The notes under the pieces: generated by a model | What the model was told of the DNA's origin: nothing | What the model saw: only the letters and a program-made list of their open reading frames with translations | Database searches by the model: none | IMG/VR virus record: IMGVR_UViG_3300029873_000376 | Span: 1 to 5,685 of that record | Direction: 5' to 3' (one strand) | Source: a virus | Lineage: Duplodnaviria; Heunggongvirae; Uroviricota; Caudoviricetes | Length of the DNA: 5,685 bases | Shown here: in pieces, positions 1 to 5,685 of the stretch | How positions within the stretch are numbered: the stretch's first letter is position 1 | Layout: every line of letters begins with the position of its first letter | Translations under genes and position numbers: made by a program

Positions 1-558
1 ATGAATACAGCTATAACTTTTTCTAACGAGTCACCAAAAGTCTTTTTCAAAGATGGTCGCCTGGTTACCACCTCTCAAGCTGTTGCCGACTACTTCGATA
101 AACAACATAAACACGTTTTAGCTAAGATTGACACACTCGACTGCTCTCCCGAATTTACATCAGCCAACTTTTCGGCCGATGTTCAGACTGTCGAAATTGG
201 CAACGGCGCAGAACGTGAATCACGATGCTACCTGATCACAAAAGACGGCTTCATGTTCCTCGTAATGGGATTTACTGGCAAAAAAGCAGCCAGACTAAAA
301 GAAGCTTACATTGAAAAATTTAACGCAATGGAAGAAGAACTCCACAAACGTCCTCCTGCAGCACAAAACTCCCCCGCCCCAAATAATGGATGCGCATTAC
401 TGATCCACTTCGATAAATACGGTCAGGTCGAGTTCACAGAAAAAGTCCCCGCCGATGCGATGGTATGCACGCTGGAACGGTTTAAATTTTATCTGGAGCA
501 ACATGGGTGGATCGTTGCCCGTAAAGAACAATTGGTGGAAAGGTTGATGCGGTTTTAA
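1..558 (+). CDS. Rha-family phage regulatory protein (185 aa); the ATG sits at window position 1, so the true start could lie upstream
   Basis: ORF 1..558 with stop TAA at 556-558. The N-terminal segment KVFFKDGRLVTTSQAVADYFDKQHKHVLAKIDTL...FTSANFS matches the pattern I recall for the phage Rha N-terminal domain (short beta-strand, then S..VA..F.K.H..VLR.I..L, then nF). The C-terminal half is not recognised. Followed by a hairpin terminator. Confidence 0.75.
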   Translation: MNTAITFSNESPKVFFKDGRLVTTSQAVADYFDKQHKHVLAKIDTLDCSPEFTSANFSADVQTVEIGNGAERESRCYLITKDGFMFLVMGFTGKKAARLKEAYIEKFNAMEEELHKRPPAAQNSPAPNNGCALLIHFDKYGQVEFTEKVPADAMVCTLERFKFYLEQHGWIVARKEQLVERLMRF

Positions 559-567
559 TGAATGCAA

Positions 568-598
568 AACCCCGGATGATCACCGGGGTTAATTTTAT
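568..598. terminator. Hairpin plus T-tract, candidate bidirectional rho-independent terminator downstream of the Rha gene
   Basis: Perfect 8-bp inverted repeat AACCCCGG (568-575) / CCGGGGTT (583-590) around a 7-nt loop, followed by AATTTTAT on the plus strand. On the minus strand the stem is followed by TTTTGCATTCATT. Confidence 0.5.
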
Positions 599-684
599 CG
601 AGCGTGATTGCCGCTAATCGCCATCGCTCTGATTGAGCGTAAATCATTCAGGTTATTCAGTTCTTCCTTCTGCTCTCGCTGACG

Positions 685-855
685 TCAATAAATCCCATCA
701 TTGCGATCAACCTCATCCTTAACCATTGATGCGAGCAGTTCTTCCAGTTTCTGCGCTGACAGCTTTACCTGGTGATCTTCAGCATCTTCCCGGGCTATTG
801 TGGTTCGCGCAGTGGCTGATTTTGCTGACATCACCACAGGGGGCAGACGGACCAT
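685..855 (-). CDS. Hypothetical small protein (about 56 aa from the Met at 853-855); very uncertain
   Basis: The 3' part of the 685..966 minus ORF. The ORF's N-terminal third overlaps the repeat/hairpin at 920-955 and is probably not coding. The internal ATG at 853-855 has GGAGG about 10 nt upstream. No recognisable family; could be non-coding. Confidence 0.2.
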   Translation of the reverse strand: MVRLPPVVMSAKSATARTTIAREDAEDHQVKLSAQKLEELLASMVKDEVDRNDGIY

Positions 856-919
856 TGAACCATGGCCTCCGGAACAAATAAGGGCAAAAATAACAACCAC
901 TATCGAAAGCTCACAAACT

Positions 920-1089
920 AACCGCAGCACGTTCCTGCATACGACGTGTCTGCGGCATAATCCCAATGATTACTCCCTGACAGGATTTGCAGGCCACTCA
1001 ATATCAGGTGCAGTTGATGTATCAACACGATTCAACAATACCCGATATTTATTCCATGCCTCCAGCAACGATCTTTCTTCCTCCGTTGC
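920..1089. repeat. Direct repeat copy 1 (about 170 bp): 3' end of tfa plus downstream palindromic hairpin
   Basis: Manual alignment of 920-1089 with 1970-2138 gives roughly 85-90% identity at an offset of 1049-1050 bp, same orientation. The two tfa stop codons (970-972 and 2019-2021) are in register. Confidence 0.85.
922..955 (-). terminator. Hairpin 15 nt after the tfa-like stop (minus strand), candidate intrinsic terminator
   Basis: CCGCAGCACGT (922-932) pairs with ACGTGTCTGCGG (944-955), with one bulged T. On the minus strand it is followed directly by TTAGTTTGTGAGCTTT. Confidence 0.4.
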
Positions 1090-1239
1090 GATTTCCAGAT
1101 CTACAGCATCCTGCAGTGGCGCAATATACTCACTGAATTCCTGGATGTAGAACTGTGTGGTGACGGTCTTCCAGCCATTCGGCTCCTGCTGTATCGAAGC
1201 ATACCAGGCTATTTCAATATCGCTATGCTGCGGCAGCAT
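970..1239 (-). CDS. tfa: Short tail fibre assembly (Tfa)-like protein, 89 aa: novel N-terminal about 40 aa fused to the conserved Tfa C-terminal segment
   Basis: The C-terminus [51 protein letters not shown] closely matches the lambda Tfa C-terminus as I recall it ([44 protein letters not shown]). AAGGGG sits 4 nt upstream of the ATG at 1237-1239. At 89 aa it is much shorter than canonical Tfa (about 190 aa). Confidence 0.7.
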
Positions 1240-1295
1240 TTAACCCCTTGTAATTCATCGCCATAATTGATTTAATTCACAAATAAAACTATAAC
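1239..1295 (+). promoter_or_regulatory. AT-rich divergent intergenic region with candidate sigma70-like elements for the methyltransferase gene
   Basis: Candidate -10 CATAAT (1262-1267) with a weak -35 TTTAAC (1239-1244, 17-bp spacer). A second pair, TTGATT (1267-1272) and TATAAC (1290-1295), has 17-bp spacing but would put the transcription start inside the annotated start codon. Consensus matching by eye only. Confidence 0.2.
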
Positions 1296-1964
1296 ATGGT
1301 GAAATCAATGAAAAAAAACACAGATGATGGGGCTAAAATTTACACACCACTTACCCTAAAGCTTTATGACTGGTGGGTTTTGGGAGTATCAAATCGGCTT
1401 GCATGGGGATGTCCTACAAAGGAACACCTTCTTCCACACTTTCTGGAACATGTAGGTAACAACCATCTGGATATTGGTGTTGGAACTGGGTTTTACCTTA
1501 CTCACGTACCTGAGAGTAGTCTGATATCTTTAATGGATTTGAACGAAGCTAGCCTGAACGCGGCATCTACAAGGGCTGGGGAATCAAAAATTAAACATAA
1601 AATTAGCCATGATGTTTTTGAACCTTATCCCGCGGCGTTACATGGTCAATTTGATTCCATTTCCATGTTTTACCTTCTTCACTGCCTGCCTGGAAATATA
1701 TCTACAAAAAGCTGTGTAATACGCAATGCGGCGCAGGCCTTAACTGACGATGGAACTCTATACGGAGCCACAATTCTTGGCGATGGAGTTGTGCACAATA
1801 GCTTCGGTCAAAAACTGATGCGCATTTACAATCAGAAAGGCATCTTTTCAAACACAAAAGATTCCGAAGAAGGCTTAACACATATACTCTCAGAGCATTT
1901 CGAGAATGTTAAAACCAAGGTTCAAGGTACTGTAGTAATGTTTTCCGCTTCAGGGAAAAAATAG
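1296..1964 (+). CDS. Class I (Rossmann-fold) SAM-dependent methyltransferase, 222 aa; alternative start at ATG 1308 (218 aa) with GGTGA 5 nt upstream
   Basis: Glycine-rich motif I LDIGVGTGFY, acidic post-I motif LMDLNE, motif II-like DVFEPYPAALHGQFDSISMFYLLHCLP and motif III-like LTDDGTLY. No DPPY/NPPY or PCQ/ENV motifs, so it is probably not a DNA methyltransferase. Visibly AT-richer than the flanks. From memory, the E. coli K-12 DLP12 prophage carries a methyltransferase-like gene (ybcY) between tfa remnants, which resembles this arrangement; not verified here. Confidence 0.85.
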   Translation: MVKSMKKNTDDGAKIYTPLTLKLYDWWVLGVSNRLAWGCPTKEHLLPHFLEHVGNNHLDIGVGTGFYLTHVPESSLISLMDLNEASLNAASTRAGESKIKHKISHDVFEPYPAALHGQFDSISMFYLLHCLPGNISTKSCVIRNAAQALTDDGTLYGATILGDGVVHNSFGQKLMRIYNQKGIFSNTKDSEEGLTHILSEHFENVKTKVQGTVVMFSASGKK

Positions 1965-1969
1965 CATCC

Positions 1970-2138
1970 AACCGCAGCACGTTCTTGCTTAAGACGTGCT
2001 GCGGCATAATCCCAATGATTACTCCCTGACAGGGTTCGTAGGCCACTCAATATCAGGTGCAGTTGATGTATCAACACGGTTCAGCAACACCCGATACTTC
2101 TTCCAGGCTTCCAGCAACGGAGTTTCTTCCTCCGTTGC
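1970..2138. repeat. Direct repeat copy 2 (about 170 bp): tfa 3' remnant plus palindromic hairpin
   Basis: See copy 1. This copy begins 6 nt after the methyltransferase stop codon (TAG, 1962-1964). Confidence 0.85.
1972..2004. terminator. Perfect palindromic hairpin between the convergent methyltransferase gene and the tfa remnant; candidate bidirectional terminator
   Basis: CCGCAGCACGT (1972-1982) and ACGTGCTGCGG (1994-2004) form a perfect 11-bp stem that can extend to about 14 bp with one bulge. On the minus strand a T6 run lies about 10 nt past the stem (TTGGATGCTATTTTTT). There is no T-tract on the plus strand. Confidence 0.4.
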
Positions 2139-2147
2139 ATATACAGC
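2019..2147 (-). pseudogene. tfa: Start-less remnant of a tfa 3' end (42 codons)
   Basis: Minus-strand translation gives [42 protein letters not shown] then stop (TAA at 2019-2021). An in-frame TGA lies immediately upstream (2148-2150) and there is no start codon. It is homologous to the C-terminus of the 970..1239 ORF. Confidence 0.65.
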
Positions 2148-2157
2148 TCACCTTTTT

Positions 2158-2451
2158 TCACCCACGATTAACCAACAGCCAGACCAGCAGACACGCCACC
2201 ACCGGCACAGCAAAATCCATCAGGCTTGCCACATCCCACGCGCGCGGATCAAAACCGCCCCACCACGGCATATTCATTCGCTTGCCATGCCCGAACATTT
2301 CAATCCAGCGATATTCTGCCTGGGTGTGTTCACGCGCAATGAAGAACGTACAACCAGCTATCGCCCCGTAAGCCCAGTTCCCGGTAAAAAGACCAATCAG
2401 TAGCTGCGCAGCCACAGCACAAAGCGCATGAAGGAAAGGTGTTATATCCAT
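2158..2451 (-). CDS. Hypothetical small membrane protein (97 aa, two predicted hydrophobic helices, Trp-rich linker)
   Basis: Consensus SD AGGAGG lies 4 nt upstream of the ATG (2449-2451) and directly follows the stop of the upstream gene. Hydrophobic segments FLHALCAVAAQLLIGLFTGNWAYGAIAGCTFFIA and ASLMDFAVPVVACLLVWLLV flank a charged, Trp-rich loop. No family recognised. Confidence 0.55.
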   Translation of the reverse strand: MDITPFLHALCAVAAQLLIGLFTGNWAYGAIAGCTFFIAREHTQAEYRWIEMFGHGKRMNMPWWGGFDPRAWDVASLMDFAVPVVACLLVWLLVNRG

Positions 2452-2461
2452 TACTCCTCCT

Positions 2462-3166
2462 TTATCCGATATCGCTTCGGGAAACGGATAACAACTTTAA
2501 TTCTGACTCAAGTTCATCAACTCTTTCAGTCAGCTTCTGGATATGGTGAATCAGTGGAACAACCAGACGTTCGTACATTACACCTTCGGCAACAAGGCCA
2601 TTGCTGGAAATAGCTTCCGGTGCATCATCTTCGTTAGCTGGTCGCCAGTGTACAAACTGAGGGGCAATTTCTCCTACTTCCTCGGCAATCAATCCGTAGA
2701 ATCCCCAGTCACGCCTGTCATTTGCGCATTGTGACCTGTACCACACAGGGCGCATCCTGAAAATGAGATCGGCGTGCTCTGAATCTATTGTCTCTACTGA
2801 ATGTTTATAGCGGATAGACGATGTTGACCGCAGCACAGACGAAATTGCGGGGTCAGGATTAAGATAAAGGTTTGCCGCCGCTGTAGTCGTGCCCAATCCC
2901 CACAAATAAAACGCTTCACGGCCAGTCAACGGGTAAAAATCTCCACCATAACGACCGCTTTCCAGAGCGTTCACTTCCAGTTTGTTTTTCAGCTTATTAT
3001 CAACTTCAGTTTTTGTGTATCTGGTGCTGATATCCTGCTTTGCACTGGTCATATCAGCCTGAAGCGTTGATACTTTTCCGTTAATTGAGGAAATATCTTC
3101 CTTGGCTTTACTGACATCTCCCTTTAACGTGGTGATGTCTCCCGGAATTACTGTCGATGTAGCCAT
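2462..3166 (-). CDS. Tail-fibre-like protein (234 aa) with C-terminal intramolecular-chaperone-like (peptidase S74-type) domain
   Basis: GGGAG lies 4 nt upstream of the ATG (3164-3166). Residues about 112-225 (S-S-I-R-Y-K...ETID...LIFRMRPVWY...WGFYGLIAEEVGEIAPQFV...GVMYERLVVPLIHHIQKL...ELESELKLL) fit the pattern I recall for the auto-cleaving C-terminal chaperone domain of endosialidase-type tailspikes and the T5 L-shaped fibre (S-D-x-R-x-K-x-N-I...L-R-P-V-x-Y...G-F-I-A-Q-E-V...P-E...L-I-x-A-I-Q-E-L). The N-terminal 70 aa are coiled-coil-like with two similar segments (LKGDVSKAKEDISS / LQADMTSAKQDIST). Confidence 0.65.
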   Translation of the reverse strand: MATSTVIPGDITTLKGDVSKAKEDISSINGKVSTLQADMTSAKQDISTRYTKTEVDNKLKNKLEVNALESGRYGGDFYPLTGREAFYLWGLGTTTAAANLYLNPDPAISSVLRSTSSIRYKHSVETIDSEHADLIFRMRPVWYRSQCANDRRDWGFYGLIAEEVGEIAPQFVHWRPANEDDAPEAISSNGLVAEGVMYERLVVPLIHHIQKLTERVDELESELKLLSVSRSDIG

Positions 3167-3175
3167 TTGTCTCCC

Positions 3176-3457
3176 TCACATCCAGCCACGAAGTTGATGT
3201 TCAACTACAACCGCGTATTCATCGAATATTGACGATTTTTTTGCATCATTAATGATGCGCACGTTTACAAAATATCCATCTTCCTTAACACATACCGGTT
3301 CGCCATCTTCAGTCAGTTCTCCGGTTTCTTTGTACACGTTACCTATCACGTCAATAAGAATATCATCCTGCATCGACTCGTCATCATAATAGCCAATGCT
3401 ATCCATAAAGGCCGAAAAGTCGGCCCTGTCTGCAAATTTGAGTGTTAAATCTTTCAT
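3176..3457 (-). CDS. Hypothetical acidic protein (93 aa), translationally coupled to stf
   Basis: Its ATG (3455-3457) overlaps the stf stop codon (TAATG). GGGGGAG sits 8 nt upstream, inside the stf 3' end. Rich in Asp/Glu; no family recognised. It occupies the position where tfa normally follows stf. Confidence 0.55.
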   Translation of the reverse strand: MKDLTLKFADRADFSAFMDSIGYYDDESMQDDILIDVIGNVYKETGELTEDGEPVCVKEDGYFVNVRIINDAKKSSIFDEYAVVVEHQLRGWM

Positions 3458-5685
3458 TAGATTGACTCCCCCATCTGAGCATCAGTCAATGCCTTGTGCC
3501 ATATTCTGAAATTCCTGACATGACCAAATAAATGACGCAACCCGGCTGTAGTCTGGCCTCCAATACGGATAATTGCGGAGTTCTGAATATAGGACCATGT
3601 GGCTTTCTTTTCGCTGGATATACGCCCGTTACTTACTGAGCACGTAGACTGATCTGACTTTACACGCATCCCCATAACCATTTTTTCAAGCGATGCGTTT
3701 TCGTTTACCCGTCTGTTAGCCAAACCTATATCACAATAAGGAAATCCGTCGTAATCTGTTGAACGACCGAAGCCAAGAATAATAGCCGCTCCGGTTTGAT
3801 GACCGCCGGTATCAAAAACACGCGGTGCTGCATTTGGCGTTTTATACCAGTTCTTATGTACCTCACAAAGAACCGTAAAAGGAAGATTATAAAGATTATT
3901 CTTAATTGGAACTGTAACTATATCGCTTGCGCGGGTCGCCGCCGTCGCTCCTGATATAATAAAAGATGATACACAAGGCCCATCTTCTACTTGTGGGGTG
4001 GCCAGATAAATATAGTCACCAGATACGGTTGCCCCGCTCTGCTTAGGAGAATACTGTATCTGAGAGCCTATTTTTAACTCCCCATCAATTGCCTGAATTG
4101 TTGCCTCTGCAAAAATCCATCCGGTAGCTTCGTCCTTTCTGACTCTCGCTGTAATTCTTGAGGCAGCACCGCCTGTCATATTAATTTCAAGCGTTTGTGT
4201 ATCAATATACGCATCACCAAGAAAAGTTGTTGCGCTACCGTCATATTTATCAAACCGGATACGCAACCTTACCTGCAGTTCTGTTTTAAAACGACATGAG
4301 GTTGTCACGTGTTTATTATCGCCTGAGACATCAACTGACTTTGTTGCAGCAATTGATGCCATATTAATGGCTGAGGTTTGCCCAATCAGAGAATCGTTGC
4401 AGACAAACTTTCCATAGGTAAAACCAAAATTATCCGTCCCTGTTTCGGGCACATCCATATTTGACGATCGCCCCCAACTGGCAGGGCTTTCCGAATTGAG
4501 CATGTAGTTTGTTCTTTGCCCCTCAATAAGCAGGCCATCACGTTCAAATCGTGGCTCGTCAATGGCAGCCTCTGTCAGCACACCAGATTTGTTAATATAG
4601 GTTGCTTTCGATGCACGTTTAAACTTAACAATCTTGTCGCCAGGCATCGTTATTTCATCGTCACCAATAACAATTTTTTTATATGATGGCGAAAAGCCCG
4701 TAATCATATCCAGCGAATCGTTAAATGGTATCCACACATCAGGCAGCGGCTGTAAGACATATTTATACGGCTCCGCAGCCTGGCTTGCGTACTCTCTGGC
4801 TGCATCTTCGCTTGCTTTAGCTGCCGTCTGGCTTGCTGCCGATGCTTTCGCTGAGTTCGCAGCCGCTGTTTCGCTCACCTTTGCGTTGGTTTCACTGGTT
4901 TTTGCTGCTTTTTGACTGTTAGCTGATGCAGTGGCAGAAGCAGCCGCCGCGCTTGCAGAACTGGCTGCGGCACTCTCGCTTTGGGCCGCTGCATCCTGAC
5001 TGCTTTTCGCCGCAGTTTCACTGGCTTTGGCATTCGTTTCGCTGGTCTTCGCTGCCGCCTGGCTGGACTTTGCGTTAGTTTCACTCGTCTTCGCAGCTTT
5101 CTGGCTGTTAGCCGCAGCAGTTGCTGATCCAGCTGCTGAAGTCGCAGAACCGGCTGCCGCGCTCTCGCTTTGGGCTGCTGCAACCTGGCTGTTTTTTGCT
5201 GCAGTTTCACTGGCTTTAGCATTCGTTTCGCTGGTCTTCGCTGCCGCCTGTGCGCTGTTAGCTGCATTCGTTTCTGAGGTTTTCGCCGCGTTCTTCGATG
5301 ATGCCGCTGCAGTTTCGGATTTCTTTGCCGCCGCTGCGCTCTGAGAGGCGGCTTCAGCGTTGCGTGCCGCTTCTTCCACCATTGCCTCAAAACGACGCAA
5401 TGCCTCCGGCATGACATCATCTTCCGTCATGGCACCGAGAAAATCATTCAGCGTACCTGGTCTGGAACCTTCATAGACGGTAATGGTTCCGGCATGTGAA
5501 GGCGGAAAACCTTCAACAAGCAGGATAACGCTGTACTGGCCATACTCAACATCCATGCTGTAACGCCCGGCTTCATCCGGATTTTCAGAGGCCACCGTGT
5601 TCACCAGTACCGTGGTACTGTTACGTTTTGCTTTCAGCTGGATTGTGCAGTTCTGTACCGGTTTTCCTGTGCCGTCTTTCAGTAC
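3457..5685 (-). CDS. stf: Side tail fibre protein (Stf-like), 5'-partial: the reading frame is open to the window edge
   Basis: The minus-strand frame is open from 5685 (VLKDGTGKPVQNCTIQ...) through the listed Met at 5604. The N-terminus NTVASENPDEAGRYSMDVEYGQYSVIL.V.GFPPSHAGTITVYE...PGTLNDFL matches the lambda Stf / E. coli prophage side tail fibre N-terminus as I recall it. This is followed by an Ala/Ser/Thr-rich repetitive region and a 440-aa C-terminal domain ending ...LFGHVRNFRIWHKALTDAQMGESI. Confidence 0.9.
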   Translation of the reverse strand, partial: VLKDGTGKPVQNCTIQLKAKRNSTTVLVNTVASENPDEAGRYSMDVEYGQYSVILLVEGFPPSHAGTITVYEGSRPGTLNDFLGAMTEDDVMPEALRRFEAMVEEAARNAEAASQSAAAAKKSETAAASSKNAAKTSETNAANSAQAAAKTSETNAKASETAAKNSQVAAAQSESAAAGSATSAAGSATAAANSQKAAKTSETNAKSSQAAAKTSETNAKASETAAKSSQDAAAQSESAAASSASAAAASATASANSQKAAKTSETNAKVSETAAANSAKASAASQTAAKASEDAAREYASQAAEPYKYVLQPLPDVWIPFNDSLDMITGFSPSYKKIVIGDDEITMPGDKIVKFKRASKATYINKSGVLTEAAIDEPRFERDGLLIEGQRTNYMLNSESPASWGRSSNMDVPETGTDNFGFTYGKFVCNDSLIGQTSAINMASIAATKSVDVSGDNKHVTTSCRFKTELQVRLRIRFDKYDGSATTFLGDAYIDTQTLEINMTGGAASRITARVRKDEATGWIFAEATIQAIDGELKIGSQIQYSPKQSGATVSGDYIYLATPQVEDGPCVSSFIISGATAATRASDIVTVPIKNNLYNLPFTVLCEVHKNWYKTPNAAPRVFDTGGHQTGAAIILGFGRSTDYDGFPYCDIGLANRRVNENASLEKMVMGMRVKSDQSTCSVSNGRISSEKKATWSYIQNSAIIRIGGQTTAGLRHLFGHVRNFRIWHKALTDAQMGESI
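4823..5250. repeat. Imperfect tandem repeat, period about 189 bp (63 codons), roughly 2.3 copies, inside the stf shaft region
   Basis: GCAGTTTCACTGGCTTT(A/G)GCATTCGTTTCGCTGGTCTTCGCTGCCGCCTG occurs at 5012 and 5201. The protein units AAKTSETNAKASETAAKNSQ...NSQKAAKTSETNAKSSQ and AAKTSETNAKASETAAKSSQ...NSQKAAKTSETNAKVSE are near-identical. Confidence 0.8.

Follow-up and report, generated by a model that had tools for sequence, protein, structure and literature searches.

Introduction

The moron concept (Hendrix/Juhala), of which lom and bor of lambda and the effector loci downstream of the tail-fibre genes in EHEC prophages are examples, covers accessory genes of the kind that lambdoid phages accumulate at their tail-fibre-distal end. 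The conserved C-terminal domain of Tfa reportedly forms a mosaic boundary in fibre-gene exchange (Haggard-Ljungquist/Sandmeier; Hendrix & Duda). When markers are inserted into tfaQ or stfR of defective prophages, lambda captures them via stf/tfa homology, at a frequency of ~2e-6 and in dependence on Red-beta or RecA (PMC3945230).

The DNA analysed here, referred to as the window, is the whole stretch of 5,685 nucleotides (positions 1 to 5,685 of IMG/VR record IMGVR_UViG_3300029873_000376), and is the right (tail-fibre-distal) end of a lambdoid prophage. Escherichia coli BEC1-S17-ESBL-09 matches it at 100%, and the prophage there adjoins trp/yciEFG/ompW. Prophage DLP12 of K-12, with tfaD, ybcY on the opposite strand and tfaX, displays 97% nucleotide identity over window 993-2138. 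Judged by its sequence, the module is the tfaD-ybcY-tfaX of DLP12, common in E. coli prophages and already known. The value of the present analysis is mainly corrective: the repeat around the methyltransferase gene is real, yet the module is familiar and ordinary. Among complete E. coli genomes, the methyltransferase gene was found in 3825 of 5426 (4839 places) and the segment specific to the short tfa-like ORF in 3822 (4815 places), the former being almost always accompanied by the latter. In the literature searched on ybcY, tfaX/tfaD, ea47 and CssrB, neither the gene nor the hairpin is the subject of a functional study. The coordinates of all features are given in Table 1.

Table 1. Features of the window, with positions counted from its first nucleotide
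Feature	Position	Strand	Remarks
DUF4376-type tail-fibre chaperone gene, 3' relic	595..873	-	RefSeq pseudogene; apparently an older layer of fibre-module replacement
Post-hairpin segment	898..919	-	GTGAGCTTTCGATAGTG on the minus strand; conserved native continuation after the tfa hairpin
Direct repeat copy A	920..1089	-	Hairpin A stem (922-955) and last 39 codons of the short tfa-like ORF
89-aa chimeric ORF, TfaX-like, PHROG 2341	970..1239	-	tfa end fused to the cassette flank
Cassette proper	~1147..1969 (823 bp)	+	Upstream flank, promoter-like region and methyltransferase gene
Promoter-like region and ribosome-binding site	1267..1302	+	TTGATT 1267-1272, 17-nt spacer, TATAAC 1290-1295, GGTGA 1298-1302
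YbcY-family class I SAM-dependent methyltransferase	1308..1964	+	218 aa; annotated from ATG 1296 as 222 aa
Direct repeat copy B	1970..2138	-	Hairpin B stem (1972-2004) and last 40 codons of tfa (2019-2138), without start codon
97-aa membrane protein (PHROG 1443)	2158..2451	-	Last gene of the putative replacement tail-fibre module
Putative replacement fibre module	2462..5685	-	stf, 93-aa protein and 234-aa fibre protein
234-aa fibre protein with Peptidase_S74 intramolecular chaperone domain	2462-3166	-	Replacement fibre module
93-aa protein	3176-3457	-	Replacement fibre module
stf	3457 to window end	-	Replacement fibre module

Direct repeats and hairpins

Global alignment of copies A and B gave 153 identical columns of 170 (90.0%), which bears out the two ~170-bp direct repeats that a preliminary description of the window had put at 85-90% identity. 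The repeat search resolved them as 950-1089 versus 1999-2138 (140 nt, 91%) and 920-948 versus 1970-1998 (29 nt, 90%), the two blocks being offset by a 1-nt indel, and the MAFFT alignment agrees. The copies have 81 exact 8-mers in common, as against a maximum of 7 in 1000 shuffles. No tandem repeats were found in 500-2600. Each copy was also correctly described as the last ~40 codons of tfa plus a hairpin, and consists of 39-40 codons with a GC-rich palindrome of 33-34 nt. Minus-strand translation of both copies yields the Tfa C-terminus, ATEEE(R/T)(S/P)LLEAW(N/K) followed by 20 residues not shown here and (A/T)NPVRE. In terms of Pfam Caudo_TAP (131 positions), the copy A ORF matches 75-130 and copy B 95-130. 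In relatives keeping a full-length tfa, the homology of copy A extends from 920 to 1146 (227 bp) and also takes in ~20 nt past the hairpin (898-919); the repeat is only 170 bp long in the window because copy B is truncated at 2138/2139.

Hairpins A and B have stems of 11-14 bp, with folding energies of −18.5 to −23.6 kcal mol−1 (folded with the plus-strand flank) and z-scores of −2.5 to −5.3 (four flank folds, both strands). At least 10 pairs are retained in 20/20 hairpin variants, with compensatory stem changes of C:G to A:T and C:G to T:A. The hairpin tails, GGUUAGUUUGU for A and GGUUGGAUGCUAUUUUUU for B, both lack a good U-tract, and the terminator scan reported a 5-bp sub-stem of hairpin A only and nothing at hairpin B. 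Hairpin B, a part of the tfa repeat, begins its strong stem 7 nt after the end of the methyltransferase gene, is without a U-tract on the plus strand, and is placed between this gene and the convergent tfa relic. The hairpin is a candidate two-way terminator: the late operon and the methyltransferase gene converge on it, and it probably stops transcripts from either side.

Cassette and promoter-like region

The segment between the repeats contains 40.0% G+C, against 45.8% and 47.8% in the flanks, and is AT-rich as had been noted. The borders of the cassette are evident from the end of tfa homology by 1146 and the beginning of repeat B at 1970. Two Citrobacter loci (L270 and L272) carry window 1153-1976 at 91.8%, without tfa and without hairpin, while the homology of Salmonella and of locus L275 begins at 1266/1267, i.e. 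at the −35 hexamer. Enterobacter homologues (61-64% amino acid identity) sit in non-phage chromosome.

The promoter-like region is conserved in Citrobacter, Salmonella and L275, and the same hexamers are listed for K-12 ybcY as an RpoD site, along with an H-NS site (PMC3946193). The consensus promoter scan did not call TTGATT-17-TATAAC. Taking TATAAC as the −10 element places the transcript start within or after the conserved GGTGA, so that the promoter assignment is uncertain.

Methyltransferase

The profile search, proposed in the preliminary description for placing the methyltransferase in a family, assigned it to PHROG 2132 (YbcY; E=4.2e-157), residues 5-222 aligning with profile positions 1-218 of 218. 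Its position on the opposite strand, between a tfa end and a tfaX-type ORF, is also that of YbcY. The first residue of the homologues in other genera corresponds to position 1308. Pfam Methyltransf_12 was matched with 37.5 bits (cut-off 30), as were Methyltransf_23/25/11. The AlphaFold2 model (mean pLDDT 90.4) shows alternating strands and helices. The enzyme thus fits the class I SAM methyltransferases, which are defined by a Rossmann-like fold, a glycine-rich motif I, an acidic residue after strand 2 and motifs II/III; it has LDIGVGTG as motif I and the invariant D77 (DLN). NCBIfam and PDB sequence searches returned only weak generic methyltransferase matches (CpaM, RquA, PmtA, JHAMT, UbiG).

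The best PDB neighbours are JHAMT, bacterial phosphatidylethanolamine N-methyltransferase, SgvM and RebM; since TM-scores of the structural neighbours are 0.55-0.67 and identities 13-21%, the substrate class follows from them only tentatively. Its substrate is most likely a small molecule or a lipid, and the enzyme would be made by the lysogen. As orphan DNA methylases are frequent in phages, a role in DNA modification or anti-restriction/defence, by which the enzyme would protect the phage or exclude other phages, was also considered; the only PADLOC match in its favour was very weak (mad2, E=0.0096, 12.8 bits) and falls short of a defence-system match. However, the motif search found neither [DNS]PP[YFW] nor PCQ in the ORF, in agreement with the earlier statement that SAM-binding motifs are present without a DNA-methyltransferase motif. 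Moreover, the 218 aa include no target-recognition domain. The top 50 fold neighbours are small-molecule, lipid, natural-product or uncharacterised methyltransferases, none being described as a nucleic-acid methylase, and the homologues are ordinary chromosomal genes in Enterobacter and other genera. PADLOC gave no matches with the neighbouring small proteins. With motif search, fold neighbours and PADLOC all negative, a defence role is extremely improbable and was rejected; the enzyme is not a DNA methylase.

Disruption of the ORF in all relatives had been named as one finding that would speak against a cargo cassette; the ORF is intact in 59/61 core variants. The changes recorded, 16 synonymous and 14 non-synonymous, exceed the synonymous proportion of 22% that is expected (p=2e-4). 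An intact and constrained methyltransferase that has never been characterised is carried in prophages of ~70% of complete E. coli genomes.

Short tfa-like ORF

Codons 32-89 (973-1146) of the 89-aa ORF derive from the tfa C-terminal domain and codons 1-31 (1147-1239) from the cassette upstream flank. PHROG 2341 matches the ORF over its full length, Pfam Caudo_TAP over a part only, and RefSeq labels it a partial tfa pseudogene. The stretch 1153-1239 also occurs in Citrobacter, in loci devoid of tfa. The half that had been regarded as a novel 5' half of the ORF therefore belongs to the cassette flank, and as these codons accompany the methyltransferase in tfa-less Citrobacter, the ORF is a chimera. 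Neither this ORF nor copy B has the two domains of Tfa (PF02413), of which the N-terminal, fibre-binding one is variable and the C-terminal one conserved, both being fragments of the family and not members.

The ORF might still be a working C-terminal-only Tfa, or the region a small RNA (Rfam IS009-like), co-selected with the methyltransferase as a two-gene module. Linkage is nearly complete (3822 versus 3825 genomes), but two stretches of DNA separated by 57 bp would be linked in any case. Of 61 core variants, 49 retain an ORF of 88-90 aa; it is shortened or lost in the other 12, and has 61 aa in K-12. The synonymous excess in the tfa-derived part (24:18, p=1e-6) can come from functional tfa alleles via recombination, and does not extend to the cassette-derived codons (4:6, p=0.11). 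A divergent promoter is listed for K-12 tfaX (PMC3946193), but its −10 element overlaps the start codon of the ORF, and the N-terminal fibre-binding half of Tfa is absent. Rfam IS009 (RF02111) scores 112.5 bits at 1013-1216 and 68.3 at 2062-2160, both below its gathering threshold of 117; in K-12 the model (227.8 bits) does no more than cover the 3' half of the tfaD coding sequence, and so adds nothing beyond tfa homology. With CssrB also below the Rfam threshold, the small-RNA reading was rejected, and a co-selected two-gene module is altogether decidedly unlikely.

Copy B and neighbouring fibre modules

Copy B has no start codon, and an in-frame TGA is present at 2148-2150. It had been viewed as an arm left by cargo gain, a view that its structure does not sustain: it is a start-less relic, the scar left as a fibre module with S74 chaperone and 97-aa protein replaced stf-tfa. 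The junction of the 97-aa-protein module with the tfa relic lies at 2138/2139, and phage 21 and ev243 have the same 97-aa gene followed by the same tfa fragment. Of 139 locus fragments, 89 show the commonest arrangement, in which an intact 194-aa tfa ends in copy B; the fibre side is otherwise as in the window in 17 fragments, another tfa in 14, ipaH-like in 11, invertase in 2 and non-phage in 5. All these counts are approximate, given the redundancy of the IMG/VR loci, many of which stop at a prophage-call border. As regards the DUF4376-type relic at 595-873, locus L066 has an intact 207-aa chaperone of this type adjoining stf.

Empty sites and breakpoints

The conserved core comprises the first 50 codons of the short ORF, the spacer, the methyltransferase gene and the 61 bp up to copy B. 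It is 96-100% identical in protein across ~130 loci, and the DNA changes on both sides of it. Where the homology with other contexts breaks off, it does so in or next to copy A (898, 993, 1015), where hairpin B ends (2004-2010), or at 2138.

Empty sites were looked for as the preliminary description had advised, and clean ones are present; they combine one tfa and the same hairpin with the sequence found after hairpin A in the window. Loci L234 and L190 and five others have one tfa and hairpin, the latter followed by TTGGATG/TTGGCTG and then GTGAAC/GATGCACTTTCGA-AGTG. The post-hairpin segment of the window aligns with the sequence after the single hairpin in L234 and L190, and with that after the second hairpin of lambda. 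Copy B diverges from the empty sites exactly at the methyltransferase stop codon. The empty-site junction type is contiguous in 615 genomes, e.g. O104:H4.

The other expectation, sites with different cargo between two tfa ends, found no counterpart among the loci compared; it is the fibre module and the downstream context that vary instead. Loci L173, L176, L179, L182 and L222 were considered as carriers of other cargo and rejected, since the interval up to their third tfa, beyond hyd-ompT, has integrase fragments and a second methyltransferase tail and is thus a neighbouring prophage remnant, not a cassette; it was not counted.

Deletion from repeat to repeat was likewise rejected as the source of the empty sites, a B-type tfa/hairpin joined to native downstream sequence being no proof of it. 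The empty sites look pre-insertion or unrelated rather than products of such deletion. Two derived deletions were observed, loss of the methyltransferase gene only in L198 and a loss reaching from the short tfa ORF into stf in L174, both with end points other than the repeats.

Proposed origin of the cassette and exchange around it

The preliminary description had proposed that the tfa 3' end served as a homologous-recombination linker for gaining or exchanging a cargo cassette. This idea finds partial support, in that the tfa end with its hairpin behaves like a mosaic junction at which breakpoints cluster, while the exchange of cargo was not observed. It is the fibre module or the downstream context that usually gets exchanged; with no alternative cargo between tfa ends, a role in 'cassette exchange' is founded on the diversity of the flanks.

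Insertion of the cassette, followed by swaps through the tfa-end/hairpin arms, is as a whole the best explanation and a fairly probable one. The duplication most likely arose once, via non-homologous insertion of the cassette, with junctions in two phage genome copies, one just past the hairpin and the other inside tfa. Such an insertion would have duplicated ~230 bp of tfa with the hairpin, and fused the cassette flank with the tfa end into the 89-aa chimeric ORF. Later, the two tfa-end/hairpin copies may have acted as homology arms for RecA- or Red-type recombination, so that fibre modules and prophage ends, to either side of the core, were swapped repeatedly and the core itself stayed unchanged. 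The swap in the window would have brought in the S74-chaperone fibre module and trimmed copy B to 40 codons. As the repeats are only 90% identical, a single duplication must either date far back or have been overwritten as exchange went on; the joining of two independent tfa alleles through recombination would give the same picture.

The divergence of 10% between the repeats may also be read as a sign that the tfa ends are only relics of two independent fibre modules stacked on one another, with the methyltransferase as a passenger and no function of the repeats as arms. In favour of this reading, a third chaperone relic, of DUF4376 type, lies just downstream and copy B is itself truncated by a module swap. 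Furthermore, tfa and methyltransferase are missing from relatives L115 and L116, where this position is occupied by Rha, stf and a DUF4376-type sequence that is longer and more diverged. However, from the first 50 codons of the short ORF to copy B, spacing and sequence are invariant in ~130 loci, and the flank changes fall inside the repeats. In addition, codons 1-31 of the short ORF are cassette flank and not a second fibre module, and a second stf remnant is absent upstream of copy A. Layered relics are for these reasons an unlikely explanation.

The placing of several breakpoints at the hairpin 3' edge (2004-2010, 898) raises another alternative, that the palindrome directed the insertion as a recombinase site, in the manner of an integron attC or of a hairpin-binding transposase. 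The hairpin recurs at the borders of cargo: it flanks the methyltransferase unit on either side, stands as two direct copies around ea47 in phage lambda, and adjoins invertase cargo and ipaH-like cargo. Its stem is maintained through compensatory changes. However, no dedicated recombinase is associated with it, the breakpoints at 993, 1015 and 2138 are inside tfa coding sequence, and the hairpin is absent from the Citrobacter cassette. A stem-loop where two genes converge has, moreover, the look of a two-way terminator, and general homologous recombination via stf/tfa has been shown experimentally (PMC3945230). Hairpin-directed insertion is thus highly improbable. It is just as doubtful that the palindrome after tfa is a dedicated cassette-boundary element for opposite-strand cargo (ybcY, ea47, invertase, ipaH-type effector); if it were, the lambdoid tail-fibre-distal end would be an integron-like cargo array.

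Comparison with known systems

The order and orientation of the parts are identical in the window and in tfaD-ybcY-tfaX (b0561-b0563, MG1655) of K-12 DLP12, and the divergent ybcY/tfaX spacer has the TTGATT-17-TATAAC motif in both. The methyltransferase is intact in the window, whereas K-12 ybcY is a pseudogene in which the start ATG has become ATA and the A-run is shorter. The short ORF has 89 aa as compared to the 61 aa of tfaX, and copy B is reduced to 40 codons, cut by a different fibre module, as compared to the near-full tfa of tfaD. The downstream context is the DUF4376 relic and Rha in the window, and appY-ompT in DLP12.

Like JHAMT (7ec0), bacterial phosphatidylethanolamine N-methyltransferase (8ys9) and UbiG (4kdr), the enzyme is of similar size and has motif I in a Rossmann-type SAM fold. 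Foldseek E values to small-molecule/lipid methyltransferases are ~1e-10 to 1e-12, and the profile E value versus JHAMT is 3.5e-6. Unlike in the characterised enzymes found, the family of the window displays the motifs YDWWVL..SN..AW.C, FYLLHCLPG and YN.KGIFSN.

The gene resembles lambdoid morons in being an extra gene of deviating base composition with its own promoter-like region, and in being present or absent in otherwise collinear phages, in the cargo hotspot after the tail-fibre genes; among 55 loci with the same tfa allele, 38 have the methyltransferase and 17 do not. Unlike these, it is framed by the duplicated part of an adjacent structural gene, and the hairpin of that gene would take the place of its own terminator. 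A classical terminator is present at the non-phage homologue in L275.

In the ea47 region of lambda, an opposite-strand accessory gene also comes right after tfa and is bracketed by two direct hairpins, the second of which is identical to hairpin A of the window and is followed by the same conserved segment. The cargo there is unrelated, however, and the hairpin alone is repeated, the tfa coding sequence not being duplicated. This hairpin-bracket geometry makes lambda an easy experimental system.

As at the known tfa mosaic boundaries, conserved tfa 3' sequence joins unrelated fibre modules in the window. Unlike at those boundaries, the conserved end occurs twice and in direct order, so that it also frames a non-fibre gene and could delete that gene. 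The tfa end with its hairpin is a clear natural example of how short conserved sequences permit host-range module swaps, in which phages keep or shed accessory genes.

Gene organization and direct repeats

The window is 100% identical to positions 2264248-2269932 (reverse strand) of E. coli BEC1-S17-ESBL-09 (NZ_AP022298.1), and its setting is the end of a lambdoid prophage adjoining trpA/yciEFG and a truncated ompW. The preliminary description of a methyltransferase gene bracketed by direct repeats of the tfa 3' end (copies A and B) is borne out, as evident from 153 identical columns out of 170 with one 1-nt indel, and from 81 exact 8-mers common to both copies as compared to at most 7 in shuffles. 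Each copy comprises the last 39-40 Tfa codons (C-terminal positions of Caudo_TAP) and a 33-34-nt palindrome with an 11-14-bp stem, and the DNA between the copies is AT-rich (40% G+C vs 46-48% outside).

Features of the window and their coordinates
Feature	Position	Strand	Remark
Rha-family gene	1-558	plus	
DUF4376 chaperone relic	595-873	minus	
Copy A	920-1089	minus	direct repeat
89-aa tfa-like ORF	970-1239	minus	followed by the second hairpin
TTGATT	1267-1272		promoter-like region
TATAAC	1290-1295		promoter-like region
GGTGA	1298-1302		before the start codon
ATG	1308		methyltransferase start codon
Class I SAM methyltransferase	1296/1308-1964	plus	
Copy B	1970-2138	minus	direct repeat
tfa fragment, 40 codons	2019-2138	minus	no start; followed by a hairpin
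97-aa membrane protein	2158-2451	minus	
234-aa fibre protein	between 93-aa and 97-aa genes	minus	Peptidase_S74 intramolecular chaperone domain
93-aa gene	between stf and 234-aa fibre protein gene	minus	
Side tail fibre gene (stf)	3457 to window end	minus	Pfam phage_tail_N

A 189-bp tandem duplication (80% identity) was recorded in stf at 4862-5239, where nested 26-nt repeats encode KTSETNAK-type repeats. The 45-aa hypothetical protein (WP_001309429.1) placed by RefSeq at 1909-2046 (minus) is probably a spurious gene call; it overlaps the tfa relic as well as hairpin B and the methyltransferase 3' end. The Rfam model IS009 ("candidate small RNA") scores 112.5 bits (1013-1216) and 68.3 bits (2062-2160) on the tfa ends of the window and 227.8 bits on K-12 tfaD, over the 3' half of its coding sequence (L188 5857-6055), and appears to describe tfa coding sequence rather than an RNA gene.

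Recombination at the tfa end

About 270 loci were fetched using the methyltransferase, Rha, the downstream hydrolase, full-length lambda-type Tfa and methyltransferase relatives as anchors. The core, which runs from the first 50 short-ORF codons through the spacer and methyltransferase gene to the end of the 61 bp preceding copy B, is invariant (96-100% protein identity); the DNA on both sides of it varies among loci. On the fibre side, copy B is continuous with an intact 194-aa tfa in 89 of 139 non-identical locus fragments; the tfa relic and 97-aa-protein module of the window occurs in 17, and the methyltransferase adjoins other tfa types in 14, an ipaH-like effector in 11 and a Pin-like invertase in 2, with 5 in non-phage context and one having too little fibre-side sequence. 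The non-fibre side carries Rha and the DUF4376 relic, hydrolase-ompT, appY-ompT or something else. Homology of the window with these contexts breaks at 898, 993, 1015, 2004-2010 and 2138, all inside the repeats or at their margins.

Empty sites, in which a single tfa is followed by the hairpin, were sought and found. The same tfa allele, with sufficient sequence downstream of it, was available in 55 loci; 38 of these carry the cassette and 17 lack it, a genuine presence/absence polymorphism. In seven of the 17, one tfa and the same hairpin lead directly into the conserved segment GTGAAC/GATGCAC-TTTCGA-AGTG, which in the window lies 3' of hairpin A. The match of copy B to these seven extends to CTGCGGTTGGATG, after which the methyltransferase stop codon follows. 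One further locus (L198) has an internal deletion removing the methyltransferase gene only, and the remaining nine differ both in the tfa C-terminus and in what lies downstream. Contiguous junctions of the empty type occur in 615 complete genomes, among them E. coli O104:H4, where the order is stf, tfa, hairpin, DinI-like gene and prophage end.

The tfa 3' end had been proposed to act as a homologous-recombination arm for gaining or exchanging cargo. The observation behind this proposal was correct and the interpretation partly so: breakpoints and variable flanks support the view that recombination has recurred at the junction formed by the tfa end and its hairpin, but alternative cargo between two tfa ends was not seen among the about 270 fetched loci.

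Other genes were encountered beside the cassette. In L066 (about 5985-7628), L088, L090 and L091, from E. coli and Shigella flexneri, a gene for a 547-aa LRR/NEL ipaH-like effector replaces copy B directly beside the methyltransferase, with a DUF4376 chaperone and then stf beyond it. In L166 (3664-4837) and L080, full tfa is separated from hairpin B by a gene for a Pin-like DNA invertase (196 aa) and by an 88-aa ORF. Convergent tfa ends or an inverted stf N-terminus occur in some other loci (L026, L103), suggesting invertible fibre segments adjoining the cassette.

Scars of fibre-module replacement

The frame of copy B upstream of its tfa homology holds a TGA at 2148-2150, and a search of it for a start codon found none. 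Phage 21 and ev243 have the 97-aa gene with the same tfa fragment, of which just 57 bp is left in phage 21. The fibre module of the window has its own S74 chaperone domain and, given what is established about that domain, should be independent of Tfa. These observations together identify copy B as the scar of a fibre-module replacement, whose crossover would have fallen within the conserved 3' part of tfa. An older scar of this kind is the DUF4376 relic downstream of copy A. In L115 and L116 its position is occupied by Rha, a DUF4376-type sequence of greater length and divergence, and stf, and both tfa and the methyltransferase are absent; the prophage end therefore stacks the chaperone-gene 3' relics of successive fibre replacements. 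In phage 21 (L005 1-2985), opposite-strand sitABCD iron/manganese transporter genes directly follow the 97-aa gene and tfa fragment, in the slot held by the methyltransferase in the window.

Limits and origin of the cassette

Citrobacter freundii encodes a 90%-identical protein within DNA matching window 1153-1976 at 91.8%, and neither tfa sequence nor hairpin was found on either side of it. In Salmonella and an unidentified enterobacterial contig, homology runs from 1266/1267, exactly at the TTGATT hexamer, to the stop codon; in Enterobacter it is limited to the coding region, the gene there being part of the ordinary chromosome with dcp and ydfG as neighbours. The conserved functional unit is thus the promoter-like region and ORF. 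The same TTGATT/TATAAC hexamers of K-12 ybcY are listed as an RpoD site, together with an H-NS site (PMC3946193). The DNA that entered the phage would, from these limits, be about 1147-1969. The 89-aa ORF takes its start codon and first 31 codons from the upstream flank of the cassette and the rest from tfa, and is therefore an insertion-made chimera, not a second chaperone gene.

A single non-homologous insertion accounts for the arrangement most economically; its left junction would lie immediately beyond the hairpin and its right junction within the tfa of another genome copy. Such an event would have duplicated about 230 bp of tfa and hairpin and created the chimeric ORF. Later homologous exchange via the two conserved copies would have replaced the fibre module and downstream end many times; a 10% divergence between the repeats is consistent with overwriting of this sort. 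We infer both that one event founded the arrangement and that these very repeats were used; exchange via stf/tfa homology is known experimentally, lambda capturing tfaQ/stfR markers at about 2e-6, mainly by Red-beta (PMC3945230). A 6-bp inverted pair, TGGATG (1142-1147) and CATCCA (1965-1970), marks the cassette limits, and both the empty site L234 and the Citrobacter cassette have TGGATG at their right-hand junction; this could be junction microhomology or chance.

The hairpin

A stem of at least 10 pairs is kept in all 20 hairpin sequence variants found, with at least two compensatory changes (C:G to A:T and C:G to T:A). The hairpin is poor in its U-tract and lies between the convergent late operon and methyltransferase gene. 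In L275, which carries a non-phage homologue, a textbook terminator occupies the equivalent position; this fits the idea that the phage hairpin may have taken over this role.

The methyltransferase

Of 61 distinct core variants, 59 retain the ORF intact, and its changes show a synonymous excess (16:14 synonymous to nonsynonymous vs 22% synonymous expected, p=2e-4). Homologues at 56-68% identity occur across Enterobacterales, named solely 'class I SAM-dependent methyltransferase'. The family has invariant motifs of its own, YDWWVL..SN..AW.C, HLDIGVGTG, DLN, FYLLHCLPG and YN.KGIFSN. The AlphaFold2 model is confident (mean pLDDT 90.4), and its best PDB neighbours (JHAMT, bacterial phosphatidylethanolamine N-methyltransferase, SgvM, RebM and phosphoethanolamine methyltransferase; TM-scores 0.55-0.67) are small-molecule, lipid or natural-product methyltransferases; profile-to-PDB and NCBIfam matches point weakly in the same direction. 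Searches of the protein for DNA-methylase motifs and for defence-system matches found none. The modelled fold tentatively suggests a small molecule or lipid as substrate, and the gene is presumably expressed in the lysogen.

Distribution and known counterparts

Of 5426 complete E. coli genomes, 3825 contain the gene (4839 places) and 3822 contain the DNA that distinguishes the short tfa-like ORF and the spacer (4815 places); the two are therefore practically inseparable. On contigs from metagenome bins assigned to Bacillus, Planococcaceae and Segatella copri (L089, L094, L100), the methyltransferase protein is 97-99% identical to its E. coli prophage counterpart, with the adjoining copy-B tfa end on L089 and L100 and the short tfa-like ORF on L094; binning contamination is the most likely explanation.

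A methyltransferase between tfa ends is a known module, and a very common one. DLP12 of E. coli K-12 has tfaD, opposite-strand ybcY and tfaX at 97% identity to window 993-2138; its ybcY is a pseudogene, and appY and ompT follow tfaX. At 1308-1319 the methyltransferase start codon precedes a run of eight A (ATGAAAAAAAAC), plausibly a slippage site; in K-12 (L188 about 6790-6830) the start is changed to ATA and the run is one base shorter, which may account for the pseudogene. Phages ev243, PhiR49_1 and PhiR29_1 share the tfaD-ybcY-tfaX-type unit, the gene being named 'YbcY' in the PhiR records.

The remaining interest lies in a widespread, uncharacterised methyltransferase and in the recurrent hairpin-bracket arrangement. 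Phage lambda (NC_001416 19500-24500) likewise has two direct copies of the palindrome (3074-3109 and 4663-4696 of that locus), the second identical to hairpin A of the window and followed by the conserved segment CTGGCTGGTGAACTTCCGATAGTG. The pair brackets opposite-strand ea47 in a geometry like that round the methyltransferase, which is therefore general and not peculiar to ybcY.

Follow-up and report, generated by a model that had tools for sequence, protein, structure and literature searches.

The genes behind a lambda-type stf appear to encode the distal end of a two-piece side tail fibre and an unrelated membrane protein

In the 5,685-nt stretch of viral DNA analysed here (the window), a lambda-type stf gene is followed by three genes coding for proteins of 93, 234, and 97 aa, with 42 codons of the 3' end of tfa behind the last of them. 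This arrangement raises the question of what these genes do at the place of lambda's Tfa chaperone, and whether they belong together. We consider it fairly probable that the locus represents the distal end of a two-piece side tail fibre, to which an unrelated passenger gene, encoding the 97-aa protein, has been added.

As confirmed by a check of the sequence, stf and the three genes all lie on the minus strand at the coordinates listed in Table 1. Direct reading of the junctions showed that the stf stop codon TAA (3459-3457) and the ATG of the 93-aa gene (3457-3455) have one base in common, resulting in TAATG. The gap between the 93-aa and 234-aa genes is 9 nt (TGA-GGGAGACAA-ATG) and that between the 234-aa and 97-aa genes is 10 nt (TAA-AGGAGGAGTA-ATG), and each of the three genes has its own start and its own Shine-Dalgarno site. 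The first-pass annotation of this DNA had described three tightly packed genes for an acidic protein, a protein with a chaperone-like C-terminus, and a membrane protein, followed by a start-less tfa remnant of 42 codons. This description held in all parts: the 93-aa protein has a pI of 4.17, the 234-aa protein matches Pfam Peptidase_S74, three helices are predicted with confidence in the hydrophobic 97-aa protein, and a stop codon directly precedes exactly 42 open codons which match Caudo_TAP. The remnant corresponds to Caudo_TAP positions 103-130 of 131 (the last 28 matched positions), is labelled in RefSeq as 'tail fiber assembly protein, incomplete, missing N-terminus', and has similar counterparts after the 97-aa gene in many related loci for which downstream DNA is available. 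An intact Tfa (Caudo_TAP) gene is absent behind stf, and none of the 93-, 234-, and 97-aa proteins matched Caudo_TAP at E<=0.1 in a profile search. Many tfa and DUF4376 remnants lie around the three genes at this end of the prophage.

Table 1. Features of the stf locus in the window (positions count from the first nucleotide of the window).
Feature	Position	Strand	Basis
stf, proximal side tail fibre	3457..5685, runs off window	minus	phage_tail_N, GTA_spike_fiber, phrog_1419
stf, lambda-type collar domain	about 5314-5685	minus	Pfam phage_tail_N
stf, Ala/Ser-rich coiled-coil shaft	between collar and head module	minus	
stf, C-terminal lectin-like head module	about 3460-4809	minus	NCBIfam GTA_spike_fiber
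93-aa acidic protein, probable partner of the lectin-type head (phrog_1361)	3176..3457	minus	phrog_1361 match, 1-base overlap with stf stop
234-aa protein, putative short distal fibre	2462..3166	minus	Peptidase_S74, phrog_3299, anchor motif
234-aa protein, putative N-terminal anchor (first ~17 residues)	about 3116-3166	minus	shared motif
234-aa protein, predicted heptad coiled coil	residues 11-46 or further (~11-66)		
234-aa protein, putative small tip	residues 67-116		
234-aa protein, predicted intramolecular chaperone domain	2465-2821	minus	Pfam Peptidase_S74
234-aa protein, putative Ser116 codon	2819-2821	minus	
234-aa protein, putative Lys121 codon	2804-2806	minus	
97-aa protein, three predicted membrane helices (phrog_1443)	2158..2451	minus	phrog_1443, E 6e-59
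tfa 3' remnant, start-less, 42 codons and stop	2019..2147 (codons 2022-2147)	minus	Caudo_TAP match
Strong hairpin	1971..2005	minus	just past tfa stop; RNA fold

The first seven codons of stf fall outside the window, and in the source genome the protein has 749 aa. Its residues 1-124 match Pfam phage_tail_N (PF08400; 211.9 bits), residues 1-87 match PDB 9e7m 'Tail fiber protein' (E 1.6e-46), and residues 386-586 match NCBIfam GTA_spike_fiber (NF048003, 'phage head spike fiber domain'; 50.7 bits vs a cut-off of 36). The protein also matches phrog_1419. The collar domain, the coiled-coil shaft, and the genomic position after J and lom are common to the window and to the Stf/Tfa system of Ur-lambda (PMC12617516), whereas the receptor-binding C-terminus and the Tfa chaperone of lambda are replaced. 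A comparison of 53 alleles revealed a head module with conserved ends (~100 aa at its start, ~30 aa at its C-terminus) and a hypervariable middle of ~320 aa. Over ~450 aa, the head is homologous to lateral fibres of BASEL phages, including one with a galectin-like head (PMC11990801); lateral tail fibres with lectin-like heads have been recognised as a class (RBPseg; PMC12143355). Stf would attach to the tail by its lambda-type collar domain and extend through the shaft to a lectin-like, hypervariable head, which presumably replaces lambda's Tfa-dependent tip and binds glycans. The analysis supports the earlier proposal that a cassette took the place of the stf C-terminus together with the 5' part of tfa.

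The hairpin behind tfa is strong (-30.7 kcal/mol, z -4.8, 0 of 200 shuffled sequences as stable) and probably marks the end of the late tail-fibre transcription unit, with a terminator function that we infer from the predicted fold. A crude consensus scan of the minus strand, which an embedded promoter could escape, detected neither a promoter nor a consensus terminator inside 1900-3700. As an invertase adjoins the module in BL21 and HannyBb, an invertible segment was also considered, and rejected: a search of 600-2300 gave no inverted repeats, and the window does not encode an invertase.

The 93-aa protein matches phrog_1361 (E 8e-47, PHROG profile search) and gave no match in Pfam, NCBIfam, or PADLOC (the latter at E<=0.1). 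Its AF2 model (pLDDT 81) shows an alpha/beta sandwich fold for which a fold search returned no informative match, and the literature searched contained no mention of either the 93-aa or the 97-aa family. Using tblastn, we detected homologues in 183 phage records; among the matches listed, they are located at the 3' end of a tail-fibre gene. The family and the lectin-type head occur together in lambdoid, T1-like, Dhillonvirus, Queuovirinae, T5-like, and rV5-like phages. The family does not correspond to LtfC, since LtfC of DT57C is a collar protein encoded upstream. Across prophage loci, heads share 38-100% identity, against more than 91% for the 93-aa and 234-aa proteins, and co-variation of the 93-aa protein (91-100% identical) with the head was ruled out. 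We propose that translational coupling would allow the 93-aa protein to be made in step with Stf, as a dedicated partner of the lectin-type head, probably for assembly or at a junction. Whether it would assemble the head in Tfa's stead or be kept on the fibre as a junction piece is about an even choice.

In contrast to the initial view that none of the three proteins could be assigned to a family, all three fall into existing PHROG families. The 234-aa protein matches phrog_3299 and tail-fibre PHROGs, and its residues 116-172 match Peptidase_S74 (PF13884; 26.6 bits vs a cut-off of 22, profile positions 1-57 of 58). The chaperone region aligns with residues 952-1068 of PDB 8hqz_d ('L-shaped tail fiber assembly'), which we take to be LtfA of DT57C (1076 aa), and places TSSIRYK (S116...K121) of the 234-aa protein opposite TSGIEYK. 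Ser and the Lys five residues on are kept in every chaperone-bearing homologue read (PeterMerian, HannyBb, IrisVonRoten, VogelGryff); on the basis of prior knowledge of the family, we assume Ser116 and Lys121 to be catalytic. At the other end, the protein starts with the motif M[AV]TxTVIPxDIxxLK, which is common to proteins of very different lengths in PeterMerian (231 aa), HannyBb (343 aa), IrisVonRoten (Gp24, 574 aa), and KarlBarth (98 aa), and is present in a looser variant in the 388-aa protein of VogelGryff.

These features suggest a short second fibre, whose first ~17 residues would be a docking peptide of the kind found on much longer distal fibres encoded at the same genomic position. 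Residues ~11-66 would form a trimeric coiled coil carrying a small tip (residues 67-116), and the C-terminal half would act as an intramolecular chaperone, trimerising the protein and then cleaving itself off after Ser116. Docking on Stf, self-cleavage, and presence in the virion are all suggested by sequence. An alternative fibre module had been among the functions first considered for this locus, and the analysis supports this idea.

The gene order supports the same reading. Of 80 prophage loci carrying the 93-aa allele of the window, 77 extend far enough to show the next gene, and each of these encodes a distal fibre of either the 234-aa or the 343-aa type, with a start 9-13 nt after the small gene. 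By contrast, a distal fibre was found in 0 of 48 phage 21-type loci with sufficient DNA, and in the rV5-like phage JeffSchatz, head and small protein occur without an anchor-type distal fibre. Because both retain head and small protein without an anchor-type distal fibre, we conclude that the small protein belongs to the head and that the distal fibre is an add-on. However, the link between the 93-aa allele and presence of the distal fibre could be plain genetic linkage, and a candidate docking site did not track with the distal fibre: an Stf sub-region bearing FPYCDIG, which phage 21 lacks along with the distal fibre, was rejected in this role as 41 of the 80 distal-fibre loci are without the motif.

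Known Peptidase_S74 domains act on their own polypeptide. This general property speaks against a different explanation of the 234-aa protein, namely that it is a free-standing chaperone which acts in trans, stays out of the virion, and folds or trimerises the distal end of Stf in Tfa's place. Its gene occupies the place expected for tfa, its homologues are labelled 'putative lateral tail fiber chaperone' (BASEL) or 'chaperone of endosialidase' (others), the chaperone domain makes up half of the protein, and the part before the cleavage site comprises just 116 moderately conserved residues. In addition, lambdoid and T1-like proteins (57% identical overall) have fairly conserved tips (residues 67-116), which would be unusual for receptor binding and would suit a purely structural or chaperone function. 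On the other hand, phage 21-type and rV5-type fibres have the same head and lack such a protein, so the head does not need it; the N-terminal motif is also found on 343-, 388-, and 574-aa proteins which are encoded at the same position and have large pre-chaperone domains, and the 574-aa Gp24 has been modelled as a receptor-binding fibre. We therefore regard a trans-acting chaperone as unlikely. The window protein would instead be a minimal distal fibre, and the 'chaperone' label on its homologues is likely a mis-annotation.

Known systems resemble the locus to different extents. In the T5-like phage IrisVonRoten (Bas32), Gp24 has been modelled as a distal receptor-binding fibre on the proximal fibre Gp22, whose C-terminal domain is galectin-like (PMC11990801). 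The genes for Gp22, Gp23, and Gp24 have the order and spacing seen in the window, the proximal fibre carries a homologous lectin/galectin-like C-terminal module, the 92-aa protein overlaps the proximal-fibre stop and is 38% identical to the 93-aa protein, and Gp24 starts with the same anchor motif and ends in an intramolecular chaperone. IrisVonRoten differs in its T5-type tail attachment as opposed to the lambda collar domain, in the size of Gp24 with its two predicted receptor-binding domains, and in lacking the 97-aa gene. Drexlerviridae and Dhillonvirus, both known as virulent, contain the closest relatives outside prophages. Their lateral fibre loci, exemplified by bas05_0029-0031 of PeterMerian (PMC8594841), encode a fibre head, a small protein, and a 231-aa protein which are 54, 48, and 57% identical to their window counterparts, the last of them over nearly its full length, but have another fibre N-terminus and no 97-aa gene, and the 231-aa protein is annotated there as a putative chaperone and not as a fibre.

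Branched two-protein fibres have also been described for DT57C (LtfA/LtfB) and phiEco32 (gp14/gp15) (PMC4728585, PMC10713586). The second fibre docks there on the first by a short conserved N-terminus, as we suggest for the window, and both carry self-cleaving Peptidase_S74 domains, like the one to which the window chaperone region aligns. However, the anchor sequence differs, no small intervening protein has been described in these phages, and the window proximal fibre, unlike theirs, has no chaperone domain of its own. Phage 21 (OL657228: CPT_21_22-24) has the same stf type (64% identity), a 92-aa partner (53%), and a 97-aa protein (96%); there, the 97-aa gene directly follows the 92-aa gene, and sitABCD comes next, where the window has the tfa remnant.

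Contrary to what had been implied at first, the arrangement is not rare: it is present in 719 of 5426 complete E. coli genomes (~13%), including the Qin remnant of BL21, and in isolated phages such as PhiR49_1, IdasGreatGrand, and HannyBb. The order of head fibre, 85-93-aa protein, and anchor-motif protein is the same in PeterMerian (Drexlerviridae), IrisVonRoten (T5-like), VogelGryff (Queuovirinae), and KarlBarth (Dhillonvirus), and genomes of BASEL phages list the three genes of this layout as lateral tail fibre, hypothetical protein, and 'putative lateral tail fiber chaperone'. The three genes do not form a single module, as the first-pass annotation had assumed, but are each distributed differently. 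Conserved synteny with the stf C-terminal type was confirmed for the 93-aa gene; the 234-aa gene is allelic or absent, with a 343-aa allele instead of it in other prophages, and the 97-aa gene is independent.

The tfa and DUF4376 debris around the locus, together with the fact that the 234-aa protein aligns only to positions 1147-1384 of the 1385-position phrog_3299 profile, would fit a defective prophage whose open reading frames are decaying leftovers or pieces of one disrupted long fibre gene. The profile length hinted at a fused long fibre; among 59 phage records, no long open reading frame containing the 234-aa sequence was found. We consider decay or disruption extremely improbable. The homologues of six phage lineages share their start Met and the motif that begins there. 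The genes have their own translation signals, occur in isolated phages, and are full-length, with no pseudogenes, in all related prophage loci examined, where dN/dS values of 0.30, 0.17, and 0.14 for the 93-, 234-, and 97-aa genes demonstrate purifying selection. These data support the first-pass reading of separate functional genes, as opposed to fragments of one disrupted gene.

The 97-aa gene is an independent evolutionary unit which travels separately: its product is 96-100% identical where the adjoining genes are only 53-64% identical. Clustering of the family gives 575 groups at 90% identity; at 50%, there are 424 representatives, of which the 150 listed are all 58-146 aa long and free of domain fusions. 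In P2-like, lambdoid, and other phage contigs, homologues come directly after the final gene for a tail fibre or tailspike; on a 160-kb Salmonella contig, tailspike genes flank a homologue on both sides. Large phage records of 154-240 kb, which we take to be virulent, also contain homologues. Some are found outside phage contexts, for example in an Aeromonas chromosome where phage genes are missing from the surrounding 6 kb. The conserved motif AREHTQAEYRWI..FG.GKR.NMPWWGGFD and the invariant polar residues H8, R40, E41, Q44, E46, Y47, and R58 characterise the family. The AF2 model has a pLDDT of 93, and the loop 40-73 contains five basic residues, which would place the motif on the cytoplasmic side. 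Its fold search was uninformative; a single below-threshold match to Pfam/NCBIfam families was attributed to chance, and PADLOC gave no match at E<=0.1.

We infer the functions of the 93-aa and 97-aa proteins from context. The latter would be an inner-membrane protein that acts on the host envelope, either excluding incoming phage or down-modulating a receptor. Functional analogues for exclusion would be HK97 gp15, T4 Imm, and Cor/Llp. A lysogenic-conversion or superinfection-exclusion moron which blocks incoming phage at the inner membrane is a possible, if tentative, explanation: the protein is small and membrane-bound by prediction, its gene closes the tail-fibre cluster not far from where the prophage ends, and its sequence remains nearly invariant beside varying neighbours while moving between contexts. 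However, the lack of a promoter or terminator of its own in the crude scan and the 10-nt gap make the gene look late-transcribed, and the homologues in 154-240 kb records and in the Aeromonas chromosome, as well as the missing PADLOC match and homology to known exclusion proteins, also argue against a moron. Its position directly behind receptor-binding genes in unrelated phage types, often with an overlap or a very short gap, would also fit a maturation or release factor for receptor-binding proteins, acting, for example, on self-cleaving fibres or by stopping the synthesis of glycan receptors, which would otherwise trap the progeny. Several of the preceding genes encode Peptidase_S74 domains, and the invariant polar residues resemble those of an enzyme. 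We judge this role to be quite unlikely, considering that the 97-aa gene also stands behind genes for chaperone-less proteins (the 92-aa protein of phage 21, pectate-lyase spikes), that supporting domain fusions are missing among the 150 representatives, and that a factor which assembles cytoplasmic fibres would hardly be expected in the membrane.

This architecture has been annotated before and modelled for a T5-like phage, and the discovery is therefore modest. That the phrog_1361 and phrog_1443 families represent two new functional classes is a speculative proposition. Members of phrog_1361 could universally serve the lectin-headed lateral fibres of sipho- and myoviruses at a junction or in assembly; they would do Tfa's job by an unrelated fold and might decide whether a second fibre is mountable. 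phrog_1443 could be a new inner-membrane effector tied to receptor-binding genes in temperate and virulent phages, and its invariant motif could act on a conserved host envelope pathway, e.g., glycan-receptor synthesis or DNA entry. Apart from flagging these two widespread small-protein families beside receptor-binding genes, the analysis corrects a likely mis-annotation, from 'chaperone' to apparent distal fibre. Lambdoid phages, and the lambda-derived delivery particles now being engineered, owe their host range to side tail fibres. The locus points to a fibre type that does not use Tfa, in which a variable head, a small partner, and a swappable distal piece of 234 or 343 aa are parted by conserved linkers, and this layout tells engineers which genes to move jointly and where to join chimeras.

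What has replaced the Tfa-dependent tip of Stf appears to be a known and widespread kind of two-piece lateral fibre, accompanied by a passenger membrane gene. The first-pass annotation had proposed such a replacement, which stood, as tfa survives only as a remnant and the Stf head is not the lambda tip; its new three-gene system did not, giving way to the two-piece fibre plus the passenger 97-aa gene. It had itself raised a scenario against the module, namely that the ORFs are decaying or are pieces of a single gene; this is excluded because the genes are widespread, full-length in 80 IMG/VR prophage loci (where three alleles of the 234-aa gene end five codons early), and evolve at median pairwise dN/dS values of 0.30 (93-aa), 0.17 (234-aa), and 0.14 (97-aa), which supports their being functional. 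Of 5426 complete E. coli genomes, 719 cover at least 80% of the 1.7-kb region, which also occurs in the isolated temperate phages PhiR49_1, IdasGreatGrand, and PhiR55_1. The E. coli genomes include that of the widely used laboratory strain BL21 (NZ_CP170101, 8118-11363), where the same three genes lie in a Qin-type prophage remnant adjoining pinQ. The stf homologue of BL21, which carries the annotation 'phage tail protein' (648 aa), has an IS3 element directly at its 5' end and is probably truncated by it.

The window has a 100% identical match in the chromosome of E. coli BEC1-S17-ESBL-09, where a lambdoid prophage occupies the ompW locus and the window makes up its right end. The genes of this prophage are ordered tape measure, M/L/K/I homologues, J, lom, stf, the 93-, 234-, and 97-aa genes, tfa remnants, methyltransferase, Rha, an ash-family gene, and an ompW stub. 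The strand and coordinates of the features noted at first pass were confirmed, as was, by reading the sequence, the overlap of the stf stop with the 93-aa start. The following junctions read TGA-GGGAGACAA-ATG (93-aa/234-aa) and TAA-AGGAGGAGTA-ATG (234-aa/97-aa).

Coordinates of the features in the window
Feature	Position	Strand
Rha gene	1-558	
Second tfa remnant (89-aa ORF, Caudo_TAP positions 75-130) and neighbouring DUF4376-type remnant	685-966, 970-1239	-
Repeat of tfa remnant and hairpin, two copies	920-1089, 1970-2138	
Methyltransferase	1296-1964	+
RefSeq 45-aa 'hypothetical protein' WP_001309429	1909-2046	-
tfa remnant (42 codons and stop)	2019-2147	-
97-aa gene	2158-2451	-
234-aa gene	2462-3166	-
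93-aa gene	3176-3457	-
stf stop/93-aa start overlap (TAATG)	3455-3459	-
stf	3457 to beyond 5685	-
189-nt tandem duplication in stf shaft	4879-5250	-

The N-terminus of Stf is the lambda collar domain, with a phage_tail_N match of 212 bits in the profile search and a further match to PDB 9e7m ('Tail fiber protein'); the gpStf collar domain has been described (PMC12617516). The Ala/Ser-rich shaft carries a tandem duplication (2.0 copies, 83% match). Shaft length varies among related loci, e.g., between the Stf proteins of the window (749 aa) and of the compared locus HannyBb (790 aa), and a repeat-mediated change of fibre length is suggested. The last ~450 aa match the NCBIfam 'phage head spike fiber domain' and are homologous to the C-terminal module of the lateral tail fibres of the BASEL phages PeterMerian, KarlBarth, VogelGryff, IrisVonRoten, and JeffSchatz. 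In Gp22, the IrisVonRoten counterpart, this domain is called galectin-like (PMC11990801), and the RBPseg atlas lists lectin-like heads in such fibre classes. A comparison of 53 distinct head alleles shows conservation of the first ~100 and last ~30 residues and high variability of the ~320 in the middle, the signature of a receptor-binding domain between recombination linkers.

The 93-aa protein, acidic as first described (pI 4.17), belongs to phrog_1361 and has no match among Pfam, NCBIfam, or PADLOC profiles. Using tblastn, we found homologues in 183 phage records, spanning lambdoids, phage 21, mEp460, Drexlerviridae, Dhillonvirus, Queuovirinae, T5-like phages, and rV5-like myoviruses; among the matches listed, a tail-fibre gene has the homologue at its 3' end, and in every locus examined the gene overlaps the stop codon of a fibre gene with this head type. 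It is present with or without a distal fibre, which is missing from JeffSchatz and from all 48 phage 21-type loci, and this argues for a partner of the head rather than of the distal fibre. It may act as a Tfa-like assembly factor or be a retained junction piece. The window-type allele (prophage loci L010-L089) is followed by a distal fibre gene in 77/77 loci, and the 53% identical phage 21-type 92-aa allele (L090-L139) in 0/48; either group contains a free mixture of stf head alleles. Linkage or functional dependence could account for this strict dichotomy.

The 234-aa protein matches Peptidase_S74 above threshold (residues 116-172), and its T-S116-S-I-R-Y-K121 aligns with T-S-G-I-E-Y-K in the chaperone region of PDB 8hqz_d ('L-shaped tail fiber assembly'). 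The heptad pattern across residues 11-46 is clean, and this stretch weakly matches the P22 needle coiled coil. An N-terminal stretch of ~17 residues, MATSTVIPGDITTLKGD, is found again at Met1 of otherwise different proteins in the same genomic position: those of KarlBarth (98 aa), PeterMerian (231 aa), HannyBb (343 aa), VogelGryff (388 aa), and IrisVonRoten (Gp24, 574 aa). Gp24 has been modelled as a distal, T-shaped receptor-binding fibre on the proximal fibre Gp22 (PMC11990801). In prophages with the window-type 93-aa allele, the distal gene, of the 234-aa or 343-aa type, starts 13 nt past the 93-aa gene in every one of the 77 loci with enough DNA and occurs with head alleles of any kind. 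The BASEL annotation 'putative lateral tail fiber chaperone' would suit the short pre-cleavage part and relatively conserved tip of the 234-aa protein, but heads of this type occur without any such protein, and its family includes members with large domains before the chaperone. We favour a distal fibre: conserved anchor, variable body, and self-cleaving chaperone form the standard modular fibre layout, of which the 234-aa protein would be a minimal version. The whole protein aligns to positions 1147-1384 of the 1385-position phrog_3299 profile, which implies a very long fibre member with this sequence at its end; the 59 matching phage records yielded no long ORF that includes it.

The start-less tfa remnant was verified: behind a stop codon come exactly 42 open codons, which match the last 28 Caudo_TAP positions, and many related loci carry a similar remnant after the 97-aa gene. 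Just past the remnant lies a highly stable hairpin (-30.7 kcal/mol, z -4.8). A crude consensus scan (minus strand, 1900-3700) detected no promoter or terminator inside the module, and so none belonging to the 97-aa gene; stf and its three followers are probably transcribed late as a single unit that stops at the hairpin. Remnant and hairpin are duplicated as a ~170 nt direct repeat (91% identical) bracketing a class I SAM-dependent methyltransferase (222 aa, phrog_2132). This duplication fits a use of the tfa end as recombination linker, and the layout resembles that of a moron, the methyltransferase, which entered through recombination between tfa ends. The 771 bp concerned match 17 records in all; in at least 10 coliphages, isolated or predicted, among them 2G7b, ev243, and PhiR49_1, identity is 99.5-100%. 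The second, longer tfa remnant and the DUF4376-type fibre remnant, in which RefSeq flags an internal stop, are what is left of previous tail-fibre cassettes that piled up at this end of the prophage, just before Rha. WP_001309429, which overlaps the tfa stop, the hairpin, and the end of the methyltransferase gene, is probably a false annotation.

The 97-aa protein (phrog_1443) is hydrophobic with three confidently predicted helices, in agreement with its annotation as a membrane protein. Its family comprises 575 clusters at 90% identity, from Escherichia, Salmonella, Citrobacter, Leclercia, Aeromonas, and Comamonas, and 424 representatives at 50%; the 150 of these that were listed span 58-146 aa and include no domain fusions. 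The alignment contains a strikingly invariant polar block, AREHTQAEYRWI..FG.GKR.NMPWWGGFD, and the five basic residues in loop 40-73 suggest, by the positive-inside rule, that it faces the cytoplasm. Identity among the window, HannyBb, and phage 21 is 96-100% for this protein, as against 64% for stf and 53% for the small protein, and the gene thus behaves as an independent evolutionary unit. Among 78 IMG/VR loci, it follows a gene of the 234-aa type in 31, one of the 343-aa type in 22, and the phage 21-type 92-aa gene in 19. Elsewhere, homologues follow a P2-like tail fibre with Peptidase_S74 (Leclercia), a P2-like fibre with a 4-nt overlap (Aeromonas salmonicida), a pectate-lyase spike (Citrobacter lambdoid prophage), or a chaperone-bearing spike (Cobetia phage Carin-5), or lie between two tailspike genes (160-kb Salmonella contig). 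On metagenomic phage contig L146 (4001-5508), the homologue is just upstream of a lysis cassette (~132-aa and ~99-aa genes, then a GH108-type endolysin); genes of like size (125, 99, and 183 aa) follow it in a Comamonas prophage (L006, 6001-7521), with no Pfam or endolysin domain recorded there. Exceptions are a homologue in a toxin-antitoxin/Fic island and a 58%-identical one on the Aeromonas rivipollensis chromosome (L007, 6001-6309), which has no phage genes within 6 kb, is flanked by pirin and RIO1 kinase genes, and lies ~1-3 kb from two lipid A acyltransferase genes. This proximity may hint at an envelope-related function or be coincidence. Exclusion genes of the Cor, Llp, or HK97 gp15 type occupy a similar place to that of the 97-aa gene behind the last receptor-binding gene, although the 97-aa protein has no homology to them and homologues of it occur in large phage records that we take to be virulent. 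As a hypothesis, we rank envelope-acting exclusion or receptor down-modulation above a role as fibre-maturation factor.

What the first reader, a model, noticed from the sequence alone, without database searches (positions are those of the whole stretch)
2158..2451. Small two-helix, Trp-rich membrane protein with consensus RBS at the end of the fibre operon
The 97-aa product has two long hydrophobic segments around a charged loop (REHTQAEYRWIEMFGHGKRMNMPWWGGFDPRAWD). It is preceded by a near-perfect AGGAGG and appears more GC-rich than the two genes upstream of it. Small inner-membrane proteins encoded next to tail fibre genes are a known location for superinfection-exclusion or receptor-masking functions. 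Nothing in the sequence proves this, and it could be a holin-like or unrelated membrane protein.
Basis: inference. Interest (0 to 1): 0.45.

Follow-up and report, generated by a model that had tools for sequence, protein, structure and literature searches.

The report
Temperate-phage small inner-membrane accessory protein
The 97-codon ORF is a real, strongly conserved gene for a three-helix inner-membrane protein of unknown function that temperate phages, but not virulent E. coli phages with the same tail fibre, carry just after their host-recognition genes; this makes it a good but untested candidate for a new prophage-encoded phage-exclusion or cell-surface-conversion factor.

Summary
The window has a 97-aa ORF (2158-2451, minus strand) with AGGAGG 4 nt before the ATG. 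Its GC is 54%, against 40-46% for the two upstream genes. It is the last intact gene after Stf, a 93-aa gene and a 234-aa S74 fibre gene.

It belongs to an uncharacterised family (phrog_1443, UniRef name 'Ybl63') with no Pfam, NCBIfam, PADLOC or PDB match. The gene is in 2068 of 5426 complete E. coli genomes. All 85 copies examined are intact, and dN/dS is about 0.1.

AlphaFold2 (pLDDT 92.5) gives three helices, not two. A polar signature is almost invariant: His in helix 1, Arg-Glu at the end of helix 2, Trp, then Asp and Pro in helix 3. K+R counts place the conserved Trp-rich loop in the cytoplasm.

Among the 60 best phage matches to the fibre C-domain, all 22 lambdoid or phage-plasmid records (read as temperate) carry the gene and all 38 others lack it. 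Four of those 38 were confirmed as virulent families. One group of virulent phages keeps only a dead remnant. In the P22-like phage Gally the gene sits between tailspike and integrase, behind a terminator. Stand-alone chromosomal homologues also exist.

Best reading, at about 0.4: a moron-type prophage gene that acts from the inner membrane, most likely by excluding other phages, as HK97 gp15 does. Outer-membrane receptor masking, a holin role and fibre assembly are all disfavoured. The function is untested.

The parts
2158..2451 (-). CDS of the 97-aa membrane protein (phrog_1443 family; RefSeq WP_000355601.1; UniRef name 'Ybl63')
   Evidence: The ORF is listed. The phrog_1443 match has E 5.8e-59 over residues 1-96. 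RefSeq annotates it as a CDS. dN/dS is about 0.10 and 85 of 85 copies are intact.
2456..2461 (-). Shine-Dalgarno AGGAGG, 4 nt upstream of the ATG; the TAA stop of the upstream gene lies at 2462-2464
   Evidence: Read directly from the sequence.
2383..2442 (-). Helix 1 (residues 4-23), carrying near-invariant His8 and Gln16
   Evidence: AlphaFold2 model with pLDDT 92.5. Conservation is H8 95% and Q16 81%.
2296..2376 (-). Helix 2 (residues 26-52), with invariant Arg40-Glu41 and the conserved QAEYRWI extension
2233..2295 (-). Trp-rich conserved loop (residues 53-73: GHGKRMNMPWWGGFDPRAWDV), predicted to be cytoplasmic and interfacial
   Evidence: K+R in region 40-73 is 5.4, against 0.07 in the turn and 0.48 in the C-tail. 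The side of the membrane is an inference.
2164..2232 (-). Helix 3 (residues 74-96), with conserved Asp79 and Pro83
2462..3166 (-). Upstream gene: 234-aa short fibre protein with a C-terminal Peptidase_S74 intramolecular-chaperone domain
   Evidence: PF13884 matches with E 7.5e-6, and several PHROGs tail-fibre families also match. RefSeq names it 'tail fiber domain-containing protein'.
3176..3457 (-). 93-aa acidic protein (phrog_1361), a constant partner of this fibre type; its start overlaps the stf stop
   Evidence: It is found with the fibre in both temperate and virulent phages.
3457..5685 (-). Side tail fibre Stf (749 aa in RefSeq; the start lies beyond the window). Its C-domain (3457-4749) is homologous to the RcGTA head-spike fibre
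   Evidence: PF08400 matches the N-terminus, with phrog_1419 and NF048003 also matching. PDB 6TB9 Rcc01080 matches with E 1e-7.
1970..2157 (-). 3' remnant of a tail-fibre-assembly (tfa) gene, directly downstream of the 97-aa gene; it is one copy of a 91% direct repeat
   Evidence: RefSeq annotates a pseudogene here. The repeats are 920-1089 and 1970-2138. The translation [16 protein letters not shown] is shown.

Best explanation
**What it is (well supported)**
- It is a genuine, strongly constrained gene for a protein of about 97 aa that forms three membrane helices.
- A polar cluster lies at one membrane face: His8 in helix 1, Arg40-Glu41 at the end of helix 2, and Asp79 and Pro83 in helix 3. 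The cluster sits under a conserved Trp-rich loop.
- It belongs to a large uncharacterised family of Proteobacteria (phrog_1443). The family occurs both in phages and as stand-alone chromosomal genes.

**How it most likely works (inferred)**
- It is a self-sufficient accessory ('moron'/lysogenic-conversion type) gene that temperate phages keep next to their host-recognition genes.
- It probably inserts into the inner membrane with its N-terminus and conserved loop on the cytoplasmic side.
- From there it most likely protects the lysogen by blocking a step after adsorption, such as formation of the DNA-entry channel or use of an inner-membrane entry factor. HK97 gp15, P22 SieA and T4 Imm act this way. 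It is unlikely to mask an outer-membrane receptor.

**Graded confidence**
- Real three-helix membrane protein: above 0.95.
- Accessory gene whose benefit is tied to the temperate lifestyle: about 0.7.
- Phage exclusion is the benefit: about 0.4.
- If so, acting at the inner membrane rather than on the receptor: about 0.7.
For: **Gene and fold**
- establish the ORF, the family, the fold and purifying selection.

**Tied to temperate phages**
- Of the 60 best phage records holding the same fibre C-domain, all 22 lambdoid or phage-plasmid records are among the 53 records that carry the gene. None of the 38 others is.
- Those 38 include Drexlerviridae tunus, Tequintavirus VSe12, Seuratvirus VogelGryff and Nonagvirus ESCO3. 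All four keep fibre + 92-93-aa gene + second fibre without it.
- In ESCO3 a terminator follows the S74 gene directly.
- The virulent HC6 group keeps a dead remnant with an internal deletion of the Arg-Glu region and a TGG>TAG change.

**Moron-like features**
- Its GC deviates from that of its neighbours.
- In the Lederbergvirus Gally it lies between tailspike and int, after an intrinsic terminator and an AT-rich stretch with a promoter-like site. By my own knowledge this is the locus where P22-like phages carry O-antigen conversion genes.
- About 85 nt of the S74-gene 3' end survives in Gally as non-coding DNA, while the ORF stays intact at 80% identity.
- In Silvania prophages it lies on the strand opposite to J and the phage porin.
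- In phiHAP-1 it lies between the tail-fibre-assembly gene and the sheath gene. By my own knowledge this is the P2 Z/fun position.
- In the phage-plasmid PhiR41_1 it again follows Stf and the 92-aa gene.

**Self-sufficient and not lethal**
- Chromosomal homologues have housekeeping neighbours: Aeromonas, Leclercia and Sphingomonadales.

**Precedent**
- HK97 gp15 is a small inner-membrane protein encoded by a moron inside the tail operon. Its GC is deviant and most of its homologues are non-phage bacterial proteins (YebO). It blocks genome entry without touching the receptor (PMC3594210).

**Independent of fibre specificity**
- The protein is 96-100% identical while the fibre C-domain ranges from 38 to 100%.

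**Topology**
- K+R counts are given.
Against: - No experiment exists and no paper mentions the family.
- It has no sequence or fold similarity to any known exclusion, defence or conversion protein.
- In this window and in other lambdoid prophages the gene starts 10-12 nt after the preceding late gene. No sigma-70-like promoter or terminator of its own was found. Strong terminators after J and after lom isolate the stf cluster from lom transcription. Expression in the lysogen is therefore not shown and may be late only.
- Very high conservation across Alpha-, Beta-, Gamma- and Deltaproteobacteria, with His/Arg/Glu/Asp invariants and dN/dS of 0.1, looks more like an enzyme or ligand site than an arms-race protein.
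- Intact homologues sit inside the structural operons of Aeromonas phages. One of these is the 236-kb jumbo phage ACP1, which is presumably virulent.
- E. coli genomes that carry the gene have a median of 2 copies and up to 8. It therefore does not obviously exclude phages that carry the same gene.
- The topology rests on the positive-inside rule alone. It conflicts with the TMHMM note in the phage 21 record (2 TMDs, N-in, C-in).
Confidence: 0.4

Rival explanations
1. Host-physiology factor unrelated to phage defence. On this reading it is a small membrane enzyme, an ion- or ligand-binding subunit, or a regulator of a larger inner-membrane complex. Phages would have captured it from bacterial chromosomes and would carry it as cargo that benefits the lysogen.
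For: - Stand-alone chromosomal homologues lie among housekeeping genes in Aeromonas, Leclercia and Sphingomonadales.
- An invariant His / Arg-Glu / Trp / Asp / Pro signature sits at one membrane face. Identity between classes is 55-65% and dN/dS is 0.1.
- The protein does not co-vary with the fibre.
- The gene is restricted to temperate phages in E. coli.
Against: - It is placed immediately after host-recognition genes in at least five unrelated phage types: lambdoid, P22-like, Hapunavirus, an SSU5-like phage-plasmid and jumbo Aeromonas phages. This recurrence is not explained, except by calling the site a general cargo hotspot.
- No conserved chromosomal neighbour points to a pathway.
- No family or fold match was found.
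Confidence: 0.22
2. Receptor conversion from the inner membrane. On this reading the protein alters a surface glycan or lipid precursor (O-antigen, ECA, capsule or lipid A-core) so that fibres or tailspikes adsorb less well. This is the nearest workable form of the first reader's 'receptor-masking' idea.
For: - The gene always lies next to RBP genes.
- In Gally it occupies the tailspike-int locus. By my own knowledge P22 carries gtrABC and Sf6 carries oac there.
- The linked fibre C-domain is homologous to the RcGTA head-spike fibre. By my own knowledge that fibre binds capsule polysaccharide.
- A polar cluster at the membrane face could be a catalytic or binding site.
- In Aeromonas two lpxM-like genes lie 1.2-3.3 kb away.
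Against: - At 97 aa it is far smaller than any known glycan-modifying enzyme, and it has no GtrA, acyltransferase or other Pfam match.
- The same protein (78-100% identical) follows very different RBPs: a tailspike, and Stf variants of 38-100% identity.
- Homologues occur in Sphingomonadales. By my own knowledge these bacteria lack LPS.
- The kinase next to the Aeromonas gene is a PA4780-type RIO1 kinase, not a Kdo kinase.
- No lipobox or exported domain is present for direct masking.
Confidence: 0.18
3. Late-infection or lysis function: a holin, an antiholin or a lysis-timing membrane protein made with the late operon.
For: - It is co-oriented with, and tightly coupled to, late genes in lambdoid prophages, with no promoter of its own found.
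- In Comamonas and two metagenomic prophages it lies just upstream of holin-like, endolysin and spanin-like genes.
- Its three helices and size are like those of a class I holin.
- One of 47 family members gives a weak Phage_holin_8 hit (E 0.0036).
Against: - Those cassettes already contain a canonical holin candidate. One example is a 116-aa protein with three TM segments and a charged C-tail in L164.
- The C-terminal tail is only about 3 residues and is not charged.
- The predicted N-in/C-out orientation is opposite to that of lambda S105 (the S105 topology is from my own knowledge).
- Stand-alone chromosomal homologues imply that the protein is harmless.
- Virulent relatives have lost it.
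- By my own knowledge the lambdoid lysis cassette lies elsewhere in the genome.
Confidence: 0.05
4. Tail-fibre assembly factor or virion component required for this fibre type.
For: It is strictly linked to the GTA-spike-type Stf in 87 of 87 E. coli loci, and in Comamonas, Pantoea and Chelativorans prophages.
Against: - Virulent phages of three families use the homologous fibre, 93-aa gene and S74 fibre module without it.
- It also occurs behind an unrelated tailspike, on the strand opposite to the tail genes, and alone in chromosomes.
- It is an integral membrane protein, whereas fibres assemble in the cytoplasm.
Confidence: 0.02

Closest known systems
HK97 gp15 (YebO-family moron; superinfection exclusion at the inner membrane)
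   Same: Both are small inner-membrane proteins encoded inside or at the end of a siphovirus tail operon. In both the GC differs from that of the neighbours, and many homologues are ordinary bacterial genes outside prophages. Both are carried by temperate phages (PMC3594210).
   Different: There is no sequence relationship, and no YebO or other Pfam match. gp15 has its own promoter and terminator and is shown to be expressed from the prophage. Here no such signals were found in the lambdoid arrangement, although they are present in Gally. This family is far more widely and strongly conserved. Its function is untested.
P22 SieA and T4 Imm (inner-membrane proteins that block DNA entry)
   Same: Both are small, phage-encoded helical inner-membrane proteins. 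They act after adsorption and are independent of the outer-membrane receptor (PMC11436027).
   Different: No homology was detected in the Pfam or PHROGs scans. Imm is an early gene of a virulent phage. Neither protein is known to me to have widespread chromosomal homologues with an invariant polar motif.
Cor (phi80/N15/T1) and T5 Llp (receptor-masking lipoproteins encoded beside RBP genes)
   Different: By my own knowledge both are exported lipoproteins that bind FhuA. This protein has no lipobox (LHALC has Leu at position -1, and Cys11 is not conserved). It has three membrane helices and almost no predicted periplasmic exposure.
gtrABC / oac lysogenic-conversion genes at the tailspike-int locus of P22-like phages
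   Same: In the Lederbergvirus Gally the gene occupies the tailspike-int locus as its own transcription unit. That P22 and Sf6 carry conversion genes there is from my own knowledge; the genes themselves are listed in PMC11436027.
   Different: There is no homology to GtrA/B/C or to acyltransferases. It is one 95-97-aa protein rather than a multi-TM enzyme or a three-gene system.
Class I holins (lambda S105 type)
   Same: Both are about 100 aa with three hydrophobic helices. In some prophages the gene lies next to a lysis cassette.
   Different: There is no profile match and no charged C-terminal tail. The predicted orientation is opposite. Non-lethal chromosomal homologues exist. A separate holin candidate is present where a cassette follows.

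Membership tests
phrog_1443 (uncharacterised phage protein family; UniRef 'Ybl63') | Full-length match to the family profile | tested here: met
   The match has E 5.8e-59 and covers residues 1-96 of a 97-position profile. The exact sequence is in a 1313-member cluster that UniRef names Ybl63.
Moron / lysogenic-conversion gene (as defined for HK97 gp15) | Base composition different from the flanking phage genes | tested here: met
   GC is 54.1%, against 40.4-46.1% for the upstream genes.
Moron / lysogenic-conversion gene (as defined for HK97 gp15) | Own promoter and terminator that allow expression from the repressed prophage | tested here: inconclusive
   None was found in this window or between lom and the gene. 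In Gally a terminator and a promoter-like site precede the gene. In Silvania it lies on the strand opposite to the tail genes. The consensus scans are crude.
Moron / lysogenic-conversion gene (as defined for HK97 gp15) | Dispensable for virion production; present in some related phages and absent from others | tested here: met
   It is absent from virulent phages that have the same fibre module. It is decayed in the HC6 group. All 22 lambdoid or phage-plasmid records among the top 60 carry it, and none of the 38 others do.
Superinfection-exclusion proteins (functional class) | Expression reduces infection by other phages | not testable with these tools
   This needs plating, adsorption and DNA-entry assays.
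Known exclusion/defence families (Imm, SieB, YebO/gp15 and Lom/Bor via Pfam; all PADLOC-DB 2.0 models) | Profile match | tested here: not met
   For the window protein the only Pfam hit at E <= 0.1 is a sub-threshold PhoR hit (E 0.059). PADLOC gives no hit at E <= 1. NCBIfam gives none. Across 47 diverse members no such family recurs.
Cor/Llp-type receptor-masking lipoproteins | Signal peptide with a lipobox and an exported mature domain | tested here: not met
   The N-terminus MDITPFLHALC has no basic n-region. Leu is at position -1 of the only Cys, and that Cys is not conserved. His8 in helix 1 is 95% conserved, so helix 1 belongs to the mature protein.
Holins | Holin profile match, charged cytoplasmic C-terminal tail, and adjacency to an endolysin gene | tested here: not met
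   The window protein gives no holin profile hit, and 1 of 47 members gives a weak hit. The C-tail is 3 residues, NRG. No endolysin gene is in the window. Where a lysis cassette follows, another holin-like gene is present.
Holins | Lethal membrane permeabilisation on expression | not testable with these tools
   Stand-alone chromosomal homologues argue indirectly against lethality.
O-antigen/glycan conversion enzymes (GtrA/B/C, Oac) | Profile match to GtrA, glycosyltransferase or acyltransferase families | tested here: not met
   No such Pfam hit was found for the window protein or for 47 family members.

The most novel reading that the evidence does not exclude
The family is a minimal three-helix membrane enzyme or ligand- or ion-binding module. 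This is comparable in principle to the 121-aa, three-TM diacylglycerol kinase DgkA, which I cite from my own knowledge. Its active site would be the invariant His / Arg-Glu / Asp cluster at the cytoplasmic membrane face. It would be a bacterial envelope-precursor function that temperate phages have repeatedly captured and parked beside their receptor-binding genes, to re-programme the lysogen's surface or entry pathway. That would be a new biochemical class of lysogenic conversion, not just one more exclusion protein.
Probability: 0.12. Interest if true: 0.7.

Novelty: new variant of a known kind. Interest (0 to 1): 0.42.

Why it matters
- **Prevalence.** The gene is in about 38% of complete E. 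coli genomes, often in several copies. It is also in classic phages such as phage 21 and in many lambdoid and P22-like isolates. Every database still calls it 'hypothetical'.
- **If it excludes phages or converts the cell surface.** It would affect phage host range, phage-therapy cocktail design and prophage competition in the gut. It would also add a new family to the short list of inner-membrane exclusion proteins.
- **A reusable comparative signal.** The same fibre module occurs with and without the gene, and its presence follows the split between temperate and virulent phages. This signal could be used to find other lysogeny-specific cargo.
- **If it is only host-derived cargo.** It would still be an unusually conserved small membrane protein family that deserves a Pfam entry.

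Tried and rejected
- **Profile scans.** Pfam, NCBIfam, PADLOC and PHROGs scans of the protein gave only phrog_1443 (unknown function).
- **Weak Pfam hits.** A Pfam scan of 47 diverse members at E <= 5 gave only scattered hits. PhoR N-terminal TM hairpin matched 4 of 47 (best E 0.0035), VirB3 4 of 47 and Phage_holin_8 1 of 47. I treated these as compositional.
- **PDB by sequence.** Neither the single sequence nor the profile gave a usable match.
- **Homologue searches.** Three homologue searches and one representative search returned no named or Pfam-annotated relative and no informative domain fusion.
- **Literature.** Searches by accession, family name, 'Ybl63' and topic found nothing on the family. 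The Tai tail-assembly-inhibition paper was read and is unrelated.
- **LPS link in Aeromonas.** The neighbouring kinase is a PA4780-type RIO1 kinase, not a Kdo kinase. I dropped this lead to weak.
- **Read-through from lom in lysogens.** I rejected this, because a strong terminator separates lom from stf.
- **Cleavable signal peptide** (SignalP note in the phage 21 record). I rejected this because the N-terminus is acidic and His8 and Gln16 are conserved.
- **Rfam.** There are no matches in the window.
- **Tool failures.** The search for related loci with the diverse alignment failed because no conserved stretch was available. The IMG/VR scan returned only near-identical E. coli prophages.
Full report
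**Observation**

The window is the right end of a lambdoid prophage inserted at ompW, next to the trp operon, in E. coli BEC1-S17-ESBL-09 (100% match). On the minus strand the order is J, lom, stf, a 93-aa gene, a 234-aa fibre gene and then the 97-aa ORF (2158-2451). After these come a tfa remnant, a plus-strand SAM-methyltransferase, a second tfa remnant, a DUF4376 remnant and a Rha gene.

The start region reads TAAAGGAGGAGTAATG. AGGAGG lies 4 nt before the ATG, and the TAA is the stop of the 234-aa gene. GC is 54.1%, against 46.1% and 40.4% for the two upstream genes. The protein has six Trp.

**Reality of the gene**

- The protein matches phrog_1443 ('unknown function') end to end (E 5.8e-59).
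- It has 575 to 1003 homologous 90%-identity clusters and 436 representatives at 50% identity. Nearly all listed relatives are single-domain proteins of about 90-130 aa. None has a name other than 'hypothetical', apart from a UniRef label 'Ybl63'.
- The DNA is present in 2068 of 5426 complete E. coli genomes. Genomes that carry it have a median of two places and at most eight.
- In the fetched loci, 85 of 85 full-length copies are intact through residue 97. Five have lost the stop codon and read on.
- Among 37 distinct alleles, pairwise dN/dS has a median of 0.10. Many synonymous-only codons fall in the conserved loop. This fixes the coding frame.

**Structure and conserved signature**

AlphaFold2 on a 38-sequence alignment gives a confident model (mean pLDDT 92.5) with helices at 4-23, 26-52 and 74-96. 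The N-terminal hydrophobic stretch is therefore a helical hairpin with a tight turn at Gly24-Asn25, and the protein has three helices.

Across distant members the invariant or near-invariant positions are His8, Gly29, Arg40, Glu41, Gln44, Glu46, Trp72, Asp79 and Pro83. The enterobacterial, Aeromonas and Comamonas subgroup also keeps REHTQAEYRWI...NMPWWGGFD almost unchanged.

By helical register, His8, Arg40/Glu41 and Asp79 lie at the same end of the bundle, directly under the Trp-rich loop. This placement is an inference.

Over 295 family sequences the segment 40-73 carries 5.4 Lys+Arg on average. The turn carries 0.07, the C-tail 0.48 and the N-tail 0.41. By the positive-inside rule the loop and the N-terminus face the cytoplasm, and only the turn and a 3-residue tail face the periplasm. 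This is an inference, and it disagrees with the TMHMM note in the phage 21 record.

Fold searches returned only generic helical bundles. Sequence and profile searches of the PDB returned nothing useful.

**Genomic context in E. coli**

- In all 87 E. coli-type loci examined, the gene follows an Stf whose C-domain belongs to one family, on the same strand. A 92-93-aa partner gene is usually present, and a second fibre with an S74 chaperone domain is often present.
- The fibre C-domain ranges from 38 to 100% identity, and the second fibre comes and goes. The 97-aa protein stays 96-100% identical, so it does not track receptor specificity.
- The fibre C-domain is homologous to the head-spike fibre of the Rhodobacter gene transfer agent (PDB 6TB9, E 1e-7; NF048003).

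**The decisive comparison**

The same fibre domain occurs in 207 phage records, but the 97-aa gene (at E <= 1e-20) occurs in only 53.

- Among the 60 best fibre matches, all 22 lambdoid or phage-plasmid records are on the list of 53. None of the other 38 is.
- I checked four of those 38. Warwickvirus tunus (Drexlerviridae), Tequintavirus VSe12 (Demerecviridae), Seuratvirus VogelGryff and Nonagvirus ESCO3 (Queuovirinae) all carry fibre + 92-93-aa gene + second fibre without the membrane gene.
- In ESCO3 an intrinsic terminator follows the S74 gene directly.
- A further group of virulent E. coli and Salmonella siphophages (HC6, ST1UNAM, ZCEC08, PBM-3, HC8A) retains an unannotated remnant behind an S74-type fibre gene. 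The Arg-Glu region is deleted and a TGG has become TAG.

The gene is therefore not needed to make or use this fibre. In E. coli phages it is kept only in the lambdoid, P22-like and phage-plasmid genomes that I read as temperate.

**Other temperate settings**

- *Gally (Lederbergvirus, P22-like).* An 80%-identical copy lies between the tailspike gene and int/xis. It follows a 9-bp-stem terminator and an AT-rich stretch with a promoter-like site.
  - About 85 nt upstream of its ATG are recognisably the 3' end of the S74 fibre gene, now non-coding. The cassette therefore came from a lambdoid fibre module, and only the membrane ORF has been preserved.
  - By my own knowledge, this tailspike-int interval is where P22 carries gtrABC and Sf6 carries oac.
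- *PhiR41_1.* In this 108-kb circular phage-plasmid the gene follows J, Stf and the 92-aa gene.
- *Silvania prophages.* The gene lies on the strand opposite to J and a phage porin.
- *Halomonas phage phiHAP-1.* The homologue lies between the tail-fibre-assembly gene and the sheath gene. By my own knowledge this is the position of the P2 conversion gene Z/fun.
- *Comamonas, Pantoea and Chelativorans prophages.* The homologue follows a homologous fibre domain and a small partner gene. In Comamonas and two metagenomic prophages it precedes a lysis cassette that already has its own holin-like gene.

**Contexts that complicate the picture**

- Homologues with the full signature sit inside the structural operons of Aeromonas phages. 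One is the 236-kb phage ACP1, where the gene lies next to a putative tail fibre gene. Two metagenomic podovirus-like contigs show the same.
- Homologues also stand alone in chromosomes:
  - In Aeromonas the gene lies between pirin and a RIO1-type kinase, and the locus is syntenic in several species.
  - In five Leclercia genomes it lies between a peptidase M3 gene and a Meth_synt_2 / ABC-transporter block.
  - In Sphingomonadales it lies beside ligA, pnp, nadB, aroG or a peptidase M13 gene.

The protein is therefore self-sufficient and harmless to a growing cell.

**Expression signals**

In this window no sigma-70-like promoter or intrinsic terminator was found on the minus strand between stf and the end of the gene. 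Strong terminators follow J and lom.

As far as simple consensus scans can tell, the gene is part of the Q-dependent late transcript in lambdoid prophages. Expression in the lysogen remains to be shown. This is the weakest link in the preferred explanation.

**Interpretation**

The closest documented parallel is HK97 gp15. It is encoded by a moron inside the tail operon and has deviant GC. It is a small inner-membrane protein, and its homologues are mostly ordinary bacterial genes (YebO). It blocks genome entry without touching the receptor (PMC3594210). The resemblance is one of kind, not of sequence. No known exclusion, defence, holin or conversion family matches.

I therefore read the gene as a moron-type accessory gene of temperate phages, at about 0.7. 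Phage exclusion from the inner membrane is its most likely benefit, at about 0.4.

The alternatives are:
- a host-physiology membrane factor (0.22);
- receptor conversion through an envelope precursor (0.18);
- a lysis or late-infection role (0.05);
- fibre assembly (0.02).

Three observations keep the enzyme or ligand-site reading alive. The polar signature is extremely conserved across four proteobacterial classes, dN/dS is low, and several copies often co-reside in one genome. They also argue against a fast arms-race protein.

**Verdict**

Its interpretation is partly supported. The gene is a genuine accessory membrane protein linked to host-recognition modules. It probably does not mask a receptor, and it is not a holin. 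Nothing about its function has been tested anywhere that I could find.

Noticed in passing
window 920-1089 and 1970-2138, flanking 1296-1964: A class I SAM-dependent methyltransferase gene (plus strand, phrog_2132) lies between two 91%-identical direct repeats. Each repeat consists of the 3' end of a tail-fibre-assembly gene plus a hairpin. This looks like cargo inserted or duplicated by recombination within tfa. The same MTase + tfa arrangement follows the 97-aa gene in several other prophages.
   Followed up: partly
window 3457-4749 (- strand): The Stf C-terminal domain is homologous to the head-spike fibre Rcc01080 of the Rhodobacter capsulatus gene transfer agent (PDB 6TB9, E 1e-7; NF048003). 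The same domain is shared by lateral fibres of Drexlerviridae, Tequintavirus and Queuovirinae phages, 207 phage records in all.
   Followed up: partly
window 3176-3457 (- strand): A 93-aa acidic protein (phrog_1361, related to phrog_18574) has a start that overlaps the stf stop. It accompanies this fibre type in both temperate and virulent phages, so it is probably the fibre's chaperone or a distal partner. It has no Pfam or PDB match.
   Followed up: partly
window 4879-5250: Two copies of a 189-nt tandem repeat (83% matches) lie in the Ala-rich shaft of Stf. GC is about 57% and AT skew about -0.5.
   Followed up: no
L160 (Escherichia phage HC6) 3461-3680: An unannotated dead remnant of the 97-aa gene lies directly after an S74-type tail fibre gene of a virulent siphophage. 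It has an internal deletion and frameshift that remove the Arg-Glu motif, and a TGG>TAG change at the Asp-Trp-Leu-Val-Pro position. Four other phages (ST1UNAM, ZCEC08, PBM-3, HC8A) gave the same partial, unannotated match but were not inspected.
   Followed up: yes
L170 (Escherichia phage Gally) 4416-4500: About 85 nt upstream of the Gally homologue are homologous to the 3' coding end of the 234-aa S74 fibre gene of the window, but are non-coding there. This is a footprint of transfer of the cassette from a lambdoid fibre module into a P22-like phage.
   Followed up: partly
L003 17723-17744 and 18400-18419 (- strand): Strong intrinsic terminators lie after lom and after J, just upstream of stf. 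The phage 21 record annotates a terminator after J (just upstream of its stf; that record lists no lom gene), so stf and the genes after it depend on antiterminated late transcription.
   Followed up: partly
L020, L024, L058, L059, L065 (IMG/VR E. coli prophages): Five of 85 copies have lost the stop codon and continue into the downstream tfa remnant (...[16 protein letters not shown]...). Proteins of about 190 aa with a full-length match to the family are also in the database (P0279, P0280, P0283, P0286 and P0300) but were not examined. C-terminal extensions therefore seem to be tolerated.
   Followed up: no
window 685-966 (- strand): A remnant of a DUF4376 / tail-fibre C-terminal gene with an internal stop lies between the tfa fragment and the Rha gene. 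RefSeq annotates it as a pseudogene.
   Followed up: no
L097, L100, L106 (Silvania) and L088 (E. ruysiae): These prophages carry a porin gene (Porin_1, phrog_410). In the Silvania loci it lies just downstream of J and close to the 97-aa homologue. In L088 it lies about 5 kb beyond the homologue on the opposite strand. This is another surface-related cargo gene in the same region.
   Followed up: no

Follow-up and report, generated by a model that had tools for sequence, protein, structure and literature searches.

The small S74-type protein analyzed here, which we refer to as orf234, is best explained as a minimal subunit that forms the distal part (or a branch) of a side tail fibre built from two parts, a reading to which we assign a probability of roughly 55%. 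Its gene comes third in the operon stf / orf93 / orf234 / orf97 of a lambdoid prophage, and was considered within a stretch of DNA of 5,685 nt (the window, by which we mean the whole of the DNA that was analyzed). Among the possibilities raised in the original prediction for this protein, that of a very short fibre or whisker is thus favored, as orf234 presents an N-terminal anchor and a gene position that are common to bona fide distal fibres. By position, downstream of stf and orf93 in the operon of the proximal fibre, orf234 would belong to the distal fibres, and the motif of its attachment segment, which it has in common with recognized distal fibres, points to the same membership.

The features of the window are summarized in Table 1. 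The open reading frame of the original prediction, which had been given with no strand, was recovered as such on the minus strand, and the ribosome-binding site ascribed to it was found as well. The sequence of the window is found with 100% identity in the chromosome of E. coli BEC1-S17-ESBL-09, where it belongs to a lambdoid prophage adjoining the trp/yciEFG region. The late operon, on the minus strand, reads gpJ, lom, stf, orf93, orf234 and orf97; the start of stf lies just outside the window, and the encoded protein is 749 aa long in the PGAP annotation. Downstream of orf97 are found tfa fragments, a SAM methyltransferase gene and a gene for a Rha regulator.

Table 1 Coordinates of the fibre operon and of the segments of orf234 in the window (residue numbers are those of orf234).
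Feature	Position	Strand	Description
stf	3457-5685	minus	Side tail fibre (proximal fibre): phage_tail_N N-terminus, Ala-rich shaft, lectin-like C-terminal head
orf93	3176-3457	minus	93 aa, phrog_1361; homologue of IrisVonRoten Gp23
Shine-Dalgarno GAGGGAG	3171-3177	minus	4 nt before the orf234 ATG; overlaps the orf93 TGA stop
orf234	2462-3166	minus	Complete 234-aa ORF with stop codon; PGAP 'tail fiber domain-containing protein', WP_000235977.1
N-terminal anchor MATSTVIPGDITTLKG, residues 1-16	3119-3166	minus	Consensus M-[AV]-T-x-T-x-I-P-x-D-I-x-x-L-K
Heptad coiled-coil stalk, residues 11-60	2987-3136	minus	AF2 helices 11-47 and 52-60
Small non-helical tip, residues 61-115	2822-2986	minus	GDFYPLTGREAFYLW hairpin region and conserved pre-cleavage element GTTTAAAN..LRST; N99 invariant
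Predicted autocleavage site T115|S116-S-I-R119-Y-K121	2804-2824	minus	Nucleophile Ser116 codon 2819-2821; Lys121 codon 2804-2806
Chaperone (Peptidase_S74/ICA) domain, residues 116-234	2465-2821	minus	Pfam match 2651-2821; C-terminal helix 198-233
orf97	2158-2451	minus	97-aa predicted membrane protein, phrog_1443; last gene of the operon

Several observations on the surroundings of orf234 should be mentioned in their own right. The Stf head corresponds to a phrog_1419 domain and is called lectin-like here because the homologous head of IrisVonRoten Gp22 was described as galectin-like (PMC11990801). Residues ~359-559 of the ORF listed at 3457-5604 (minus strand), in the Stf head, match the NCBIfam model NF048003, GTA_spike_fiber (E = 2.8e-13), and this match links the lectin-like side-fibre head to the head-spike fibres of gene transfer agents. 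The Ala-rich Stf shaft ('AAKTSETNAK') contains a 189-nt tandem duplication at 4862-5239, with 80% identity; such length variation would alter the fibre length by 63 residues. Two direct copies of a tfa 3' fragment (140 nt, 91% identical) are found at 950-1089 and 1999-2138, on either side of the SAM-dependent methyltransferase gene at 1296-1964, and are probably scars of successive replacements of the fibre cassette. Finally, orf97 ends the fibre operon in every lambdoid example seen, whether the third gene is present or absent. Its homologue in the phage 21 record is annotated with two transmembrane segments, and orf97 is a possible moron or exclusion gene.

The original prediction had recognized an S74-type chaperone domain by four motifs, all of which are present in the orf234 translation, namely SSIRYK (residues 116-121), RPVWY (139-143), GLIAEEV (158-164) and PLIHHIQKL (204-212). 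The profile search confirms this assignment, with the Pfam Peptidase_S74 model (PF13884) scoring 26.6 bits (E = 7.5e-6) against a curated cut-off of 22 bits, and with residues 116-172 covering profile positions 1-57 of 58. An exhaustive phmmer search with orf234 in 1.84 billion representatives yielded 3458 matches at E ≤ 1e-3 and 1599 at E ≤ 1e-10, nearly all of them via their C-termini. Considering both the Pfam score and the number of phmmer matches, the S74 signal of orf234 is far above chance. When PDB sequences were searched with a profile built from the alignment of orf234 homologues, DT57C LtfA (8hqz) was the sole match. HMMER does not reach proteins as distant as T5 pb1 and endoNF, and T5 pb1 was therefore aligned directly with MAFFT, which placed T115-S116-S-I-R119-Y-K121 of orf234 on T1263-S1264-D-A-R1267-L-K1269 of pb1. 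The alignment matches the two proteins at the scissile Thr-Ser, the Arg at +3, the Lys at +5, the GxIAxE segment and the terminal helix, and the Ser/Lys pair that had been suspected of forming a catalytic dyad (S116/K121) indeed coincides with S1264/K1269. In T5 pb1, the Thr1263-Ser1264 bond is cleaved, Ser1264 is needed for the cleavage and Lys1269 activates Ser1264 (PMC4690869). T5 pb1 is, however, a protein of 1396 aa with a bullet-shaped receptor-binding domain of ~290 residues before the chaperone, unlike orf234, and its Arg1250 and Asp1239 have no obvious aligned counterparts in orf234. Among 19 homologues with 29-95% identity to orf234, the invariant positions are S116, S117, K121, E125, P140, V141, Y143, R144 and the GxIAE segment. 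From these sequences, we infer that orf234 self-cleaves at Thr115-Ser116, with predicted products of 12.4 kDa (the mature chain, 115 aa) and 13.7 kDa (the chaperone, 119 aa). As for the premise of the original prediction that S74 domains are found at the C-terminus of large tailspikes or fibres, the restriction to large proteins is outdated, with many carriers being shorter than 250 aa. A structural class of small fibres in which a coiled coil at the N-terminus is combined with an S74 domain at the C-terminus has, moreover, already been listed (bioRxiv 10.1101/2024.10.28.620165).

The segment preceding the domain, expected to comprise about 110 aa of coiled-coil-like sequence, contains 115 residues, of which the coiled coil accounts for residues 11-60 only, with residues 61-115 being non-helical. 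The coiled coil comprises five heptads and follows a perfect 3-4 pattern, with hydrophobic residues at positions 11, 14, 18, 21, 25, 28, 32, 35, 39, 42 and 46. The AF2 monomer (pLDDT 62.7) presents the two helices of the stalk and a moderately confident alpha/beta domain that ends in a long helix (residues 198-233). At residues 63-123, the pLDDT is below 50 and the fold of the tip is not resolved, as would be expected of a monomer model if the trimer is intertwined. The last ~25 residues of the tip (GTTTAAANLYLNPDPAISSVLRST) form a motif that is conserved across this S74 subfamily, with N99 invariant, which leaves only ~30 residues, between the coiled coil and the pre-cleavage element, that are unique to orf234.

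The same module, consisting of coiled coil, tip and S74 domain, is found as the C-terminal end of long fibres, lambdoid Stf proteins included. The long relatives that carry it, with 50-59% identity over residues ~25-50 to 234, are phage_tail_N Stf proteins, Gp34_trimer-containing fibres and tail-collar fibres, and orf234 therefore looks like a terminal fibre module that was joined to a distal-fibre anchor. Two lambdoid Stf proteins, P0065 (735 aa) and P0067 (958 aa), both with a phage_tail_N N-terminus and an S74 C-terminus, show 57-59% identity over orf234 residues 34/49-234. In these two proteins the module is covalent with Stf, whereas in the window Stf terminates in the lectin-like head and the module is encoded apart from it, as a polypeptide with an anchor of its own. 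This level of identity to the C-termini of other lambdoid Stf proteins is also what one would look for in the remnant of an earlier stf C-terminus considered in the original prediction, which would have been left to decay after recombination replaced the distal part of stf. The end of P0067 (...KRVDELESELKLLSTSRSDIG) is almost identical to that of orf234, and genuine tfa remnants are located just downstream.

The distribution of the gene, nonetheless, makes decay highly improbable. In complete E. coli genomes, the gene was found in 746 of 5426 (~14%), and in 740 of these carriers at least 80% of its length is retained. E. coli B is one of the carriers, where the gene belongs to a DLP12-region prophage adjoining appY and ompT; in E. 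coli B-ZidR, the entire stf/orf93/orf234/orf97 cassette is found in the DLP12-region prophage (positions 868-4509 of locus L011). As E. coli B is a laboratory lineage, orf234 can thus be had from a standard strain. Protein clusters at 90% identity comprise 2928 and 650 member sequences. The reading frame is intact in all six alleles compared (94-100% nucleotide identity to the window gene), and their mean dN/dS is 0.15 overall, with 0.21 for residues 1-65, 0.13 for residues 66-115 and 0.12 for residues 116-234. Neither truncation below 80% of the length in 740 of the 746 carriers nor frame disruption or relaxed selection in the six alleles was thus seen, and the pseudogene and recombination-remnant candidates were rejected. 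The gene also possesses its own start codon, its own Shine-Dalgarno sequence and a dedicated N-terminal anchor, and full-length orthologues (55-64% identity) are kept in the compact genomes of lytic Drexlerviridae. As a description of its present state, the remnant is therefore dismissed, although the idea does hold some truth in evolutionary terms, given that P0065, P0067 and other lambdoid Stf proteins end in this module.

The genes around orf234 can be compared with those of other phages. The order of a fibre gene, a gene for ~93 aa and a gene for an anchor-bearing S74 protein is found in lambdoids (PhiR49_1 and PhiR63_1), in Drexlerviridae (KarlJaspers, swan01 and SLUR29), in Queuovirinae (JenP2) and in T5-like phages (mar004NP2 and IrisVonRoten), and the fibre genes that stand in this conserved order with a third gene encode the same C-terminal head. 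The third-gene products are 221-234, 346, 348, 574 or 589 aa long. All of them start with M-[AV]-T-x-T-x-I-P-x-D-I-x-x-L-K and end in a chaperone domain with S-D/S-x-R-x-K, with bodies that are otherwise unrelated across the size classes. We surveyed 80 IMG/VR loci with an orf93 of the window type, of which 77 were assessable, and an anchor-bearing third gene was present in all 77. Two forms dominate in these loci, that of 234 aa (35 with exactly 234 aa, ~44 when length variants are included) and that of 346 aa (23 with exactly 346 aa, ~26 with variants). Phage 21, on the other hand, has a Stf head that is 72% identical to that of the window, followed by orf93 and then directly by the 97-aa gene, with no third gene. 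The same was seen in the IMG/VR loci of the phage 21 type, where the third gene is absent and orf97 comes directly after orf93 in 47 of the 47 that could be assessed. Between the window and PhiR63_1, the Stf heads are 98% identical and the third genes unrelated (31%), while between the window and PhiR49_1 these values are 56% and 95%. Stf-head and third-gene alleles thus, by these comparisons, reassort independently.

The junction downstream of the third gene was also compared. In PhiR63_1, a terminator-like GC-rich hairpin followed by a T-run is located between the third gene (a 346-aa allele) and the 97-aa gene (positions 2450-2520 of locus L002), whereas in the window the spacing from orf234 to orf97 is only 10 nt and includes an AGGAGG site. 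The 3' junction of the third-gene slot therefore differs between alleles.

The closest described counterparts are the fibre genes of IrisVonRoten (Bas32, Tequintavirus; Gp22/Gp23/Gp24) and of mar004NP2 (gp053/052/051), where the gene order is as in the window, that is, a proximal fibre with a lectin or galectin head, a protein of 92-93 aa and a distal fibre. In the BASEL paper, Gp22 of IrisVonRoten is the proximal fibre with the galectin-like head, and Gp24 was modelled as attached to it, as a 'T-shaped' distal fibre that carries a chaperone domain in addition to two receptor-binding domains (PMC11990801). Gp23, with 92 aa, is a homologue of orf93. Gp24 starts with MVTKTVIPTDITKLK, as compared with MATSTVIPGDITTLK in orf234, and ends in a self-cleaving chaperone domain. 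The two proteins differ in what lies between, as Gp24, with 574 aa, carries gp12-like and T5-like receptor-binding domains, whereas orf234 has only the coiled coil and a tip of ~50 residues. The phages differ as well, IrisVonRoten being T5-like and the phage studied here a temperate lambdoid.

The Drexlerviridae proteins of 221-231 aa (KarlJaspers gp35, PeterMerian, SECphi27 and Jahat_MG145) are true orthologues, with 55-64% identity over the full length, and match orf234 in anchor, coiled coil, tip, catalytic Ser/Lys and gene position. Their genomes are those of lytic T1-like phages, and they are labelled 'putative lateral tail fiber chaperone' or 'chaperone of endosialidase'. These orthologues add breadth but no functional support. 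The branched LtfA/LtfB fibres of DT57C are, like those proposed for the window, multi-protein lateral fibres, with an S74 chaperone on each subunit (PMC4728585). The N-terminus of DT57C LtfB (MSRPLMPKSG...) is, however, unrelated to the orf234 anchor, and no orf93 homologue is found between ltfA and ltfB. Although mar004NP2 gp051 has been called an ltfB orthologue (PMC6563131), it resembles the distal half of DT57C LtfA, and we dropped the label 'LtfB-type' for the anchor on these grounds.

Taken as a distal subunit, orf234 would be produced and assembled as follows. It is translated from the third position of the stf operon, as the sequence shows. By homology, the S74 chaperone (residues 116-234) is expected to align three chains, templating the short beta tip (residues ~61-115) and the coiled coil (residues 11-60). 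Once folding is correct, Ser116, activated by Lys121, would cut the Thr115-Ser116 bond, as suggested by the conserved catalytic residues, and the chaperone would be discarded. This would leave a trimer of the mature chains, for which we estimate a length of roughly 10 nm. The anchor, of ~15 residues, may then dock this stub on the distal end of the lectin-headed Stf, possibly via the 93-aa protein; synteny, the shared anchor and the published model of IrisVonRoten Gp22/Gp23/Gp24 all suggest such docking. The stub would extend or cap the fibre and, more speculatively, may touch a conserved structure of the host surface. Conservation of the anchor might, in part, be explained by a function as a recombination linker instead of by docking. 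The publications found on orf234 or on stand-alone S74 proteins of T1-like and lambdoid phages comprised annotations and structure-atlas mentions only, and when the records of swan01, SLUR29 and mar004NP2 were searched for proteomic notes, only the proximal fibre of mar004NP2 was found to be marked as MS-confirmed.

Another possibility of the original prediction, a chaperone acting on another protein, would make orf234 a trans-acting assembly factor that is not part of the virion, with its S74 domain or coiled coil helping the lectin-headed Stf to trimerize. Such a role is what the BASEL records imply when they label the Drexlerviridae homologues 'putative lateral tail fiber chaperone'. It would also fit the gene content of the window, where Stf has no S74 domain of its own and no intact Tfa gene is found, only tfa fragments downstream, as well as the size of the mature part (115 aa), which is smaller than the chaperone part (119 aa), and the tip, which is conserved rather than hypervariable. 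We nonetheless consider a role in trans to be unlikely. Phage 21 is functional with a homologous Stf head and orf93 but, as in all 47 related IMG/VR loci, no third gene. A dedicated chaperone is expected to co-vary with its client, but head and third-gene alleles reassort, and larger proteins that are clearly fibres use the same slot and anchor. The S74 domains characterized so far act in cis, on their own chain (PMC4690869), and orf234 showed no match to Caudo_TAP or any other such chaperone family in Pfam, NCBIfam or PHROGs. The phage 21-type cassettes that do without the gene, and the reassortment of alleles independently of the Stf head, both disfavor this possibility. From the evidence against a role in trans, the GenBank label 'putative lateral tail fiber chaperone' therefore appears to be derived from the name of the Pfam domain.

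The 93-aa protein should be considered separately. At least six phage groups are represented in the 181 phage records where a gene of the orf93 family (phrog_1361) directly follows that for a lectin-headed fibre. No Pfam or NCBIfam match was obtained for orf93, and the NCBIfam search likewise yielded nothing for orf234 and orf97. The subtype of orf93 tracks the presence of the third gene, with 77 of 77 loci for the window type and 0 of 47 for the phage 21 type, and shows no such relation to the Stf head. Judging by this pattern, orf93 may serve as an adaptor or may act in assembly independently of the head, and the tracking itself could reflect either an adaptor role or simple linkage. An AF2 model of orf93 (pLDDT 53.4), obtained from a shallow alignment of sequences with at least 86% identity, was judged unusable.

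The size and conservation of the tip bear on what a distal subunit of this kind would do. A unique part this small, under purifying and not diversifying selection, is atypical for a glycan-specific receptor-binding tip. Given the small conserved tip, a purely structural cap is thus a serious variant of the main explanation, albeit one that we hold to be possible rather than probable. As such a non-binding cap, or 'blank' allele, the cleaved stub would dock on the fibre end and have no receptor of its own; it would either stabilize or terminate the proximal fibre, or fill the docking site, leaving adsorption to the lectin head alone. The ~30 unique residues, the low dN/dS of the tip (0.13) and the alternation of the 234-aa form with the 346-aa allele on the same orf93/Stf background are all consistent with a cap. 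The same small tip, however, ends the long fibres P0065, P0067, P0071 and P0072, which suggests that it is a functional fibre end by itself, and fibres of the phage 21 type need no cap at all. In a further form of this idea, which we regard as rather doubtful, orf234 would be a 'blank' self-cleaving module that caps the docking site to which the Stf end and orf93 both contribute and alternates with receptor-binding alleles (those of 346 aa and larger), by which phages would toggle recognition. As the orf93 subtype tracks the third gene perfectly, it is orf93, rather than Stf, that would then be the universal adaptor, and the exchange of a single-gene cassette would toggle between recognition by the lectin head only and recognition of two receptors.

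Self-cleaving, chaperone-bearing subunits of distal fibres are already known, and among these orf234 is unusually small, common and mis-annotated, and is not conceptually new. The finding leaves the concepts of the field unchanged. The gene is, nonetheless, also found in many T1-like phages of phage collections, and its database labels are inconsistent ('tail fiber domain protein', 'chaperone of endosialidase' and 'lateral tail fiber chaperone'). Its annotation as a chaperone would be corrected by viewing orf234 as the minimal allele in a distal-fibre slot that undergoes exchange. If so, it would also be a very small scaffold for fibre engineering, with a 15-residue anchor, a coiled coil and a folding domain that removes itself, and the slot would define a portable three-gene cassette for host recognition in lambdoid, T1-like, Queuovirinae and T5-like phages.

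What the first reader, a model, noticed from the sequence alone, without database searches (positions are those of the whole stretch)
3176..3457. Acidic 93-aa protein translationally coupled to stf: candidate non-Tfa fibre chaperone
The ATG overlaps the stf stop codon and an SD lies within the stf 3' end, so expression is likely coupled to the fibre. The protein is strongly acidic and shows no Tfa-like C-terminal motif. Its position is exactly where fibre assembly or adhesin-tip proteins sit in other phages. It may be an unrecognised chaperone family specific to this C-terminal domain type.
Basis: inference. Interest (0 to 1): 0.5.

Follow-up and report, generated by a model that had tools for sequence, protein, structure and literature searches.

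The report
Small acidic tail-fibre partner protein
A real 93-residue acidic gene that always sits directly behind one kind of phage tail-fibre tip domain, from E. coli prophages to environmental viruses; it most likely helps that tip fold or caps it, but nobody has named or tested the family.

Summary
On the minus strand, a 93-aa ORF (3457..3176, pI 4.2) starts in a TAATG overlap with the stf stop, behind a GGGGGAG Shine-Dalgarno. It is a real gene: a full-length match to PHROG 1361 ("unknown function"), no Pfam or NCBIfam hit, and dN/dS about 0.33.

In every enteric phage lineage examined (lambdoid, T5-like, Drexlerviridae, Dhillonvirus, Seuratvirus, rV5-like), and in Aeromonas, Leclercia, Silvania and Buttiauxella prophages, the gene directly follows a fibre ending in the same roughly 430-aa domain (GTA head-spike-fibre type, called galectin-like in the literature). 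The same holds for 65 of 109 testable environmental viral loci.

In Vequintavirus a natural swap replaces [tip + C-terminal intramolecular chaperone] with [this tip + small ORF]. One Noviherbaspirillum relative is fused to DUF4376, the domain of experimentally proven fibre chaperones.

The partner does not depend on the second fibre gene downstream. Its fold is a generic alpha/beta sandwich with no informative match.

Best reading: a trans-acting chaperone or cap dedicated to this tip domain. Binding and chaperone activity are inferred, not shown. It is a new family within a known kind of system, and of moderate interest.

The parts
3176..3457 (-). 93-aa acidic protein gene (the finding). It belongs to PHROG 1361 and has no Pfam or NCBIfam family.
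   Evidence: AF2 model: pLDDT 84, order beta-alpha-alpha-beta-beta-beta-beta, low-confidence C-terminal tail carrying the conserved P-x-R-x-W end.
3466..3472 (-). Shine-Dalgarno GGGGGAG inside the 3' end of stf, 8 nt upstream of the ATG. The stop and start overlap as TAATG at 3455-3459.
   Evidence: Read directly. The overlap of 1 or 4 nt is conserved in 80 related loci and in six phage lineages.
3460..4740 (-). C-terminal domain of Stf, about 427 aa, with which the small gene co-occurs. It has conserved N- and C-terminal flanks and a variable interior, and ends ...RHLFGHVRNFRIWHKALTDAQMGESI.
   Evidence: NCBIfam NF048003 GTA_spike_fiber, 50.7 bits against a cutoff of 36. PDB 6tb9 RcGTA head spike fibre, E 1e-7. 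Homologous in all lineages. Conservation profile. The IrisVonRoten Gp22 homologue is described as having a 'galectin-like' C-terminal domain (PMC11990801).
3457..5685 (-). Side tail fibre gene stf. Its 5' end runs off the window. It has the N-terminal phage_tail_N domain and Ala/Ser-rich repeats.
   Evidence: Pfam PF08400 E 4e-63 and phrog_1419.
2462..3166 (-). 234-aa second fibre-like protein ('fibre B'): conserved N-terminal peptide MATSTVIPGDITTLK, a coiled coil and a Peptidase_S74 intramolecular chaperone. It is an optional neighbour, not needed for the pairing.
   Evidence: Pfam PF13884 at aa 116-172. Always 9 nt after the small gene when present. Absent in mEp460, PhiR40_1, PhiR41_1, rV5-like phages and most environmental loci.
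2158..2451 (-). 97-aa hydrophobic ORF (phrog_1443). It directly follows the small gene in loci that lack fibre B.

Best explanation
The ORF encodes a member of an uncharacterised family of small acidic phage proteins (PHROG 1361/18574). The family is the dedicated genetic partner of one type of tail-fibre distal domain: the roughly 430-aa 'GTA head-spike-fibre / galectin-like' beta-sandwich that ends this Stf.

The gene is translated by coupling to the end of stf, so it is made together with the fibre. I infer that it binds the conserved framework of that domain rather than its variable loops. I further infer that it acts in trans as the domain's folding or assembly helper and/or a transient cap. 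That is the role a C-terminal intramolecular chaperone (Peptidase_S74), a Tfa, or a DUF4376 protein plays for other fibre tips.

Shown: it is a gene, it is coupled to stf, it is strictly linked to the domain, it moves with the domain as a cassette, and it is independent of the second fibre. Inferred: physical binding, chaperone or cap activity, and whether it leaves the mature fibre.
For: 1. Pairing in enteric phages. In lambdoid, Seuratvirus, Tequintavirus, Drexlerviridae, Dhillonvirus and Vequintavirus genomes the small gene always follows a fibre whose last roughly 430 aa are homologous to Stf 314-742 (39-93% identity). The fibres' N-terminal parts and the rest of the genomes are unrelated.

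2. Both directions. Of 174 loci, 171 have the small gene and 173 the domain. The 4 that did not show both partners are three loci where the contig ends next to the gene, and the distant RcapMu.

3. Other species. Escherichia ruysiae (2 loci), Silvania, Leclercia (2), Buttiauxella and Aeromonas (3) have the pair even at 26-30% domain identity, with start and stop overlapping or 2 nt apart.

4. Environmental viruses. A motif scan for the domain in IMG/VR gave 109 testable genes. 65 are followed by a family member, mostly at offsets of -7 to +15 nt. Several others are followed by similar-looking small acidic ORFs.

5. Cassette swap. rV5 gp41 and naswa gp54 are 91% identical over aa 1-1058. Then rV5 has a tip with an S74 intramolecular chaperone and no small ORF, while naswa has this domain plus the small ORF. 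The downstream intergenic DNA is the same (PMC3606486).

6. Fusion. In a Noviherbaspirillum prophage, the gene after the domain encodes the small-family domain (hhalign 94%, E 1e-7, full length) joined to DUF4376 (Pfam E 5e-24). DUF4376 proteins V22 gp27 and A5 gp9 are experimentally characterised fibre chaperones or caps (PMC7289586, PMC10579305).

7. Conservation pattern. Among E. coli prophages the small protein stays at 91% identity or more while the domain ranges from 43 to 100%. The domain's conserved parts are its N- and C-terminal flanks.

8. All members are acidic, pI 4.05-4.5.
Against: There is no experimental or structural evidence of binding or chaperoning.

The fusion to DUF4376 is a single case from a metagenome-assembled genome. 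It could equally mean that the small domain is only a docking module that needs DUF4376 for chaperoning.

About 40% of environmental domain genes are not followed by a detectable member. Alphaproteobacterial GTA-type spike fibres and RcapMu also lack one, so the domain can fold without it.

Tight coupling of expression with the fibre fits a stoichiometric structural subunit as well as a chaperone.
Confidence: 0.55

Rival explanations
1. A structural joint or adaptor. The small protein stays in the virion at the end of Stf and forms the socket that holds the N-terminal peptide of the second fibre (fibre B). That would make a branched fibre, comparable to the small connector proteins gp35 and gp36 of the T4 long tail fibre.
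For: Gene order is fibre A, small gene, fibre B, with an invariant 9-12 nt gap, in lambdoid, T5-like, Seuratvirus, Drexlerviridae and Dhillonvirus phages. The fibre B N-terminal motif T-x-IP-x-DIT-x-LK is conserved across these lineages, and in the phage database it was found only downstream of the small gene. The IrisVonRoten T-shaped fibre Gp24 is modelled as attached to the proximal fibre Gp22 (PMC11990801). Coupled translation fits a stoichiometric subunit.
Against: The small gene is intact and conserved where no fibre B exists: mEp460, PhiR40_1, PhiR41_1, E. ruysiae L177, all rV5-like phages, Aeromonas and Noviherbaspirillum. Of the 61 small-family loci scored for what follows the small gene, only 2 have a fibre-B-like gene next, and both are E. 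coli-type loci; the genes that follow in the others are heterogeneous and look unrelated. DT57C builds a branched LtfA/LtfB fibre without such a gene. At most this is a secondary role in enteric phages.
Confidence: 0.2
2. A permanently bound distal-tip subunit that takes part in receptor recognition, like gp38 of T2/S16-type fibres or Mu Tfa, which stays on the fibre tip.
For: The position directly after the fibre gene, and the coupled expression, are the same as for gp38 and Mu Tfa (background in PMC7289586).
Against: The protein is much more conserved than the variable interior of the fibre domain: 91% identity or more, against 43-100% in E. coli prophages. That is the opposite of what is expected for a specificity determinant. 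There is no similarity to gp38 or Tfa. It has no hypervariable segments.
Confidence: 0.15
3. An unrelated passenger gene (moron, immunity or exclusion function) that merely hitch-hikes next to the fibre gene, or a conserved ORF with no function.
For: No function is annotated anywhere, and the fold is generic.
Against: Purifying selection. Conservation of the pairing and the overlapping start across phage families and bacterial orders. Co-transfer with the domain in the Vequintavirus swap. Fusion to a fibre-chaperone domain.
Confidence: 0.05

Closest known systems
DUF4376 intermolecular tail-fibre chaperones / 'transient caps' (Alteromonas phage V22 gp27, A5 gp9)
   Same: They are encoded directly after the fibre gene. 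They pair with a lectin-like distal head domain and move with it between unrelated phages. One relative of the small protein is physically fused to DUF4376.
   Different: The window protein has no DUF4376 domain and is half the size. The N-terminal part of V22 gp27 and the V22 gp26 fibre are not detectably homologous to the small family or to the Stf domain.
Tfa / Caudo_TAP tail fibre assembly proteins (lambda Tfa, P2 G, Mu U)
   Same: Gene position directly after stf, and a presumed role in maturation of the fibre tip. A Tfa remnant still lies further downstream in this window (970-1239).
   Different: No PF02413 match, no Tfa C-terminal motif, a different size and a different predicted fold.
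C-terminal intramolecular chaperone domain (Peptidase_S74; K1F endosialidase, T5 pb1)
   Same: It occupies the same functional slot. In Vequintavirus a tip ending in an IMC is exchanged for this domain plus the small ORF.
   Different: It is a separate polypeptide with no S74 match and no autoproteolysis motif. The S74 domain in this window belongs to the next gene (2462-3166).
T4 gp38 / gp57A chaperones and S16/T2 gp38 adhesin
   Same: Small accessory proteins needed for, or attached to, a fibre tip, and encoded next to the fibre gene.
   Different: No sequence or fold similarity. The small protein is conserved rather than hypervariable.
RcGTA head spike fibre Rcc01080 (PDB 6tb9). This is the relative of the partner domain, not of the small protein.
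   Same: The Stf C-terminal domain matches it by sequence (E 1e-7) and matches NCBIfam GTA_spike_fiber.
   Different: The related RcapMu tail protein, found in the same domain search, has no small partner gene after it. In the alphaproteobacterial loci the profile found no member, though L189 has a small acidic ORF that looks family-like. Here the domain sits on a tail fibre rather than a capsid spike.

Membership tests
PHROG 1361 (unknown function) | Full-length match to the family profile | tested here: met
   E 8e-47, aa 1-93 against profile positions 1-92 of 92. There is a weaker match to the sister family phrog_18574, which the Aeromonas members hit.
Tfa / Caudo_TAP (PF02413) | Match to the Caudo_TAP profile, including the conserved C-terminal fibre-binding segment | tested here: not met
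   No Pfam hit at E up to 0.1. In the same scan, the 89-aa remnant at 970-1239 hits PF02413 at 6e-25.
Tfa / Caudo_TAP (PF02413) | Gene directly downstream of the fibre gene it serves | tested here: met
   TAATG overlap with stf.
Peptidase_S74 intramolecular chaperone | S74 domain with a catalytic Ser-Lys dyad, fused to the C-terminus of the fibre | tested here: not met
   No PF13884 hit in the small protein or in Stf. The hit is in the next gene.
DUF4376 fibre chaperones (V22 gp27 type) | PF14301 domain | tested here: not met
   Absent from the window protein. Present only in the fused Noviherbaspirillum relative, at aa 90-195, E 5e-24.
DUF4376 fibre chaperones (V22 gp27 type) | Co-expression needed for a functional fibre; transient complex with the fibre head | not testable with these tools
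   Needs co-expression and SEC or binding assays as in PMC7289586.
gp38-type adhesin / T4 gp57A | Profile match or fold similarity | tested here: not met
GTA_spike_fiber domain (NF048003), for the partner Stf domain | Score above the curated cutoff | tested here: met
   50.7 bits against a cutoff of 36, at Stf aa 386-586. PDB 6tb9 E 1e-7.

The most novel reading that the evidence does not exclude
The small acidic proteins of PHROG 1361/18574 are a previously unrecognised, widespread class of trans-acting chaperone or cap for lectin-like (GTA-spike-fibre type) receptor-binding domains. They are unrelated to Tfa, IMC, gp38, gp57A and DUF4376. They would be required whenever this very common tip domain is moved into another phage or expressed recombinantly. 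In enteric phages they may also form the socket that lets a second fibre branch off the first.
Probability: 0.45. Interest if true: 0.6.

Novelty: new variant of a known kind. Interest (0 to 1): 0.5.

Why it matters
This fibre-tip domain is one of the commonest exchangeable host-range modules of coliphages. The junction is present in 990 of 5,426 complete E. coli genomes, in six virulent and temperate phage lineages, and in many environmental viruses.

People who build chimeric side tail fibres, or express receptor-binding domains, choose fusion points inside the fibre and carry along known chaperones such as Tfa or IMC. A 93-aa 'hypothetical protein' would be left behind.

If it is needed for folding or capping this domain, it explains failed chimeras and should be annotated and transferred as one unit with the domain. 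It would also add a new family to the short list of fibre helpers. It gives a clean model in which the same fibre stem uses either a cis chaperone (rV5) or this trans partner (naswa, FFH2).

Tried and rejected
- Structure of a Stf-domain-linker-small fusion with a paired alignment.
- Profile searches of the big protein databases. They returned near-identical E. coli 'hypothetical proteins' and only about 50 cluster representatives. The family looked narrow until context-based searches showed otherwise.
- The search for related loci with the small-family alignment and with the distant-fibre alignment failed for lack of a conserved stretch. This was replaced by a degenerate DNA motif scan.
- A search with the Noviherbaspirillum N-terminal domain found nothing, so the fusion remains a single example.
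- Tested whether V22 gp27's N-terminal part, Salmonella STM4199 or Acidovorax AP1 'Tfa' contain the small domain, and whether their fibres contain the Stf domain. They do not.
- Literature. The DT57C LtfA/LtfB papers, both BASEL papers, the rV5 proteomics paper, the BF23 paper and the Eligo lambda-Stf engineering papers do not mention or characterise this protein. The rV5 proteome is uninformative because rV5 itself carries the IMC allele.

Full report
**What is in the window.**

All relevant genes are on the minus strand.
- stf (3457..>5685) has the prophage tail-fibre N-terminal domain (PF08400, E 4e-63) and matches phrog_1419.
- The 93-aa ORF of the finding is at 3457..3176.
- A 234-aa protein (3166..2462) carries a Peptidase_S74 intramolecular chaperone at aa 116-172.
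- A 97-aa hydrophobic ORF (2451..2158) is phrog_1443.
- Further on lie an 89-aa C-terminal remnant of a Tfa (1239..970, PF02413 E 6e-25), a plus-strand SAM methyltransferase (1296..1964) and a Rha-type regulator (1..558).

The minus strand reads GGGGGAG-TCAATCTA-ATG. The stf stop TAA shares its last A with the ATG (TAATG). The next gene starts 9 nt after the ORF's TGA, behind GAGGGAG.

The protein has pI 4.17, with 21 acidic and 9 basic residues. It has no Pfam or NCBIfam match, so it is not a Tfa.

**It is a real gene.**

- It matches phrog_1361 ('unknown function') end to end at E 8e-47.
- tblastn finds homologues at 30-55% identity in 183 phage records, always annotated as hypothetical and lying against a tail-fibre gene.
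- Across 58 distinct alleles the median dN/dS is 0.33 in frame, against 0.59-0.76 out of frame.
- The junction occurs in 990 of 5,426 complete E. coli genomes.

**What it travels with.**

The same triplet, or at least the same pair, appears in phages that share nothing else: lambdoid phages (HannyBb, mEp460, PhiR40_1), Seuratvirus (VogelGryff), Tequintavirus (IrisVonRoten, L6jm, SelmaRatti, SP15, IME178), Drexlerviridae (G3B1), Dhillonvirus (KarlBarth) and Vequintavirus (naswa, MiataMamis).

In every case but one the upstream fibre's last roughly 430 aa are homologous to Stf 314-742 at 39-93% identity. In IME178, the most divergent case, BLAST matches only the start of this region, although its fibre ends in a related C-terminal motif. 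The fibres share the C-terminal signature GGQ..G.RHLFGH.RNFR.WH.ALTD.Q.

With profiles for both partners, 171 of 174 collected loci have the small gene and 173 have the domain. The four loci that did not show both are three where the contig ends next to the gene, and the distant Rhodobacter phage RcapMu.

That sample is dominated by E. coli prophages, so I widened it in two ways.

1. One genome per species. Escherichia ruysiae (two loci), Silvania, Leclercia (two), Buttiauxella and Aeromonas (three) all have a family member overlapping, or within a few bases of, the stop of the domain gene, even at 26-30% domain identity.
2. A degenerate DNA scan of IMG/VR for a motif of the domain (F-A-T-S-Y-I-P-T). 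This gave 120 environmental viral loci. Of 109 domain genes with enough downstream sequence, 65 are followed by a family member, mostly at offsets of -7 to +15 nt.
   - Many of the rest are internal members of tandem arrays of such genes.
   - Others are followed by a tailspike, or by small acidic ORFs that look like diverged members (MxDxLLKF...).

**What the partner domain is.**

The Stf C-terminal region matches NCBIfam NF048003 'GTA_spike_fiber' above its cutoff. It also matches the RcGTA head spike fibre in PDB 6tb9 at E 1e-7.

[quoted passage not shown] The T-shaped fibre Gp24 attaches to it. Gp23, the small protein, is not discussed (PMC11990801).

In E. coli prophages the domain has conserved N- and C-terminal flanks and a variable interior. 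It ranges from 43 to 100% identity while the small protein stays at 91% or more.

**Two pieces of evidence about function.**

*A natural cassette swap.* rV5 gp41 and naswa gp54 are 91% identical for their first roughly 1,058 residues and then diverge.
- rV5 ends in a tip with an S74-type intramolecular chaperone and has no small ORF.
- naswa ends in the Stf-type domain followed by the small ORF.
- The DNA after the cassette (terminator and promoter, up to the Dit gene) is the same in both. The rV5 C-terminus was described in PMC3606486.

So the small ORF comes and goes with the domain. It takes the place that a cis-acting chaperone holds in the alternative allele.

*A fusion.* In a Noviherbaspirillum prophage, the gene after the domain gene encodes a 204-aa protein.
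- Its first 83 residues align with the whole small family (hhalign probability 94%, E 1e-7).
- Residues 90-195 are DUF4376 (Pfam E 5e-24).

DUF4376 is the domain of V22 gp27 and A5 gp9.
- gp27 is required for a functional V22 fibre.
- Both proteins resemble intramolecular chaperones.
- They are proposed to cap the fibre tip transiently.
- Their extra N-terminal beta-strands are modelled as extending the beta-sheet of the lectin-like fibre head (PMC7289586, PMC10579305).

By analogy, the small family would be the head-binding module.

**The protein itself.**

The AF2 model (16-sequence alignment, pLDDT 84, pTM 0.70) is a compact beta-alpha-alpha-beta-beta-beta-beta domain. The tail is less confident (pLDDT 58-70) and carries the conserved P-x-R-x-W end, which suggests a partner-binding segment.

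**The rival reading.**

In enteric phages a second fibre gene follows at a fixed 9-12 nt. It has a conserved N-terminal peptide (T-x-IP-x-DIT-x-LK) that I found only downstream of the small gene. The small protein could therefore be the socket of a branched fibre.

That cannot be its general role. The small gene is intact where no second fibre exists: mEp460, PhiR40_1, PhiR41_1, E. ruysiae L177, all rV5-like phages, Aeromonas and Noviherbaspirillum. Of the 61 small-family loci scored for the next gene, only 2 have a fibre-B-like gene there, both E. coli-type. DT57C also branches its fibre without such a gene.

A role as a specificity-determining adhesin is unlikely, because the protein is far more conserved than the domain's variable interior.

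**Verdict.**

The most likely mechanism is a translationally coupled, trans-acting helper or cap that binds the conserved framework of this lectin-like fibre tip. I give this a confidence of about 0.55. Binding, chaperone activity and presence in the virion are all untested.

The family is already clustered in PHROGs but has no name, no Pfam model and no literature that I could find. It is a new family within the known category of fibre accessory proteins. It has practical weight for fibre engineering and annotation, but it is not a new kind of biology.

Noticed in passing
window 2462-3166 (-): The 234-aa 'second fibre' has a conserved N-terminal peptide (MATSTVIPGDITTLK), a coiled coil and an S74 intramolecular chaperone, but no receptor-binding body. 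After self-cleavage only about 115 aa would remain. Equivalents of 224 aa are common in Drexlerviridae, and 346-aa alleles with a body occur in other E. coli prophages. What a stub fibre does is unclear.
   Followed up: partly
window 2158-2451 (-): The 97-aa hydrophobic ORF (phrog_1443, unknown function) directly follows the small gene in mEp460, PhiR40_1, PhiR41_1 and E. ruysiae L177. The second fibre gene therefore looks like an optional insert between the two.
   Followed up: partly
window 950-1089 and 1999-2138: A 140-nt direct repeat (91% identical) brackets a C-terminal Tfa remnant (970-1239, minus strand) and a plus-strand SAM-dependent methyltransferase (1296-1964). This looks like a moron inserted between duplicated tfa 3' ends, left over from a displaced stf-tfa module.
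   Followed up: partly
L175 (rV5, 8200-12018) versus L086 (naswa, 1562-6333): Vequintavirus fibre alleles are 91% identical up to about aa 1058. They then switch between a tip with an intramolecular chaperone and a GTA-spike-fibre-type tip plus the small ORF, with identical DNA downstream.
   Followed up: yes
L186 3888-4502 (Noviherbaspirillum MAG): A single protein joins the small-family domain to DUF4376. It is followed by a homologue of the gene that follows the fibre-chaperone gene in Acidovorax phage AP1 and in the Salmonella STM4198 locus, and then by lysis-type genes. This is the only such fusion found.
   Followed up: partly
L215, L240, L264, L280, L308, L315 (IMG/VR contigs): Environmental phages carry two or three tandem genes ending in the same fibre-tip domain. 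Where a small-family ORF was detected (L215, L308, L315) it follows only the last of them.
   Followed up: no
L189 4143-4367; L227, L235, L263, L254, L293, L295, L306: Small acidic ORFs (75-130 aa) that start like the family (MxDxxLKF...) and sometimes end in ...VWA follow the domain gene but escape the profiles. The family is probably larger than measured.
   Followed up: no
phage database records MG065676, MG065655, MG065635 and similar; L178: Records labelled Campylobacter or Listeria phage, and a 'Collinsella' MAG contig, carry near-identical E. coli-phage versions of this locus. They are probably mislabelled or contaminant sequences.
   Followed up: no
window 4800-5400 (-): The Stf shaft contains Ala/Ser-rich near-repeats (…AAKTSETNAK(A/S)SE…). 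On the plus strand this region has GC 0.56-0.58 and AT skew of -0.45 to -0.58. It also produces long spurious ORFs in other frames.
   Followed up: no

Follow-up and report, generated by a model that had tools for sequence, protein, structure and literature searches.

The window, the whole 5,685-nt stretch of DNA that was analysed, carries stf, the side tail fibre gene of a lambdoid E. coli prophage that is integrated at ompW. The stf ORF (3457..5685, minus strand) is open at the right edge of the window. It has 742 codons inside the window and a RefSeq length of 749 aa; Stf residues are given here in the 742-aa numbering. J and lom precede stf in the RefSeq annotation, as in lambda. The following features were delineated:

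5314..5685 (-), Stf N-terminal collar domain of the lambda type (Pfam PF08400), with about 7 aa missing at the window edge
4753..5313 (-), Ala/Ser-rich shaft, recognised by its composition (GC 0.567, GC2 0.70) and containing a tandem repeat
4752 (-), mosaic junction (QPLPDVWIPFNDSL), followed by the conserved cassette "neck" at 4492..4752 (domain residues 14-100, N-terminal strands included)
3928..4530 (-), middle beta-sandwich, a GTA head-spike-fibre domain (CBM-like, NCBIfam NF048003) with a hypervariable body
3460..3891 (-), predicted C-terminal LamG-like jellyroll, with a variable body and a conserved last strand, LFGHVRNFRIWHKALTDAQM
3176..3457 (-), orf93, a small, conserved, putative partner protein (phrog_1361) whose start overlaps the stf stop (ATGA)
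2462..3166 (-), orf234, a putative short distal fibre protein of 234 aa with the N-terminal peptide MATSTVIPGDITTLK, a coiled coil and a C-terminal Peptidase_S74 domain (~2651-2821)
2158..2451 (-), orf97, a small hydrophobic protein closing the module (phrog_1443), kept behind both distal-fibre types
2019..2138 (-), tfa 3' fragment, a pseudogene in RefSeq and second copy of direct repeat D2
970..1239 (-), tfa 3' fragment, pseudogene or ORF remnant with a Caudo_TAP match (RefSeq pseudogene 970-1146)

The front half of Stf is composed of a collar and a shaft. The collar matches Pfam phage_tail_N (PF08400) with E = 3.8e-63 (211.9 bits vs a cut-off of 26.6), and Stf residues 1-87 are 91% identical to residues 8-94 of Ur-lambda Stf (PDB 9e7m; E = 2.2e-47). 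It is the collar of a lambda-type side tail fibre. The shaft is the counterpart of the lambda Stf proximal coiled coil (lambda Stf architecture from PMC12617516), which is also Ala/Ser-rich in Ur-lambda Stf. It contains a tandem duplication of 189 nt (4862-5239, repeat family D1). Residues 96-305 comprise 38% Ala and 18% Ser (A+S+T 65%); in residues 312-742, A+S+T is 25% and aromatics reach 9%, up from 1%. The distal half of lambda Stf, an intertwined tip resembling T4 gp37, binds OmpC and requires Tfa. Here, in contrast, it is replaced by lectin-like domains and separate small proteins, and only fragments of tfa are present. In the PDB and Pfam, the C-terminal 444 aa match neither lambda Stf nor T4 gp37 nor any fibre tip. 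Lacking a gp37-like tip and an intact tfa directly downstream, Stf is not a complete, Tfa-dependent lambda-type fibre.

The boundary between the two halves is located at residue 312 (window 4752), in the sequence QPLPDVW, and opens a cassette of about 430 aa. DNA homology to a P2-like prophage (L006, 92% identity) and to a T5-like phage (L002, 66% identity) starts exactly at window 4752, and an identical protein junction is observed in other fibre types (P0062 and P0099). With all positions included, the best GC change point falls 16 nt from the junction, at window 4768. Because of the lambda collar, these DNA breakpoints, the identical junctions elsewhere and the GC change point, stf is regarded as a mosaic gene. 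The alignments identify its C-terminal region as a mobile, horizontally exchanged cassette behind a lambda-type collar and shaft. A preliminary description of this DNA had proposed a chimeric stf whose receptor-binding region was replaced horizontally, and both proposals agree with the exchanged cassette found after 4752. It rightly placed the switch after the Ala/Ser-rich shaft, but at residue ~270, counted from an internal GTG at 5604 (~297 here), and not at 312.

Composition is not uniform along the gene. GC is 0.527 in the collar, 0.567 in the shaft and 0.443 in the C-terminal region, which is AT-richer as had been noticed. However, the contrast is partly compositional, since the GC2 of the shaft is raised by Ala GCN codons, and about half of the GC drop reflects amino-acid composition. 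GC3 is 0.482 before the junction and still drops, to 0.383, after it (Fisher p = 0.008); a change-point permutation test using GC3 only gave p ~0.05.

The same cassette is also carried by P2-type, T1-type, T5-type, rV5-type and Aeromonas prophage fibres, and a more distant relative is the head spike of the Rhodobacter gene transfer agent (RcGTA). The column entropy of the neck is 0.5-0.9 vs ~2 for the domain bodies, and many distant relatives align to the neck alone. The invariant polar residues of the modelled domain include R59, Y65, E79, N95, Q267, R287 and H424. The family is large, common and already annotated; one homologue was named "galectin-like" in the 2025 BASEL paper.

The fold of the cassette was modeled with AlphaFold2 as a single-chain monomer (pLDDT 88.4, pTM 0.85; pLDDT >90 for the middle beta-sandwich). 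A first run with 50 close relatives gave a pLDDT of 69 and left the conserved neck and last strand unfolded. Addition of 42 Aeromonas relatives to the alignment mended both (pLDDT 88). The model displays the curved two-sheet beta-sandwich of ConA-like jellyrolls, and the cassette is predicted to contain two of them, one CBM-like ("GTA spike fibre") and one LamG-like, both held by the conserved neck, hinge and last strand. The first belongs to NCBIfam GTA_spike_fiber (NF048003; E = 3e-13, 50.7 bits vs a cut-off of 36), with a match spanning profile positions 1-181 of 182 at Stf residues 386-586. RcGTA Rcc01080 (GhsB) was matched with E = 1.1e-7 from the single sequence and 1.5e-15 with a profile. 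The homology covers the neck strands, the middle beta-sandwich and the hinge. Rcc01080 differs from Stf in its length (325 aa), in having no LamG body and in forming a single chain on the capsid pentamer, whereas the tail fibre here is trimeric. It is the only sequence relative in the PDB and gives no fold information because only residues 2-10 are resolved.

For the second jellyroll, the Laminin_G_3 match (PF13385) of the window protein has 13.7 bits for a gathering score of 27.6 (E = 0.068). It is limited to the last strands (domain residues 392-439, profile positions 102-149 of 151), and the C-terminal strand is the sole part of the protein touching this Pfam family. Matches at E < 0.01 were obtained for 27 of 50 aligned relatives (best 3.5e-8), some relatives are named "LamG-like jellyroll fold domain-containing" by NCBI, and Aeromonas relatives match CBM_4_9 and LamG. 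Together, the AlphaFold2 model, NF048003 and the LamG matches of the relatives support, as a prediction, the ConA-like/LamG-like lectin fold suggested in the preliminary description; both lectin-like motifs quoted there are present in the domain. A beta-helix tailspike or depolymerase, which had been named beforehand as the outcome that would contradict a lectin, was rejected: the right-handed parallel beta-helix (pectin-lyase-like) fold is absent. The jellyroll itself might be an enzyme, a GH16-like glycanase or a PL7/PL20-like lyase cleaving O-antigen or capsule, but we consider this very improbable.

The top phage structural match of the fold is gp46 of Pseudomonas phage Pa193 (baseplate wedge 2), the subunit that holds the tail fibre. 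Identity is 14-16%, and no homology is detected by sequence. Unlike Stf, gp46 is a baseplate component of a myovirus and not part of a fibre.

Sequence variation is concentrated in the jellyroll bodies. Across 77 E. coli prophage loci in near-identical contexts (flanks >90%), median identity is about 91% for the neck and last strand and 52% for the middle beta-sandwich; identity of orf93 is 91-100%, and the sandwich bodies, which occupy window 3532-4491, have 20-50%. The bodies are also more diverse than the distal fibre, of which two main types occur in these loci. This pattern fits a glycan-binding specificity domain. In addition, the RcGTA head spike fibre, a distant sequence homologue, was observed experimentally to bind capsule-bearing cells (capsular polysaccharide; PMC10218006). 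From the fold, the distant homologue and the variability pattern, we infer that the cassette binds sugar. Alternatively, it could be a purely structural branching hub for the distal fibre, with specificity residing in the distal fibre alone. Hypervariable bodies amid near-identical flanks, exceeding the diversity of the distal fibre, argue against a hub, as does capsule binding by the RcGTA homologue, and we think this alternative improbable.

In T5-like, rV5-like, P2-like, T1-like and Aeromonas prophage contexts, the gene immediately after the cassette is a homologue of orf93; in all, orf93 occupies this position in 77 of 80 IMG/VR loci and in six other phage lineages. Searches of Pfam, NCBIfam and the PDB revealed no relative, even with a small profile. 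orf93 is a candidate adaptor or assembly factor. It could alternatively be a dedicated chaperone, and the fibre would then not be chaperone-free.

orf234, a "tail fiber domain-containing protein" in RefSeq, matches Peptidase_S74 (Pfam PF13884) at residues 116-172 with E = 7.5e-6 (26.6 bits vs a cut-off of 22). Its S-S-I-R-Y-K motif aligns with S-D-x-R-L-K of T5-like homologues, and the spacing of the Ser...Lys dyad is kept. By these sequence signatures, orf234 carries an S74 intramolecular chaperone, with cleavage being putative. The N-terminal motif of the distal fibre, MxTxTVIPxDITxLK, is invariant across lambda-like, P2-like, T1-like and T5-like phages and was found in 77/77 loci. We also considered an origin of orf234 by truncation of a 1,385-aa fibre (phrog_3299). 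This was rejected because a 224-aa protein of phage tinuso is homologous over the full length (61% identity) and because the protein has exactly 234 aa in 36 of the 77 loci.

The order of a fibre with cassette, a ~92-aa ORF and a motif-bearing fibre is found in 77/80 IMG/VR loci and is kept in the lambda-like, T5-like, P2-like and T1-like loci examined. Of 5,426 complete E. coli genomes, 1,774 (roughly one third) contain this three-gene receptor module. The N-terminal motif is absent from the gene that follows the small ORF in rV5-like and Aeromonas contexts; the distal fibre is therefore not a universal partner.

Two 3' fragments of tfa, both annotated as pseudogenes in RefSeq, lie more than 1 kb downstream of stf, in line with the degraded tfa reported from the sequence. 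The Caudo_TAP match of ORF 970-1239 covers positions 75-130 of 131 (E = 6e-25). Both fragments are probably relics. No Tfa-type chaperone gene adjoins the cassette in any context examined. In the P2-like context, the distal fibre has no S74 domain and is followed by an intact Tfa.

The explanation that we favour, as reasonably probable though far from certain, is a mosaic fibre with a lectin-like knob at a knee and a short distal fibre beyond it. Each chain of the fibre trimer would bear its own knob, the fold being taken from the monomer model. Binding of the knob to a surface polysaccharide, either O-antigen or capsule, would be reversible, and the knob would add to host specificity. The conserved neck and the 93-aa protein would anchor the invariant N-terminal peptide of orf234, which would fold with the help of the S74 intramolecular chaperone that it carries. 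Synteny and a published AlphaFold-Multimer prediction suggest that orf234 is attached to Stf. A position at the knee, not at the tip, is proposed because of the conserved gene order, the distal-fibre motif, the Pa193 gp46 match and the model of Gp22 and Gp24 of phage IrisVonRoten (see below). Since orf234 has its own S74 domain, Tfa would not be needed, and the tfa fragments would be relics of earlier cassettes. That intact Tfa is only found behind the S74-less P2-like distal fibre also argues for Tfa independence.

The preliminary description had instead viewed the lectin-like domain as a terminal, helper-free receptor-binding tip; orf93 and orf234 would then be unrelated or belong to a separate fibre elsewhere. 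The predicted lectin fold and the absence of tfa after the gene in every context agree with a tip, as do the motif-less gene following the small ORF in Aeromonas and rV5-like contexts and the RcGTA homologue, which acts as a single free-ended chain (PMC7296036). However, orf93 overlaps the stf stop codon and trails the cassette in every lineage examined. The distal-fibre peptide is common to lambda-like, P2-like, T1-like and T5-like phages, whose loci otherwise share, as far as compared, only the cassette and orf93. The published multimer model joins a distal fibre to the homologous proximal fibre. A terminal tip is therefore unlikely, and the fibre probably continues beyond the cassette. The idea of a Tfa-free fibre is retained insofar as no Tfa gene adjoins the cassette; that of a helper-free tip is not, given orf93 and the S74-bearing distal fibre. 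Likewise, the S74 domain of orf234 explains the decay of tfa better than a lectin tip does.

The knee arrangement has its closest published counterpart in IrisVonRoten (Bas32, Tequintavirus). Its proximal fibre Gp22 contains a homologous cassette (63% aa identity, 66% DNA identity) with the same junction start. The gene order is also shared: the fibre, a ~92-aa ORF (Gp23) and a second fibre, Gp24, with the same peptide and S74. For this phage, Humolli et al. 2025 (PMC11990801) described a "galectin-like domain" that protrudes at the C-terminus and might serve as an additional receptor-binding domain. In the AlphaFold-Multimer model, the lectin-like domain is a side protrusion of the proximal fibre that bears the distal fibre (PMC11990801). 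Differences are also apparent. The N-terminus of Gp22 is of the T5 type and attached through LtfC, whereas a lambda collar is present here. Gp24 is T-shaped, with 574 aa and two receptor-binding domains, as compared with a 234-aa stub. IrisVonRoten is virulent, while the present phage is temperate.

The principle of a branched fibre, with a second fibre protein borne by a proximal one, is shared with LtfA/LtfB of DT57C and DT571/2 and with gp14/gp15 of phiEco32. In these systems, the second fibre is recognised through a short stretch at its N-terminus, which is conserved (PMC4728585). At the end of LtfA is a receptor-binding domain containing an S74 chaperone, where Stf has lectin-like domains. 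No small intervening ORF is reported in the DT57C and DT571/2 paper (PMC4728585), and a lectin-like fibre domain is not mentioned in the phi92 cryo-EM paper or the DT57C papers.

More tentatively, as an idea to which we give somewhat less than even weight, the cassette and orf93 may form a universal "knee" module of at least six unrelated tailed-phage lineages, reduced in the gene transfer agent. Fibres built with this module would have two specificities: each chain would bear a hypervariable lectin knob, and exchangeable distal fibres, recognised by the 15-residue N-terminal peptide, would plug into a socket. orf93 would be an uncharacterised adaptor or assembly protein. In E. coli lambdoid prophages, host range would be determined mainly by the knob and not by the distal fibre.

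Chimeras of lambda Stf are used to retarget DNA-delivery particles, for example with receptor-binding parts fused at Stf residue 393 (bioRxiv 10.1101/2025.02.28.640725). The QPLPDVW junction offers a natural, recombination-proven fusion point with a self-contained three-gene receptor module. If lectin knobs do set specificity, their variants would amount to a library of glycan binders that exists already; chimeras without orf93 would fail if it is needed for assembly. Apart from such use of the module, this stf is an ordinary case of tail-fibre mosaicism. At the far end of the module, orf97 is 96.8% identical at the DNA level in PhiR63_1, despite the different distal fibre there.

Over its whole length, the window matches the chromosome of E. 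coli BEC1-S17-ESBL-09 at 100% identity, which places it in the right-hand part of a lambdoid prophage inserted at ompW, with the trp operon adjoining. A truncated ompW adjoins ash and Rha family genes at the prophage end (window 1-558; positions 11419-12558 of locus L005). The window is therefore the right arm of the prophage up to its attachment site. All its fibre genes lie on the minus strand. J and lom come first, followed in order by:

3457-5685, minus strand: stf, the side tail fibre gene (749 aa in the prophage; the ORF extends past the window edge)
3176-3457, minus strand: 93-aa ORF (orf93)
2462-3166, minus strand: 234-aa 'tail fiber domain-containing protein' (orf234, the distal fibre)
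2158-2451, minus strand: 97-aa ORF (orf97)
2019-2138: tfa 3' fragment
1296-1964, plus strand (opposite to the fibre genes): class I SAM-dependent methyltransferase, GC 0.41
970-1146/1239: second tfa 3' fragment

These are followed by a DUF4376 pseudogene, Rha and ash. Residues of Stf are numbered below as in the 742-aa window protein.

Stf starts with a lambda-type collar. Pfam phage_tail_N covers residues 1-124 with E = 3.8e-63, and the solved collar of Ur-lambda Stf shares 91% identity with residues 1-87. The shaft, from residue 96 to 305, contains 38% Ala and 18% Ser; its counterpart in lambda is the proximal coiled coil (PMC12617516). Within the shaft, 189 nt (63 aa) are duplicated in tandem at 80% identity (window 4862-5239). 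Shaft length varies among homologues (649-777 aa), so fibre length is probably tuned by gain and loss of shaft repeats.

From residue 312 (window 4752) onwards, the Ala, Ser and Thr content drops from 65% to 25%. The region of about 430 residues that begins there, hereafter the cassette, is composed of a neck, a middle beta-sandwich, a hinge, a LamG-like body and a last strand. The AT-richness reported for this DNA in the preliminary description is real (the collar has a GC of 0.527 and the shaft 0.567, against 0.443 for the C-terminal region), but the contrast is in part an effect of Ala codons because GC2 reaches 0.70 in the shaft. A drop in GC3 across the junction remains, from 0.482 to 0.383 (Fisher p = 0.008). 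With GC3 only, the change-point test is borderline (p about 0.05), and the best all-position change point, at window 4768, is 16 nt from the junction.

DNA homology with a P2-like prophage (92% identity) and with the T5-like phage IrisVonRoten (66% identity) starts exactly at window 4752 and stops about 20-40 nt into the next gene, at 3420 and 3435. At the protein level, the QPLPDVWIPFNDSL junction also follows a P2 gpH-type N-terminus (homologue P0062) and a T1-type N-terminus (homologue P0099). In lambda-like, P2-like, T1-like and T5-like loci, the cassette has a lower GC than the 5' part of its own gene, but in the rV5-like locus the two are about equal. Cassette GC is intermediate between those of the T5-like and the rV5-like loci of virulent phages with this cassette. 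Judging from these alignments, window 4752 is a recombination boundary. The shared homology start, the common protein junction and the AT-richness of the cassette give good support to the earlier proposal that stf had its distal half replaced horizontally. In the E. coli homologue P0079, the hinge and the start of the LamG segment are duplicated internally (SGDYIYLATPQVEDG...TGGHQTG occurs twice), which suggests unequal recombination within the cassette.

A lectin-like fold had been proposed for this region, with a beta-helix as the outcome that would speak against it. AlphaFold2 gave a pLDDT of 69 with 50 relatives; after addition of 42 diverse Aeromonas relatives (alignment A5), pLDDT rose to 88.4 with a pTM of 0.85, and the model is all-beta. 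Residues 386-586 match NCBIfam GTA_spike_fiber above its curated cut-off (50.7 vs 36 bits). The sole sequence relative in the PDB is the RcGTA head spike fibre (E = 1.1e-7; 1.5e-15 with a profile). Pfam Laminin_G_3 matches the window protein weakly, in the last strands only (E = 0.068), and is matched by 27 of the 50 relatives (best E = 3.5e-8); CBM_4_9 is also present in Aeromonas relatives. No beta-helix protein was found near the top of the match list for the cassette. The model and the family matches therefore support the proposed fold.

The cassette family is large, with 2,011 clusters at 50% identity (E <= 1e-3) and matches in 1,774 of 5,426 complete E. coli genomes. It is already a PHROG (phrog_1419), named by PGAP 'phage head spike fiber domain-containing' or 'LamG-like jellyroll fold domain-containing' protein, and a lectin-like reading of a homologue has been published (2025 BASEL paper, PMC11990801). 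Thus, this kind of cassette is known; what is under-studied is orf93 and the division of labour between knob and distal fibre. Records labelled 'Campylobacter phage C13' and 'C14' (MG065692.1, MG065653.1) and some 'Listeria' records carry this coliphage cassette, at up to 88.7% amino acid identity. Mislabelling or contamination probably explains this, the genomes being those of coliphages.

The start of orf93 (phrog_1361) overlaps the stf stop codon. Homologues with 23-42% identity come immediately after the cassette in at least six phage lineages: lambda-like, T5-like (two phages), rV5-like, P2-like and T1-like loci and podovirus-like prophages of Aeromonas; the Aeromonas prophage homologue is 30% identical (E = 1e-7). 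In 77 of 80 IMG/VR loci, collected by a search that started from orf93, the cassette ends at the orf93 start codon. No relative of orf93 was found in Pfam, NCBIfam or the PDB.

Conservation of the cassette has a sharply bimodal pattern, with a highly conserved neck (domain residues 14-100), hinge (261-300) and last strand (421-440) and two variable sandwich bodies. Across 77 E. coli prophage loci in which orf93 is 91-100% identical, median identity to the window is 91-92% for the neck and last strand, 52% for the middle domain and 37% for the LamG body, with minima of 20%; orf93 thus keeps its identity where the adjoining lectin bodies drop to 20-50%. The sandwich-body variants occur in free combination with distal fibres of only two main types, 234 and 346 aa long. 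Such a pattern, with conserved flanks around hypervariable surfaces, is typical of specificity domains. Binding of the RcGTA homologue is far better to cells with a capsule than to mutants without one (PMC10218006). Together, the variability pattern and this capsule binding favour the view that the cassette would be a glycan-binding knob at the knee between proximal and distal fibre, also carrying the latter.

In lambda-like, P2-like, T1-like and T5-like contexts, the gene after orf93 codes for a second fibre protein. Its N-terminal peptide, MxTxTVIPxDITxLK, is nearly invariant, and the body behind it varies. The cassette and orf93 are the only other similarity between these loci in our alignments, and most simply the peptide would dock on cassette plus orf93. 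Exactly such an arrangement is modelled for IrisVonRoten (PMC11990801). In E. coli prophage loci L011-L090, there are essentially two distal-fibre alleles, the 234- and 346-aa forms, behind a common stretch of about 15 codons.

The degraded tfa had been taken as consistent with a lectin tip that may not need a Tfa-type chaperone. orf234 ends in an S74 intramolecular chaperone (26.6 bits vs a cut-off of 22), so Tfa has no obvious client; in the P2-like prophage, the second fibre protein is followed by an intact Tfa in place of the S74 ending. Tfa-independence thus fits, but through the S74 domain of the distal fibre and not through the lectin tip. Fibre chaperones are usually encoded at the position held here by orf93, so a chaperone-free fibre is not established. 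The two tfa fragments flank the methyltransferase gene, and direct repeats of 140 nt, 91% identical (window 950-1089 and 1999-2138), each correspond to a tfa 3' end. The methyltransferase gene has the look of cargo that was inserted between duplicated tfa ends or reached its place by recombination through them.

A second mosaic junction lies at window 3123, about 43 nt inside the orf234 gene, where DNA identity with phage PhiR63_1 breaks off. orf97 (phrog_1443), a small hydrophobic protein whose GC of 0.54 is unusually high for the region, is kept at 97% DNA identity in PhiR63_1 behind another distal-fibre type and may have a membrane or lysogenic-conversion function.
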